Source: Adineta vaga (taxonomy: Eukaryota; Animalia; Rotifera). Taken from it: a DNA stretch of 64,000 nt. The notes under the pieces are model-generated. The model had not been told where the DNA came from. It was given only the letters and a program-made list of their open reading frames with translations, and made no database searches. A program made the position numbers and the translations under genes. Shown here piece by piece: positions 1 through 64,000 of this stretch. Positions within the stretch are counted from its first letter, which is position 1. Each line of letters begins with the position of its first letter. Location: assembly GCA_021613535.1 (NCBI GenBank), contig CP075497.1:3720001-3784000 (forward strand), in the 5' to 3' direction.

Positions 1-984
1 GTAGTTTGTCATCGTTTGTTCTCTGGGTGTGTTTTTCTTTCATCGCTATGATAATACGAAAAATACTTTTGGGTAATATTGTGATAAAATCATTTGAGAA
101 TGACAAGTAGAAATTGGCAAATAGTGTTGATAGGCTCGTTTGCTGCCTTCTATAATCATATCTTTTCTTTCCCTCGATTATCTAACTTTGATAGAACAAT
201 GGAAAGCAAATGAGTTTGGATTAAAGACGGTACTATTATGAAAGAGATCGATTTGTGTTGATTTGTCGAAAGAAGGTCGAAATGATACAAACGGAATAGA
301 ATGTAATCAATCATGCCAAGAGAAATCGTTGACATTAGATTCTTTTGTATAGTAGGTAAGAGATTTATTGTCTTGAAAATCATGTCTACAAAACATAAGG
401 CAATGAAAGGAAAAGTTCGAGTAATAATCATATATAATGATGATTGATGAAGAACCATTTCTGATCATACTATGACTTCTAATATTCGGTAATGAAGAGA
501 CATGTTTTAACGTTCTAATCTTTTCCTCATATTCTTCGATTTATTCTCGACATTTTATGAAAACTATCTGTAACAATAGTCGAATAACAGATCTTTAAGA
601 CTGCGTACCCGATAGACAAATGATCTTGGGTGGCTCTTTTATTTTCTGGATAAAATCTTTCTTGATCTATATTATTAGTAAGTTCTCTAATTAACTATAT
701 TCATTGTTTAGTGTGACTTTGCACGATATAATAAAGAGATATATTTAGAAGATATGAGCATCTGGTAAATATCTTTTCGACGAAGAAGTACAATTATTTT
801 TCTCTATCAGACATGAGTTGTTGTTTCCGAATAAGATAAAATAAAAAAAGTAAGAGCTCTTGTTTTTGTCAAGTTTGTATTAAGAAAATTGATAAAATGA
901 ACTTGTTCTCTTTCTATCGCTCTATCACAAGACGACGATGAGCTCTTTGATGCAAATAGTTCGAATAGAAAGAGAGAGAGAGGA

Positions 985-1020
985 GGAAGAAGAAGAAGAA
1001 GAAGAAGAAGAAGAAGAAGA
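985..1020 (+). repeat. (GAA)n microsatellite upstream of GPCR
   Basis: Perfect gaagaagaa run within a purine-rich stretch; it explains the poly-Leu of the spurious minus-strand ORF 807..1148. Confidence 0.9.
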
Positions 1021-1282
1021 GAAAAGAAAAGGAGAATGAGAAATAGAAAAGAACCGTTTCTCAATGTGGACGATACGCATAGATGAGGAAAACCATCTGA
1101 AATGTCAAAAACATCAAGCTCATCGGAGAGATCTGTCGAAAGTTTCATCTTTCTTTTTATTATCGATTCAAATTATCTAGATAGACATTATCATTATTAA
1201 TCAGATCATAAATAAAAAAGGGCAATAAAACAAATGTTTTTTTTCCCTTTATAGAATTCATTCGATTACGTTTCACGAAAAT

Positions 1283-3057
1283 ATGACAATTTTCTATCGA
1301 GTAATAACATTATTACTTTTTCTTTCTGTCTATATTATTGGTCTTATTGGTAATGGTCTATTAATTTGTAAGTTTTAATTCATTATTGTTTATGACAATA
1401 TTTTTCTTTTCATTTTAGTTATTGTATTTCGACAAAAAAATCTTCGTACAGTTCCCAATTTACTTGTAGTTAGTTTAGCACTTGGCGATTTCTTATTTGT
1501 CTTATTTTGTGTACCATTTGGAGCTGTCGCTTATTCTTTAGAATATTATCCATTTTCAACATTTTATTGTCGTTTTGAAAATTTCATTATTAATCTTTCA
1601 TTAGGTGTTTCTGTCTTTTCATTATTAGCATTAAGTGCTGATCGATATAAAATCATTGTTAAACCATTCTCTAGTCATGCAAATGATCCATCAATTAAAC
1701 TAAAAACAGTTGTTATATCGATTTGGCTTTTATCAATGATTCTTGCTATACCCGAAACAATTTATAGTGGTAAGTTTTCTTTTTTTGTATATGCGTGTGT
1801 AAAGACAAAGGATTGGTCAAGTATATGTCATACACTTGAGTTTAATTGGAAAAAAGAATTGAATATATTGTTGTCGATTTGTATTTTTGAGGTCTTATAA
1901 CAGAAACATTTCTTCAAGCAAATAACAAAACAATTGAATTAAGTTATTGTTGGAGTCCAAATCAAAGTGATTTACTTTCTAATCGTACATTTATGATTGG
2001 TCGACAAATTATACGTGTTATTATTTATTATATTATGCCGTTGATCTTTGTTTCCGTCTTCTATATTCTTATTGCCAAACATTTATTTCAAACAAAACAT
2101 GTTATTTTATCACAAAAGACAACACAACCATTTCTTAATGAAATCACTAAAACAAAACGAGGATTTCCACAAGAAAAAATCTCAAAACGAACATCGAATA
2201 ATACAATTATATATAATAGTAATATTCAAGAACAACAAAGACAAAATGAATTAAATAATACTTATAAAAAGAAAACATCTACACGTTCATCACCACTTGA
2301 CAGTGATGATCTTAAGAATACTCAAAATTCCTCATCATCATCATCAACAGTTACAAATAATATCCGACGGAATCGTGATCATTCGTTAGGAAATTCTACA
2401 ATAAATAATAATACCAATATGATTATTCATACGTTATATCAAGATGTTAAATCTCGAAAACAATTACGTGCACGACATAAAGTAGCTAAAACTGTTCTAT
2501 TTTTATGTAGCGTCTTTTTTATATGTTGGTTACCAAAACAAATTCATGATTTATATTGGTAAGTAGAATAAAATATCAAAAATAAAAACAAACATTTCTT
2601 ATGCAATAGGTTTATTGGTGTCATTGTTTATTCATCACGTTGGAATTATTATTGGCAATTTAATAAAACATTAGCACTTATTTTTTCCTATACTTATTCA
2701 TGTATTAATCCATTTGCACTTTATTTTCTTTCGTCAACATTCCGTCATTTCTATAAACGTTATCTATGTTTTTGGTCGAATGCACCTTGTTGTTCAACAA
2801 AATGTCGTCTTGATGATAATATGCAACGACGTCGAACAGGTGAAATAGGGGCAGTTAGTGATTATCAACATCGTTCATCAGCACATAATGTTACTGGAGT
2901 ATATTATGATTTAAATCGAACAAGAAATTCAACATTATATCAATCACAACAAAGTCCTATAAGAATGCATCGTTATATGATTTCAGATGGAATATCAAGT
3001 GAAAGTGGAATACATCCAACTGATACAGTTAGTCAACAACCAACATCGTCAAATTAA
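1283..3057 (+). CDS. Class A neuropeptide GPCR, bombesin/CCHamide/endothelin receptor-like (spliced, ~4 exons; 5' end may extend upstream)
   Basis: Spliced translation gives TM1 IIGLIGNGLLI, RTVPNLLVVSLALGDF (TM2), LSLGVSVFSLLALSADRY (TM3, typical of the bombesin group), IYYIMPLIFV (TM5), long ICL3, FFICWLP (TM6) and YSCINPFALYFLS (TM7). GT-AG introns at ~1368-1418, ~1769-1891 and ~2559-2610. Confidence 0.85.
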
Positions 3058-5074
3058 TCAATTCGTTTTTCTATTGATCATATACCGGTGATTAGATGAC
3101 AACATCTGTTTTCATTTAGAATCATCATCGTGCATACATCTCTCTCTCTTTATATATATATATTTATTTGTGTGTTTTTATGTATATTTGTTTTGCTTTA
3201 TTTTGTTGTCTATTGGTTAAGTGCTAATATACATTGCCTGAAATATAGATGTAGAATAATACTCAAGATGATATCATCTGAGTTTTGTCATATGTCATAT
3301 TGAATGAAGAATTTCGAAATGAAATTATTTATAGAATAAATTAACAAAACACATATCTGTAAATGGAACGATAGATCATAGATAATTCTTATAACGGATG
3401 TTACTATTTAATAATTGATGTTTTCTTATTTACAATCTGCAATTAATTTAATAATAGTAATTTATTCAATCAAATTAGATACGATTCAGTTATGGAGTGA
3501 TAATAATTCAACACATGTACTTATCAATTCGATAAAAGTACATTCGTTGACAGAGTGTCATATGAAATTACTAGGAAAAAGCATAGAATTATCTTGAAAT
3601 GCAAAATAACGGATATTTTTCAAAGTAAAAAAGCGAGAAAGTGTTAGATATAAAGATTCATCATATGTTGCATTTTATTTCCATTAGAGCACCGACAAAG
3701 TAAAAAGCCTTCCGAGAAGTAAATTTCTAGTCTTTCATTTAATTATTTTCTTCGTTTCCTTTTGTCGTACGTTTTTTTCTCATCGTGCTGTGAACATTGC
3801 GTGAGACTTATCATCCATCAATATCATAAGCTGATTTTCAGATAAAGAACACTCTCGGAATTTTTGTTTAAAGTATTATATTGGTATATTCAACATTAAC
3901 AATTAACGAATAGACAATAGATGTGTACTAAGTCATGAAATTTCCTTTAGGACAAATTCTTAATCTACATTCATTTCAATTGCCTCATTTCTCTTGTGGA
4001 AAGTGACAAAAAGACATCAGTGAAGACTCAAATATGTAATTATGTTCTTTTTCATTCCAAAAAAACAAAATAACAAGACAATTATTTTGTTGGAGAAGTA
4101 CATTGAAAAGTTGATGCCTCGTAAAAACTTTTATTTGATATAATAAGTACTTTTGTGGTGTGATAAATTAAGAAAACAATATCATTTGAATATTTACGTG
4201 TTGCACAACTATCGTTTAATTTTGTTTTTAGCTTCAAAGATAAAAGAGAAACTGAATTTATACTCATTAATATCAAGTCATGATTTATATTATGCAACAG
4301 GATGAAAGAGATTTCTATATATTAACACACGCATATAGATCGTGTACGCTCCAAAACAACTCATTAGGTGAGTATCTTAATTGGATAATATCATGATTAT
4401 TGTGCTGTTTTCTATTGATATATTAGTATAATAATACATTAAATATACTGACACATATAATATTGAATAGATCAATATGAAAGTCTCATTTTAGTCTCTA
4501 ATTGCATAGTTGTTTTACAATAAAGATGATCATTTGGTTTCTATCGACATCTGTATCTTATCACTAAAAAAGATTTCTAATCTATTTATCAGTATTAAAC
4601 GATAATAATGATTGGACATAGTTTGTTATGTTACATATGATATCTCTAATGAAAAAGATAAACTGTTTAAAAGATAATTTTCTTGAAATCCTACGTTTCG
4701 AAATTGAAAGCTTTATTTTCAAATAAATACAGCAATTTTATCTGTTGATACTAATACAATTATTGAAAAATTAGAATAATCTAATCATCTGAAGAATTAA
4801 TAAATTGAATTTGAGATTTCCAAAATCAATATCAAATAGAATTACCAATTAGTTATATCTAGATGATTCGACAAATATCATTTCATATAACTATTATCTG
4901 CTGAGATTTGATAATAAATATACTTCCTATGTAATGACATATAGACGTATCGCTTTATAGAAGATAGTATCAAAGATTACACATTTGTTTCAATCTTTCT
5001 ATCTCAAATAAATGACTAATAATATGAAAATACTAGAGCGCGAAATTTCTATAGTTTTGTCTTTCTAAAACTCA

Positions 5075-6400
5075 ATGTCGAAAGGTGATATGATCACAAT
5101 GAATGATAATATAGATGAAATCTATCAAAAATTACGTCAACGTTCAGTTTTATTAGCTTCTATTATGACACTATTACTTCCTATCCTATTATTTTTCTTT
5201 AATATTGCTTTGTACGATGAAACGTCCTATCATCGATTCATTTTATCATTTGAATGATATGTTCGTGGTCGATCTAGATTGTTTCGCTATTGTTCTTGGT
5301 TGGATACTCATTCAAGTTAGTATCAATGAGAAATAATGATTGATTCTTTAAAGTCGTTTCAGGGTTTTCTGTTTTTATCCATTAAAAAGCAAGATTATCA
5401 AAGTTCTGAGATCGTCTCTTGTCGTTGGAATGGAATGATTACTTTGATCTGTTCTCTAAGTGGAGTTTATCTATTAAATTGGTTGAATATCATTCGTGGA
5501 TCATATATTTATGATAATATTCATAAAATTTTAATTGCTTCAGTGATTACTTCGTTTTTCATTAGTTTTTTGTTATTTATCAGAGGTAATGAAACTCGTT
5601 GTTTGAAACAAATCCATCCTATAATCGCCTTTTTCTATGGCACTGATATCAATTTCACGGTGGCTGGTATTAATTTAAAATTCTTCTTAGAATTTCGAGT
5701 CAGTTTAATCGGATGGATTTGTTTCAATCTTTGCTTTTTTCTTAAAACCATGGAATTATATACATATCGTCGGCCACCTGCTTTTGTTCTTGTATTTATT
5801 CAACAGATCTTTCAAGGTTTTCAATTAATTTGGAATGATGATACTCGTCTTCAAGACAATGAGATGAAAAGAGATACTATCGGATTTTTACGTGTATTTG
5901 GTTCTCTTTGTTGGTTTCCTTTTCTTTGGTAAATGAAAACTTTCTTTTTAAAGTTTATCAAGTACATACACTCTTCTTTAAATCAGGTGTTTGCCTTGTC
6001 AATACTTAACACTTGTCAATTATCCAATCAAACGATTATATATGATTGGATCGGTTGTATTTTTTCTCATTGGTATGTTCATATATCGTAGTATGCGTAA
6101 TCAACAAGAAATCTTCGCACAATCACGTAAAAAGAATATTAAATCAATGGCCTATAATGATGGATTTCTTTCATTGATATCGAGCTATTCGTCTCTATGT
6201 CAACATCCATTTTATCTTGGTTTGTCTAATTGATTGTTTCAACAATGACTTATTCTTTTGTGTTCTATTTAGGAAATCTCCTTATACTTATCTCTTGGTC
6301 ATTGCCTTGTGGTTCAATGCCTATTCCATGGATATTACCTACATACTATCTACTTGTTATTTATCATAGAATTTATCATGAAGATTTGATTTCTCATTAA
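5075..6400 (+). pseudogene. Divergent ERG4/ERG24-family sterol reductase (LBR/TM7SF2/DHCR7-like) with a +1 frameshift and short C-terminus
   Basis: Motifs LGWILIQ, INLKFFLEFRVSLIGW, DTIGFLRVFGSLCWFPFLW and CQHPFYLGNLL..SWSLPCG. Removing one T at 5209-5211 restores a continuous frame (NIACTMKRP...LGWILIQ|GFLFL). The ORF stops at 6398-6400 after HRIYHED, before the usual C..KYG..W..Y..VPY tail. Confidence 0.7.
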
Positions 6401-8353
6401 AAAGATATTTTCGAAGAGCCGCTTACAAAGTATTCCATCAAAAGAAAAGAAAAACATTTTAAATCAAAGTCTATACATGGATAAGCGTTTCTCAAGGGAT
6501 AGATAATGAAAGTCATCTATTGACAATAGTGTATTGTTCTCATGATTATACAACGACATTGTTTTTTGTCTGAAAACATCAGATAACGAAGAAAAACATC
6601 ATGATTATCCTTTACATTGTTTCTCAAGCATAATCGATCAAATAACATACGACTGGAGTACAAAATATTGTCAGAAAAAAGTAACAGATGCTTATTAATA
6701 TCTAAAAATCATCTGTAGATATATGTAATGTATCTATTCTTGTCTTCTTTCACTACGCAAAAAAGATTTCCAATAAAACAGTTGCATTGATAGAAACTAA
6801 TGTTCGATTTCTATTTTCTTTTTGTCGTGTTTATTTATAACTCTTTAAGTGACAGTCTTTAGAAAAACAACAGAAATCTTCGCAAATGAATATATAATAT
6901 ATAATATATATATTGTCAGTTGTTTTTCTACAATCAACTATCAGACATTTTTCACATATGCGAAATAACATCAAGCTGTGACTGTCGACGAAGTTTTAAA
7001 GTATTGAGTAGCATTTCTTATCTCTTCACATCGTTTATCATAAGTACTCTTTTATATGAAACTTACATTGGGAGGGTTTTGTATTGCAGTGGTCTGGACA
7101 GTTTAGAGTTCTTTCTTTGATTTTGTTTTGTTTATGTTTGAGAAAAAGAAAGAGAAGTAAGAGAATATGATATAGACAGTAGAAGAAGAAGAAAAAGAAA
7201 CGAAGCAAATTCAATCAGGAAACATAACAAGAGAGAGAGAGAAGATTTCTCATCAAAGCTGTTTCTACCGATAATGACAACGGCATTACGATCAACAAGA
7301 AGTATATTTTGTTATTTGATGTATTCTTATTAATAATAACAACAAACGCGCGAAAGATAGAAAGAGAAAATGAGAGAATAATAACGATATAAGTTCGTCA
7401 TTAGAGTGTGACATAGTCTAATAGTGTTGAATCAAGTACAACACTCTAATAATTTCGATTAGATACGTATTTGGTGTTATTTTTCTGTCATCATCGACAA
7501 CAATAGTAATCTGTCATCAGTCTTCTTTCGTCTCTTCTTTATATTCTTCAATATCTATATTGCAAAACAAACTTGAATTGCCAGTGAATTCCCTTGTTGT
7601 CGGGGATTAATACCATTGAGTGTCGATTCTTCATTCAACAAATCGAAGTCGTAAGAAGAAGAAAAAGAACCGAACTAAATTATCTATTTCTGCTTTTCTT
7701 TCTATTTTTGTAATTCAATATAAAAACCATCGAGATAATAAAAGAATTTCTCGTAAGAAAAAAAAAAGAACGTCAAATGCATTCATCAATGTCATATATC
7801 GTTGTGTATGCATACGTGTATCGAAATAATCAAAAGTAAAACTACAATTAGTAATTTTTCTCTTTTTTCTTTTTTGTTAATTTCATATTTTATTAACATT
7901 TTAAGAGCAGATTCTTCTTTTTCTTCACCTGCTTTTTTTGTCATTCAGTCATTTGACTTGCTTTCATTAACATATTTATTAGACAAAAGGAAACCATCGA
8001 CACGAGAGTTGTTCCTATCTCCAGAGATTTACTTAACCTTCTTCTTTGTATGCATGTATATAAATAGCTACTGAGCTCATCTTCGCACTACGCACAGAAC
8101 TAAAACGATCATTATTCTTGAATTAATCGACCGGAATAGAAATATAGGTTATCATGTACATACTCTCTTCTTCTACTTCTTCTTCTCCTCTGTGTTGCCA
8201 TTTCTTTCTTTCGAAGGCAACTAACATTTTGTAGCTTGCACATTATTTGACGCTATTCTCTCTTTTTTTTCTGTCGGTCTTACCTAATGAGGCTTTTCCA
8301 TGTTCTCGTTGATCTATCTTCTAGCTTTTATTTGTAGAAACATAAAGAACAGA

Positions 8354-9700
8354 ATGACAGCAACGTGTACATTGAAAGAATACGAATTACTCGATGGTAC
8401 ATCAACACAAAAGTTATTTATCCATGTAACACCAGCTATAATTGGTATTGGTTTACTTGGAAACATTCTTACCATGTGTGTTTTTATTATCACAGATCTA
8501 AAAAGACAATCAGTATCAATTTTAACAATTGCATTAGCTATCGTTGATTCTTTAGTTCTTCTTATACCCGTTTCACTTTTATGGTTAGAAACTTTATTGA
8601 AACGAGAATTAACAGATGCATCACCATTTTGGTGTCGTACACATGGTAAAGTCTTGAAATAAACATAGAATTAAAAGCAAACATTTCTTTTCATTAGGAT
8701 TTTTTGATTTAACATTTACATGTTGTTCAAGTTGGTTAATGGTTTGTATTGCATTTGAACGTTTTTGTGCAGTGTGGTTACCGCATCATAATAAAGTATT
8801 ATTTACTCATCGAAAAATCTTTTTTCTTGTTCTATCAATCTTATTCATATCAACAATGTTATCCACTTGGTTTATTTTTGTTGTTAAAATGGTTACAAAA
8901 ACACGAACACCTAATTTTACTTATACATCATCATCCATATTTCGAAGTTCTTTAAAGTTTGTAGATTTTCTTATTTTTATACCATTCATTTATCAACTAT
9001 TTTCTTTCTTTCTCTCTCTCGTTAAATTAGGAATATTACAGAAAGTTTTCATTTTTGGCAATCTTGGCAACCATTATCCGACAATTCAACTTCACTATAT
9101 TACGCTAAATGTGGTGTTAATAATGATAGTCTTTACGATTCAATGGGAATGGTTTCAGTCGTTATCAACTATTTTCTTCCTTTTCTTTTTGTTTTTTTAT
9201 TAAATTCAACAGTTATTTATCGTTTATGTCGACGTGGTATCGTAGAATTAACTTCGTCAATAACAGTTACATTAACACTTGTTTGTCTTGTTCATCTTTT
9301 ATGTACATTACCATTTCAATGTTGGTGGATTTATTATGAAGTTCCTGATCAAACCGGTGATTGTTCATGGTTAAAAAAGAAATTAACCTGGCGTACAATA
9401 ACATTTACAATACGAAATATAAATTATATGGCAAATTTTTTTCTTTATTCTTGTTCATCGAAATTATTTCGTGATGAATTAAAAGGCTTAATACTTCTTT
9501 GTTTATTACCACATGAAAAATATCAAAGTTATCATTATCGAAGACAATCTTTATATGATAATATGCAACAACAAAATGTTTCACTCATTCGTTTAATTAT
9601 GAGAAGGTTAAGTCGAACACCTGATTATACAAATGGTGGAGTGATTGTTAATCCAATTGGAATGGCTGAACATGAAAATGGTCCTGTTGCTAATCTTTAA
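8354..9700 (+). CDS. Class A peptide-type GPCR (FMRFamide/myosuppressin-receptor-like orphan), 3 exons
   Basis: IGIGLLGNILT (TM1), LAIVDSLVL (TM2), FWCR, SSWLMVCIAFERFCAVWLP (ERF variant of DRY), NYFLPF (TM5), LLCTLP (TM6), INYMANFFLY (TM7). Introns at ~8646-8697 and ~8959-9030. Confidence 0.8.
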
Positions 9701-10479
9701 AATAAAACGAAAGAAAAAATTGTTAACACGCTATATACATTCCTGATTTGTATGCACATATTAATTAATAGAAAATAAATTTACATGTCTAGTTTCCTTT
9801 TCTTTTTCAGTTAGAGAAAAGAGGATTACTCTATGCGCGTTTGATCTGATCATTTTAGTTCAATGACCTATTTTATTATTGACTTGCAATTATTCAATGA
9901 ATTTCAAATAGTAATGGAGAGCCTAAAGGAATCTAATTATAGATTGAGTAATTCGATGAGAAAACCATTTCTGGTCTGAGTAGAAAAAAAATAGACACAT
10001 CCTTGTTTTCTGCTTGTAATCTGATTTGTTTGAAAGGGTCAATAAATTGAAAAGTACTTTTGTTAGCTTCATCTCGTACATAATAAACGCGAGTTATTGT
10101 CATCAGAATATGATATATCGATTAATTGACTTTAGATGAGATTCATCTTTGAGATGGAAAATTTATGATAAACAATGGCAATTGTAATATTTATATGACT
10201 ATCTTACTTCTCCTCTCCAGTATATACATTGAATTGTCGGCTGAGAGGGATTTACTAAAAATATACCTTGTTATTGATCTATTTCATTTTACACTTGAGC
10301 ACGTCTGTTTGTTGAAAAAAAGAACATCATTTATAATACATTAAATAAATCTCCTTTCTACCTACGTTATAATTATATTCGTTCTCAAATTCAAAACTTC
10401 ATAGTCTTGTTACTTTAATTACTAGTTATATGAATTTATCTAATAACGAAAAGAATTCTTCGTTTGATTTCTTTTTTCA

Positions 10480-10860
10480 TTGAACCAAATCAAAACATAT
10501 TTAGAGTCTACAACTGAAATAAATTTGCTTGCAATTAATTGACTCTAAATTGTCTAAATTGGAAAAATGATTTTATTAGGTATACTATCACTATGTCTAG
10601 AAAGTTCCACTTTTTAAAATCTTTCACTGAACACTTAGAGCTTAATCTTTTTGTTTCAATAAGTAACGACTATTATGTCCACAAAACGGATGCATTTCTA
10701 AAACTTATTTCACAATTAAAACGAGCAATAACCATCCCAAAGTCATCGGCAATCTGTGAAAGATCATTTTAACAAATGAAGTTGATCAAGACTATAATTA
10801 GAAACGGAATAATCGACGATCGTTTCAGTGATATTGAACTCAATTTTTGATCACCTTATT
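10480..10860 (+). mobile_element. Degenerate hAT transposase C-terminal dimerisation-domain remnant (ZMYM1/hAT-like)
   Basis: LKRAITIPKSSAICERSF*QMKLIKTIIRNGIIDDRFSDI matches the hAT motif P.SSA.CERSFS.MK.IK..LR.....RL. In-frame stop at 10770-10772; no TIRs recognised. Confidence 0.75.
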
Positions 10861-11301
10861 GACACTTGCTTAACAAAACAAAAGTCTCTTGTGAAAAGAA
10901 AAAGATTTTTATCTGTTCTTTGAGTATGGAAAGGTTTTGCTTGAAATAAAATATAGCAATAATAAAGTTAAAAATATCGTTCTCATTTTAGAATGAATAT
11001 TGTTATTTTGACACGTTGTATATAATTTTGTACCTAGCGAAGTTTATGAAACAAACTTCAATTACTTATCAAAGTGTTTTTCTTTTATTTATTTATTGTG
11101 GATACTCAATCGAATTTGTTCAAAACAAAATCGTATCAAAAATGATAGCAAACAATTTTAACCTAGTTTCTTAGAGAACGTTGTCGATAGCTTTTACTTA
11201 TAAAACGCTGTTTAACTGAAAAAGTTCAACAGTACAATTGACGAGCTTCTCTTTCATAGAACAGATGAAGAAAAAAAGATTTTATTTTGTTGTTAATTTA
11301 G

Positions 11302-11741
11302 TTATGTCTTCATCATTAGTGGATGCAAAAGTGAATTGGAAGAACATTTTCAGTGTTTATTGATCTCGATTCGTGAGAAAACTCGACAGGAAAAAGGAGA
11401 TAAATCAGATTCATCGGACTTACAGGTAATGCATAATTTGGACATTACTGTCAAAGTTATCAATATTAATCGGTTAATTGAAGAATTAAAGAAATATGGA
11501 GAGAACAATCCGTATATCGACATTTTAATTACATACAAGCAGGAAGACGACAGTGATTGTTTGTTTATGCGACAATTAATTCATATTTTTGATCAAGTTA
11601 CGGGAAGAAAATCGTTCATATGTTCATGTTACTTTTTTATATAAATTTGAAAGTAACAATACAACTATACAATCAAGTGACTTATTACTACCTAGTGCAC
11701 AATTCTATGTTGACGATGATTTAGCGGAAAAATACAAACAA
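11302..11741 (+). pseudogene. Unidentified coding-like remnant (two overlapping frames)
   Basis: Globular-looking translation (YVFIISGCKSELEEHFQCLL... / YVHVTFLYKFES...FYVDDDLAEKYKQ) switches frame near 11600, follows a tttag acceptor and ends at a gttag donor-like site. No family recognised. Confidence 0.3.
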
Positions 11742-12234
11742 GTTAGCATTCGAACTTTTCTTATCTTGAGGGTTTTTCTTTCATTACCCACTATCACCCA
11801 CACCTTCACACGATATATACATACATACTGCATTTCTCATTCAGTCAATATTTATCTTTAAATACTAATCTGTTTCATACTATTTTAAGACGGTATATTT
11901 TTATGAGTCGCTTCTTCTCACTGCATATGCATTATGAGTTATTCTTTAGCCGGAACACAAACGAATCACCCATCATATATATACTGTGGGGTGACTATTT
12001 TTTCTTGCATAACACAGAGAAATTCGTTTTGTTGTTTTCAGTACAAACAAGTATAGTCGTGTAGGTCATTTCGAGCAATACATGTTCAACACAAACACCA
12101 ATTGTTCACCTCAATGCGGTGGGCGATACAGACCATTTCCCTTTTACAACAATGAGCAGAGTTTCTCTGTATGCGCGCGGTCACCTTTATTTCATAATTT
12201 TCTTTTTGATACAGAAAAACCAAAAAAATACAAG

Positions 12235-13978
12235 TTATAATTTCTTTTTTACATGTTCGAGATTTTCTCTATAGCTCTTGAGCTCGCGATGTCCTGAAGG
12301 AAGTGTTTGTTGTGCAATTTGTGAAGCACGCTCAAAAAATGAACAAGCTTTTGAATAATTATTCAGGTTGTAATACACCAAACCGATGTTGTTGTAAGAG
12401 GAAGCCAAATCAGGATGATTTGGAGGAAGTGATTGTTGTCGAATTGCAAGGGCCTTTTTATAATATGAAAGTACTTTTTGATAGTCACCCATGTTGGCAT
12501 ACACGGAACCGATGTTGTCGTAAATTGAAGCAAAACTCGGATGATTTGAAGGAAGTAATTGTTATGGAATTGTAAGGGCTTTTTCGTACAATCTGATTGA
12601 CTCTTCATACTCTCCTTGACAATCTTTAATCCGACCAATTTGATGATAAATCGTAGCCTTTGCATCCTCATTCGTTGTTTGATCAAGTATCATTTTATAA
12701 ATCTCTTCAGCCTTCTTAGTTTGGCCCAATTGAATTAGTACAAGACCCAATCTTACCCATCCCTCTGCGTCTGGAAAACTCTCTTCTCGTATGTACGAAG
12801 TTAGTGCACCTAAGTCTTGGTCATTATCACCGGTCAATTTCAAAATGACTTCGAAGAGTTTGTTATTTTCGTCCATTTGGTTGATACTATGAATTCTAAA
12901 CACGCTGTTCATTGAAAATAGCACTTCATCTTCACCCGGAATGGCACTCAGACCGCGAATTGATGCAAATGCTGTTTTTGATTGTTTTGGATCAATTATC
13001 ATTACGAAGAAGATACCCATCAGATCTGGATTGGTTGCTGCACTTTGTGCGTAACAAAGTGGAAGATCCTTTTCATTGCTAGTGGAGAGGAAGTTGTTAA
13101 AGGACATCAGCCCACCTTTCGCGTGCTTCAGTTGTTCAAAATCTGCCATGGATAATCCTTGTTCACGATATACTGTGAAGATTTCATCAACATGTTGTTC
13201 TTTGTGTACTTGTTCGATATGTCGATGTAGATCGTTGATAAAGAATCCCATTCATATCATAATATCACCATCTATCATTCGAATTGCACGATTGAGCATG
13301 CGGTAGAAGAAACACTCATAAGTATACCACCAGATAGGTGTTTTCTGATGATAGTTGTTGTTCAATAGTTTTACGTTCCAATTCTGGTTCATTATTAGCA
13401 AAAACGTCAGTACAATAATCCACATAATCGTTAATATGTAAATCATTGAAGTTAATGGTCAATAAAATTTCTCTGAGGATCTGGGTGTACATAAAAGAAG
13501 GATCTAGTTGATCCAACTTTTTGCCTGATGCTACAAAGCTGATGGAGACAGCATTCTGTTCACATCGTTGAGCTGCTTGTTTGAGAGCTACACAGATAGG
13601 TTCGATCTCCGTGAAAACTCCTTGGATTTTTGGCCATTGTCTCACCCATCCTTCATGTTGCTGTTTGTTGTCACACAGGATGAAGATGGAATTTACTTGA
13701 GATAGATCGTGTACGCAAGGTGCTATGTGCTGTACAAGTGAACCTGAAATAATCATGCATGCTTTACGATCTTCTATCGTTTCGATGAATTCAAAGCATT
13801 CATCACCATCTGTATAGATATTTACGTCGTTAACAACACGTCTTAATTGGGCAATTTTATTTTGCGAGTCTTCATTGTTGGCATCAATGTTGGCGTCTAA
13901 CCATATCAAAAGAACATTCTGGATCCTTTGTATATCGATACGTCGACGCTCACAAGTTTCTTTTGAAGTTCCACTCAT
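12235..13978 (-). pseudogene. Intronless receiver-like domain / R-S-E-type ADP-ribosyltransferase / TPR gene, disabled
   Basis: N-terminal NVLLIWLDAN...MIISGSL and LDPSFMYTQIL, PIWWYT..FFYRMLNRAIR; ART motifs VYR, FLSTS and EDEVLF; TPRs HPDLASSYNNIGLVY. One frameshift near 13375 and two in-frame stops: TGA at 13252-13254 (likely from CGA) and TAA at 12562-12564 (likely from CAA). Confidence 0.85.
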
Positions 13979-14642
13979 TGCTTTGCTACTTATAATGTGA
14001 ATATTGTGATCTTTAGTTATTTGAAAGCTATCAGTGATTGACTGATGAAAACCTGGCCATTATATCGGTCTCTATGCTCTTGCTAGATGTGTTTTTTTGT
14101 TTCTGATTATGTTTGTGTTGGAGAATGCCTTTTTTTCTTTTGCTGTATTTATGTTCCTTCTAAAATTACAAGTTTTAAAAGCAAACATTCATTCGCAATC
14201 AGTGTAGAAAGAAAAAATCCAACGAGATATTGTTTTAACAATTGACAGTCATCGAAATAGTCGGCCAAAATGGATGTTTTTATTTATTCTGTCTTCAATC
14301 ACACTCGATCGATACATTTTCCAATAGATTTATTCAACAATTTTCGGTATAGTTTCGATCTCCCTATTTAATTATCTCGTCTGATCGTATTGAGGGTATC
14401 ACAAGCTAATGAATAGTTGAACGATAATGAATAAAGGCAATGCTTAGATATTTAGTTTCACGAAAAAGAGAAATCGTATGGATAATTTTTACTGCTATTG
14501 TGTATATATTTATTTGAGTGCAATATTCCTTTTTTTTTAGTAAAGACATTAGATGAGTAATCAATTGAAAATAGAAGAAGCAAAAATAATAGTACAATAA
14601 CATCCAGTTTCTAAGCAGTATAAACAGTGAAGAATTGAAATA

Positions 14643-17302
14643 TTAGCCACATGAGCCTCCTCCACAACCAGCAGCTTTCAATAATGTTGTTTCCGATTCT
14701 TTTGTAACTGTTAAAACAGTAAATTCTTCAGCTGCAGTTGGATGAATACCAACGAGATCATCAAATTGTTGTTTGGTTGCACCCATCATAATTGCTAGAG
14801 CAAAACCTTGAGCAACTTCACCAGCATTTGGTCCCATAAAATGAAGTCCAACAACACGATCATTTTGACTTTTATCACAAATTAATTTTGCTAAACAATT
14901 TGCTTTATAAAAGACTTCAGCTTTTTCTAACTCTTGTTCATCTTGTAATTGTAATTGTTCACCGGTGACACCTTCGATTATCGTTTTTTCTTCATTTTGA
15001 ATTTCAATATCATATGTTATTTTCTTGTCTGCTTTTTCATTTTGATATTTTTTAACAATACGTGCTGCTGTACGTTTTTGTCCACCAACATCATCATTGA
15101 AAAGAACATAATTAGAATTTTCTAAATCATAGGTTACTTCAGGCCAATCAACATTATTTTTTAAAGCATATCGTTGTGCCCAAGAATTTTTTCCCACAAA
15201 ACATTCACTACGTGGTGCTTTTAAATGTGGATGTATGGGTGAAATTTCTAGATTACCAAATCGTGACCAATAAATTCGAACATTTTCAGCACCGATACCA
15301 CCATCTAAGCGAAAAATATTGGGAATCAGATCTAGGAAAGATTGCAAGCAAACCTTCGCGTGAACGCATTGCTTGTTCTTCATGAAGACCAACGAAACTA
15401 TATTCTGATGGACTTGTAAATACAGTTGATGGAATAGTTCGATAGTTCATCAATTGATTCGAGAGATTCCATATACGTCGAGCAAGAAATTGTCCGGCTT
15501 GAATAGCAACAGGTGTTAATTCAGGTCTTTCAATGGTAACTTGAGCTTGATATTTCAGATCTTTGCCATGATGAATAACACCTAGAAGCAAAAACAAGAC
15601 AAATTGATAGATCTTTATTAATGATAATCTGAGGGTAAAAGATGAAATAAGAATGAACTTTTCGTTCTTTACCAGTTGCAACATCACCAAGAGCATAGAT
15701 ATGTGAGATGTTTGTTTGTTCATTTTCATCGACAAGAACTTTTCCATTAACAACATGAACACCAATTTTATCGAGACCAAGCTCTGCAATATTCGCTGTT
15801 CTACCAATAGCTAATAAAACTAAAACAAAAATATACGTATGATAGTATAGAATTCTCGTTCGAAAAAATTCTCTTTTCTACTTGTGTCAAAACTTTCGGA
15901 ATGAATTTTTCCTTTTCGTTGATCAGCATATTCATATTTGATTTCAGTTTCTCCTTTTGGTTGAATCCAAGTTATTTTTCCATCAGGATGACGAACTTCA
16001 ATAACTCCTGATTCATATAAATACTGTTCATTTCCTTTGGCATCTTTGCCATGTTCCCAAACACCGGGTCGAATTTCCTGAGCATTTTCTACTTTATTCG
16101 GTTTTTGTACAGCTGAAAATGAACGTGGATTTGCTGGCATGATAAATTTAACTCCATCACGTTCCATTAATTCACATATCATTTCACCACATTGATGATC
16201 CATGGTACGTAATGGTCTTGAACGTATCATGACAGTCACATCATTACCGAGATGATGAAGGAATGATGCACATTCAAGGGCAATATAACCAGCGCCAATT
16301 ATCAGTGTTTTACCGGGATTCTTTTTTAACCAGAAAATATCATCTGAACTAATACATAGTTCTCTACCAGGAAAATCACCATAAGTTGGACGACCACCAG
16401 TTGCGATAATTGCTTTCTCAAATGTTAATCGACCACTTTTTGTTAGACTCTAATGAAGGAAACGATGAATACGGAATGAATTGAATTTATACAAAAAAAT
16501 TACCTTCCATTCTATAGTATGATCATCGAGAAATCGAGCTAAACCATCTAAATATGTTACATTAGCTGATCGAAGTTGTACTTTATAAGAAAAGTTCAAA
16601 GATTTTATATAATTCCCAATTAATGTTTGCATTGTTGCCCAATCATGTTTTCCATTATCAACATTTTGCCAACCAAATTCAGCTGCATCACGATGAAGTA
16701 TATTACCAATACCACCAGCGTAATGCATCAATTTTTTTGGAATACACTCAAAATAGAGAAAAACGTTCAAATCGTTTGAATTCACTCATGAGAAAATATT
16801 ACTTACACCAACATTAACACATGTACCTTAAGAACACGAAAAAAATAAGAAGAAATTAAAAACCAATGAAAAGATATTATTTACCACCGAGACCCCATTT
16901 TGTACCATGATATGTAGGAGTTACAAAATCAAAGCAAGCTACCTTAAATTTCGAATTAATGTTGAGAAAAATAGAATCATTCATAGAGCAAAGAACAAGA
17001 TTACCTTGGCATTTTTATTCAGTTTTGCTGCTTCTTTCGCTGCGGCCAGACCTAAAAATAACATCGATCCTTGAGAGATTTCATTTGATTTTGTTCATTT
17101 TACCTCCGGAACCACCGCCAACAACAACAAGATCATAATCATAATGAGGAAGATGTTGTGGAGAATATGATCTTCTATTGTTCGATGTTGGTCGTGCTGA
17201 TGAAACTCTTTGACTATTTCCCGATGTTCCTTGCATAATAGAAAAACGCGGAGCTGGTACAAATATAACTTTGGTGTGAATAATACGAAGAGCGCGTAAC
17301 AT
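14643..17302 (-). CDS. TXNRD: High-Mr thioredoxin reductase with C-terminal CxxxxC redox centre; possible mitochondrial presequence; 9 exons
   Basis: [14 protein letters not shown] (FAD binding), [20 protein letters not shown] (active site), [55 protein letters not shown]-terminus [10 protein letters not shown]. Eight GT-AG introns join in frame. The N-terminus is Arg-rich and acid-free. Confidence 0.92.
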
Positions 17303-17723
17303 ACAATAACAATTTACTTCGAGAAAAATATTTTCTTTTTATACTTCCGTAATCTAGAAGAGAGAAACCAGAGAAAAAAAAATGTTAGATTAATCATGAA
17401 GAATCATGTCAGTGTCAATCATAACCAGAATTCAAGAAAAAAAAGGAAGAGAATGAAGATTCATTTGTTTAGACAGGAAGTAAGACAAACACCTGCTTGA
17501 TTTCATACTTGTACACAAAAATAATGAACAAATATGTCCTCAACGTTCTAAAATAATTACGTCATCTATCCTCTAACATTATCTTTCGTATATATACAGA
17601 CAAAAGGAAAGAATCGTTTACAACAAACATGCAACGTCATCATGAATGTGTGTGTTTATTTTGTTAAATAGAAAAAAACGTCACATTGTATGTATGCTTC
17701 TTTTTTTTGTATACGAACTTCTC

Positions 17724-18023
17724 TTATCGACCAGTTGACGTTGTTGTTGCACGAAATAATGAACGATATTGTGGATCGGATTTAATTCGATCAATTTCAC
17801 GTTGTAATTCAACTTGAGCTTGAGGACAATCTTTGAGATTAATCACCTTATATATCAAATAAAATAACGAATAAAAACCAAATAAAACAAGGCCAAGAAA
17901 TGGAACAATGATAATAAATCGATGTAAAAATCCTGGTAAACTTATTGGGAAAAGACCGACGAGGACGAGAAACCAAAGAATTAAAACACCAATACATATG
18001 GGTAGAATAGTTTTCGGATTCAT
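17724..18023 (-). CDS. DPM3: Dolichol-phosphate mannosyltransferase subunit 3
   Basis: 99 aa with two hydrophobic segments, P..LVLFG.YSL..L.Y.V...DCPQAQVELQREI, matching the DPM3 signature DC.EA..EL..EI. Confidence 0.85.
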   Translation of the reverse strand: MNPKTILPICIGVLILWFLVLVGLFPISLPGFLHRFIIIVPFLGLVLFGFYSLFYLIYKVINLKDCPQAQVELQREIDRIKSDPQYRSLFRATTTSTGR

Positions 18024-18348
18024 GATCTAAAATAAGAAGAGTTTAAGGTTTCTATTTACAATAAATAAGCACATTAGCATCAATAAAGTTGGTAATTTAT
18101 TTTCGTATGAGAAAGAATAATAACGGAAAGAAAAAGAAAGAAGAGAACAAAAAAGAGAGATTGGTTTTTTTTAAACATTGCAGTATTGTTAACAAAGAAG
18201 AAAAGATGTAAACTAATAAACTGTTCTTTGGTTTAACGGAAAGGAAAAAAAGAAGAAAAATATCGAAATATTTTGGCACATTGTTATGTTCAAATCAACA
18301 AAATAAACTTAGAATAAATAATTGATGAGAAATTTCGGTTCTTTTTCT

Positions 18349-21300
18349 TTATATCCAAGATTCAACAAAATCTTCCAATACACTCGTTTCAATTTCACTC
18401 ATTGTTTCTTCTTTTATCGAATTGATCGACGAAGAATCCGATTTTTTATATGATGAAGTATGATTAAGAGATTTATTTTTCTTTTTCGATGAATCTTTCG
18501 TTTTTGATAATGATATTTGTTTGCTTAAAGGATGTGAATTTGTTTGTAATGAATGTTGATAATGATGATGATCATATGTATGCATACGTGTTAAGCAATT
18601 AAAAAATGGATATAATTCAACAATGTGTGTTATTGTACGTAAACGAAGTAATGGACGTGTTGAATTTTTTATGAGTGGAAGACGATCACGTATCGATGTT
18701 GACATTGATTGTAATTTTCTTTCAAGAAGTTTATTTAAACGAATAGAAAATGCGATAAATGTATCGAGAGGTGTTTTACGATCAGTTATATCTTCATCAG
18801 TAACAAATGCTGAACGAAAACTAAATGAAAACAAACAAATGAATATATTCATTCGATAAATAGAAAATAAACATACAGTTGAAAATGATGTAATTCTGTA
18901 TAGGGCATTGCTAATAGTACATCAAGTAATTTACATGCGTATAAGTACATTTTTAAAGCTGGATTAGCACTTGTTACATTTGTGGTAGTTAAATCATTTG
19001 TTACCATTCGTTGAACATGTGATCTAAAATAAATTCATGTAAATCGTTTATTTTCTGTTTGGTTAAAAAAAACGTTTTCTCTTACTTTGTTTCACCTTCT
19101 AAATCTGATAAAAGATCTTGTTCAAGTTGTAATAAAACTTGAATAAGTTCAGCCATTATTATTGGCCAAAGAGAAATTAAATTTTTCGTCGAGATTCTCA
19201 ATAATAATACACGTAAAAATAAAAATATTTGCGTATGTAAAATTGGTACTTGTGGTAATTTTAATAGATCAGCAATACGTTCAAGTATTTCAGGTAATTG
19301 TCGATTATATTGATCTTTCCCTGATGCATAGATAACAAAAGCAAATCGTTTAACTAACATTGCACGTTGTTCATATTCATGTTCTTTGGAAACAAATAAA
19401 CCTGTTTGAACGGTATTGATTTTTGTCATGACATCACGAAATGATGTTGGTCGTTCATTTGTTATCAGATTATCGACAATAACTTTCCATGAACGTAGTG
19501 CTGTAATATCCAATTGAAAAAAAGCGATGTCAAATAATTGTTCAAATGCTTCTTTTTTCCAAGCTTTGCGTATATAAGAATATTGAGAAATACTCATTAA
19601 TAGAGATGATGCTGCCCGATAGGATGGTGCATTTGCTGCAACATGTGTACGTACGTATGGCATAACATTAGGAACAAGATTTTGTAGATATGGTAGAACA
19701 ACACGATCTTTTTCATCGGTTCGATTATAAACTATATCAAGTAAAGTTGCAGCATGTTCCGCAAGGACAGATAGAGCAAGTAAACTATAATTTCCAATGG
19801 TAGTTTGATCTGCAGTATTGATCGCTTGTGCAACAACTAATTTGTAAATAAATGAAAAAGAGAAGTAATAAAGTCTTATTTTTGTACAAAACAACATTAG
19901 GTGAGGATTTTCTTTTCATTAATTTAAAAGTGATAGAATTAGTAAAGAAAACGATTATCTGTCATGTATAGTATTCTTATTTTTTCAACTAATACACATT
20001 TCACTAAATTTTCCATTAGTTTAATTAGTATATTTCCAGAAAGCGAATACCTCTCTGTGTCGCATTCAAAATACTTTGTGGAACAATTTTAGTTGAAAAT
20101 TTGTCGAGTATATCAACTACCGTCATAAACTTATCACGTGCTAAAGATATTTTATAGTTTTCTCATTTGTTTGTTTTTTTTAAATCTTCTTTCATGATAT
20201 TTAACTAACCATCAAAATCTGCTGGATCGTCACCGGGATTATTTCCAGTTTCATTCGATGAAGTCAAACCGGCTGTAGTCGTTTGACTTCCCGATGAACC
20301 ACTTTTAGTTGATTGAGCATCAGCTTGTGCGACACGAACTTGTAAATTCTTTCGTAACCAAGTTGTTTGTTCAAGTGATGAAGCAACAATAGTATTGCAA
20401 TTATCTAGAACTCTCATTGTAATATCCTAATGGAAATCAGACATATAGACACATTTGTTTTTTGAAAAACAAAATCTTTACTTGTAAATCTCTTGAATCT
20501 TTTCGTTCACCTACTGATGGTGATTGTTTGATATAGAAACTTAAAATTCTACAAACACAAAACATAATTATTTTGAATCGGAATGATTCTATTCAATTCG
20601 TTCATACCTAATCATTAAAAATGTTGCAGGTGGTGATATTGCTTGTGATAAACATTCTTTAAACATAAATGCCATTGTTGGCCAACAATCGACAGAGAGA
20701 TTCTTTTGATGTTGTAAATATGCTAAGAGAAATTGTAGACACCAAACATCATAATTTTGTTTTTTCTAAAGAAAATAATTCATATAGGAATGATTGAATA
20801 CGAAATAAAAGAATAAAGCTTTAGAAAAATAATCCATTAAATCAAAGAAGAGAATGATAAATATGTATATATATATGTATGAGTATACCCATGGTTTTTG
20901 TAAAACTGTCACATTATACAATGCCGATAACTGTAAAAACTAATCAGAGCTTCTTATTGATTCGACTTTCTTTCTGACCCAACTTACTTTATCTCTTGCT
21001 GTTAATTGAGTTCGAATCAATTCATTCATATTTGGTATCATATCATTAATTGTATATCCATTGATATTCATAACAATATCAATTAAAGCTTGTGTTTCTC
21101 CAATATTATCTCTTGGCATTGTTAAAATAGTTGTTCGTGATGATGTTTCTACTGTTGATTGTGTAACTGGTGTTTTTTGTGATGTTCGTTGTTGACGTTT
21201 TCGTTCACCCCAACATTGAGCAACAGCACCAATGAATGCAACACCATTGGATTTTGTTAATGACGCAAGAAAATCAAGAATAGTTTGACGAATTTGTTTA

Positions 21301-24300
21301 ACATTATGAATAGGCCAAAGATGATTTGTAGTTTGATGAATTGGTAATGATGTTAGAATTGTTTGATCAATTGTATTATCAAATAGAAATGATTCAGAAA
21401 TCGTTTTCCAAATGAATAAAAGACTTGAAAGTATTGATGGAAGTTGAGTTAGAATTGATTGACGTGCATCAGATAGATCACGTTCATTGATTGTAATCTA
21501 GAATGAAAATAAATCGATAGAATAAACTTCAATAAGATAAGTGAAGCATTTACAGTTTTCATCCAATGTTGTGGACTAAGTGTTTGACTTGAAAATTGAC
21601 CATAACTAAGAGAATTACCATGAATACAATAATTACATATATAAGATAGACGTTGAATTAAATGTACGATATATTCCATAACATCAAAATAAGGTAAATG
21701 TCTAAATAAATCAAATTTCTATGTTAAATTATGATATTTAAAAGATTTAATTTTTACTTGAACTTGATTTTATTGCCTTGTTGTTGCTGTTGACTATGTG
21801 CTTGAACAACAAAACATAAATTTCGACAAATTTGTTCAATAACCAAACTACTAATTGATTTTAATGATGAACCACAGTGCGGCAACACTCGTACGACTAA
21901 ACTGATAATATATCGATGATTTTCAATGAAATCAATTTGTTTTAAATATTGTAATATTGATGAAAGAAAGAGACTTTGATTAACAATCGGTTGATTTTCA
22001 ATGTATCGTAAAGAATTCGTTGATGTATTAACTTGAGTATTTTTTGTTATTAAATTAATAAAATCTAAATCAGGTTGTTGACGAAATTGAAATAATGATA
22101 AATTTGAATATTCAGTGGACTTTAATTGAACATTATTTGAAGTCATAGAAGCAAGAATATTTGAAGCAAATGTTTGAATTGGTGTTTGATTAGTCGTTAG
22201 ATCATGTCGATGTTGATAATATTGAAGAATATTTTCTAATAAAATCATTTCTTCTAATAATTCAACTAATTCTCTTAAATATTGTCGTGTTAATTCATCA
22301 TAAATTGATTCAATATTATAATCATAAATTGATTTTGTTAAAGTTTTACTTTTAGTAAATCGTATTTTATGATTTACTTTTTCAATGATTGTATTAAATA
22401 AATGTAGAATTGTTTTTTGAAAAGATAATTTTTGAAATAAATCATAGATATAATTGATTAATTGTAGATTAGTATGAATATTTTCCATACAAATATAAGA
22501 TAAATCATGACAGATACGTTTTAATAATGTTAATGAACGTATATGAACTTTCCGATTGCCTTGCATGTCATGCATATTCAAACGATGTTCAAACGATTTC
22601 GAATAATAACTTCGTGTATAAATCAAAAGAATATTAATTAATGTATACAAATAAGATTGATGTTGGTTCATTGATAAAGTTTCTAAGGATGAATAGAAAT
22701 TTTTTCCTTCAATAGCACGACGATGTCTTGAGGAAAGTTCATGTAAACGTGTATTATGCATATTAATTGGTGATGTTTGAATATTTGTTGTGATTAATAA
22801 TGTATGAATTAGTTGTTGAGGAATGAGATCAATTAAACTTTCAATAATATTCAAAGCAAATGTCACACGATTGTAATCATAAGGTTGACTGTATAATAGA
22901 AAATATGCGAGATGAAAATCAAGTTTTTTCGAACGATCAATTGATTCGAGTTTTCTTGTTGAAATATTATTATTTGGAATCGATTCCAATTCATTTAGAG
23001 ATTTTAATGGACTTGATGATTGTTCGGATATACCATCAATTGTTACAGCATGTGGAATTGGACCGACTGAATGTGGACGACGATTATTGATACTATTATT
23101 ATTCAATGCTGTATTGATTAATTGTGTATCATTGAGTGAATCTGTTTCATTCGATGTTTCTTCATAAAGTGATGTATGCATTTGTGGAATATTAGTTGTA
23201 CTACTCTTTGTACTATTCGATTCAATTCCACTATTATTTCGACTAAAAACTGTTGGCAATGTAGGCGCACGTCGTTTGACAATTTTTGATGATGTAGAAA
23301 TCGTGGGTGAAACAGATCGACTGTTAGAAAGACTTGGTTGAGAAAGACTTAATGCAGTAGGTGGTTTCATTGAATTCGATTTCGTAGGTTGAGGTGATGA
23401 TTGTTTTAAATGATAGACAACTTCACCGGTATCCGTACAACTTATTGCACATATCTAATGAAATAGAAAAATAAGAATATCAAAAAAAGATTTTCTCTCG
23501 TCTTACTCGTTTTTCTTCATCACTTTCTTCTTGTTCACCATCATCATCATTATCATAATTTTCATCCTCTTCATCGTCATCATTATCATCATTTTCTTCT
23601 ATATCATCGTCATCAATTAAAATTGAAAATGTAATTTCATTAATATCTCCAACACTCATATCATCTGTATCATTACTAATAGTACTTTCTTGAGCTTGAT
23701 AATTCGTATTTGTTGAAACTTGATCAATCGAATTCAATTGTCGACTAAGAAAATATTCACGATGAGCTGTTGGATGAAGTTTTTGTATACTAATACGTGC
23801 TGTATCAGGATGTAATAACATTATAAGAATAATATCAAAGATTCGATACATATCTCCTAGAAAAGAAAAAAATTTCAGTTTTTTTCAAAATTAAATTGAA
23901 ATTATTTTACTATGAATAAAACAATCGTATGTCCATTGTTGTACAATTGATTTTAAACAATGATTATTCGATTCATTTAATATACTTATAACAATAAGTA
24001 AACTACGTTCAAATGTTTTTGTTAAATGTCCATATGTGACAATCGATATGTCACGAGTTGAATTCCATAATTTAAAGAATCGTTTATATGCATCAATAAG
24101 TATTAATTCATTTTCATATTGTTGCATATGTGTAGAAGATAATTGATTACAAATTAGATCTTCACAATCACAATTGGGTAACATTGAATGAAGCATTGAT
24201 AAAATTCGAGAGGCTTTTAAATTATACTGTCGTTCATATTTATCACTTAGATATTCCCATAGATACGCAGTTATATGTTGAAAGAAAAGTGTTTCATTGA

Positions 24301-27300
24301 TAAGTAATGAAACTTGTTCTTGATTAAATGAAGGAATGATAGAAATATTATCGGGAAGTTTGAGATTTGTACCACTTGATATATCATTCGAATTATCAGA
24401 AGATTTCGGATTACAAAGATATAAAGTATAACCAAATAATTCAATTAGAACAGATATAGCTATTGTTTGAACGAAGAAATGATCACTTTTACAAACAGAT
24501 AACACACAAAGATCAATTGACCAATCATCAAATTCATTTTTACCTAAACAAAATGTTTATATGAGATCTATTCTTTTGTTTACCCTTGGATAATCCAAGG
24601 ACACATCTATGATGATATTTGATCTAAGTAGATCCTCGATGTACTTTTGACATATCATACTGATATCAATTTTATCATGTGAACTCATCTCGTAATGATA
24701 TGGATAATAATTCGTACATTGTAAAGAAGATCATTTATCTTATCGAAACTATTTCTATGTAAACATTTCACAAAGGAAACGATCAACTATTCATTAATCA
24801 AATTCTTCTTGTCATTAGAGAAACATGCAACTATTACTGATGTGTAAAATTCGAATGTTAACCAAATACTCGTGACAACAACTGAATTAATGAGATGTTT
24901 TTAAGTCATTAATTATTTCCTCATGATTAGTTCGTTACCTTTGGATAATTTGGATTGATCTGTTATCGATGATTGTCTTGGAAAACAACAGAATTCAATC
25001 AATAATTTACAACAATCATCAAATGCACGTTTATAATGATCGACATTCTCATGTAATTTTAATTGAAATTCTTCTTGTTGTTGATGATGATTAAAAAGTG
25101 CTCGAATATTTTCATTGGTTTTCATTTGTGTAATTGAATAAATATTTTGAAATTTTTCATTCATTGAACTTTGATTTGTATCAATTAGAAATGTGATAAT
25201 AAAACGATGAAAAAAGATTTTATATAATGTTATAGATTTTTCTAAATGATTCATTGATTGTAACATCGTTTTCGTTAATATAGGTGGTTTGTCATCATGA
25301 AGTTTTTTCGTTTCATTATTTAATTTGAAGATTTGTTTTTCAACTTTACGTACCATATGACGAAGAAGACGTTCCACTTCTTGTGTACATTCTTGTTCAG
25401 CTATTTGAATAGGATTTTGTAATTGACCTGTACTATTTGTCCGAGTTAATTTATTGTCTATGTCCGTTGAATATTCATTTTCAGTATAAAATCTTGGTTC
25501 ACTTTCATCTTCACTATCAGTTGTTGAGTCCTCGACGAGATTCTCGATTATACTTGGTTTTCGTTCCGAAATAGAAATCAGATCATCACTTGTCGAACGA
25601 CGAAAGATTGATAAACGATGAGTTGTATCTGTTGGAACAACTTTCTTCAAAATTTTTAACAGAATTTCTATACATAATGTTATCTGATCAGCAGTAAATT
25701 TACTAATATTATTATTTATTGTTTTAATAAGACGATAGAGCATTTCAGGTAGATGTTCAGATTGAATATCAGTGGATGATTCTAAGGGAGCAATATCAAG
25801 TGACATATTGATAATTCCACACAATTGTTCAACAGTTATTCCAGCAGTAAGAATTAATTGATCCTGTTGTTCTGTGACGATAATATCAAAATTTTTCGTT
25901 AGAAATTCCCAAATAAAATATGGTTCAAATGTATCCAAAAGCATATTTAGAATTTGTATAGTTTCTAAACGTGTCGTTTCTTGTTGATGATTAATTGATG
26001 TTAATTGTTTAGCTGGTAGATAAACTTGTTGATAAACAATGGATAAATAACTCATTAGAACAGATTCAAGAATATTTGGACCAACATCAGGTTTATCAAC
26101 TAAAGAAAATAGAAGATTATCAATTTATTTATTTTTTCTAGGTTGTTTCAAGCAATCCTAATGACTCATTTTGCCATGTTTTTTAATAACAAATCCCTCG
26201 AACAGAGAGACAACATACTTGAAATACTCTCAATAGTACTTCAATGATAAATATAGTCTACGAAAGAGATAAAGCGAAGTGATACTTTATATGAACTCTT
26301 TTAACCCATTCACTACGACACGTCCCGCAGTGGGAGCTGCTAGATCTTAGAAAACTGAATCGTGATGAATGGGTTAATAAAAATATTCAATACTCATATA
26401 GATATTGATCTGATCGATGCCAGATGTTGAATAAAAGAACTGTTTATGGTTTTGTTAAAGTTTATTAAGTAATCTATTTATACTGACAGACAGCATATGT
26501 AATTCTAAGTGTATATTGTTGTTAGAATGAAGGACAAATTAATTCTATGAGATATATATTTTTTAGTCATTGACGTCAGTAAATAAAATCCTTTGAGAAT
26601 ATTTTAATCTAGTTTTTTTGATCAAGCAAATTTGTTTTCTATAGAATTTCTTTTAATTTAATAGATATTATCCTATACATACCAAGAATAGTTAGTACAC
26701 GAATTAATTTTGTTAATGTCCATGTTGATGATATCAATTCAGCAATACTGGCAGCGATTGTAATATTTCCATCAGGTGTTATTGGTTTCGATTTTGTTGA
26801 TAAGATCGTATTTGCTGAAACAGTTTCAAGTGCATGTAATATTGCTTGAATGAGAAGTTCTTGAGAATATTGAATAAAATATGATGATGAATCAAATGGA
26901 TCATTAGTTACAGCTAATGATGTTGTTGATGCATGAATGTCATTATTTTGTTGTTGATGATGTTGCTGTTGACTTGTATTATCAGTTGGAACTTGTTCAG
27001 TACCGAGAAACCAAGCATAGATTCGACGATTCAATGACATATCTCGTTTTATTAAAATATGTAAAGTACCAGTAATAATTTTCATCATATCAATTTTAGT
27101 TAATTGTTTATTATGCATTGGTAAACAAACAAGAAGAAAATCAAGAATAGAACGTTGAACTAATGGTTGATCACTATCTTGAAGACATGTACATACAGCT
27201 GATACCTTGAAATAAGAACAAGATCGAGATAAAAATGAAATTTATGTTTTTTTTAATTATTCTTCTTCTTCTTCTTACCATTGTTTCTACAGATGAACCC

Positions 27301-28035
27301 ATAAGATAAAGTTGATCTTCCATACTTTTTCTTTTATCAAAATGATTCAATAGAAATGTTAATGCTGAATGACGTGCTGATGCAACTAGATGTATTGCTG
27401 ACCAGATACAAGTATAATAATAAGGTTTATCAATTCGATTGGATAGATTATCAAGTAAGGCATAGATTCTATCATAATAATCTGCACCTTCTTCTAATGC
27501 TGGAAATAATCCGAGAAAAAATCCTGTTAGGATTGGATTAAGAGCTTCACCTAGTGGAAGAAAATATGTTTCATATAAAGTTAAGAGGACAGGTTTGACA
27601 GGTAATGCCGCAGCTGGTAATAATGGGAAAAGACCACATGAATAAAGAATAATATCTCGTTGTAAATTGCGTTTTCCAATCATTCGAAATATTGTTTCGT
27701 ATACTTCAAGTGTTTTCAAATGGACACCGGACGGTAATGCTGGATGAAGACATTGCGCGAGACGTTTCGATAGTGTGATACGTTTTGGGATAGATTGAAA
27801 TTTCGGATAACTTTCAATTGCCTGCGAAAATTGATGTTTTTTTTTAAATTTAATTTCAACAAAGAAAAAGCGAAAAACTTATTCTTACTTTTTTCACTTT
27901 GACTAGATTTGTTATAAGATCAGCCCATTCAGATGAATATTCAAATTGTTTCAGAACTTTTTCTAATGTGGCAATAAAATTTTTATATCGCCCATCGCTT
28001 AGTAAGGCAACCTCATCACTGGGCATTAGACTCAT
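18349..28035 (-). CDS. DOP1: Dopey / DOP1 / pad-1 endosome-Golgi trafficking protein (multi-exon)
   Basis: Dopey_N signature FEYSSEWADLI...KRLAQCLHPALPSGVHLKTLEVYETIF and KRDMSLNRRIYAWFLG. C-terminal EYEQRAMLVKRFAF...LRVLLLRIS..LISLWPIIMAEL. Many GT-AG introns. Confidence 0.95.
26301..26377. mobile_element. 69-bp piggyBac-type mini-MITE with TTAA target-site duplication, in a Dopey intron
   Basis: TTAA-CCCATTCACTACGA ... TCGTGATGAATGGG-TTAA: 14-bp terminal inverted repeats (12/14 match) starting with CCC, flanked by TTAA on both sides. Confidence 0.75.
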
Positions 28036-28421
28036 TTTTCCGTTTTGTACAATGCTTTTGTTCGTTCAAAATTCTATCTAGAAACAAATATATATCACAT
28101 TAATTATCACGTGTATAAAAAGACTAGATCGTATATAAGATCAGACGGAGTTACCAAATGTGTACGCCCAACTATTTAATTGCGATAAAGATGCGAGAGA
28201 TTCGCGAATCGAACGATCGGTATAGTTAATAATGATTCATTTGTTATTCAATGCATATGATTGGTCCGAAAAACGAACCAATGAAATTTTAATAGTCAAC
28301 ATCACGTTGATTTGACTCATTTTTTTTTCTGACGCAAAAGATAAACAATTCTCTTTCTTATCTTCACTAATAAAATTCTGTGTCTCATTGACAGAGTCAT
28401 AATACACAATTAAAACGAACA
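28036..28421. promoter_or_regulatory. Putative bidirectional promoter shared by Dopey and Hrs
   Basis: Head-to-head start codons 386 bp apart, a locally CpG-richer core (~28180-28225), and an acceptor-like AG just upstream of each ATG (28078-28079 on -, 28393-28394 on +). Confidence 0.55.
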
Positions 28422-30321
28422 ATGGTTGTTACACTAAATCCACCGACCTGGTATGAATATTTTTCTCAATTAAGATATTTGACTGTTCTTTTTTTCTTTA
28501 AGGACTGACCGTGATACTTGTTTTCGTTGTCGAACAACATTTACAGCGTTTACTCGCAAACATCATTGTCGTGCATGTGGAGAAACGTTTTGCTCAAGTT
28601 GTACGTATTTCTCAATCGAATATAAATTCTTAAAAAATTCGATCGAATGAAATAGGTTCATCAAAATCAAGTCCTCTACTTGAATATGGTATTGAAGATG
28701 AAGTTCGAGTCTGTGAATCATGTTACGATCGTTTGACAACGTAACTATAATTCTTTCAATATTAATGACAATCTACTTGTATTCTGTATATGTATTTTCT
28801 AGAACTGGTAGTGTTAATCCAGCAGCAGCAGCAGCAGCAACTGTCGCAGGAACATTTACATCAAAACCAAATGAAAAAAGTCAAGCTGAAATTGAAGAAG
28901 AAGAAGCACTTCAATTAGCTATATCTTTATCTCAAAGTGAAGCTAACGAAAAAGAACGACAAAAGAAATTACTCACTAAACAATATGCATTGTCATCCAT
29001 TCCAACACCTCCTACACCACTGGGTTCCGCGCCTATTGCTGATCAGGTATCAGACATGCTCATTCTTCTAGAATAAATCTCTATTAGAGAAGAGAAAAGA
29101 ACTTTATTTAGAACATATGTTTTCTGTCTTACATAAGAAAAGGTCAAAATTTGTTTTAACCTTTGTTTTTATTTTCATATAATAGAATGATAACGAACAA
29201 AAGACAATAGGTGGTAATGGAGAATTAGCCAAATATTTAGATCGAAATTATTGGGAAGGACAAACACACAGAGATCTTGAAACAACAATTATTAATAAAG
29301 TATTTACATATTTTTAATAAATAACTTTAAACCTACGGATTTCATCTTTTAGGATCCCTTGGACAAATATGTTCGTGATGAGGAAATCGATGTATTTATT
29401 AATACTGCTAACAGTCATATTAATAATATTAAATTCCGTATGTTGAGTAATCAACAACGTGGTCGAAATATTGCTAATGATACAGCTGTACAATCAGTCT
29501 TTTTTACTCTTCAACATATGTATCCTGAATTGAATCGCTTAATCCAATCACTTGATGACAAACAAGGTTCGAAGAATCTTTTTTTTTAAATAATTTATTA
29601 TAATTGTTTTCGTTTCTCTTAGCTTATCATGAAAGTTTACAGGATAAACTAGGCCAATTAAAAGATGCCCGAGAAGCATTGAATGCTTTGCGTGAGGAAC
29701 ATTTAGAAAATAAGAAACATCAAGCAATGGAACGTGAACGACAACGTCAAATGCAATTAGCAGTTAAACTTGATGATATGCGTCAAAAGAAACATGTGAG
29801 TGCATAAAGATTTCGCATATATTTCATACTTTTCATTTCCATTCTCATAGGCTTATCTCGAATATCATCGACAAATCCATTTACAACGTCTTGCTGAACA
29901 AGAAGCTGAAATGCAAGCACGTCTTGATCAACAACGTCGTTATGCTCAACAACGTGAACAACAAAATCAAATTGATTATCGTCTTAATCAAGTTCAACAC
30001 AATCTCCCATATGTTCAATCATTACCATCAGTTGCTTATTATCCTCATCAACAGCAGCAGCAGCAACAACAACAACAACTACAAAACGTACAATCCATGC
30101 TACCATCACAATTACCATTACATTCATTCTCAATGGGACGTAAGTGTTCAGATAATGTCAGAAAAGGTTTTCTTTCTCAATGCATTTTGTCTTCTTTCTA
30201 TATAGAATTGTCAGATGCTTTACCTCAACGTCTTGCACCACCTTTATCTCAATATCAACAATCCTATTCTGTTCATCCACCGATGCAATCAAATGAACAA
30301 ACATTAATCTCATTTGATTGA
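28422..30321 (+). CDS. HGS: Hrs/Vps27 (ESCRT-0): FYVE, UIM, helical core, Gln-rich tail, clathrin box; no VHS domain seen
   Basis: PPTW|TDRDTCFRC...RKHHCRACGETFC...VRVCESCY (FYVE), EEEEALQLAISLSQSEA (UIM), ELAKYLDRNYWE, RGRNIANDTAVQSVF, LQDKLGQLKDAREALNALR, C-terminal LISFD*. Confidence 0.92.
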
Positions 30322-32023
30322 AAAAAAACGAGAATTTTCTATACATAAACATTTTATCACTTCTTTTTGTGCAATGTCAATTCTCATTTCTTTCTTTTTC
30401 TTTTACGTGCTTTTTCAATGTCCAATCGGAATGACGCACACGGTGAAGTGTCATATCATGTGTGTATCTGCTATTGTAAATTTTATTCTTTGAAATATAT
30501 GTGACAAAAAATATTAATCAGATTAGAAATGTGATTGATCTTGAGGCTGAATATTCGATTCATTTTATTAAATAGTACTTCCTCGGGATCGTTGTCTTCG
30601 TTCTATTTCTACAACGACATAGATTTTGACATCTTTTTTTTTACAAGAAAAATAGTCATGAATACGCTCATTCATCCGATTATTTCAATATTGGGTGAAT
30701 GATTATCTTAAACTGAACTGCTTTCTACCAAGAAAAATATCTACTTTAGTTCAATTTAGTCTTCTAAATTGATAATTTTAGTAACTCATAGTCATTTATC
30801 TATTTCAATTTACACAATAAAATGCTATAATTGGATAAAAATAAGCACAATGACATAGTATTGTGCTCTATTCTATGGAACACACGTGTCTATTTATAAG
30901 TTTTTTTTTGTATTTCTATAAATAGTTGTTGTGATTATTGTATATGAAACTAATTACATAGAATTGTTAGTCCGACTTTATCACATCTAAAAATTTAGTT
31001 TAGGGTTTTTATAAAAAACATCAAAGGAAATGTTTTATCCTAATCAATTAGTTTTCAATTTCTGTTCATTAATGATTCCATATTTGGAAAAGTCTGAAAC
31101 GATGATCAATTTGGAAAGTATCACGAGTCCTCCTACAATGTGCACTATTCCTCTTGATGTTCTTAATTGAAATGAAAGGATAAGACTTGCTAACGAGATA
31201 GATGAGTAAATAGGTTCATTTCCTTTTCAGATTTGATTATCTGTAAAATTATATCCTGAAAAACAAAACACCCGTTCTTCAAATAAACTATCACTGATTT
31301 CAACATATTTTTGTACATATGCAATTCATGATCGTTTATTAGTACGATTTAGATGAATCGGAAAATAAAATGTCAAACATTTTTTAAATCTTGTGGATGT
31401 GAATTCTTTTGTATGTATTGTATATTTGGTGATTTCTTTGATAGTAAATCTGACCCAGATGAGGAAATTATATACTTCAGAATAGACCACCTTGAAATCC
31501 TGGAACATATTTTAGGAGGAGTATATATGGTATCCACTTTTCATTTGCAAACACTTTGAACATTTGAGTTCAAAGAGATCGAGATATTTATACTTTTTGA
31601 TCATCTTGACCTTCTTGAGAATTTTAATTATATTTCAATCAATTAATGTCGTTAAGACATGTTTATGAGTTAGAATTTAGTAGACTTCTTAAGTCTGTCA
31701 ATGAAAATACGTATCTAGTGGCATCATCTATGTCAACGAATTCAATTATTCCAATAAATTTTCATAGTAATTAGAAGAGAATATTTTTTTCTCATAGATC
31801 AAAGTCTCTCGATGTTTAATTCTTTGAAAAACAAATATTTGAATTAGCGACATCTGTTACAATTTGATATTGATCAATTCTTTTCTATGTACTCTGTTTG
31901 TTCTGTCAGTTCGTTGTATTACCGACAACTTAGTTTATTTTTTTTATTAAAATTTCTAAGTAATATGTGCGAAAGTTCAGTCAAAGAATTCATTCCTAAT
32001 GAGTAAGATAATGATAATCTTTA

Positions 32024-33179
32024 ATGAATATGATTTCAATTTTAAAACGTAGAATTCGATCTAATATTGCACAACCAAGTCTTCAACGAAGATTTATTGG
32101 CGATTTATCTGAGAAATCTGAAGAATTTCGAATTAATGTTTTACAATGGAATATATTAGCGCAAGGTATTAGATTTATCAATGAAATAAGTTTAGAATTT
32201 GATTTGATTCGATTTCCTTAGCATTATCATATCCGGAAGGTAATTTTAATCGTGTTCAAGATGACATGGTTAAATATGAAACGCGTAAATGGCGAATACT
32301 AGAACAAATTCTTATTCATCAACCAGATCTATGTTCATTACAAGAAGTAGATATATATGATTGTTTTCTTAAAGAACAATTATCAAAATATGGGTAAAAA
32401 GAAACGATTTATAAAAGAAAACTCAGTTTATTGAACATTTATTTCTTCCTCGATAGTTATGGTTGTTTTTTTACTGAAAAACCAAATTCCAGATGCTATT
32501 CATTCGAAGAAAATACTGAAAATTTCAAAGGTCCAGATGGTGTTTTACTTTGTTTTAAAACAAATGTTTTCAAAGAAATTAGTCGAAAGAATTCTGATTT
32601 ACCAAATGATGGTCGTTTTGGTCGACAAGTAATTAATCTATTCATTAAATCGATTTTTATTTTCTCATGTTCATTTTTTCTTTATTTTCAAAGGTATTCT
32701 CAATTCTTGAACTAGAATATCTCCCATTAGCATCTCGAGTGATACTTATTGGTACACATTTCAAAGCTAAAAAGCAATTTGCCTCATCTCGTACCAATCA
32801 AGCTAATGCTTTAATAGATTTCATTCGTAGTACGTATTCAAAAGAAACAAATATAATCGTTGCTGGAGATTTTAATGGTGAACCTGATGAACCTTGCTAT
32901 GATGTTTTAATCAAATCTGGTTTTAATAGTGCTTATCGAACCTTAATGAATGGTCACGAACCATCATATACCACATGGAAATTTAAATCACGAGAGGAGC
33001 AAAATGAAAAAGAAGAAAGTCGAACAATTGATTATATTTTTTATCGTGCCGAGAACTTAACACCTATTGCATACTTAGCATTTCCAGATAAACGCTCGAT
33101 TGGTCCTAATGGTCTTCCATCTGCGAACTATCCATCGGACCATTTAGCTCTACAAATTGTATTTCGTATTCAAAAATAA
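32024..33179 (+). CDS. NOCT: Nocturnin (EEP superfamily, NADP(H) 2'-phosphatase), 4 exons
   Basis: VLQWNILAQ|AL, R.WRILEQI...PDLCSLQEVD, KPNSRC..F.....GPDG, THFKAK, AGDFNGEPDE, YTTWKFK, TIDYIFY, LPSANYPSDH. Confidence 0.9.
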
Positions 33180-33999
33180 TCTTAGTAAACTATATATTTC
33201 ATTTTGACATATACAGAACAACAGAAAAGTTATCATCATTATTCCTATTTAAATCGAATAACCGAGGATTTTCAATTGCAAGACCAATTATATAATGATT
33301 TCGAACAGTTTGATGGGAAACTATTTGAATCTCAACGATCTATTTGTTTAAGTAATCTCTCAATGTATCATCTTTGTTCTGATGTTCTTTCCTTTTTCTT
33401 TACAAAAGAATCAATGTACTAAATGATAATGATGATGATGATGATAACTTTTCTGTTCCTCTCTCTTTGTATAAATCTGTATTATCTGTTTTTCGAATTC
33501 GTATGTACTTTTACATTGTCATAAATTTGAGTTCATGCGCGTTTTTTTTTCTATAAATATATATTATGACAACAAAGGGGAGAGAAAAAACGAAAGAAAA
33601 TTTACATACAAGACAACAGAAAAAAACAAATAGAAATAAGAGAAAGTTGTGACATTGTTTTCGATCTTTGTGTGTACAACATATTATTTTGAATTTGATC
33701 ACAGTAGAAAAAAAAAGAAAAAAAACGAAACAAGAAAAAAAAACAAAGCCCAAACATAAAATTCATAATAATGTACTCGCTTGGAAGCGGTCTTAGTAAA
33801 AAGAAAATGAGAGAAAAATACAAGATATAATAGAAGACAGAAAGAAACAAAAACGAAAACGTTAGATGAATCCCACCGGGACTGATAAGAAAATTTTACG
33901 AGCACTCTCCTCGATTCGATATTTCCTTTTATTTCTATACTCTTGCTTTTGTACATAAATGTCTCGAAGAAACCAATTTAAGTAGATTTTGTCAATCTC

Positions 34000-35706
34000 T
34001 TATTTCATTCTGAAGTTTGGAAAGCGATTTATATAATTGATATTATTTCGAAAAAATATCTTACGCATCGTGTTCATTTTGGATGGACAGGTATCATAAT
34101 CAACGATCTGAATATAACGATTTTTTTCACATTGTCCACGTAATAAAGCACAATAATTCTTATATAAAAGTCCATCGTCACCACATGTTCGAATACTCAT
34201 ACCACATTCTGCGCTATGGGATATAAATCGTGAAGAATAGTGACAACGAATGCAAACCGGTTGAGCTTGTTGAGAATATACACAACGTTCATTAGATTGA
34301 CAAAGATTGGGACGACATTTACTTTCTATTGAGATTTTAAAAAAAGATATTGATATGAGAGGAAATTTATAAGGAAAAATAGGCAATTTCTCTTACCACA
34401 ACGACCTTTATGCGCTAATTCTGGAGTACGACCTTGTTCATCTGGACTAAGACGCATGGCGCAGATATTTCGATAGGTAACACCATTTGTACCACATACT
34501 GGCTCAGGATCTGCAGATGGATTACAATGTTTCTTTGGATAACAGAATGGTTCACCTGTATTTTTAACCAACAAGCAAATAGTTTCATGTGGACATTTCA
34601 CATTTCGACAATCCTCTATTAATAGAATAGAAAAAAGATACATGTTTTGAATTGATTAATCGTGCGATTTCTTACTTTGACATTCACCATCATATTTCTT
34701 GTACAATCCTGATTGATGATTGATACATTTCCATGCTTCCATGGCGCATTCAGAGCTGAAAGTTACATTATTCGATGCACATAATGGTTGTGTCATTTTT
34801 TTCGATGATGTTGAATCACTAGCCGTACAAAATTCTTCACCACATACGCACATTTCTTCGCCATTAATCCACTGACACTGTTGACCAAGACCACAATCGA
34901 CATCACATCGTTTCGGTGTATCTATATTGCGTACATATAATATATGTACTATGATAAGCATACGTATTACTTACTATTTACTTCTCTACATTTTTCTGCA
35001 TAAGCATATCCATCAAGTTCATGTCGTGTATCATCTGAATAATAAGGACCTGAACATTGATCTTCATTAACATCTGCTTCACTCAGATCATAACACATAT
35101 CATTAATACGATGATTAAAACAATTGCCAGCTGAAGAGGAAAAAAATCCGTTAGTATTACTTATATTTGACCGTTACAATATGAGTCAACGGTTTGTTGA
35201 CCTGAATATGGATGTATATATGTCAACGTTCTGGAAATAGGAAGAAGAAATAGGTGCCCTATTGCTTTTTTATTCTTTCACACATCTATTGTTCCCTTAG
35301 ATTCCAATCAGTAAGATATCGATCGCATGTCTCCTACTTCATCTCATTTCCTTTCACGTTGCGCGCTTTGTATCCTTGACCCAATATATCTCCTCCTCCC
35401 TTCATTGTGATTTTGTGACACATGTACACACTCATATACATGTCACTCAACGGTCTTGAATATCATCAATCTATCAGGCATTGCTGCATATCAATACGGA
35501 TGAACATTAACGAAAGGAAGGATGAAGATATAACTTATTTCTATTCGAATGGAATTTCTTTTACCTAGCAGAAATATCGTATCCAATTCATGGAATGGAA
35601 TTAAAACAAAACACATACCTTGTGTAATAATAATGCATTGCTTAAAGAGAATAAAAAATGTGATAAATGTAACACAAATATCATATATTAATGAAGATGT
35701 CATCAT
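34000..35706 (-). CDS. FST: Follistatin-like secreted protein (signal peptide, N-domain, three follistatin/Kazal modules)
   Basis: Hydrophobic leader exon, AGNC N-domain start, then three modules each on its own exon, containing PLCASNNVTFSSECAM, PVCGTNGVTYRNICAM and CGDDGLLYKNYCAL. Confidence 0.8.
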
Positions 35707-37206
35707 AATTAAATAAATGAATGAATGAATTGAAATTCGATTATTAGTGCTGTGTTTGGATTTGATTTATGAATGAGTTAAAGATAATATTAATGCGTTT
35801 GAGAGAGTAATCTATATGTGAGCTACAGACAAAAAATATTAATGAACATATAGCAAGTAGAAAGCAATGTGTATATAAGAAAAAAAAGGAGAGAAAAAGA
35901 GAAGAGAAAGAGAGACATAGAGATAGAGAGAGAACAAGGAGAAGAGATTGGTAGACAAGAGAAAGATGTAGAAAAGACAAAGTGGAAATCAAATATTAAA
36001 GATCAAAATTTGAATATAACTAAATGAAATTTTTCAAAATAGTTAATAGATTTCCTATTGTTTTCAGCGATTAACAAATAAACAGAATCGTTCATTTACA
36101 GAAAATCATTGGAGAAAAGGCAGATTTATTTCTCAGTACTCTATTTATTGAACTACGCCTACAACTCCCTACCGTCCGGAAACTATCGATTAATATCTTT
36201 CTATGCGTGGTTTAATCTATGTATGTAAATGAATGAAGATTATTTCCGTTTGTTAGTAACTTAGAAAATGATTAGTATAGTGTCGTTTTTTTTCTTCTTA
36301 TTTAGCAAGTTCTTCCGTACAATAAAATGTTAAAGGCGTGTATGATATACGATCAAATAGGGTTTTTTTTCATCTTCTTGCGCGCATGATTAGATATACA
36401 TGTGAATAAAAGGTGTGTTAACAACAACCAGCTGTCCGGTTGCAAAATCATGTTTTTCGATCATATGTTCATTTTGAATTGTATGCGTCTTACATGTCTC
36501 TCTCGCCTTTTCAATACAGTTATGCAATATAAATGAAAAGAAATAAGCGTCAGCGTATGACTATATGGACGATGATGTTGATGATGAAAATGAAGTGTGT
36601 TCTATTACAACTTGAGACAGCGAGGGATGATGTTCGGAAGGCAACTACAAACTTCCGGTTTTGAAATTATCCTATATCTTGTCTTCTTGATAAAATCTCA
36701 TCTAAATGAGCAAATGAGACCGTCTAGTATGAAATCTATATTATAAATGACAAAAAAAGCGACGAAAATAGATATAGGACATCGAATATTTTGTTTCTAA
36801 TTAACAAAAAAAAACAAAACAATTGGGATCTTTTCTCTCGAAGAAAAAATATCAACTTGTTAAGAAATATTGCATTTGCTCTTTTTATTCCTGTTAGTTG
36901 TTTTACGGTCATTATGCTATGTTTAATTTGTAATGAGACGGCCTTGACTAGGACTAATATATAAATAGAAACAAAACCCTGTTTAACGAGAAAAAGAAAA
37001 GTGTAAAGATTTTGTTTTGACTCATGAATAACTGGTATATATGAAACAAACAAGATGTTATTTTTATTCAATGTCAATTATTAGTGACAAACGAACGAAT
37101 ACATCATTTCTTTCCTTCCTATCAGCAAGTCCCACTGTTACTTTTGTCAAAAAAATGAACATTACTATTTCCTATTTTTGATCAACTTGTCTATCAAAAT
37201 TTTCGA

Positions 37207-38289
37207 TGACGTCAACGAACAATCTAAAACATACGTCATAAACGAATACTTCTGTTCTAATTAATATAATTAACTGATGTCATCAACATTAACTTATTTG
37301 ATATCTCTCAAAAGACATCTATTCCATTTTCTTTTATTCGATCACTTCTTCTTTCCTTTCCTTTTCTTCTTTCGTTTTGAAATTAAATCAATATTCTAGA
37401 ATATAGATGATGCAATAATCTTCTTGCCATGCAATTCATACGACCTCGAACTAACCAATGTAAAGAATGATGATTGATGCAAGTTAAATAGAGAATGATG
37501 AGGATCAAAGTTCAAGGTAGAAATGATCAAAATCATGAACAGAACGAATAAGAATAATCGATCAGCATCCAAGGCTCAACTATTATGTTCATCTATTGAA
37601 AATAATGATATCGAAATATTTTACGTGATACCTTTCTCTTCTTAGATATGTTTCTAACATAGTTGTAAGTTAATCATCAAACATGTTCATATTAAAATTA
37701 TATTTAAAAAGAATTGAGTTCACGCGGAAAAATTCATCGAGAATAGCTCACAATGACGTCAATTACAATTTGAAATTAATTAATAAAAGATCAAAAACCG
37801 ATTTCTTCTTTTTTTTTGACAGAAATTTTTACGAAAAGATGTTCATTTTGAAAGTATATTCGATGACAAAAGAGTTATTCATCAATCAAGATACAATATT
37901 GCGTATTTAATTGAAAATCAAGATCTTAAGAAGTTAAATTAACATTAATGTAAACTTATTTAATTATTCTTTAATACTAGAGAGAGAGAGTGTCACGGCT
38001 ATTTAATTTCAGTACTTATTAGTAATCTTATTCTACATTTCTTTTTACGAATGACGTCAATGGGGACGTCAAATACTTTTTCAAGTAGAAAATTTTAATG
38101 TGTTCTAAAAATCAAATTTGAATTAGAAGTGCTTTTTGTCATCAACAGTCTCTGTAGAGGGAAATTTGAAAGCAAAATTCCCATTTGTTCTAAAACTACG
38201 AAAATAATTTACTTGTCAATTATATTTTACATATTGATGAATCATCTATTCATTCTGTCAAAAACATTTCGTTGAAATCTTCGACGTCA
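37207..38289. promoter_or_regulatory. Cluster of CRE/bZIP palindromes upstream of follistatin
   Basis: Perfect TGACGTCA at 37207, 37754 and 38052; 7/8 matches at 38064 and 38282. Confidence 0.4.
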
Positions 38290-40256
38290 TAGACTTTCTG
38301 TCATTGTCATTTGAGAAGATGATATATTCTGGTACGAAAAGGTCGTCTGAAGCACTTTACGAATGAATATATTCAACACATGATCATTTATCATAATAAT
38401 CTTTGATTTTATGAGATCGATCGATACATATATATAAAGAAAAAAGAAGCGCTATTGCATTAACATATTTCGATGAAGGCGAAATCATTCGTCTAGACTT
38501 ATCTTTTTCTATACTACTACGTACTTTTGACTCGTTACTTTAACTATTAAATACTGTCTACTAAACATTTGTATTCAAATATTACTGAGAAATATTCAAG
38601 AGACTTATTTCGTAATCAATGATCGAATTTTATGTGAAAAGATATGTTCTTCGATGTTATTCAAAAGTTAATTACGATAAATATACCTAAATTCTTTCTA
38701 GAAATTTATGGAAACATATTTTCATTGAAAGATGAATTCATGAAGAAAACTTATTGCGTAGTAAAGTGGTTAGAATAGATTTGAAAATGATTATGTCAGT
38801 TTAACTTTACACCTACGCTGTATTTTAATCATTACTTTGAATGAATCAACATAAAATCCAAGTTTTTTTGTTTATGATTTTGCCGTGTTTAATATCCTTA
38901 ATTAAAGATTAGAGAATCCTTTTTCTTGATTATAAAGGTTTTTGTAGGTTTGTTCATTTTATAGAAAAATCATAAGAGTATTAATAGATTACCGAAACCT
39001 TAAATTTCGCATTTGTATCTTATACTCACTCACTTTTATCAATCGGATGAATTACAGGAAATGTAATTCGACTCTATTTGACTTCGTCATCTAAATGAAA
39101 CGTTTTCCTTTTATTAAAATTATATGCAGTAATAGTGATCTAAAGTAGTCAATAATCAGATGCCATACCAGAAGATCTGAGAACATACTGTATTGAGATT
39201 AATATACAATAATAATGGAGATGAGGAAACAAAAATATGTTTTTGAATTTAAATATGAACTCAAAAGATCTTATTTGTTTATTTAAGATATGAATATAAT
39301 TGGATTTTGGAGACATTCGCGTTAATATTGATGATAAATCTCAGATTTTGTTATTTTTCAAGTAAAAAAAATGAAATATAGAACACAAGACTGATAAATG
39401 AAATTTTAGATGAAGAATATGAGAAAATAACAAGAGGATTTTTGAAAAACTTCTCTTAGGTTAGGCACCTATGACTTGCTGAGATATCAAATAAATAATT
39501 CACATTATATACATTCCTAATATAGGACGATGATTTTCTTTTCAATTATTGAAAAAACATTCTCGTCTACGGAAGAAAAAACATCAATCTTTTTGATTAC
39601 TTTCATAGTTGTTATAATATATAAATCATAAAATTTCTCGATATTAATTTCAATGAAATGAAAAACTAAAATAGAATTTAAGAGAAAGTCAGCTCAGACA
39701 AGACAATCTTAAGTTCATCATTGTTTTATATTTACCACTTTGAAATAATTAAGGAAATACTTGATGAACTTTTTTTTATGAATCTAAGAACTCAAAAAAA
39801 AACGTTCCTTTTTTGTTATTAACTTTCAAATATAGAATTTTGTTGTCATTCATCGACAACTAAAGTACTATTGAAAACATATGAAGTGTTTCAAATATTG
39901 ATATTTATCACTTGTTGAAAATCAATTATAAGATTCAATATACATACAATTCGAAAAATTTTATTCATTGAAAAAAAGAAGCGAACCAAGAAAGAAGAAA
40001 ACGATTATCGAAAAACAAACAACAAAACATGACACGCACACATACAAAGAATTTCTAAAGACAGTGAAAAATCGAAAACAAAAATAAATAAATAACATTC
40101 AATCCTGAATCTAGCTTTCAATCTATTAGCAACATGAATTTGAATTATCAGACATCAAGCTTTCAATACATTTGAATCATCTCGTTCTAGTTCTTTTTTC
40201 TTCTTCAATTGAAATCACCGGTGAATTTAGAAAAAAACATCTTTTCAGTTTTTTCA

Positions 40257-43200
40257 TTAGGTCTTGATGTGAAACATAAAATTTGTTGGATCATCAATGA
40301 TTTCCGAATAAATCAATGGATCATAACGATAAGTAATTGTATAATTTGTTAAATAACCATTACTAATTAATTCATCAATTTCATTCGATGACCAAGGATA
40401 TAAGTAATATAAACGAGCATTTTCCATTAAATATGTTCGTTCATATTGCCAAACATTAGTTATCATTTGAGATAGATTATATTCAATCAATCGACGATAT
40501 TCTTCATCATAGGTTGAACCAAATTTCATATGAAAGATTGTTGTATTACTAATAATAAGATCGATATCGATCAGATTTTCTTTCGTTGTTTGATAACGAA
40601 TATTGATTTTAAATTGACGAAATAATGGTTGATTCAAATGTGATTTTAATTGATGAAAATGTGTGAAATTTTGAAGGAAATAGATTTCATTTTGTTTCCG
40701 ATATGGAAGAAGATAGGATTGATTGAATAAACGAGAGAAAACATCATCATAAGATGTAAATGAAAGAAATTCAATTTGATTGGATAGATTTTTTATTGAT
40801 AATGTTCGATTAATCCAAAAATCATTATCATTTTGAATATGAGCAATGGAATAGGAAAATTGATTTGGATAATTTATCGAATAATATTCATTAAAATATG
40901 TAAAAAACGATGAGGATATCAATGAATTCTCTTCGAGAAGATGATTTTCATTTGATAGATAAGATGATGATAAAATTGAATCGAATAAATTTGAAAAATC
41001 ATAATTAAGATTTTGTAATTGTTTGAGAATATCTAAAATACAAATATATTCTTAGCATATCTTATTATTCAATCGGAAAACAGATTGAATTCGTCAATCA
41101 ATTAGTAATCTATTCTCGAGAAAACGATGAACTTACCATGTTGATGTAATCTCTGAAAGATGACTTCGTTTACATTATAAATTTCATCATTAATCTTGTA
41201 TAAATTCATATCATTCAATGGATTATGAATAACAGGTAAATATGTTTGTTTTTTCATCCAAGTTAAAGGAAAATTTGGTACTAAATATCTACCAAGATTG
41301 TAATCAAATAATTTTCCGGTTAATTTCTCAAAAGCACAATTTAATTCTTCATCAATTAGCAATCCAGCATAACCAAATGGAAAAAAACGTTTTTCTTGAT
41401 AGTTCTTTTCAATTAAATTTCTTCCATATAAACCATAGAATTTCTCTTGAATTAATAATCCATTATTATCATAAATAAACAATGGTGAACCAATTTGATC
41501 AGTTAAAACGAAAAATTTCCGTTGATTTTCTTCAAAACCAATCAAATGATTATTATTATCATAATAAATTGTTATTAATGTTTTCATTTGTGAATGATAT
41601 ATATGTGTAATTAATCGTCGTTGTTGTTGTTGTTGATTTCCATAGATAAATTGAATATAATAACCAGTTAATGGATATATTTTCATAATTAAACGTTGTT
41701 CATGATCGTAAATATATTCAATAATCAATTGATTCGATTTGTATTTAATTAATAAACCAACTGAATTGAAAAGATAAAGTTTTGTATTGGATATCATATG
41801 TAGAAATCCATTTTTATCATATTTATAATTGAATGTTAGATTATCCATTGTTGTTAGTTGAACAATTTGATTCCATTGATTGTATTGAATTGATGAATAT
41901 TGTTTAGTAAAATTTAGATTATTATTTAAATCATATTGATATGAATCGAGTGTTAAACTATTCTTTTTAATTTGAATTAAACGTTTTAATTGATCATATT
42001 CATAAGTATAAACATATTTTTCTAATTCATTCAATGAAATTTTTATTTGTTCTAATAGAAATCGTTTGTTATTGTAAATGAATTCTACGACAAGACGTTT
42101 TTGATTTTTGAAATTAAATGTCATCTCTTTTAATCGTTTATATTCATCCAGATGTTTGGAAATTGTGAAGAGATTTGTATAATCTTTAATAAAACATTCA
42201 GAATTCGTTGGATAAGTCAATCGAACAAATGAATTCGATTGTAAATATCCATAATTTTCATGAAAATTTAGTGAATAATTCGATTGAAGATTTGTTGAAT
42301 AATTTTCTAAAAAATTTCGTTGAAATTCTTTCGAAGATATCAAACGTAATTCAAATGAATTGATTGAATGATATTTGATAAAGATAATCAAATAGGAATT
42401 CTTGTCTTTATATGAACTAATAAAATGATTTAAATAAGAATTATCATTATATTCATAGATTTGTTCATAAATTTGTCCACGTGGATATTCCATACGAATT
42501 TCTTGATGAGATTTTAAATATTGATATGATGTTCGACAACCATCAGCAAATGAATAGATTAAACGATTGTTTTCATCATATTTATATGTAATTAAACGAT
42601 GAAATGGAAAATAAATACGACGAAGATTTGAATTCGAATCATATTCCCAAATTTGTGTATGTAAACCAGTATAAATCAATCGATAGCCATTGAAATATGT
42701 TCGATATTCTAAAGTATGTTCAGCTTGATTCGGCATAATTATGCCAGTGATACAACCAGTTGCATCTTTACGTAACATAACATTCGATTGAGAACCGTAC
42801 GTAATTCCAACAGGCTAGAGAAAGAAAACGAAATAGATAAGAATTTTCTTAACTAAAAGTTCATCTTACTTGTTCTCCTGATCCATAACTATATTTAATT
42901 GAAGCAAGATCATTGAATCGTTGAATTTCAATTAAACGTCCACGTGTATCGTAAAGAAATTCTTCATAATAAGAACCAATTTTCCAACTTGATAATTTCT
43001 GATCACTATCTCGATATGTATAACTAATTGGAAGAAATCCTCGAGAATTCATTGAAATTAAACGATGTTTATTGGAATAGAACATGGTTAAAAGTTCATT
43101 TTGTTTGTAATCTTGAATGATTAATTTTCTTTCAAATGGATCGAAGGACATAGTTAGAATGAGATTATCATTGATCTATAAACGAGAAGAATGAAAATGA

Positions 43201-46200
43201 ATTGATAAAGAAATAATAGAAAAAGTACTTTTAAATGCCAAGAATGACTTTGTTCTTGATCGAAAACTAAAGAATTGGAAAATTGAAGTGATGAATTGAA
43301 TTCAATGATTTGATGACGATTTGTTACACTTGAACTTGTGATTAATTTTAAAGATGGATTTGATTCTGATATTATAATTGAAGAATTTGATAAATCTCGA
43401 CGAATTAATCGTGATTGTTTATCTGAAAAAAGACAATTTTTTTTTACAAAAATATTCGAATGTTTTTTTTTCTATTGAAAATTACTTTTTGATTGAATAC
43501 GTGTAGATTTATTAATTAAATATGTTATATTTCCATTTGGATTGAGACTATCAATTCGATAAAATGAACGATTAGCAGATGGAATCAATTCATTGAAGTA
43601 TCCATCTTCATGTGTAATCTAAACAATACAATAATTTACTGTTTTACAAAGTTTCCTTTTGAGAAAAGAAAATCACTTACACGTTGAATATGACCAGCTT
43701 TATCATAAAGAAAATGAATTCGTACCAGATTATTTTTAATAATTGATGTTAATAAACCATTATCATAGAGAAATTGTGTAGATAAACCATTATTATCAAT
43801 AAAATTTGATAGAAATTTTTGTTTCGAAAAGTCAATCTAAATAAATTTATATATATATATAATCATAAATCTAAAGATCTCAATAAACCTATGATTTACC
43901 TTTAATTTATTTCCATTTGGCATTTGAATAATATCATTAACACGCATAGCATAATCATATTTCAATAATAAACTTTTTCCATTACGATAATTCATTGATT
44001 CTAATTTACCATATGCATTTTGAGGAGAATCATATGTAAAATTGAAAATTGCTTCACCTAAAAGAGAAACATTGAGTATATTTTCATTCTTAAAATATCT
44101 ATTCTAACCTGTTAATGAATCAATCGTTGATCGATGTTGACCTACACGATTGAAAACATAGATTTCATTTTTATCATTTGAATGAATATTCAATCCATTG
44201 GTTTGTTCATCATCATTTGTTAATGAAATGGATTTTAATTTGAAAATTTCCTTTGATGCAACATTAGCAAGAAGAATCGAACCATCTGGATGATTAATAA
44301 TCGAAAGAAAATTCATTTTTATATTATTCAATTGAATATTCAATGGTTCTAGTTGATTATTTGATGAACGTAATACACGAAGATAGGGTGAAGATTTTTC
44401 TAATAGAAATAAATCACCTTGATAATTAAATGAGAAATCAATTGGATTGTTTAATTGAAATGTATAATCATTTGTTAAACAATTCAATGATGGACCAAGA
44501 ATGATTTCTATTTGATTGAAATTCTTTCGAATACGATATAAATGTATATCATCAAGAACATATAAATCACCATCGAGTGGATGAATATGTAATGTCGTTG
44601 GATTATAGAGTTTAAACTAGAAAAAAATAAAAGTAAAATTCAGATAAAAGAAATGATTATGAGAGTTTGTCATTTACTTGATCAAGTGAATAAGTTCGAT
44701 TACATGAGAATTGTTTGGAAAAATCAATTTGATATTCTACAGTTCCAATAAGATTTGTTACATGACTATTTTCAATACTTAATTTTCGAATTCGTTGTCC
44801 ATCGATGAAATAAATCGTTCCATAACGATCAATTGTTAAACCTTTCGGATAAGATAATGAAACATCTTTGGCTAATTGACTATCTCCACATGTTATATTA
44901 TGAATTACATCAATTGTACAATATTGACCATCACCAACAACGATTTCATAATTTTCTCGAAGATTATCAATCGATTCAATTTTTAATAAACGTATAATTT
45001 GTCGTCGATGATAATCCGAAATATATAATCGACCATCAACAGGATCTGTCGATAAATAATATTTATATGTATATTGTTCATTTAATTCTAAAACTGGTTT
45101 CACAAGATTTGTTAATGGTTGATACATCCATATGATATTTAGATCACCGATGTAGATAATACCATCGTTACTAACAGTTAAACTTGTTGGATTGAGTAAT
45201 CGTGTTAGAATTGCTTGATTTTCATGACATTTACGACAATCAATCGATCGAGATTGATCACGCATACCAATTAAAGTTGAAAATTGAAGAGGAGAATCTG
45301 TCAATAACATTGTTGTACCATCACCCTTATAAAGAATACCTAAACACAAAGAATACGATATATTTTCTAAAAATGAAAACAAATATCATTTACCAGCTTG
45401 AATATTTAGTTTATGATGAACATCAAATGTCCATCCACCTACATTCGCTGTTGGAATATCTTGTCCAGTCATTTTAACAGATTTTCGATACCAAAAAATT
45501 TGATTACAGTTCATATATTCATATCCAATTGAAACTAATCAAAAATAAAAATCATAGTCGAATGCATCATTATCTTAAATGACTTACCAATTGCTTCTGC
45601 TAATCCATGTACATTTTGATCATATGCATTTCTTCTTGACCATTCATATTCATAGATTAAATTTGTTTGTGCATGAAATATTTTCGAAAAATAAATTCCT
45701 TCAATACTAATACTTAAATGTATATGAAGTAAATGTTCATCAATATCATTATCTGATAAAACAACAGTTAATATTGAATGATACCGTCGAGTACTTGATG
45801 AACTTAGATACATCAATTGAATAGGTAAATCATTTTTTTCAATCGAAATCGATTGTCGAATAATTTGAGAACCTAATGTATAAGCATAATCATATTGATG
45901 ATTGGGAAGAAAATGTCGATCAAGACTTGTATCCCATAATTTTGGTTGAATATTGTTCGATAGATTTGTATGACAAATCGTATTGTTAAGAATTTCATCC
46001 ATGTAAATATAACCAACATGAAGAAAAGTATTCCATGGTACAATAAATGCATATTGTTTGCTTTGAAATGGTTGTCGAATGAATTGAATAAGAATTGAAC
46101 CACCACCATTGATAAGTAAATTAAAACTAGATAAGGAGGGGAAGAAAAAAGAAGAAGAAATTCATTTTTAGAGTAAGTTTTATTTATATTTACAATCCAT

Positions 46201-49200
46201 CTTTATCGGAGATTGTATAACCTTGATTTGGATTATTGAATACTTGGACTTTAACACCATTCAATGGAAGAGATTTTTTATAAAATATTTGACCACGTAT
46301 AACTGATGCTCGTCTAAAGAGAAGAAAACAATTAATAAACAACAAATTCACATTTATTTCTATATATCGAAACATTTTTTCTATACGACAAGACAAAACT
46401 TAGACATTTAAATCACCTCTTATTGAAAGCAGATACTCTGAAAGAATTTGTAAAGTATAAGAAAAAAAGAAGATATTCATCAAGTCATTTCATTTCATAC
46501 CGTTCATTAAATGATGAATAAATTGTCGAAGTTTGAAGTCCATCTTCTTGAATTAGAAATTGCATACGTTCAAAAAATGAAGCTGAAGGACTCGGTGCTT
46601 GACGTCGAAGTAATCTAGTTTATAGATACATATTTATCTGAGTTTATTTATTCATTCAAATATTTCATACATGTCTTTAGCATTTGTTCGTGAAATACAT
46701 TCGTCCGTTGATTGGCATACACTCGATGAACAACAATCAGGATCCAGACAATCAACAAGACCATCTAAATAATTTTTATAATTATATTACAGTTAAAAAT
46801 CTACATATGGTTATCAACATATGTTTTGTAATTCTAAGTCCCATCTGTTTCTATTTAATTCTCAATGTTATAAAAAGATAAGATAATAAAATTCTACTAA
46901 ATCTATAAGCGTCAATATCAATTAAATGAAAAGAATATAACTTACCATTGTCATTATCCATTCGATCATTACAATTATTTTCAATTGTAAATTGACATTC
47001 TGATCCAAACCAATTCGAATGACAAATACATTTATTCATCTGACAATCTCCATGTCCATTACAATTATTTGGACAAGCATCTAAATAATCATTTGAAAAT
47101 AATCATTCAATTTCTTAGAAATAATAATAATCATACCTATCTGACAATATCGACCGAGAAATCCATTTTGACATCGACAACTGCCATCATCATTACACTG
47201 TTGACATAATTTCGAACAAGTTTTTTTCATACAATTCTTTCCTATCCATCCTTCATCACATTCACATCGATTTCGATCATTAATCAAACATTTTCCATGC
47301 AGACCACAATCAATATTACATTTTGCTAGAAAACAAAACGATGAACATTCCTTTCATAAAAAAAATCAAAAGCGGCTTACGTTGTGAACAATTGTCTCCT
47401 GTCCAATTTTCATCACATATACACATTGACTTTGGATAATCAACATATTGTCCATGTCCTGAACACTGATTATCACATTGTGTTTGTATTACTAATGAAC
47501 AATCATCATTTGTATAACCATGAAAACAACGACATTTGCCTTCAATACATATTCCATGATTACTACAATTGACATTTGTGCATGAAACTATCAAATAAAT
47601 AAATGAAAATCGATTAGATAACTATTTTATGAATAAATCCATACTTTGTTCACAAAAATTTCCTTGATAACCATTTTGACAAACACATTTGCCAGCAATA
47701 CATGTACCTCTATTATTACAATTGGCTATTTCACATTGATTTAACATTAATTGACATTCACTACCATGCCATCCTTCTTGACAACGACATTGTCCATGTT
47801 CAACTACACCATGTCCACTACATAAATCCGTACATTGTGCTAGAAAGTAAATAAATGCAATGGTCGAAATCTTTTCATAACAAAAGTTTTCTTCTTACCA
47901 ATTGAACAATCTGTTCCTGTATACGATGGTTGACAGATACAAATACCTTGTTGACAAATACCATGATTATTACAATTATTTAAACATAAACGTTCATTTT
48001 TGCCATCAATTTGTTCAATAATTAATTGAAATTCTTGTCTTATTAAACCATCATTAATAATAGTGACATACCACAGACCTGTAGTTAATAATTCATTGAA
48101 TAGAAGTGTTAATTGTTCATCACGAGAATTTGTTAAATAAATTTGTGAAGTTCGATTTAATGATAAACTTCGACGTACAAGATGATGTTGTTGAGTATTT
48201 CCATTGAATGGATGAAAGAAATCAAATTGTGTTAAACTTGGAGAACTTGATCGTTTACCATAAAAACCTAAGAAAACAATTATTAGAAGAATTTTTCAGA
48301 TTAAAAGAAATATTCTTTACCGAAATTAGCTTCACGATCTCCTGTAAAATTAAATTGTATTGATATTGTTCGTTCAATATAAAACTGTAATTGTGTACTG
48401 GATTGTGAATCAATTGTTTCTTTAATTTTATCACCAATACGAATAAAACGTGTTGTTTTACCTGAAATCAAAAACAATATCTCTTCTAGATAGCTTTCTT
48501 TCTTTTTTTTTTGAATCAAAATACAAACCATAGAATAAATTTGGTTGCCGTGATTTGCCTTGTGTTAAATTATTCTCTCGAAAAGTTGGATTATAATATC
48601 GCATAGTTGACAAATAGATCGTTGATGTTAAAAAACATAATGTTGTGAGAAGAAGAACAATAGCAATAGTTTTCCATGAGAAAAATTGTCGTTGAAAATA
48701 ACTATCATCACTTGAACGTTTCTTCGATCGACATATCGAATTATTAAATAATGGACAAGGTGAATGGGTAGATTGACGTGTTGTCGTTGTCGTTTGTTCA
48801 TTATAGGTAGTTGTTGAATCACAATTACAACGCATATGTGAATGAGAATGATGATGATGATGATCCAATGGATACACATAACAGTTATTTCGAAAGCTAA
48901 AAGACAAAAGACATTATGATATGTCCTTGTTATGTCAATACAGTATTTTATTTGTTAATCAAATCAAATCAAGTAATCATATTATTAGCGATTCAGGAAG
49001 AGAATTTCGACATTTTCTATTGTTCACTAAATGAGCAGTCATCCGAGTGTGACTTACTTCTTAAATAAATACATTATACAAAAAAAAAGGCTAATTCGAT
49101 TTCTGTTGACAATTGCACCCTACTACACTCACTCACTCACGCATCTTGCCATTAAGGCGAAGAGTAGAAGCTATTACGCAAGATTACTCTATTTGATATA

Positions 49201-52200
49201 TTTATATAGATATATATGTGTGAGTGTGCGGAAAAGAATGAGAGGATCTAATTTGCATTGTGCAAACAAGAGCTACGAGACATATACGTACCAAGGCAAT
49301 AATGGTGTATCAGGAAAGATCTCATTCTTATTATCATTTGAATGAATAACATATTCACGATGACTAGAAAGATAAAAAAAGAAGAAGATTGATATTAATA
49401 CAGACATTCAAGTTGATTAGTCCTAAGGGAAGACATAACAATGATTATTAAAAGGTCTATACATGAACTTTTTTCTTCTTTTTTTTTTGTTATACGTAGA
49501 CGCAGGTGAAAATATTTGTCTTTTGTACATTAACCGCACTTTATCAATCAACCAATTCCATACAGTCAAGTGGCTAACCGACCAAGCTAATGAACATAAG
49601 CCATACTCATACCGGATGTAGTACTAAAAGCTCTCTTTTTTCTTTTTCTTCTATCTGTATATATAAATCTAACTGTTTGATGATAATAAGCATAAATAAC
49701 CTATACAGTACTGTCTATATTTGTTCGAATAATGAACATCAAACATACTTATTGAAAAAAAAGCTAAGGAAAGAATGAACAAGTAACGAACAAACCTGTC
49801 GGCATCAATTGTCTGATAGACATTCGATGAATTCGAATTGGGTCGATCAATCGTCGACATTGTTGTTAGTTGAGTAGAATTGGGACATGAGTAGGCGGAT
49901 GATTGAAACGGAAATGTTCCATTATTAATACTACTATTACCATTTCGATCAATATTAGAAGAAGAAGACATCAATGTTCCTAAAGAAAAATATAAATACA
50001 TTAACTAAAAAGAAAAGTATATCTATAGTGATATTGTGGCATTTAATGTATAATAACGATTGAACTAGATAGACTAAACAAATTTCTCTCGTTTCATAAT
50101 AACCTGCTGAACATTAGAAATAGGAAATACCAAGCATCAAACTGATGTATATTTATATATATTATATGATGTGCGCTGTTATTATCATCACCATCATCAT
50201 CATACATCTCAATATAGTTGAATGTATCGTGTGACAGCAGATAAATGAGATGCAATACTATTTAGCAAGCTTTCGTAATCTCGTAATGCAAATTCCCATA
50301 GTTCTTTACACGTGTATATAGAGATACATATATCTATAGAAGTTCATCATTAACATCATCAAACAGTGATAAAAAGATGACAAAATGAAGGTCATTGATT
50401 AGAATGACTATTCGATATCTATACTTTAGAACTGACCTGAAATCAATATATGTCTTACATTAACTACTATGCCGGATGGAAATTGAAGGGCAATAAGTCT
50501 TTTTCTCCTTTTATATTCATCATCTTCATCTTTTCTCTTCTTCTTCTTCTTCTTCTCTTCTTTTTTCTTTCTCTTTTCTCTGGTGTGTTCATCAGACTGT
50601 AGGCAAATTCAATCGACACTATACATATACATAGGAAGGCATCTACACACGCACAACTATCTGATAAGGACCAAAACTAATCGATCTCTGCTGGAATGAT
50701 ATCTCTGCGAATGCGTGCATGATTCTCTTCTTTCTCTCTTTTTTGTTTCGTTGTTAGTTGATTGCAATAGCAATCCGAGTGCCGTGTCGAAGACAATTAG
50801 AACAAGGGTTTGTCACTGCCGCTGGTTAGGAGAACATAAAATCGAACCCGATGTGTTCGATCATGAGAAAAAAGAAGAAAAAAAAAGAGTAAAACTCAGG
50901 GTCATACATGATTTCCGCCAATAGCTAAAACTCGACAATTGCAAGAATGTATTGCGAATGCGCAATCAAAAGACCGTTTAAATAGAGAGGTCAGCAAATG
51001 CACAATCAAGTTTTAATAGAGCGTACTTCCTCTCCTAGTCTTGCATATGCATACATCCGGATCAATACTATCCGTATATATTATCGTTAAAACAATTCAA
51101 GAAACAAGTGGGAGATAATAATGTATTCTCAAAAATTTCCTTTTACCTTGTGAATGAGGTATCAACAGAGCATTGCCTGCTTGTGTTTGAATCATGAAAG
51201 CTGTACAAGGAGTTGATGATGATGGTACAGATGGACCAATAGCATGTGAACTTGATGAATCAAAACCACTATCAGCCATATAAGAATTAGTGGTTGTCGA
51301 AATATTGTCACCACATAAAAGAATTGAATTACGTGTAGTTGCTTTTATTTGACTTAATAATGTTGTATGATCAACAGGAATCAGAGGAAAATGAGTTGGA
51401 GGGGGTAAAGGTGGCAATGGTGGTGGCACTATTTGTGAGGATGGAAGTAGTGGTGATAAAACAGTTGAATCCATAGCTGAGTGACTTCCTAGAAGAGAAA
51501 AAAAGCGGATTTATCGATTTATATATATGTATGAACATATGTAAATCGTTTTACAGTGTTAGAAAAAAGAAAGATCGAGATAAATCTTTTCACAAGATAA
51601 TGTTAGTCAATTGTCCTTCTTGCAGTCTGACGATCAAACGTTGACTGGACAAACTCTTAACCTTTTTCCTCTCTTTCAACGTGTCCACGTCAATAGTCAC
51701 TTCATACAAATAGCTAGAAGCATTTCATTCAATTTCAAAAGAGGAAAAAAAAACTACCAATATTTGATTAATCATTCATCGAAATAAACTTACATGAGAT
51801 GAAAAAATCTTATGTTGCGTGTATTAAACTGCACATTGTTCTGATTGCTTACTAGTACCACTTGCATGTCATTTAGTGTTCATTATGATTTCTTTCTACG
51901 TTTCTCTTTACGTTCAACGATAAAAAAGAATGAGGAAAGGCGAGAAATATAAACTCCTCTATATAATGGGTAAGTGCTGAATAAAAAGGTGTCGACCACA
52001 ACTACTTTCTTTTTGATCGTTTCCTTGTCGTCTTTCTCTCTTTCTCTTTGTCTCTGTCTCGACTTATTCTTTGCAACACATTTTTTCTCTCTGTCTCTGT
52101 CTCTCTTTCTCTTTCTCTTTCTTCTTCTCTCCGTTATTCTGCTTCTTCTTGCTCGTTACGCTTAAACGACAATACTGTTTTACTATAACATACGTAAAGC

Positions 52201-55200
52201 GATAGCAAAAAAGAAGAAGAAGAAGAAGAAGAAGAAGTCACTTCAGACTTCTATGAATGAGATGAATATCTATTTCGAGGTCTCAGTTAAAAATAGAACC
52301 GAGGACAAGTGCGACGTGATAATATACTTTTGTTTTCTATTGCTTAAACTGTCAATTCTCAACATACTAGTTTGTATATGTATATGTCTATGTCCTTTTT
52401 GATTAAATTCGATGACACATTGAATGAGAAAGATGCAATTAATTTGAAACGATCATCAATAATGTGTATATGTATGTGTAACAGTTTGTCGCCCATCGTA
52501 CGTCGTCATCATCTTCTTGACCTGCATTACTATGGGTTAGTTATTGTGACTGAACGAATGAAAAGACAATACACAATACACAATACAATTCAATATAACA
52601 AGTGCTTCAAGAAGTGTTTATATATGTATATGAACACAATCATTGTAAGAAAAATGAAGAAGAAAAAGTTGTAGTTGTAACAAAAAATAAAACAAACATC
52701 ATATTCTTCGTCACAGTTCTTATCGTCTATCGAAGTTATTTTAATTATAATCTTGAGCTAGACAAAATAGAAGAGGTGTAGTCAAAAGAACAACACAAGT
52801 ACTATAGCAAGTGATTTTTAATGTTATTTATACATGACAGGACTGATATGTAGTTATACTTAGTATTTTTATCATTACTAGACAATCGATAATACACAAG
52901 TACATGGATAGATGAACGACAGTTATGGAAGATAGGATCATCAATCGGTCTATTCATTTGTTCACAAGAGAGCAATAAATTTATTGTATATGTCGCGTGT
53001 TACATTCGTTTACATTATGTACCAGATCGACTGGCGCGATCTAAAATATTCAATTTCTTCATCACCGTTGTCATCACCTCAATGAGTAAAAAATTGACAT
53101 GCCATGCAATGTTACGTGACAATACAGACAAACTTTGTTGTATGAATAATGAAAAAAGAAAAAGAAAAAGAAAAGAATGTCGTCATTGTTCCGTGATCGT
53201 AAGAAAATTAGATCGATTGGAATAAGGGAAACAAGTTTTATAGAAAATCATGATTTTTTGCTTGAATAAATCGATCGCTCGAGGATAACCTAGTGATGAT
53301 CATTGTTATTCATAATTGCCAGTCGAACAAAACACATCTATTCCCTCCTGCTAAGCTTAGCATGATGTCTTTCTAAAGTGTGAGTTAATTCAATTAGAAA
53401 TGCCGTAAGGAAGAAGACTGATCAAGGAATGTTATTTCAGTACATATATTAGAAAAACATATGAAATAGAAAAATAAGTTTGTTTTCTCACTAGGAAACT
53501 AACCTGATTCATCATCATTGCTTGTAGTTGAAGGTGGTGATGTATTGGAATCAGTTGATGAACAATTTAAATGTTCAGTTTGATGTTCAGATATAGGTTT
53601 CATATTTGTATTGGAATGTGTATATCGATCCATAGTGCAAAGTAATGACGAATTTGTATTCATATTAGAATGATTGCTACCATTTATTTTATGTTGCAAA
53701 TATGACTGATGGGCACATGAACATAAAATGATGTCTTTCGTCGTTTGATGGTGACGTTTATGACATGATGATCTGTGAAGTAAATTCGTAGATGGTGGTG
53801 GAGGTATAAAAGATGTGCAACAAGTTGACGATGGTTGATGAACACCTGTGCAAGAAAAAAAAGAGCAAGAATGAGAAAAATTAGCCCCTATCGGCTATAC
53901 ATATACACATACTAAACAACACAAATAATCGTTAGTTTTGACCATTAATGAGCTACACATCTATGCGCACGCACTCAAACACTTTGGTCCTTCTCTTCGT
54001 ATGCCGCTCGGCAGGAAAACAGCAGACTATTCTTTTCATCTTGATAGGTAAACAAGACTCACTCACCAGATTCTCCTCCTATGTTCTGGTGACCTTATCT
54101 TACGCATACTCCTTGGAGAGAAGAAAAAAGAATTACTTTCTGTATCATCAAACGATTTCAATGAAGATACTTTCCTAAACTCTTGTTAATCATTTGTCAC
54201 AGATACATACACGTATGTGTATCTCACACACACACACACACACTCTCTCTCTCGATACATATATACACGATATCATCCGTTTTATGTAACTTTCTCGATT
54301 GATCTTTTCGATTGTGAGTAACAATCTATTGTGCATCATGCCTTGATGAACATCTGTGTCCCAATATACACTCCCAGGACTTACATCATGTATAACAGAG
54401 AGAAAAGAAGAAGAAAAGAAATCTCTTGCGTGTATTCAAATTATTCATGCAAAAGAAAACTGTACGATTGTATTTCATTCAAAATATATCCGACAATGAC
54501 GACTTAATCGTGCATACCCATCATGGTCGTTCTCAATTGCATTGCAATTGCGTAAGACCAGAACAGCAGACGCGTGTACTATCTTTCCGTTTAGAAAAGA
54601 CAATTGGTTAGAGCGAATACACCAGAGAGAAAAAGAATAAAAATGAAGGAAAGAATTTAGAATAAAAATGCAAGGACACAAATGTCGCACGAGGCTGAAA
54701 ATCGAATTGTTATTGATGAAACGATATTGAAGAAATGACAAGATAGAAGGGAATAAAAGTAAAATGATCACTAGAGGCAAGGACATACTGTTCGAAATTC
54801 ACCAAGATTATTTTGTTGAATCTTGTCAGTATGAACATGGATATGTCACTTCGAAAAACTATCGATGAATGATCGAACAAATATAATGAGAATGATTTCA
54901 TTTAATCCTTCTAATATATACGTATATACATCTCAATGTTCAAATGAATGATTTGTCATGATATCCAAGGGTAATACTAAGTATCTCGTTTTGATATTTA
55001 TCATCATAAAAAAAAAGAAAAATACAATGATGACGACGGCTATGTGATGATTTCTATCATGATCAATCATCATGAAATGAACAAAAACATATATTGTTGG
55101 TAAATGAAAATGTCAGATCATGATCATGTCTAATTTTAATGGTTGCTTGTTTTGCCTTTTTTGAAAAAAACAAACTTACCAGATTGAGATGATGGTTGTT

Positions 55201-55330
55201 TTTTTATATTTGACATTGAAGAGGAAGAGTTATTGTATGAATCGGAATAGTAACCACTTTCAACCTGCCATCCATGAGTTGATGATGGAGGACAATGAAT
55301 ATTAACTATTGATGTCCGTGAAGTTGTCAT
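40257..55330 (-). CDS. TENM: Teneurin (type II membrane protein: Pro-rich intracellular domain, TM, 8 EGF repeats, NHL propeller, YD shell, Tox-GHH-like tail)
   Basis: Exons join in phase from 55330. Poly-Pro intracellular domain, TM WKTIAIVLLLTTLCFL, eight EGF repeats with a Cys missing in repeats 2 and 5, GLVDCLDPDCC, RASVIRGQ, NHL motifs (YYLSTDPVDGRLYISD), YD repeats, TDQIGSP, PFGYAG, C-terminal WSSNEIDELISNG...DDPTNF. Confidence 0.93.
52212..52237 (+). repeat. (GAA)n microsatellite in a teneurin intron
   Basis: agaagaagaagaagaagaagaagaag read directly. Confidence 0.85.
54225..54253 (+). repeat. (CA)n(CT)n compound microsatellite in a teneurin intron
   Basis: cacacacacacacacacactctctctctc read directly. 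Confidence 0.85.
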
Positions 55331-58300
55331 AATCTAAAGTTAAATGAAAAGAATATGAATATATATATAAATAAAATAAAAAAGAAAGAATCAAATGAAC
55401 ATTATTTTTCTCTTTCTCCTAATGATCAAATTTCTCTTCTCTTATTTTCTTCTTCTTCTTCTTCTCCTCTTGCTCTCTTATCGTTCATCTGAACTCATTC
55501 TATGTGCATCATCTGTGATTAAAGCAAGACAGATGAATATCAACATATTTAGTTCTTAACTTTGCTCACGTAATGTAATGAAAAGTAAAAATGAAAAGAA
55601 AATAAAGATATTAGACAACGTCTTCTTTCTGACAATCTATACAGACAGGTATCGATATCATTGATAGTATTGATGATTGTTGCATCAGAAACGAGACGTA
55701 TTTCGTGCTGTAAATCATCAACAGACTAGATGACTAGTCTCATCTTATTACTCAATAATGACAGCTCAACTCAATCAATCTATATCATCAATATTGACTT
55801 TCTGGATCGGATCAGATAGCACATATTGCCTACGAGATTATTTGTGTTTCATTTTCTAATTATAGTCATTCAGAGATAATTAAAGATTGAACTCACAGAA
55901 TACATACATATTTCTACATACACTAAAAATCAATTTATACATTTGATATTGATTATATATTAAAAGTAAAAGCTATATACATACAAAATAGGTATCATCC
56001 TTCAACAAGGTCTTGATGCAAATATATTATGCAGAAATGATCCACTTACTCAATGACTATATGTGTGATCTTGTTGACATTTGACTGAGCACATACACAT
56101 GGTCAATCTGATTATGAAAGTAATAAAAAAATCACTGCCAATGTCATATAGTGAATCGAAATTCTTAACACTTCTCTTCTAACTTTTCTTTCTTTCAAAT
56201 AATTGACATATGAACGTTAAATATGTATCATCTCACATTATTTACATAGTGAAGGGCAATGGTCGAGCACTTCTCGTCTTCAATGTTTTTGTTCAATCGA
56301 TAAAAACGACAAATAAATCTAATCTCGCACCATGATGCACATTTTTTTCCACTTTCTTTCTATCTGTCTTTTTTTCGTATGTATGAATGTACACATTTCT
56401 CTAATGATTTCGATTGAATGCAGAATGCATTACAATATCACAAACCATCATTTGATTCGTATCATTCGATGAATATGGAGAATAAATTAGAGCAAGCTGG
56501 GTTCGTATATATATATGTGCCAAACACAATAACTGTCAATCAATATATATATATATATACACAAAAGTGAAACATGTGCTGAACACCACAGGTGATTTCT
56601 ATTCAGATGAGACAAAGAAAAACCAAGTGCATTCTTTCTCTCGCTCTCTCAATTAGTGTGACCTAAGCTAATAGAACAACAAAAACATACAGATATTCTA
56701 TATATGTATGTCAAGTAACGGTAAAAAAGAAACTTCACTTCATTGTGAATAAAGTTTGACTTGACTTCGAGCAATTTTTCTTTTCTATGCTTATCAGCAC
56801 GCTTCATTTCTTCATGAGTTCATAAGATAAGAAAAAGAAAATGATGATTGTTTGAAACCTTAATATCTGACTGGTATAGAAATGAATCAAAGATGCAACT
56901 TGAAATGAATATGAAACCAAACTATAACAGACGACAAAGTAGAGATTCTCAAAAGAGTCACTTCTATATTTAGGTGAGGTCAATCAATGAAAAGAAAAAC
57001 AAAAATTGAATAGATATCTTATCGAATTTTGAGACGCAATACTTACGACGACAAGTGTTCACACACACTTCACCTATGAATATCAGAAGAAAAATAAAAC
57101 AAAACAAAAAATTTCATCTAACTTGTTGCCTTAAGCATGTACTTTCCTCTTCAGAATTCACTCCATTTAATTTGGAGTCAATTATCAAAAAAAAAGCCAA
57201 AAATGAATGAGAGAAAGAAAATCTGAGTAGTCTATATGAAAAAAGAAACTAATCTTTGATCATTGACATATGTTCATTTCTCATATTTACTATTTTTGAT
57301 TTCAATACACCTGCCCAATTTTCACGGACGAGTACAAAAGAAAAGAAGTGTAACATTAGAAAAGAGATATCGTTTCTTTTCTTAAATGAAACGAAGTAAT
57401 GTGGTCCTTGATCTTGTGCACATCTGTGGAGCCTGATGACCCTCAACGCTAACTTTTCTCTAAGCCGTTTACATATAAATTTATGCAATAACTATATAAA
57501 TATATATTTATTTTATTTGACAAAAGACAGCTGGCTCACCTGGTCATCAAATCTTGATCATTTAATTGATTCATTTTTGAACATATGGATGTATGTATGC
57601 GCTTGAGATAACAGGATGATAGAAGAACAATACAGTATCGTAAACAAGTTTATTACTTAGCTTTCTCGTATATCTTTCGATACAACGACGTTTATTTCAC
57701 GCTCGAACTATGATAACAAAGGAAAATACATTGAGAATGAACATCATGGATGATGATGATGATGGATAGAAAAGGGGTGAACCACACATATTCTCAGATA
57801 ATGCACTTATTTCGGCTATTAATTTACTCATATATAGAACGGACAACGGCTGCAACTAAGACTACAAGAACGATAAGCCATGCACGAAATAGACATTTGA
57901 TCGGTCCCTCGAGGACATCAAGACAACGATGCAAGCAAGAAACAAAATGAAAGAAATTTGTACAGGCTGATACAAAACAAATTGATTATCAACTATGAGA
58001 GACTATGAACTGAGTAGAAAAAAAAAGAAAGATTGAATACTGACATAATCATTTTCTTCTTCTTAGTCGTCGTCTTTTTCTATAGCTCAGACTGGTCATC
58101 TCAACAGCTCATTAGAGTAGAACTTTCTCGTAGAAAGAAATCAAAAAAGAAACGAAGCGATATGTTGATAGATCCATCAACTTCGAACAATAGTAAAGAG
58201 AGTTCTTTACGTATAGTTGTAATCAAATGGATTGAATCAAGTCATATGTACAGAGAGACAACAAAATGAACATCATCATTCATTTCTTTTTTTCGTCTAT

Positions 58301-59210
58301 TGGAGACATACTGTGAAATCCACTCGACAATGAGAAGATAGTAAGGCGGCGATGTTAACAGTGTCCTCTTGAAAAATTAGTCCACAGCTGTGTCGAAAGT
58401 ACTCAGACAGACAAGCGTAATTTGGATGAATCAAATGAGTAAAGAAGATAAGTTTAACTTGAATTGAATCGTTTTGTTGATGACAATAATAACAAAAGAA
58501 ATGAGGATTATTTATCTATTTTTAATTGTTTTCTTCTTTTTTTATCAACAGCTGAGACATTCATGTTTATATGTGTCAAGTTGACATTTATTTCACGATT
58601 AAGAAAGTAGTTAATTGCCAAACGTTGATCATTCGATATTTGAGACACAATAAATGTCTATTGAACGTCAAACCTTCTGCAAAGGAAGGAAATGTGGCGT
58701 GTTGCCACAGACAATTCAGACATACGTCTCTTTAAAATACTATTGACGGAAACAAATCATGAGTGGCACGAGGCAGGAATTGTGATCTCTCTGTTTGATT
58801 GATGATCGGTGTGAACTATTCATATACAAATGAGTGACGGAAATGTGTATGCCATCTTCTTAATTATTCTTTGTCAAATAGAACAGATTCAACTCAATTA
58901 AAAAACATTATTTCCTTCGTCAAAATTGTCTAACTAATATTTAGAATAAATATGATTACATCTTTCCTAATTTCAAAGTATCTGGATGATGCAATGAATG
59001 ATGACACATGCATAAAGAATCACTTACAGAATGAATAAACATGACATGATTTCTACTATACGTGTGACAGTTTAAACAAAATAAAAAAACATCGATACTA
59101 TTGACATCTGTTGTAGATGACACTATGGTAATTGCACAATCTGAATATTTTTTTTTCTAATTATTTAAAGCGTACTCTGCATTTCATAGTCAATAGTTAT
59201 TAATTTTCAC

Positions 59211-59810
59211 ATGGCGAATTCATCTACTCGAGTACCGCAAAGAAATACCAATTTATCTATACATGTTGGTAATCTTTCGTATCGTACTAATGAACAAGGT
59301 TTAGAAATATTTTTCAATGAAAAATGTGGTGATGTTAAAAAAGTCCGTATTATTTATGATAATAATACACAACAAAGTCGTGGTTTTGGCTTTGTGTATT
59401 TTAATACAGTTGCCGCTTTTAATACAGCATTGAATCTTTCGGAATGTCGATTAGATGGACGTTTACTTCGAATTTCATCTGTTGAATCGAAAAATTCTTC
59501 AACAACTAATGAAGTTCCTATTACATCTACATCTCAAATAACAAACAAATTCAAAACACAAGTAGTACATTGTAAGAAATCAAATTATGATGTTTATATT
59601 GGTCGTCCATCTGATTGGGGCAATCCATTTGTTATCGGCAAAGACGGTGATCGTAGTGATGTTATACGAAAATATCGTAATTGGATTATGCGTCAACCAG
59701 ATCTTCTAGCTCGAATTAAACCAGAACTTCATGGTCAAAGAATTGCATGTTGGTGTAAACCAGAAGCATGTCACGGTGACGTACTCGCAGAGCTTGCTGA
59801 TGCTGACTAA
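59211..59810 (+). CDS. Intronless RRM + DUF4326-like fusion protein (199 aa)
   Basis: RNP2 IHVGNL and RNP1 RGFGFVYF, a Ser/Thr linker, then VVHCKK..YDVYIGRPSDWGNPF...YR.W...LHGQRIACWCKPEACHGDVL, the DUF4326 pattern (YIGR, WGNPF, CWC.P..CH.DVL). TATA-like TATTTAAA at 59162-59169. Confidence 0.88.
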   Translation: MANSSTRVPQRNTNLSIHVGNLSYRTNEQGLEIFFNEKCGDVKKVRIIYDNNTQQSRGFGFVYFNTVAAFNTALNLSECRLDGRLLRISSVESKNSSTTNEVPITSTSQITNKFKTQVVHCKKSNYDVYIGRPSDWGNPFVIGKDGDRSDVIRKYRNWIMRQPDLLARIKPELHGQRIACWCKPEACHGDVLAELADAD

Positions 59811-62254
59811 ATCATACGAAAATGTTCCCTTCTTTTTATCTTCTATGTTGTCAAAACAGTTTGACGATAGAATTGAGATGGCATCGATAATATTTAATAG
59901 TTGTTTTTTGTTCTGATTGATTTACATTAGACATTTACAAAGTTAAGATAAGAACGAAAAAACGCTTGTACAAACAAAAATATTTTTCTTTTCTTTATAA
60001 TACTTTCTACGATACCTTTATTTTTTCAAGATAAAAAAAATATATGTAACTAACAATCTATTGAAAAATGATTCTTATATCTTTTGAAAAAGAAAATGAC
60101 GAATATTCTGATAAGAAACTGACATGTTGATCCCCTATGATTAATTTTATATAAAAAAAAGAGACTAAACTTCGGTGGTTTGTCAGGCCTTGCAGAGATT
60201 AATCCCAATGACAATTGTAAATGATAATATATGTATATTTTTTATTTCGTACATTTAAAATTGATAAGTTCTTTCTCAATGAGTAATATCGATTCTGCTT
60301 ATACAAAAATGTTTATTCTCTCTCTTTTCTTTAGTACTATTTATCTATAAAGTGATCGATTGCTGTAAACTTTATGGTTACTTCTGTGTTGCTCTATATA
60401 TATATATATACACATACGCATACACATATGAAGATATTATAAGTTCGTCTGACCGAGAGGTGAAGCAAGAAAAACACAGAGAGTAAAGATGTTGATATAA
60501 TAGGATAATGTCTGGAAGAAGAGAAAATTATGTGGAACAGCAATTGCATCGGCAATGGCGGTCACTGTTATAATAACAAAGACCAAATACGTAATAACAA
60601 AGAAATAGTTCAACATGCGAATTACTATTGATTACATAAAAACTGACGATGAATGTTCATGAAGGAAAAAATGTAAGATTTCTCTTTTAGTCTGCATGTG
60701 TATGTGTGTTTGTCTTTTTTCTCGAAATATTCAAGGTCTTACGTTACGTATATCCGTTTGATAATGTCGAATGAAAAGAAGAAAAGAGAGAAAGAGAGAG
60801 AGAGAGAATATGTACTAATCGGATTCAATGATGAAATGAAGACAGTGAATGCAAATATCAATTGTCATCCCTTCTCAGCAGGATTCTAAACTCGTTTTAT
60901 TTGTGATGGCAGTGATAAGAGAAAAGCGAAAGAGGAAGAGTAAGTCGCTTTTACTCCTGCTGGCCGTTCTCCCATTTAAGCGAATCATTTATCAAAAGGT
61001 TGCAGCACATTTAATAGATGAAACATTCAGTTAGAAGATTCATTGTGAATACTTGATGATGTGGTATCTCAATGATCAACAATCTTCCTTAATGGTTAGT
61101 AAACAGTTTTGCTTTTCATTGTCGAATGTATCAATAGAAGAAGTTAAAGACTTTCAAAGAACTATTTTCTCTTTTCTTTCATCAATTATAAAGGTAGTTT
61201 GTCATAGGTTTCTTTTTCTTTTTCATTCTTCTTCTTCTTCTACTTCTTCTTCTTTCTATTCACGATGTTTTATTTATTCGTTCGTTTCTTTTTGATTTCA
61301 TAGTAATGTTCTTCAAACAAACTAATATAGTATACAGTATGAAATACAGATGATGATGAAGAAAGAAAAAATAACATCATAAATAGCCGTTTGACACAAC
61401 CATTCACTTCTATATCGTATCTTTCAACATCGGAATTTGTTACAAAATAACGATGAGTAACATTAAAAAAAGAGAAGAAATTAATGTGTGTATGTGTGCA
61501 AGTGAAATAACTATGGGCACTTTCAATCAATTCAGACATCAGATGAAAAAAAAAGAAAGAAAAAATTGTATACAGATGCGAGCAAGGATGTTGACACATC
61601 TTGTCTTCGATCGATCTCTCATAAATTAGTTTATAAGAGTTAGAAGCAAAGAAAAGACTTCTTCGTAACAATGACAGTTATATATTTGCGCATTTCTTTT
61701 CATTTTATTCGAAGAACTGTCTGATGCACGATTATTAGTCGTACGAAAACAATGTATTGTATATCTGAAATAAAATTTGTATACATTTCTATATGTATCT
61801 TTATATACATTATATATTTAAGATGGGACGACAAAGAATGGCAAAATGATTCATAGACAGCATGGATGTAGAAGAATAAAAAAAACTGCACGTTCTAACT
61901 CGACGTGTTCGACTACGTAACATCACTATTACACCTAGTATCTACTTTTTTGTGTTTGTCTCCTTGTACTCGAGGTTGTTATTGTCGAATCAATCGATTG
62001 ACGTTTAAGGTAAAAACTACTTGCGAGATTTTTTATTCTATTAACGTTTCATTTGAATAAAGCGTGTCAAATTTTATTTTCGATCGTCGTATGCCACTGT
62101 TGTTTTTCAGGTGTCTTTAAAATAAGTGCATGTTTTTCGTAAACAAGGCTTACAAATTTCCTTCCCTCAGTTTGCTATTTCTTTTTTCGTCCTTGCTTGT
62201 TTCACCTTTACATACATCTGTATATGTGAAATCACTAAATCACATTTCGATACC

Positions 62255-64000
62255 ATGGAACGACAAAACAGCAGCGACAGCAGCATCAGTAGCCATAGTA
62301 GCAACGACGATGATTCTAATGTAGATTTATTGTTCTTTATCATTACAAAAACGTTTTCTCATGATTAATTAATATTTTCTCTTGTCGTTCTCAGGTTAGT
62401 TTGGACGGTTCATCAACAACACCCGTATCCACAACGATGGATAAAGGATATTATCGACAAGTTCCAAATCGATTTTTTACCAATGAATCAAATACCGATA
62501 CATGTAAATTGGAACGATTAACTAATTTATTTCCTGATATGAAAGCAACTATTGAATTAGGTATGTTTATGCAATGATTACATTAGGAAAAGGAAATAAA
62601 AGATTGTGCTTTTTTCTCTTTTAAACTTAGAATTATTTAAAAGCAATAGTTTATCACGTACAGTGGATCGTCTTTCTCGTATTTATACTGTATTAACAGC
62701 ACTCGATACACGTGATGATACTTTACATCTATTTCTTGGTCCATATCATTTATCGTTGGGTCCAGCTTTGTTTGCAGCACTTCATTTTAAAAATGCATCA
62801 GCAGCATTACTTACTGCTTCACGTCCAATAACGACAGGCGGCGCTGGTGGTGGAACTGAAAGTCAACGACGTAAACGTCGACGTGAAAATGTTCTTCGTC
62901 GATTTCGTCGTGCTGTACGAAAACTTACTCTCGTTAAATCTATTGTAGATCAACTTCGACCTGCTTCAGTACTAACACCCTATAATCAATATGAATTACA
63001 ACAAAAAGGAATCTATGATCTTGTATTAGCTGGACGTGTACAAAATGCTGATTCAATGTTCACAAGCGATGATTTTATTGAACAGTTAACGAAATTCGAT
63101 ACGGCATCTAATGCAGGAGAACGAAGTTCTTTATTAGCTTCTAATTATGTTAAAATAAATAATTTGCTCAATTTACTTTCTTCACCTCAACAACCATCAT
63201 CACAACAACAACAACAATATCCACAAACATACGAAAGTAATTCAACCACAGTAACAACAACATCAAAATCAACTGGAAATATAAGTCGTATTAAATCTAC
63301 CGAATCTCTTGTTAATGGAACCAATAACAACAATAATACTAATACTATTAATCCAGGAAACATACTAGATTCCGAATCATCCTGTTGTTCACTGCATCGT
63401 CCAACATCACCATTTATTATGTTTCCTGTAAATCAAACCGCTAGTCCTCAACCTAGTCAATCACTATCAACTAAACCTCGTTCACGAGCTAATAGCAGTT
63501 CAAATTTACTTAAAACACCAAATGTTCTCTCAAGACAAAGCACGGTATGTAACATATGTAAACAAATAGGCAGATAAACACGTTAGTGTAAAGAATATAA
63601 AACTTCATCGAGTAAATATATGTTTAATACTTTGAGGCTCATTTACTAGTGATTAAATTATATTTGTGTCTAGCGTACAAACATAATATCTATGACATTC
63701 ATAGATTTTTCTTTCCTATACATGTACATTTGAACAGAGATAAATGATCTTCTTTTGTCAATTAGATCTTTCTTTTCATATATATCTGTTCCGTTTTCTA
63801 TACAATTACGTCATCAGAAAGAAGAAAAAAAGAAAAGCTTGATCAAATAAGTAATAGTTTTCTTTTCCGTTTTTCTTTTACAATAGGCCAATAGTTTGCC
63901 TGACTCTTCAACTGGTGACGTTTCCACTTCAGATCTTCGTTCATCACCATCATTACTAATATCAGCGCAATCAAATCCTGTAAATATCAATTTAGATACG
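62255..64000 (+). CDS. Uncharacterised spliced protein, 3'-incomplete (runs off the window)
   Basis: Exons 62255-62320, 62395-62560, 62631-63544 and 63887-end join in frame through GT-AG introns. Contains a basic helix (RRFRRAVRKL) and low-complexity S/N/Q regions. No family recognised. Confidence 0.7.

Follow-up and report, generated by a model that had tools for sequence, protein, structure and literature searches.

DUF4326 is reportedly placed by Burroughs and Aravind (2023) in a clade with RapZ-C and DUF488. In the available excerpts of PMC9503650, it is predicted to be of the rhodanese-phosphatase type and to act on terminal phosphates attached to ribose, and those of PMC7824862 predict an enzyme bridging NAD+ systems and DNA modification. 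No measured activity for any DUF4326 was found in the literature searched. For RapZ, excerpts of PMC5737377 describe a pocket (H190, T248, G249, H252 and R253, with C247 nearby) in which sulfate or malonate is held; RNA backbone phosphates are also held there, a GlcN6P site is proposed and a chemically transformed GlcN6P product was seen in the pocket (PMC5737377, PMC9841335, in the parts available). RNA stem-loops and GlcN6P are both ligands of the RapZ-CTD, and their access to one pocket is predicted to be mutually exclusive (PMC9841335, in part). No published description of an RRM-DUF4326 fusion was found in the literature searched, a scope outside which the 2023 superfamily paper lies.

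Such a fusion is encoded in the 64,000-nucleotide stretch of Adineta vaga DNA analysed here as a whole (the window), and its features are collected in Table 1. The intact, intronless 199-aa ORF claimed in a preliminary description is present as a single frame from ATG to TAA (59211–59810, plus strand), and the encoded protein is already known to databases as an RRM-domain or hypothetical protein. Pfam assigns RRM_1 to aa 18–86 (E 1.3e-14, 54.3 bits against a cut-off of 20.7) and DUF4326 (PF14216) to aa 117–194 (E 2.8e-28, 98.8 bits against a cut-off of 25, model positions 2–82 of 82), which bears out, over nearly the full model, the identity proposed for the C-terminal domain. The motifs named for that domain were located (YIGR at 129–132, WGNPF at 136–140 and CWCKPEACH at 180–188), the linker is rich in Ser and Thr as described (42% Ser+Thr across 67 fused homologues) and the TATA-like box said to lie about 45 bp upstream is found 42–49 bp 5' of the ATG. 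The codons, described as host-like, have a GC3 of 0.146, within the 0.12–0.20 of five other host exons of the window. Two statements need amendment: the surroundings are not intron-rich, as an ORF scan found no other recognisable coding exon in ~51.5–61.9 kb, and the RRM called canonical has the Pfam score and RNP1 of one but carries His18 at the aromatic position of RNP2.

Table 1. Features of the RRM-DUF4326 locus, in window coordinates
Feature	Position	Strand	Evidence or comment
Upstream motif ATTGACA	59100-59106	+	Conserved in 4/4 aligned loci
Upstream motif ATTGCACAAT	59131-59140	+	Conserved in some loci
TATA-like element TATTTAAA	59162..59169	+	TTATTT(A/T)A aligned in 4/4 bdelloid loci
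Transcript-like contig span	59178..60100	+ (strand from ORF)	X1, X11, X5
RRM-DUF4326 coding sequence	59211..59810	+	Intronless, 199 aa; gene already called in NCBI/nr
RRM (aa 17-90)	59259..59480	+	Pfam; block pLDDT 81-98 over aa 11-90; dN/dS 0.11-0.29
RNP2, I17-L22	59259-59276	+	Within RRM
RNP1, R57-F64	59379-59402	+	Within RRM
Ser/Thr-rich linker	59481..59555	+	Predicted disordered: pLDDT <50 at aa 94-112; dN/dS 0.40-0.87
DUF4326 domain (aa 116-199)	59556..59807	+	Pfam, PHROG 464, model pLDDT 97.9, fold searches, dN/dS 0.05-0.10; predicted RapZ-C-like fold
YIGR-x3-WGNPF-x7-R segment (Y129, R132, N138, P139, R148)	59595..59654	+	Candidate phosphate-binding half of pocket; role read by eye from RapZ R184/N188/P189
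C180-W-C182-K-P-E-A-C187-H188-G-D190 loop	59748..59780	+	Candidate catalytic and/or zinc site; after last strand, opens last helix (model)
3'-UTR block	59920..59980	+	Conserved, aligned in 4/4 loci
Possible poly(A) site	near 60063-60068	+	X5 A8 loose end after genomic A5; poly(A) or internal priming

The surrounding genes show the window to be animal DNA: minus-strand teneurin exons (matched by Pfam at 41.1–47.9 kb), Dopey, a pyridine nucleotide-disulphide oxidoreductase, GPCRs and a Kazal-domain gene; the RRM-DUF4326 gene lies either upstream of teneurin or inside its first intron. Elsewhere in the window (12238–14059, minus strand), an ADP-ribosyltransferase-like domain is followed by TPR repeats, with a GC of 0.37–0.39 and a GC3 of 0.345, above the surrounding genes. 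The intact intronless fusion was present in 4 of the at least 80 metagenome loci kept. L086 and L088/L089, the latter two encoding the same protein, align to the window on both flanks of the gene, and L089 does so from 53.2 to 64.0 kb in blocks of 66–80% identity. Within this alignment, ~5.6 kb of apparently non-coding DNA (53200–58800) shows 60–82% identity per 250 bp, compared with 41–59% in the immediate flanks of the gene; from its sequence conservation, this block likely represents conserved regulatory elements near teneurin. Downstream, a spliced and transcribed gene on the plus strand (61921–64000) is kept in L088/L089 with 58% protein identity, and the exon scanned gave no Pfam match.

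Sequencing runs were found by a search with the RRM-DUF4326 gene, and 4 of the 17 listed were aligned to 54–64 kb. Three of them, from three studies (X1, X5 and X11), are spliced across GT..AG introns of the neighbouring gene (three joints in X1, one in X5 and three in X11) and leave most intergenic bins empty, and they cover the ORF region without a listed joint (X1 59178–60100, X11 59203–60011, X5 59411–60068). The fourth, X9, has coverage in 30 of 30 bins and no splice joints, and thus behaves as DNA. No run is recorded as RNA, the RNA nature being deduced from the GT..AG joints, and the contigs give neither strand nor level; transcription of the gene is therefore indicated indirectly. The stress-expression supplements searched had no PF14216/DUF4326 entry among their listed rows, which says nothing on expression. 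Linkage to the flanks and, indirectly, expression, both proposed as checks in the preliminary description, came out positive, with transcript-like contigs from three studies over the gene and flanks matching independent bdelloid contigs. A misassembly or contamination was rejected given the synteny with independent contigs, the coverage by the DNA-like run and the host-like GC3. An exon of a larger spliced gene was likewise rejected, given that homologues share start and stop positions and that the listed transcript-like contigs have no joint there.

Upstream of the ORF, ATTGCNCAAT is found at 59131–59140 of the window and in L086 (770–779), L087 (473–482) and L104 (5938–5947), and is absent from L088/L089. 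It lies ~30–80 bp 5' of the ATG in three clade-1 loci as well as in a non-syntenic clade-2-like copy (L104). The motif, which we take to resemble a C/EBP site, occurs twice in the window against 1.1 expected and is notable for its position only. The L104 copy itself (5979–6475) is a frameshifted clade-2-like fusion on a non-syntenic contig; an ORF ~160 bp upstream of it matches PARP weakly (E 1e-3), short of the cut-off. Judging from its conservation, the 3'-UTR block is possibly a protein-binding or autoregulatory site. A conserved structure in the 3' UTR was considered and is unsupported, with folding z-scores of -0.4 to -1.8 and structures that differ.

The RRM has the Pfam score, the beta-alpha-beta-beta-alpha-beta fold and the RNP1 aromatics of its family; among 67 fused homologues, R57 is kept in 64, F59 in 63 and F61 in all 67. 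The second position of RNP2 is Tyr or Phe in 53 of the 67 and His, as in the window's copy, in 8, which leaves Pfam membership unaffected. The closest non-fused matches are 35–41% identical (3 non-fused among 25 matches). The bacterial RRM 2ki2 scores 60.2 bits, amid single eukaryotic RRMs (57–68 bits), so bacterial and eukaryotic RRMs score alike. The best NCBIfam model is that of a stand-alone RNA-binding regulator, presumably a bacterial model, and is matched at half its cut-off; PDB matches include hnRNP A1 and a bacterial ssDNA-binding RRM. The linker varies from 13 to 44 aa across the 67 fused homologues. An AlphaFold model of the full protein, made with 45 fused homologues, has two ordered domains and a disordered linker (aa 94–112), and its pTM of 0.48 indicates domains without a fixed mutual orientation.

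All family-conserved residues (YIGR, GNP, R and CxC-x4-CHGD) are kept in the window's DUF4326. C180, C182, C187 and H188 are invariant in 138 aligned domains and reach 99% in 387 non-fused domains, in which R132, N138 and R148 are each at 98% and D190 at 92%; the CxC..CH motif is carried by 453 of 459 domains. In a predicted model of DUF4326 alone, built on 138 sequences (pLDDT 97.9), C180 and C182 alternate at the end of a strand (aa 177–180), and a helix starts from H188. Searching 48,161 chains with this model returned the RapZ-CTD as the top two matches (Z 5.3 and 5.2, 78 of 86 residues, rmsd 2.9–3.0), the higher score falling in the range where, according to the tool, a common arrangement alone may be reflected. 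The next match had a Z of 3.4, NADAR scored 3.2–3.4, and 24 of the 47 rows were PTP or dual-specificity phosphatases (Z 2.0–2.9). Most of the top viral DUF4326 models, giant-virus ones among them, match with a TM of 0.7–0.88. Foldseek against the PDB gave no match, a PDB sequence search gave nothing better than E 0.33, and PADLOC gave no match; HHalign against DUF488 and RapZ-C was not significant (P 0.05–0.19) and is uninformative, given that the RapZ-DUF488 control pair failed too.

The RapZ-C-like fold predicted for DUF4326 leans towards the rhodanese-phosphatase superfamily, in agreement with the placement given in excerpts of PMC9503650. Hence, the description of the domain as uncharacterised holds for activity, none having been found measured in the literature, but not for its placement, which had been published and with which our fold search agrees. 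The CX5R motif with its phosphate-binding Arg is not present in DUF4326, where the phosphatase-loop Arg position is Gly189 (69 of 69 bdelloid-clade domains, 95% of others), and the domain was accordingly not filed with the PTP or dual-specificity phosphatases. In the model, the Cys/His motif occupies the position of a phosphate-binding loop and may be catalytic, either in place of binding zinc or in addition to it. C180, C182, C187 and H188 may form a tetrahedral metal site, a candidate suggested by their conservation.

Both Pfam domains were detected in 66 proteins (query included) among the best 120 of 768 matches (109–349 aa). All 16 organism-named double-domain matches are bdelloid, from nine named species: Adineta ricciae, A. 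steineri, A. vaga, Rotaria sordida, R. socialis, R. magnacalcarata, R. sp. Silwood1, R. sp. Silwood2 and Didymodactylos carnosus. No named non-bdelloid animal was present among the best 120 of 768 (whole protein, ≤349 aa) or the best 120 of 1,913. The architecture search that had been suggested thus finds the fusion confined to bdelloids among the listed matches. A whole-protein tree of 67 rows (the 66 double-domain proteins and one with a degenerate RRM), rooted on Didymodactylos, has two clades of 48 and 18 rows (SH-aLRT 86 and 95), the window's protein grouping with A. ricciae and A. steineri. Each clade contains both Adineta and Rotaria, so the fusion is older than the split between these two genera and than an ancient duplication. 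A family-conserved site distinguishes the paralogues: clade 1 and Didymodactylos have R148/V151 (49 of 49 rows), whereas clade 2 has K148 (17 of 18) and R151 (18 of 18). A recent or species-specific fusion was rejected, since the fusion is old and found bdelloid-wide as two paralogues.

Pairwise dN/dS (Nei-Gojobori, four sequences, six pairs) was 0.05–0.10 in DUF4326, 0.11–0.29 in the RRM and 0.40–0.87 in the linker; the dN/dS check named in the preliminary description thus points to purifying selection. A second allele or strain differs at eight ORF sites, three silent and five replacing, none of them at the conserved Cys, His or Arg; this small sample shows little depletion of replacements.

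The DUF4326 domain taken alone is up to 76% identical to stand-alone metagenome proteins of 83–95 aa. Its matches comprise 2,106 phage records, 42 bacterial and archaeal genome loci, 38 viral loci and 13,847 clusters at 50% identity, and in the three Atlas clusters shown, 56–80% of the members with a record are viral. It also matches PHROG 464, and in one phage DUF4326 is annotated as T4 NrdA.1-like. The phage, bacterial and large-virus relatives expected for the domain are thus found among the listed matches, together with archaeal and protist proteins. FastTree trees of 456 and 536 domains recovered the fused domains as one clade (0.87 and 0.98, respectively). In an 87-row IQ-TREE, 14 of the 15 bdelloid rows group (90/92), Didymodactylos being placed outside without resolution, and constraining all 15 together gives a better likelihood. 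Eleven rows were labelled protist-like, one being named Dracoamoeba, one coming from MMETSP and the others judged by composition and clustering; they mostly form a separate group, and a joint clade with the bdelloids was not rejected (p-AU 0.33).

On these sequence comparisons, a transfer of DUF4326 into bdelloids is the simplest reading. A single donor assignment was rejected because the sister group shifts between trees, neither a phage or bacterial nor a microbial-eukaryote donor being established. The foreign origin put forward for the domain is thus supported by nearest relatives that are non-animal, but the donor assignment changes with the tree.

Among 73 longer non-bdelloid DUF4326 proteins chosen from the matches, no RRM fusion was detected. 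SLOG-type fusions were the commonest (nine, two of them below the Pfam cut-off), followed by five tandem DUF4326, three TubC_N, two CCCH zinc fingers, one NADAR (P0112) and one UDG (P0100). The two CCCH-DUF4326 proteins (P0275 and P0327) fall among protist-like sequences, outside the bdelloid clade. A CCCH finger joined to DUF4326 in P0275, P0327 and P0385, which are protist-like or giant-virus sequences, makes a second RNA-reader fusion. In a survey of 113 ORFs from 48 of the 80 genome and viral loci, fusions involved SLOG (8), NADAR (L010), PolA (L064 and L066), PolX (L018) and an exonuclease (L047). The neighbours included DUF488 (3), DUF5131 (3, plus one fusion), ssDNA-binding proteins (3), RecT, ERF, an alkylation-repair enzyme and NADAR-DarT1. 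DUF488 adjoins or lies near DUF4326 in L016, L017, L020–L025, L027, L029–L031, L033, L035, L036 and L069; in the three loci checked with Pfam, DUF488 is followed by mSLOG-DUF4326, placing two members of one proposed clade side by side. In the Acidobacteriota loci L003, L004, L005 and L007, DUF4326 comes after, or is fused to, DUF5131. Since these fusions and neighbours mostly concern NAD/ADP-ribose and DNA, the ancestral context of DUF4326 is NAD/ADP-ribose and DNA, while RNA is suggested by the eukaryote-type fusions (RRM, CCCH) and by RapZ.

Our working proposal, tentative and held at somewhat less than an even chance, is that RRM-DUF4326 is an RNA-tethered enzyme for terminal phosphates at RNA ends. 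The RRM would bind single-stranded RNA through its intact RNP1, and the flexible linker would allow DUF4326 to reach a nearby RNA end. There, R132, R148 and H188 would hold a phosphate (2'/3', cyclic or linked to ADP-ribose), C180 or C182 would act as nucleophile while the other cysteines resolve it or bind metal, and DUF4326 would remove or transfer the terminal phosphate on the ribose. Its role might be to heal or clear RNA ends after drying, oxidative damage or attack by nucleases or ADP-ribosylation. The proposal draws on the matches to the RapZ-CTD and phosphatase folds and on the phosphates held in the RapZ pocket, on an enzyme-like pattern of conservation in the 387 non-fused domains (92–99% for three Cys, one His, two Arg, one Asn and one Asp), and on the kept RNP1 aromatics, the constraint on both domains and the CCCH finger fused in 2 of 73 proteins. 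Against it stand Gly189 in place of the CX5R/HR loop Arg, the modest Z of 5.3, the blank Foldseek search and the non-significant profiles. The nearest solved fold, the RapZ-CTD, is moreover known as a binder and not as a proven enzyme. The alternative of a non-catalytic RapZ-like adaptor or sensor would have both domains bind RNA, with a sugar-phosphate or ADP-ribose metabolite competing with a backbone phosphate for the pocket; the Cys/His motif would bind a structural zinc, and the stability or translation of target RNAs would be gated. In its favour, the RapZ-CTD, as the nearest solved fold, has RNA stem-loops and GlcN6P as ligands (PMC9841335, in the excerpts available), the phosphatase Arg is missing, and C180 and C182, alternating on the strand, provide with C187 and H188 four potential metal ligands. 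We nevertheless regard an adaptor as rather unlikely, considering that DUF4326 is mostly a stand-alone 83–95-aa protein or an add-on to phage enzymes, that D190, N138 and two Arg are kept beyond the metal ligands, and that the RapZ C-terminal strand and basic tail are lacking.

The RNA-end enzyme must also be weighed against the phage and bacterial fusions and neighbours, which are mostly DNA- or NAD-related (PolA, PolX, UDG, SSB, RecT, DUF5131, SLOG and NADAR, for example). In addition, RRMs can bind single-stranded DNA or protein, and the stress-induction data are not tied to this gene. If the RRM bound single-stranded DNA, DUF4326 might clean blocked 3' ends or act at abasic sites in bdelloid DNA repair, in keeping with the fusions to UDG, PolA, PolX and an exonuclease and with the neighbouring SSB, RecT, ERF, alkylation-repair enzyme and DUF5131. 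Bdelloids, as general background, have reportedly recruited foreign DNA-repair genes. The bridge from NAD+ systems to DNA modification predicted in excerpts of PMC7824862 points the same way. Even so, a DNA-end enzyme seems unlikely to us, as both eukaryote-type partners seen, the RRM and the CCCH finger, are classically RNA readers, and A. vaga already has four PNKP and two TDP1 copies (PMC6264785, in part). The literal published prediction (PMC9503650, in part) would instead have the domain dephosphorylate free ADP-ribose-1''-phosphate or a related NAD+ derivative, or cycle thiols through its three cysteines, while the RRM parks it on RNA-rich granules or at splicing or repair sites. SLOG-type fusions, the commonest in both surveys (9 of 73 proteins; 8 among 48 loci), the NADAR fusions (P0112, L010) and the ADP-ribosyltransferase-TPR gene within the window are in line with such a small-molecule enzyme. 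A diffusible substrate, however, gives little reason for purifying selection on the RRM in both paralogues across Adineta, Rotaria and Didymodactylos, and SLOG, Macro and NADAR are all absent from the bdelloid gene, which makes this quite improbable.

For the history of the gene, we advance as possible, though doubtful, that a counter-defence domain of phages was recruited in the bdelloid stem lineage as an RNA-targeted enzyme that heals ends or erases ADP-ribose phosphates. Two paralogues with different pockets (R148/V151 and K148/R151) would then have arisen, and protists would have arrived independently at a CCCH finger. If the RNA-end enzyme is real, DUF4326 would define a new class of enzymes for RNA repair, and the gene would be a dedicated RNA-repair factor, a rare example in a desiccation-tolerant animal. 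The DUF4326 family is very large, and an RRM-fused animal protein of 199 aa, easy to express and assay, points at its class of substrate. The gene is also a further bdelloid case, after N4CMT, in which a foreign domain of enzyme type was combined with a reader. These prospects are tempered by the fact that foreign genes are common in bdelloids and that the function is a prediction.

Set beside described systems, the RapZ-CTD of E. coli (PDB 5O5S/5O5Q) is the best structural match to DUF4326, at a modest Z of 5.3, and by eye RapZ R184 corresponds to R132, N188-P189 to N138-P139, C247 to C180/C182 and H252 to H188. RapZ R253, in contrast, corresponds to Gly189, identity is 13% and the profile similarity is not significant. 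The DUF4326 protein has two extra cysteines and lacks a kinase-like partner domain, and the C-terminal strand and basic tail of RapZ have no counterpart in it, the alignment covering RapZ 162–264 only. With the Cys-based PTP, dual-specificity and RNA phosphatases of that fold, which fill 24 of the 47 fold-search rows, it shares a Cys ending the strand before a helix; it differs in lacking CX5R and in being much smaller, and the Z is only 2.0–2.9.

Within its own family, the domain is typical in its Pfam score of four times the cut-off, its family-invariant residues and its identity of up to 76% to stand-alone homologues. In contrast, the available parts of PMC9503650 and PMC7824862 give as its partners, in phages and giant viruses, SLOG, Macro and NADAR together with domains of DNA replication or restriction-modification, and name neither an RRM fusion nor an animal. 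The bdelloid N4CMT (PMC8885841, in the parts available) differs in its demonstrated activity, its five introns and its clearly eukaryotic reader, whereas RRM-DUF4326 is intronless, with a predicted activity and an RRM of unproven host origin. As in N4CMT, where a bacterial amino-methyltransferase is joined to a eukaryotic chromodomain, a foreign enzyme-type domain is here combined with a eukaryote-type reader across bdelloid lineages.
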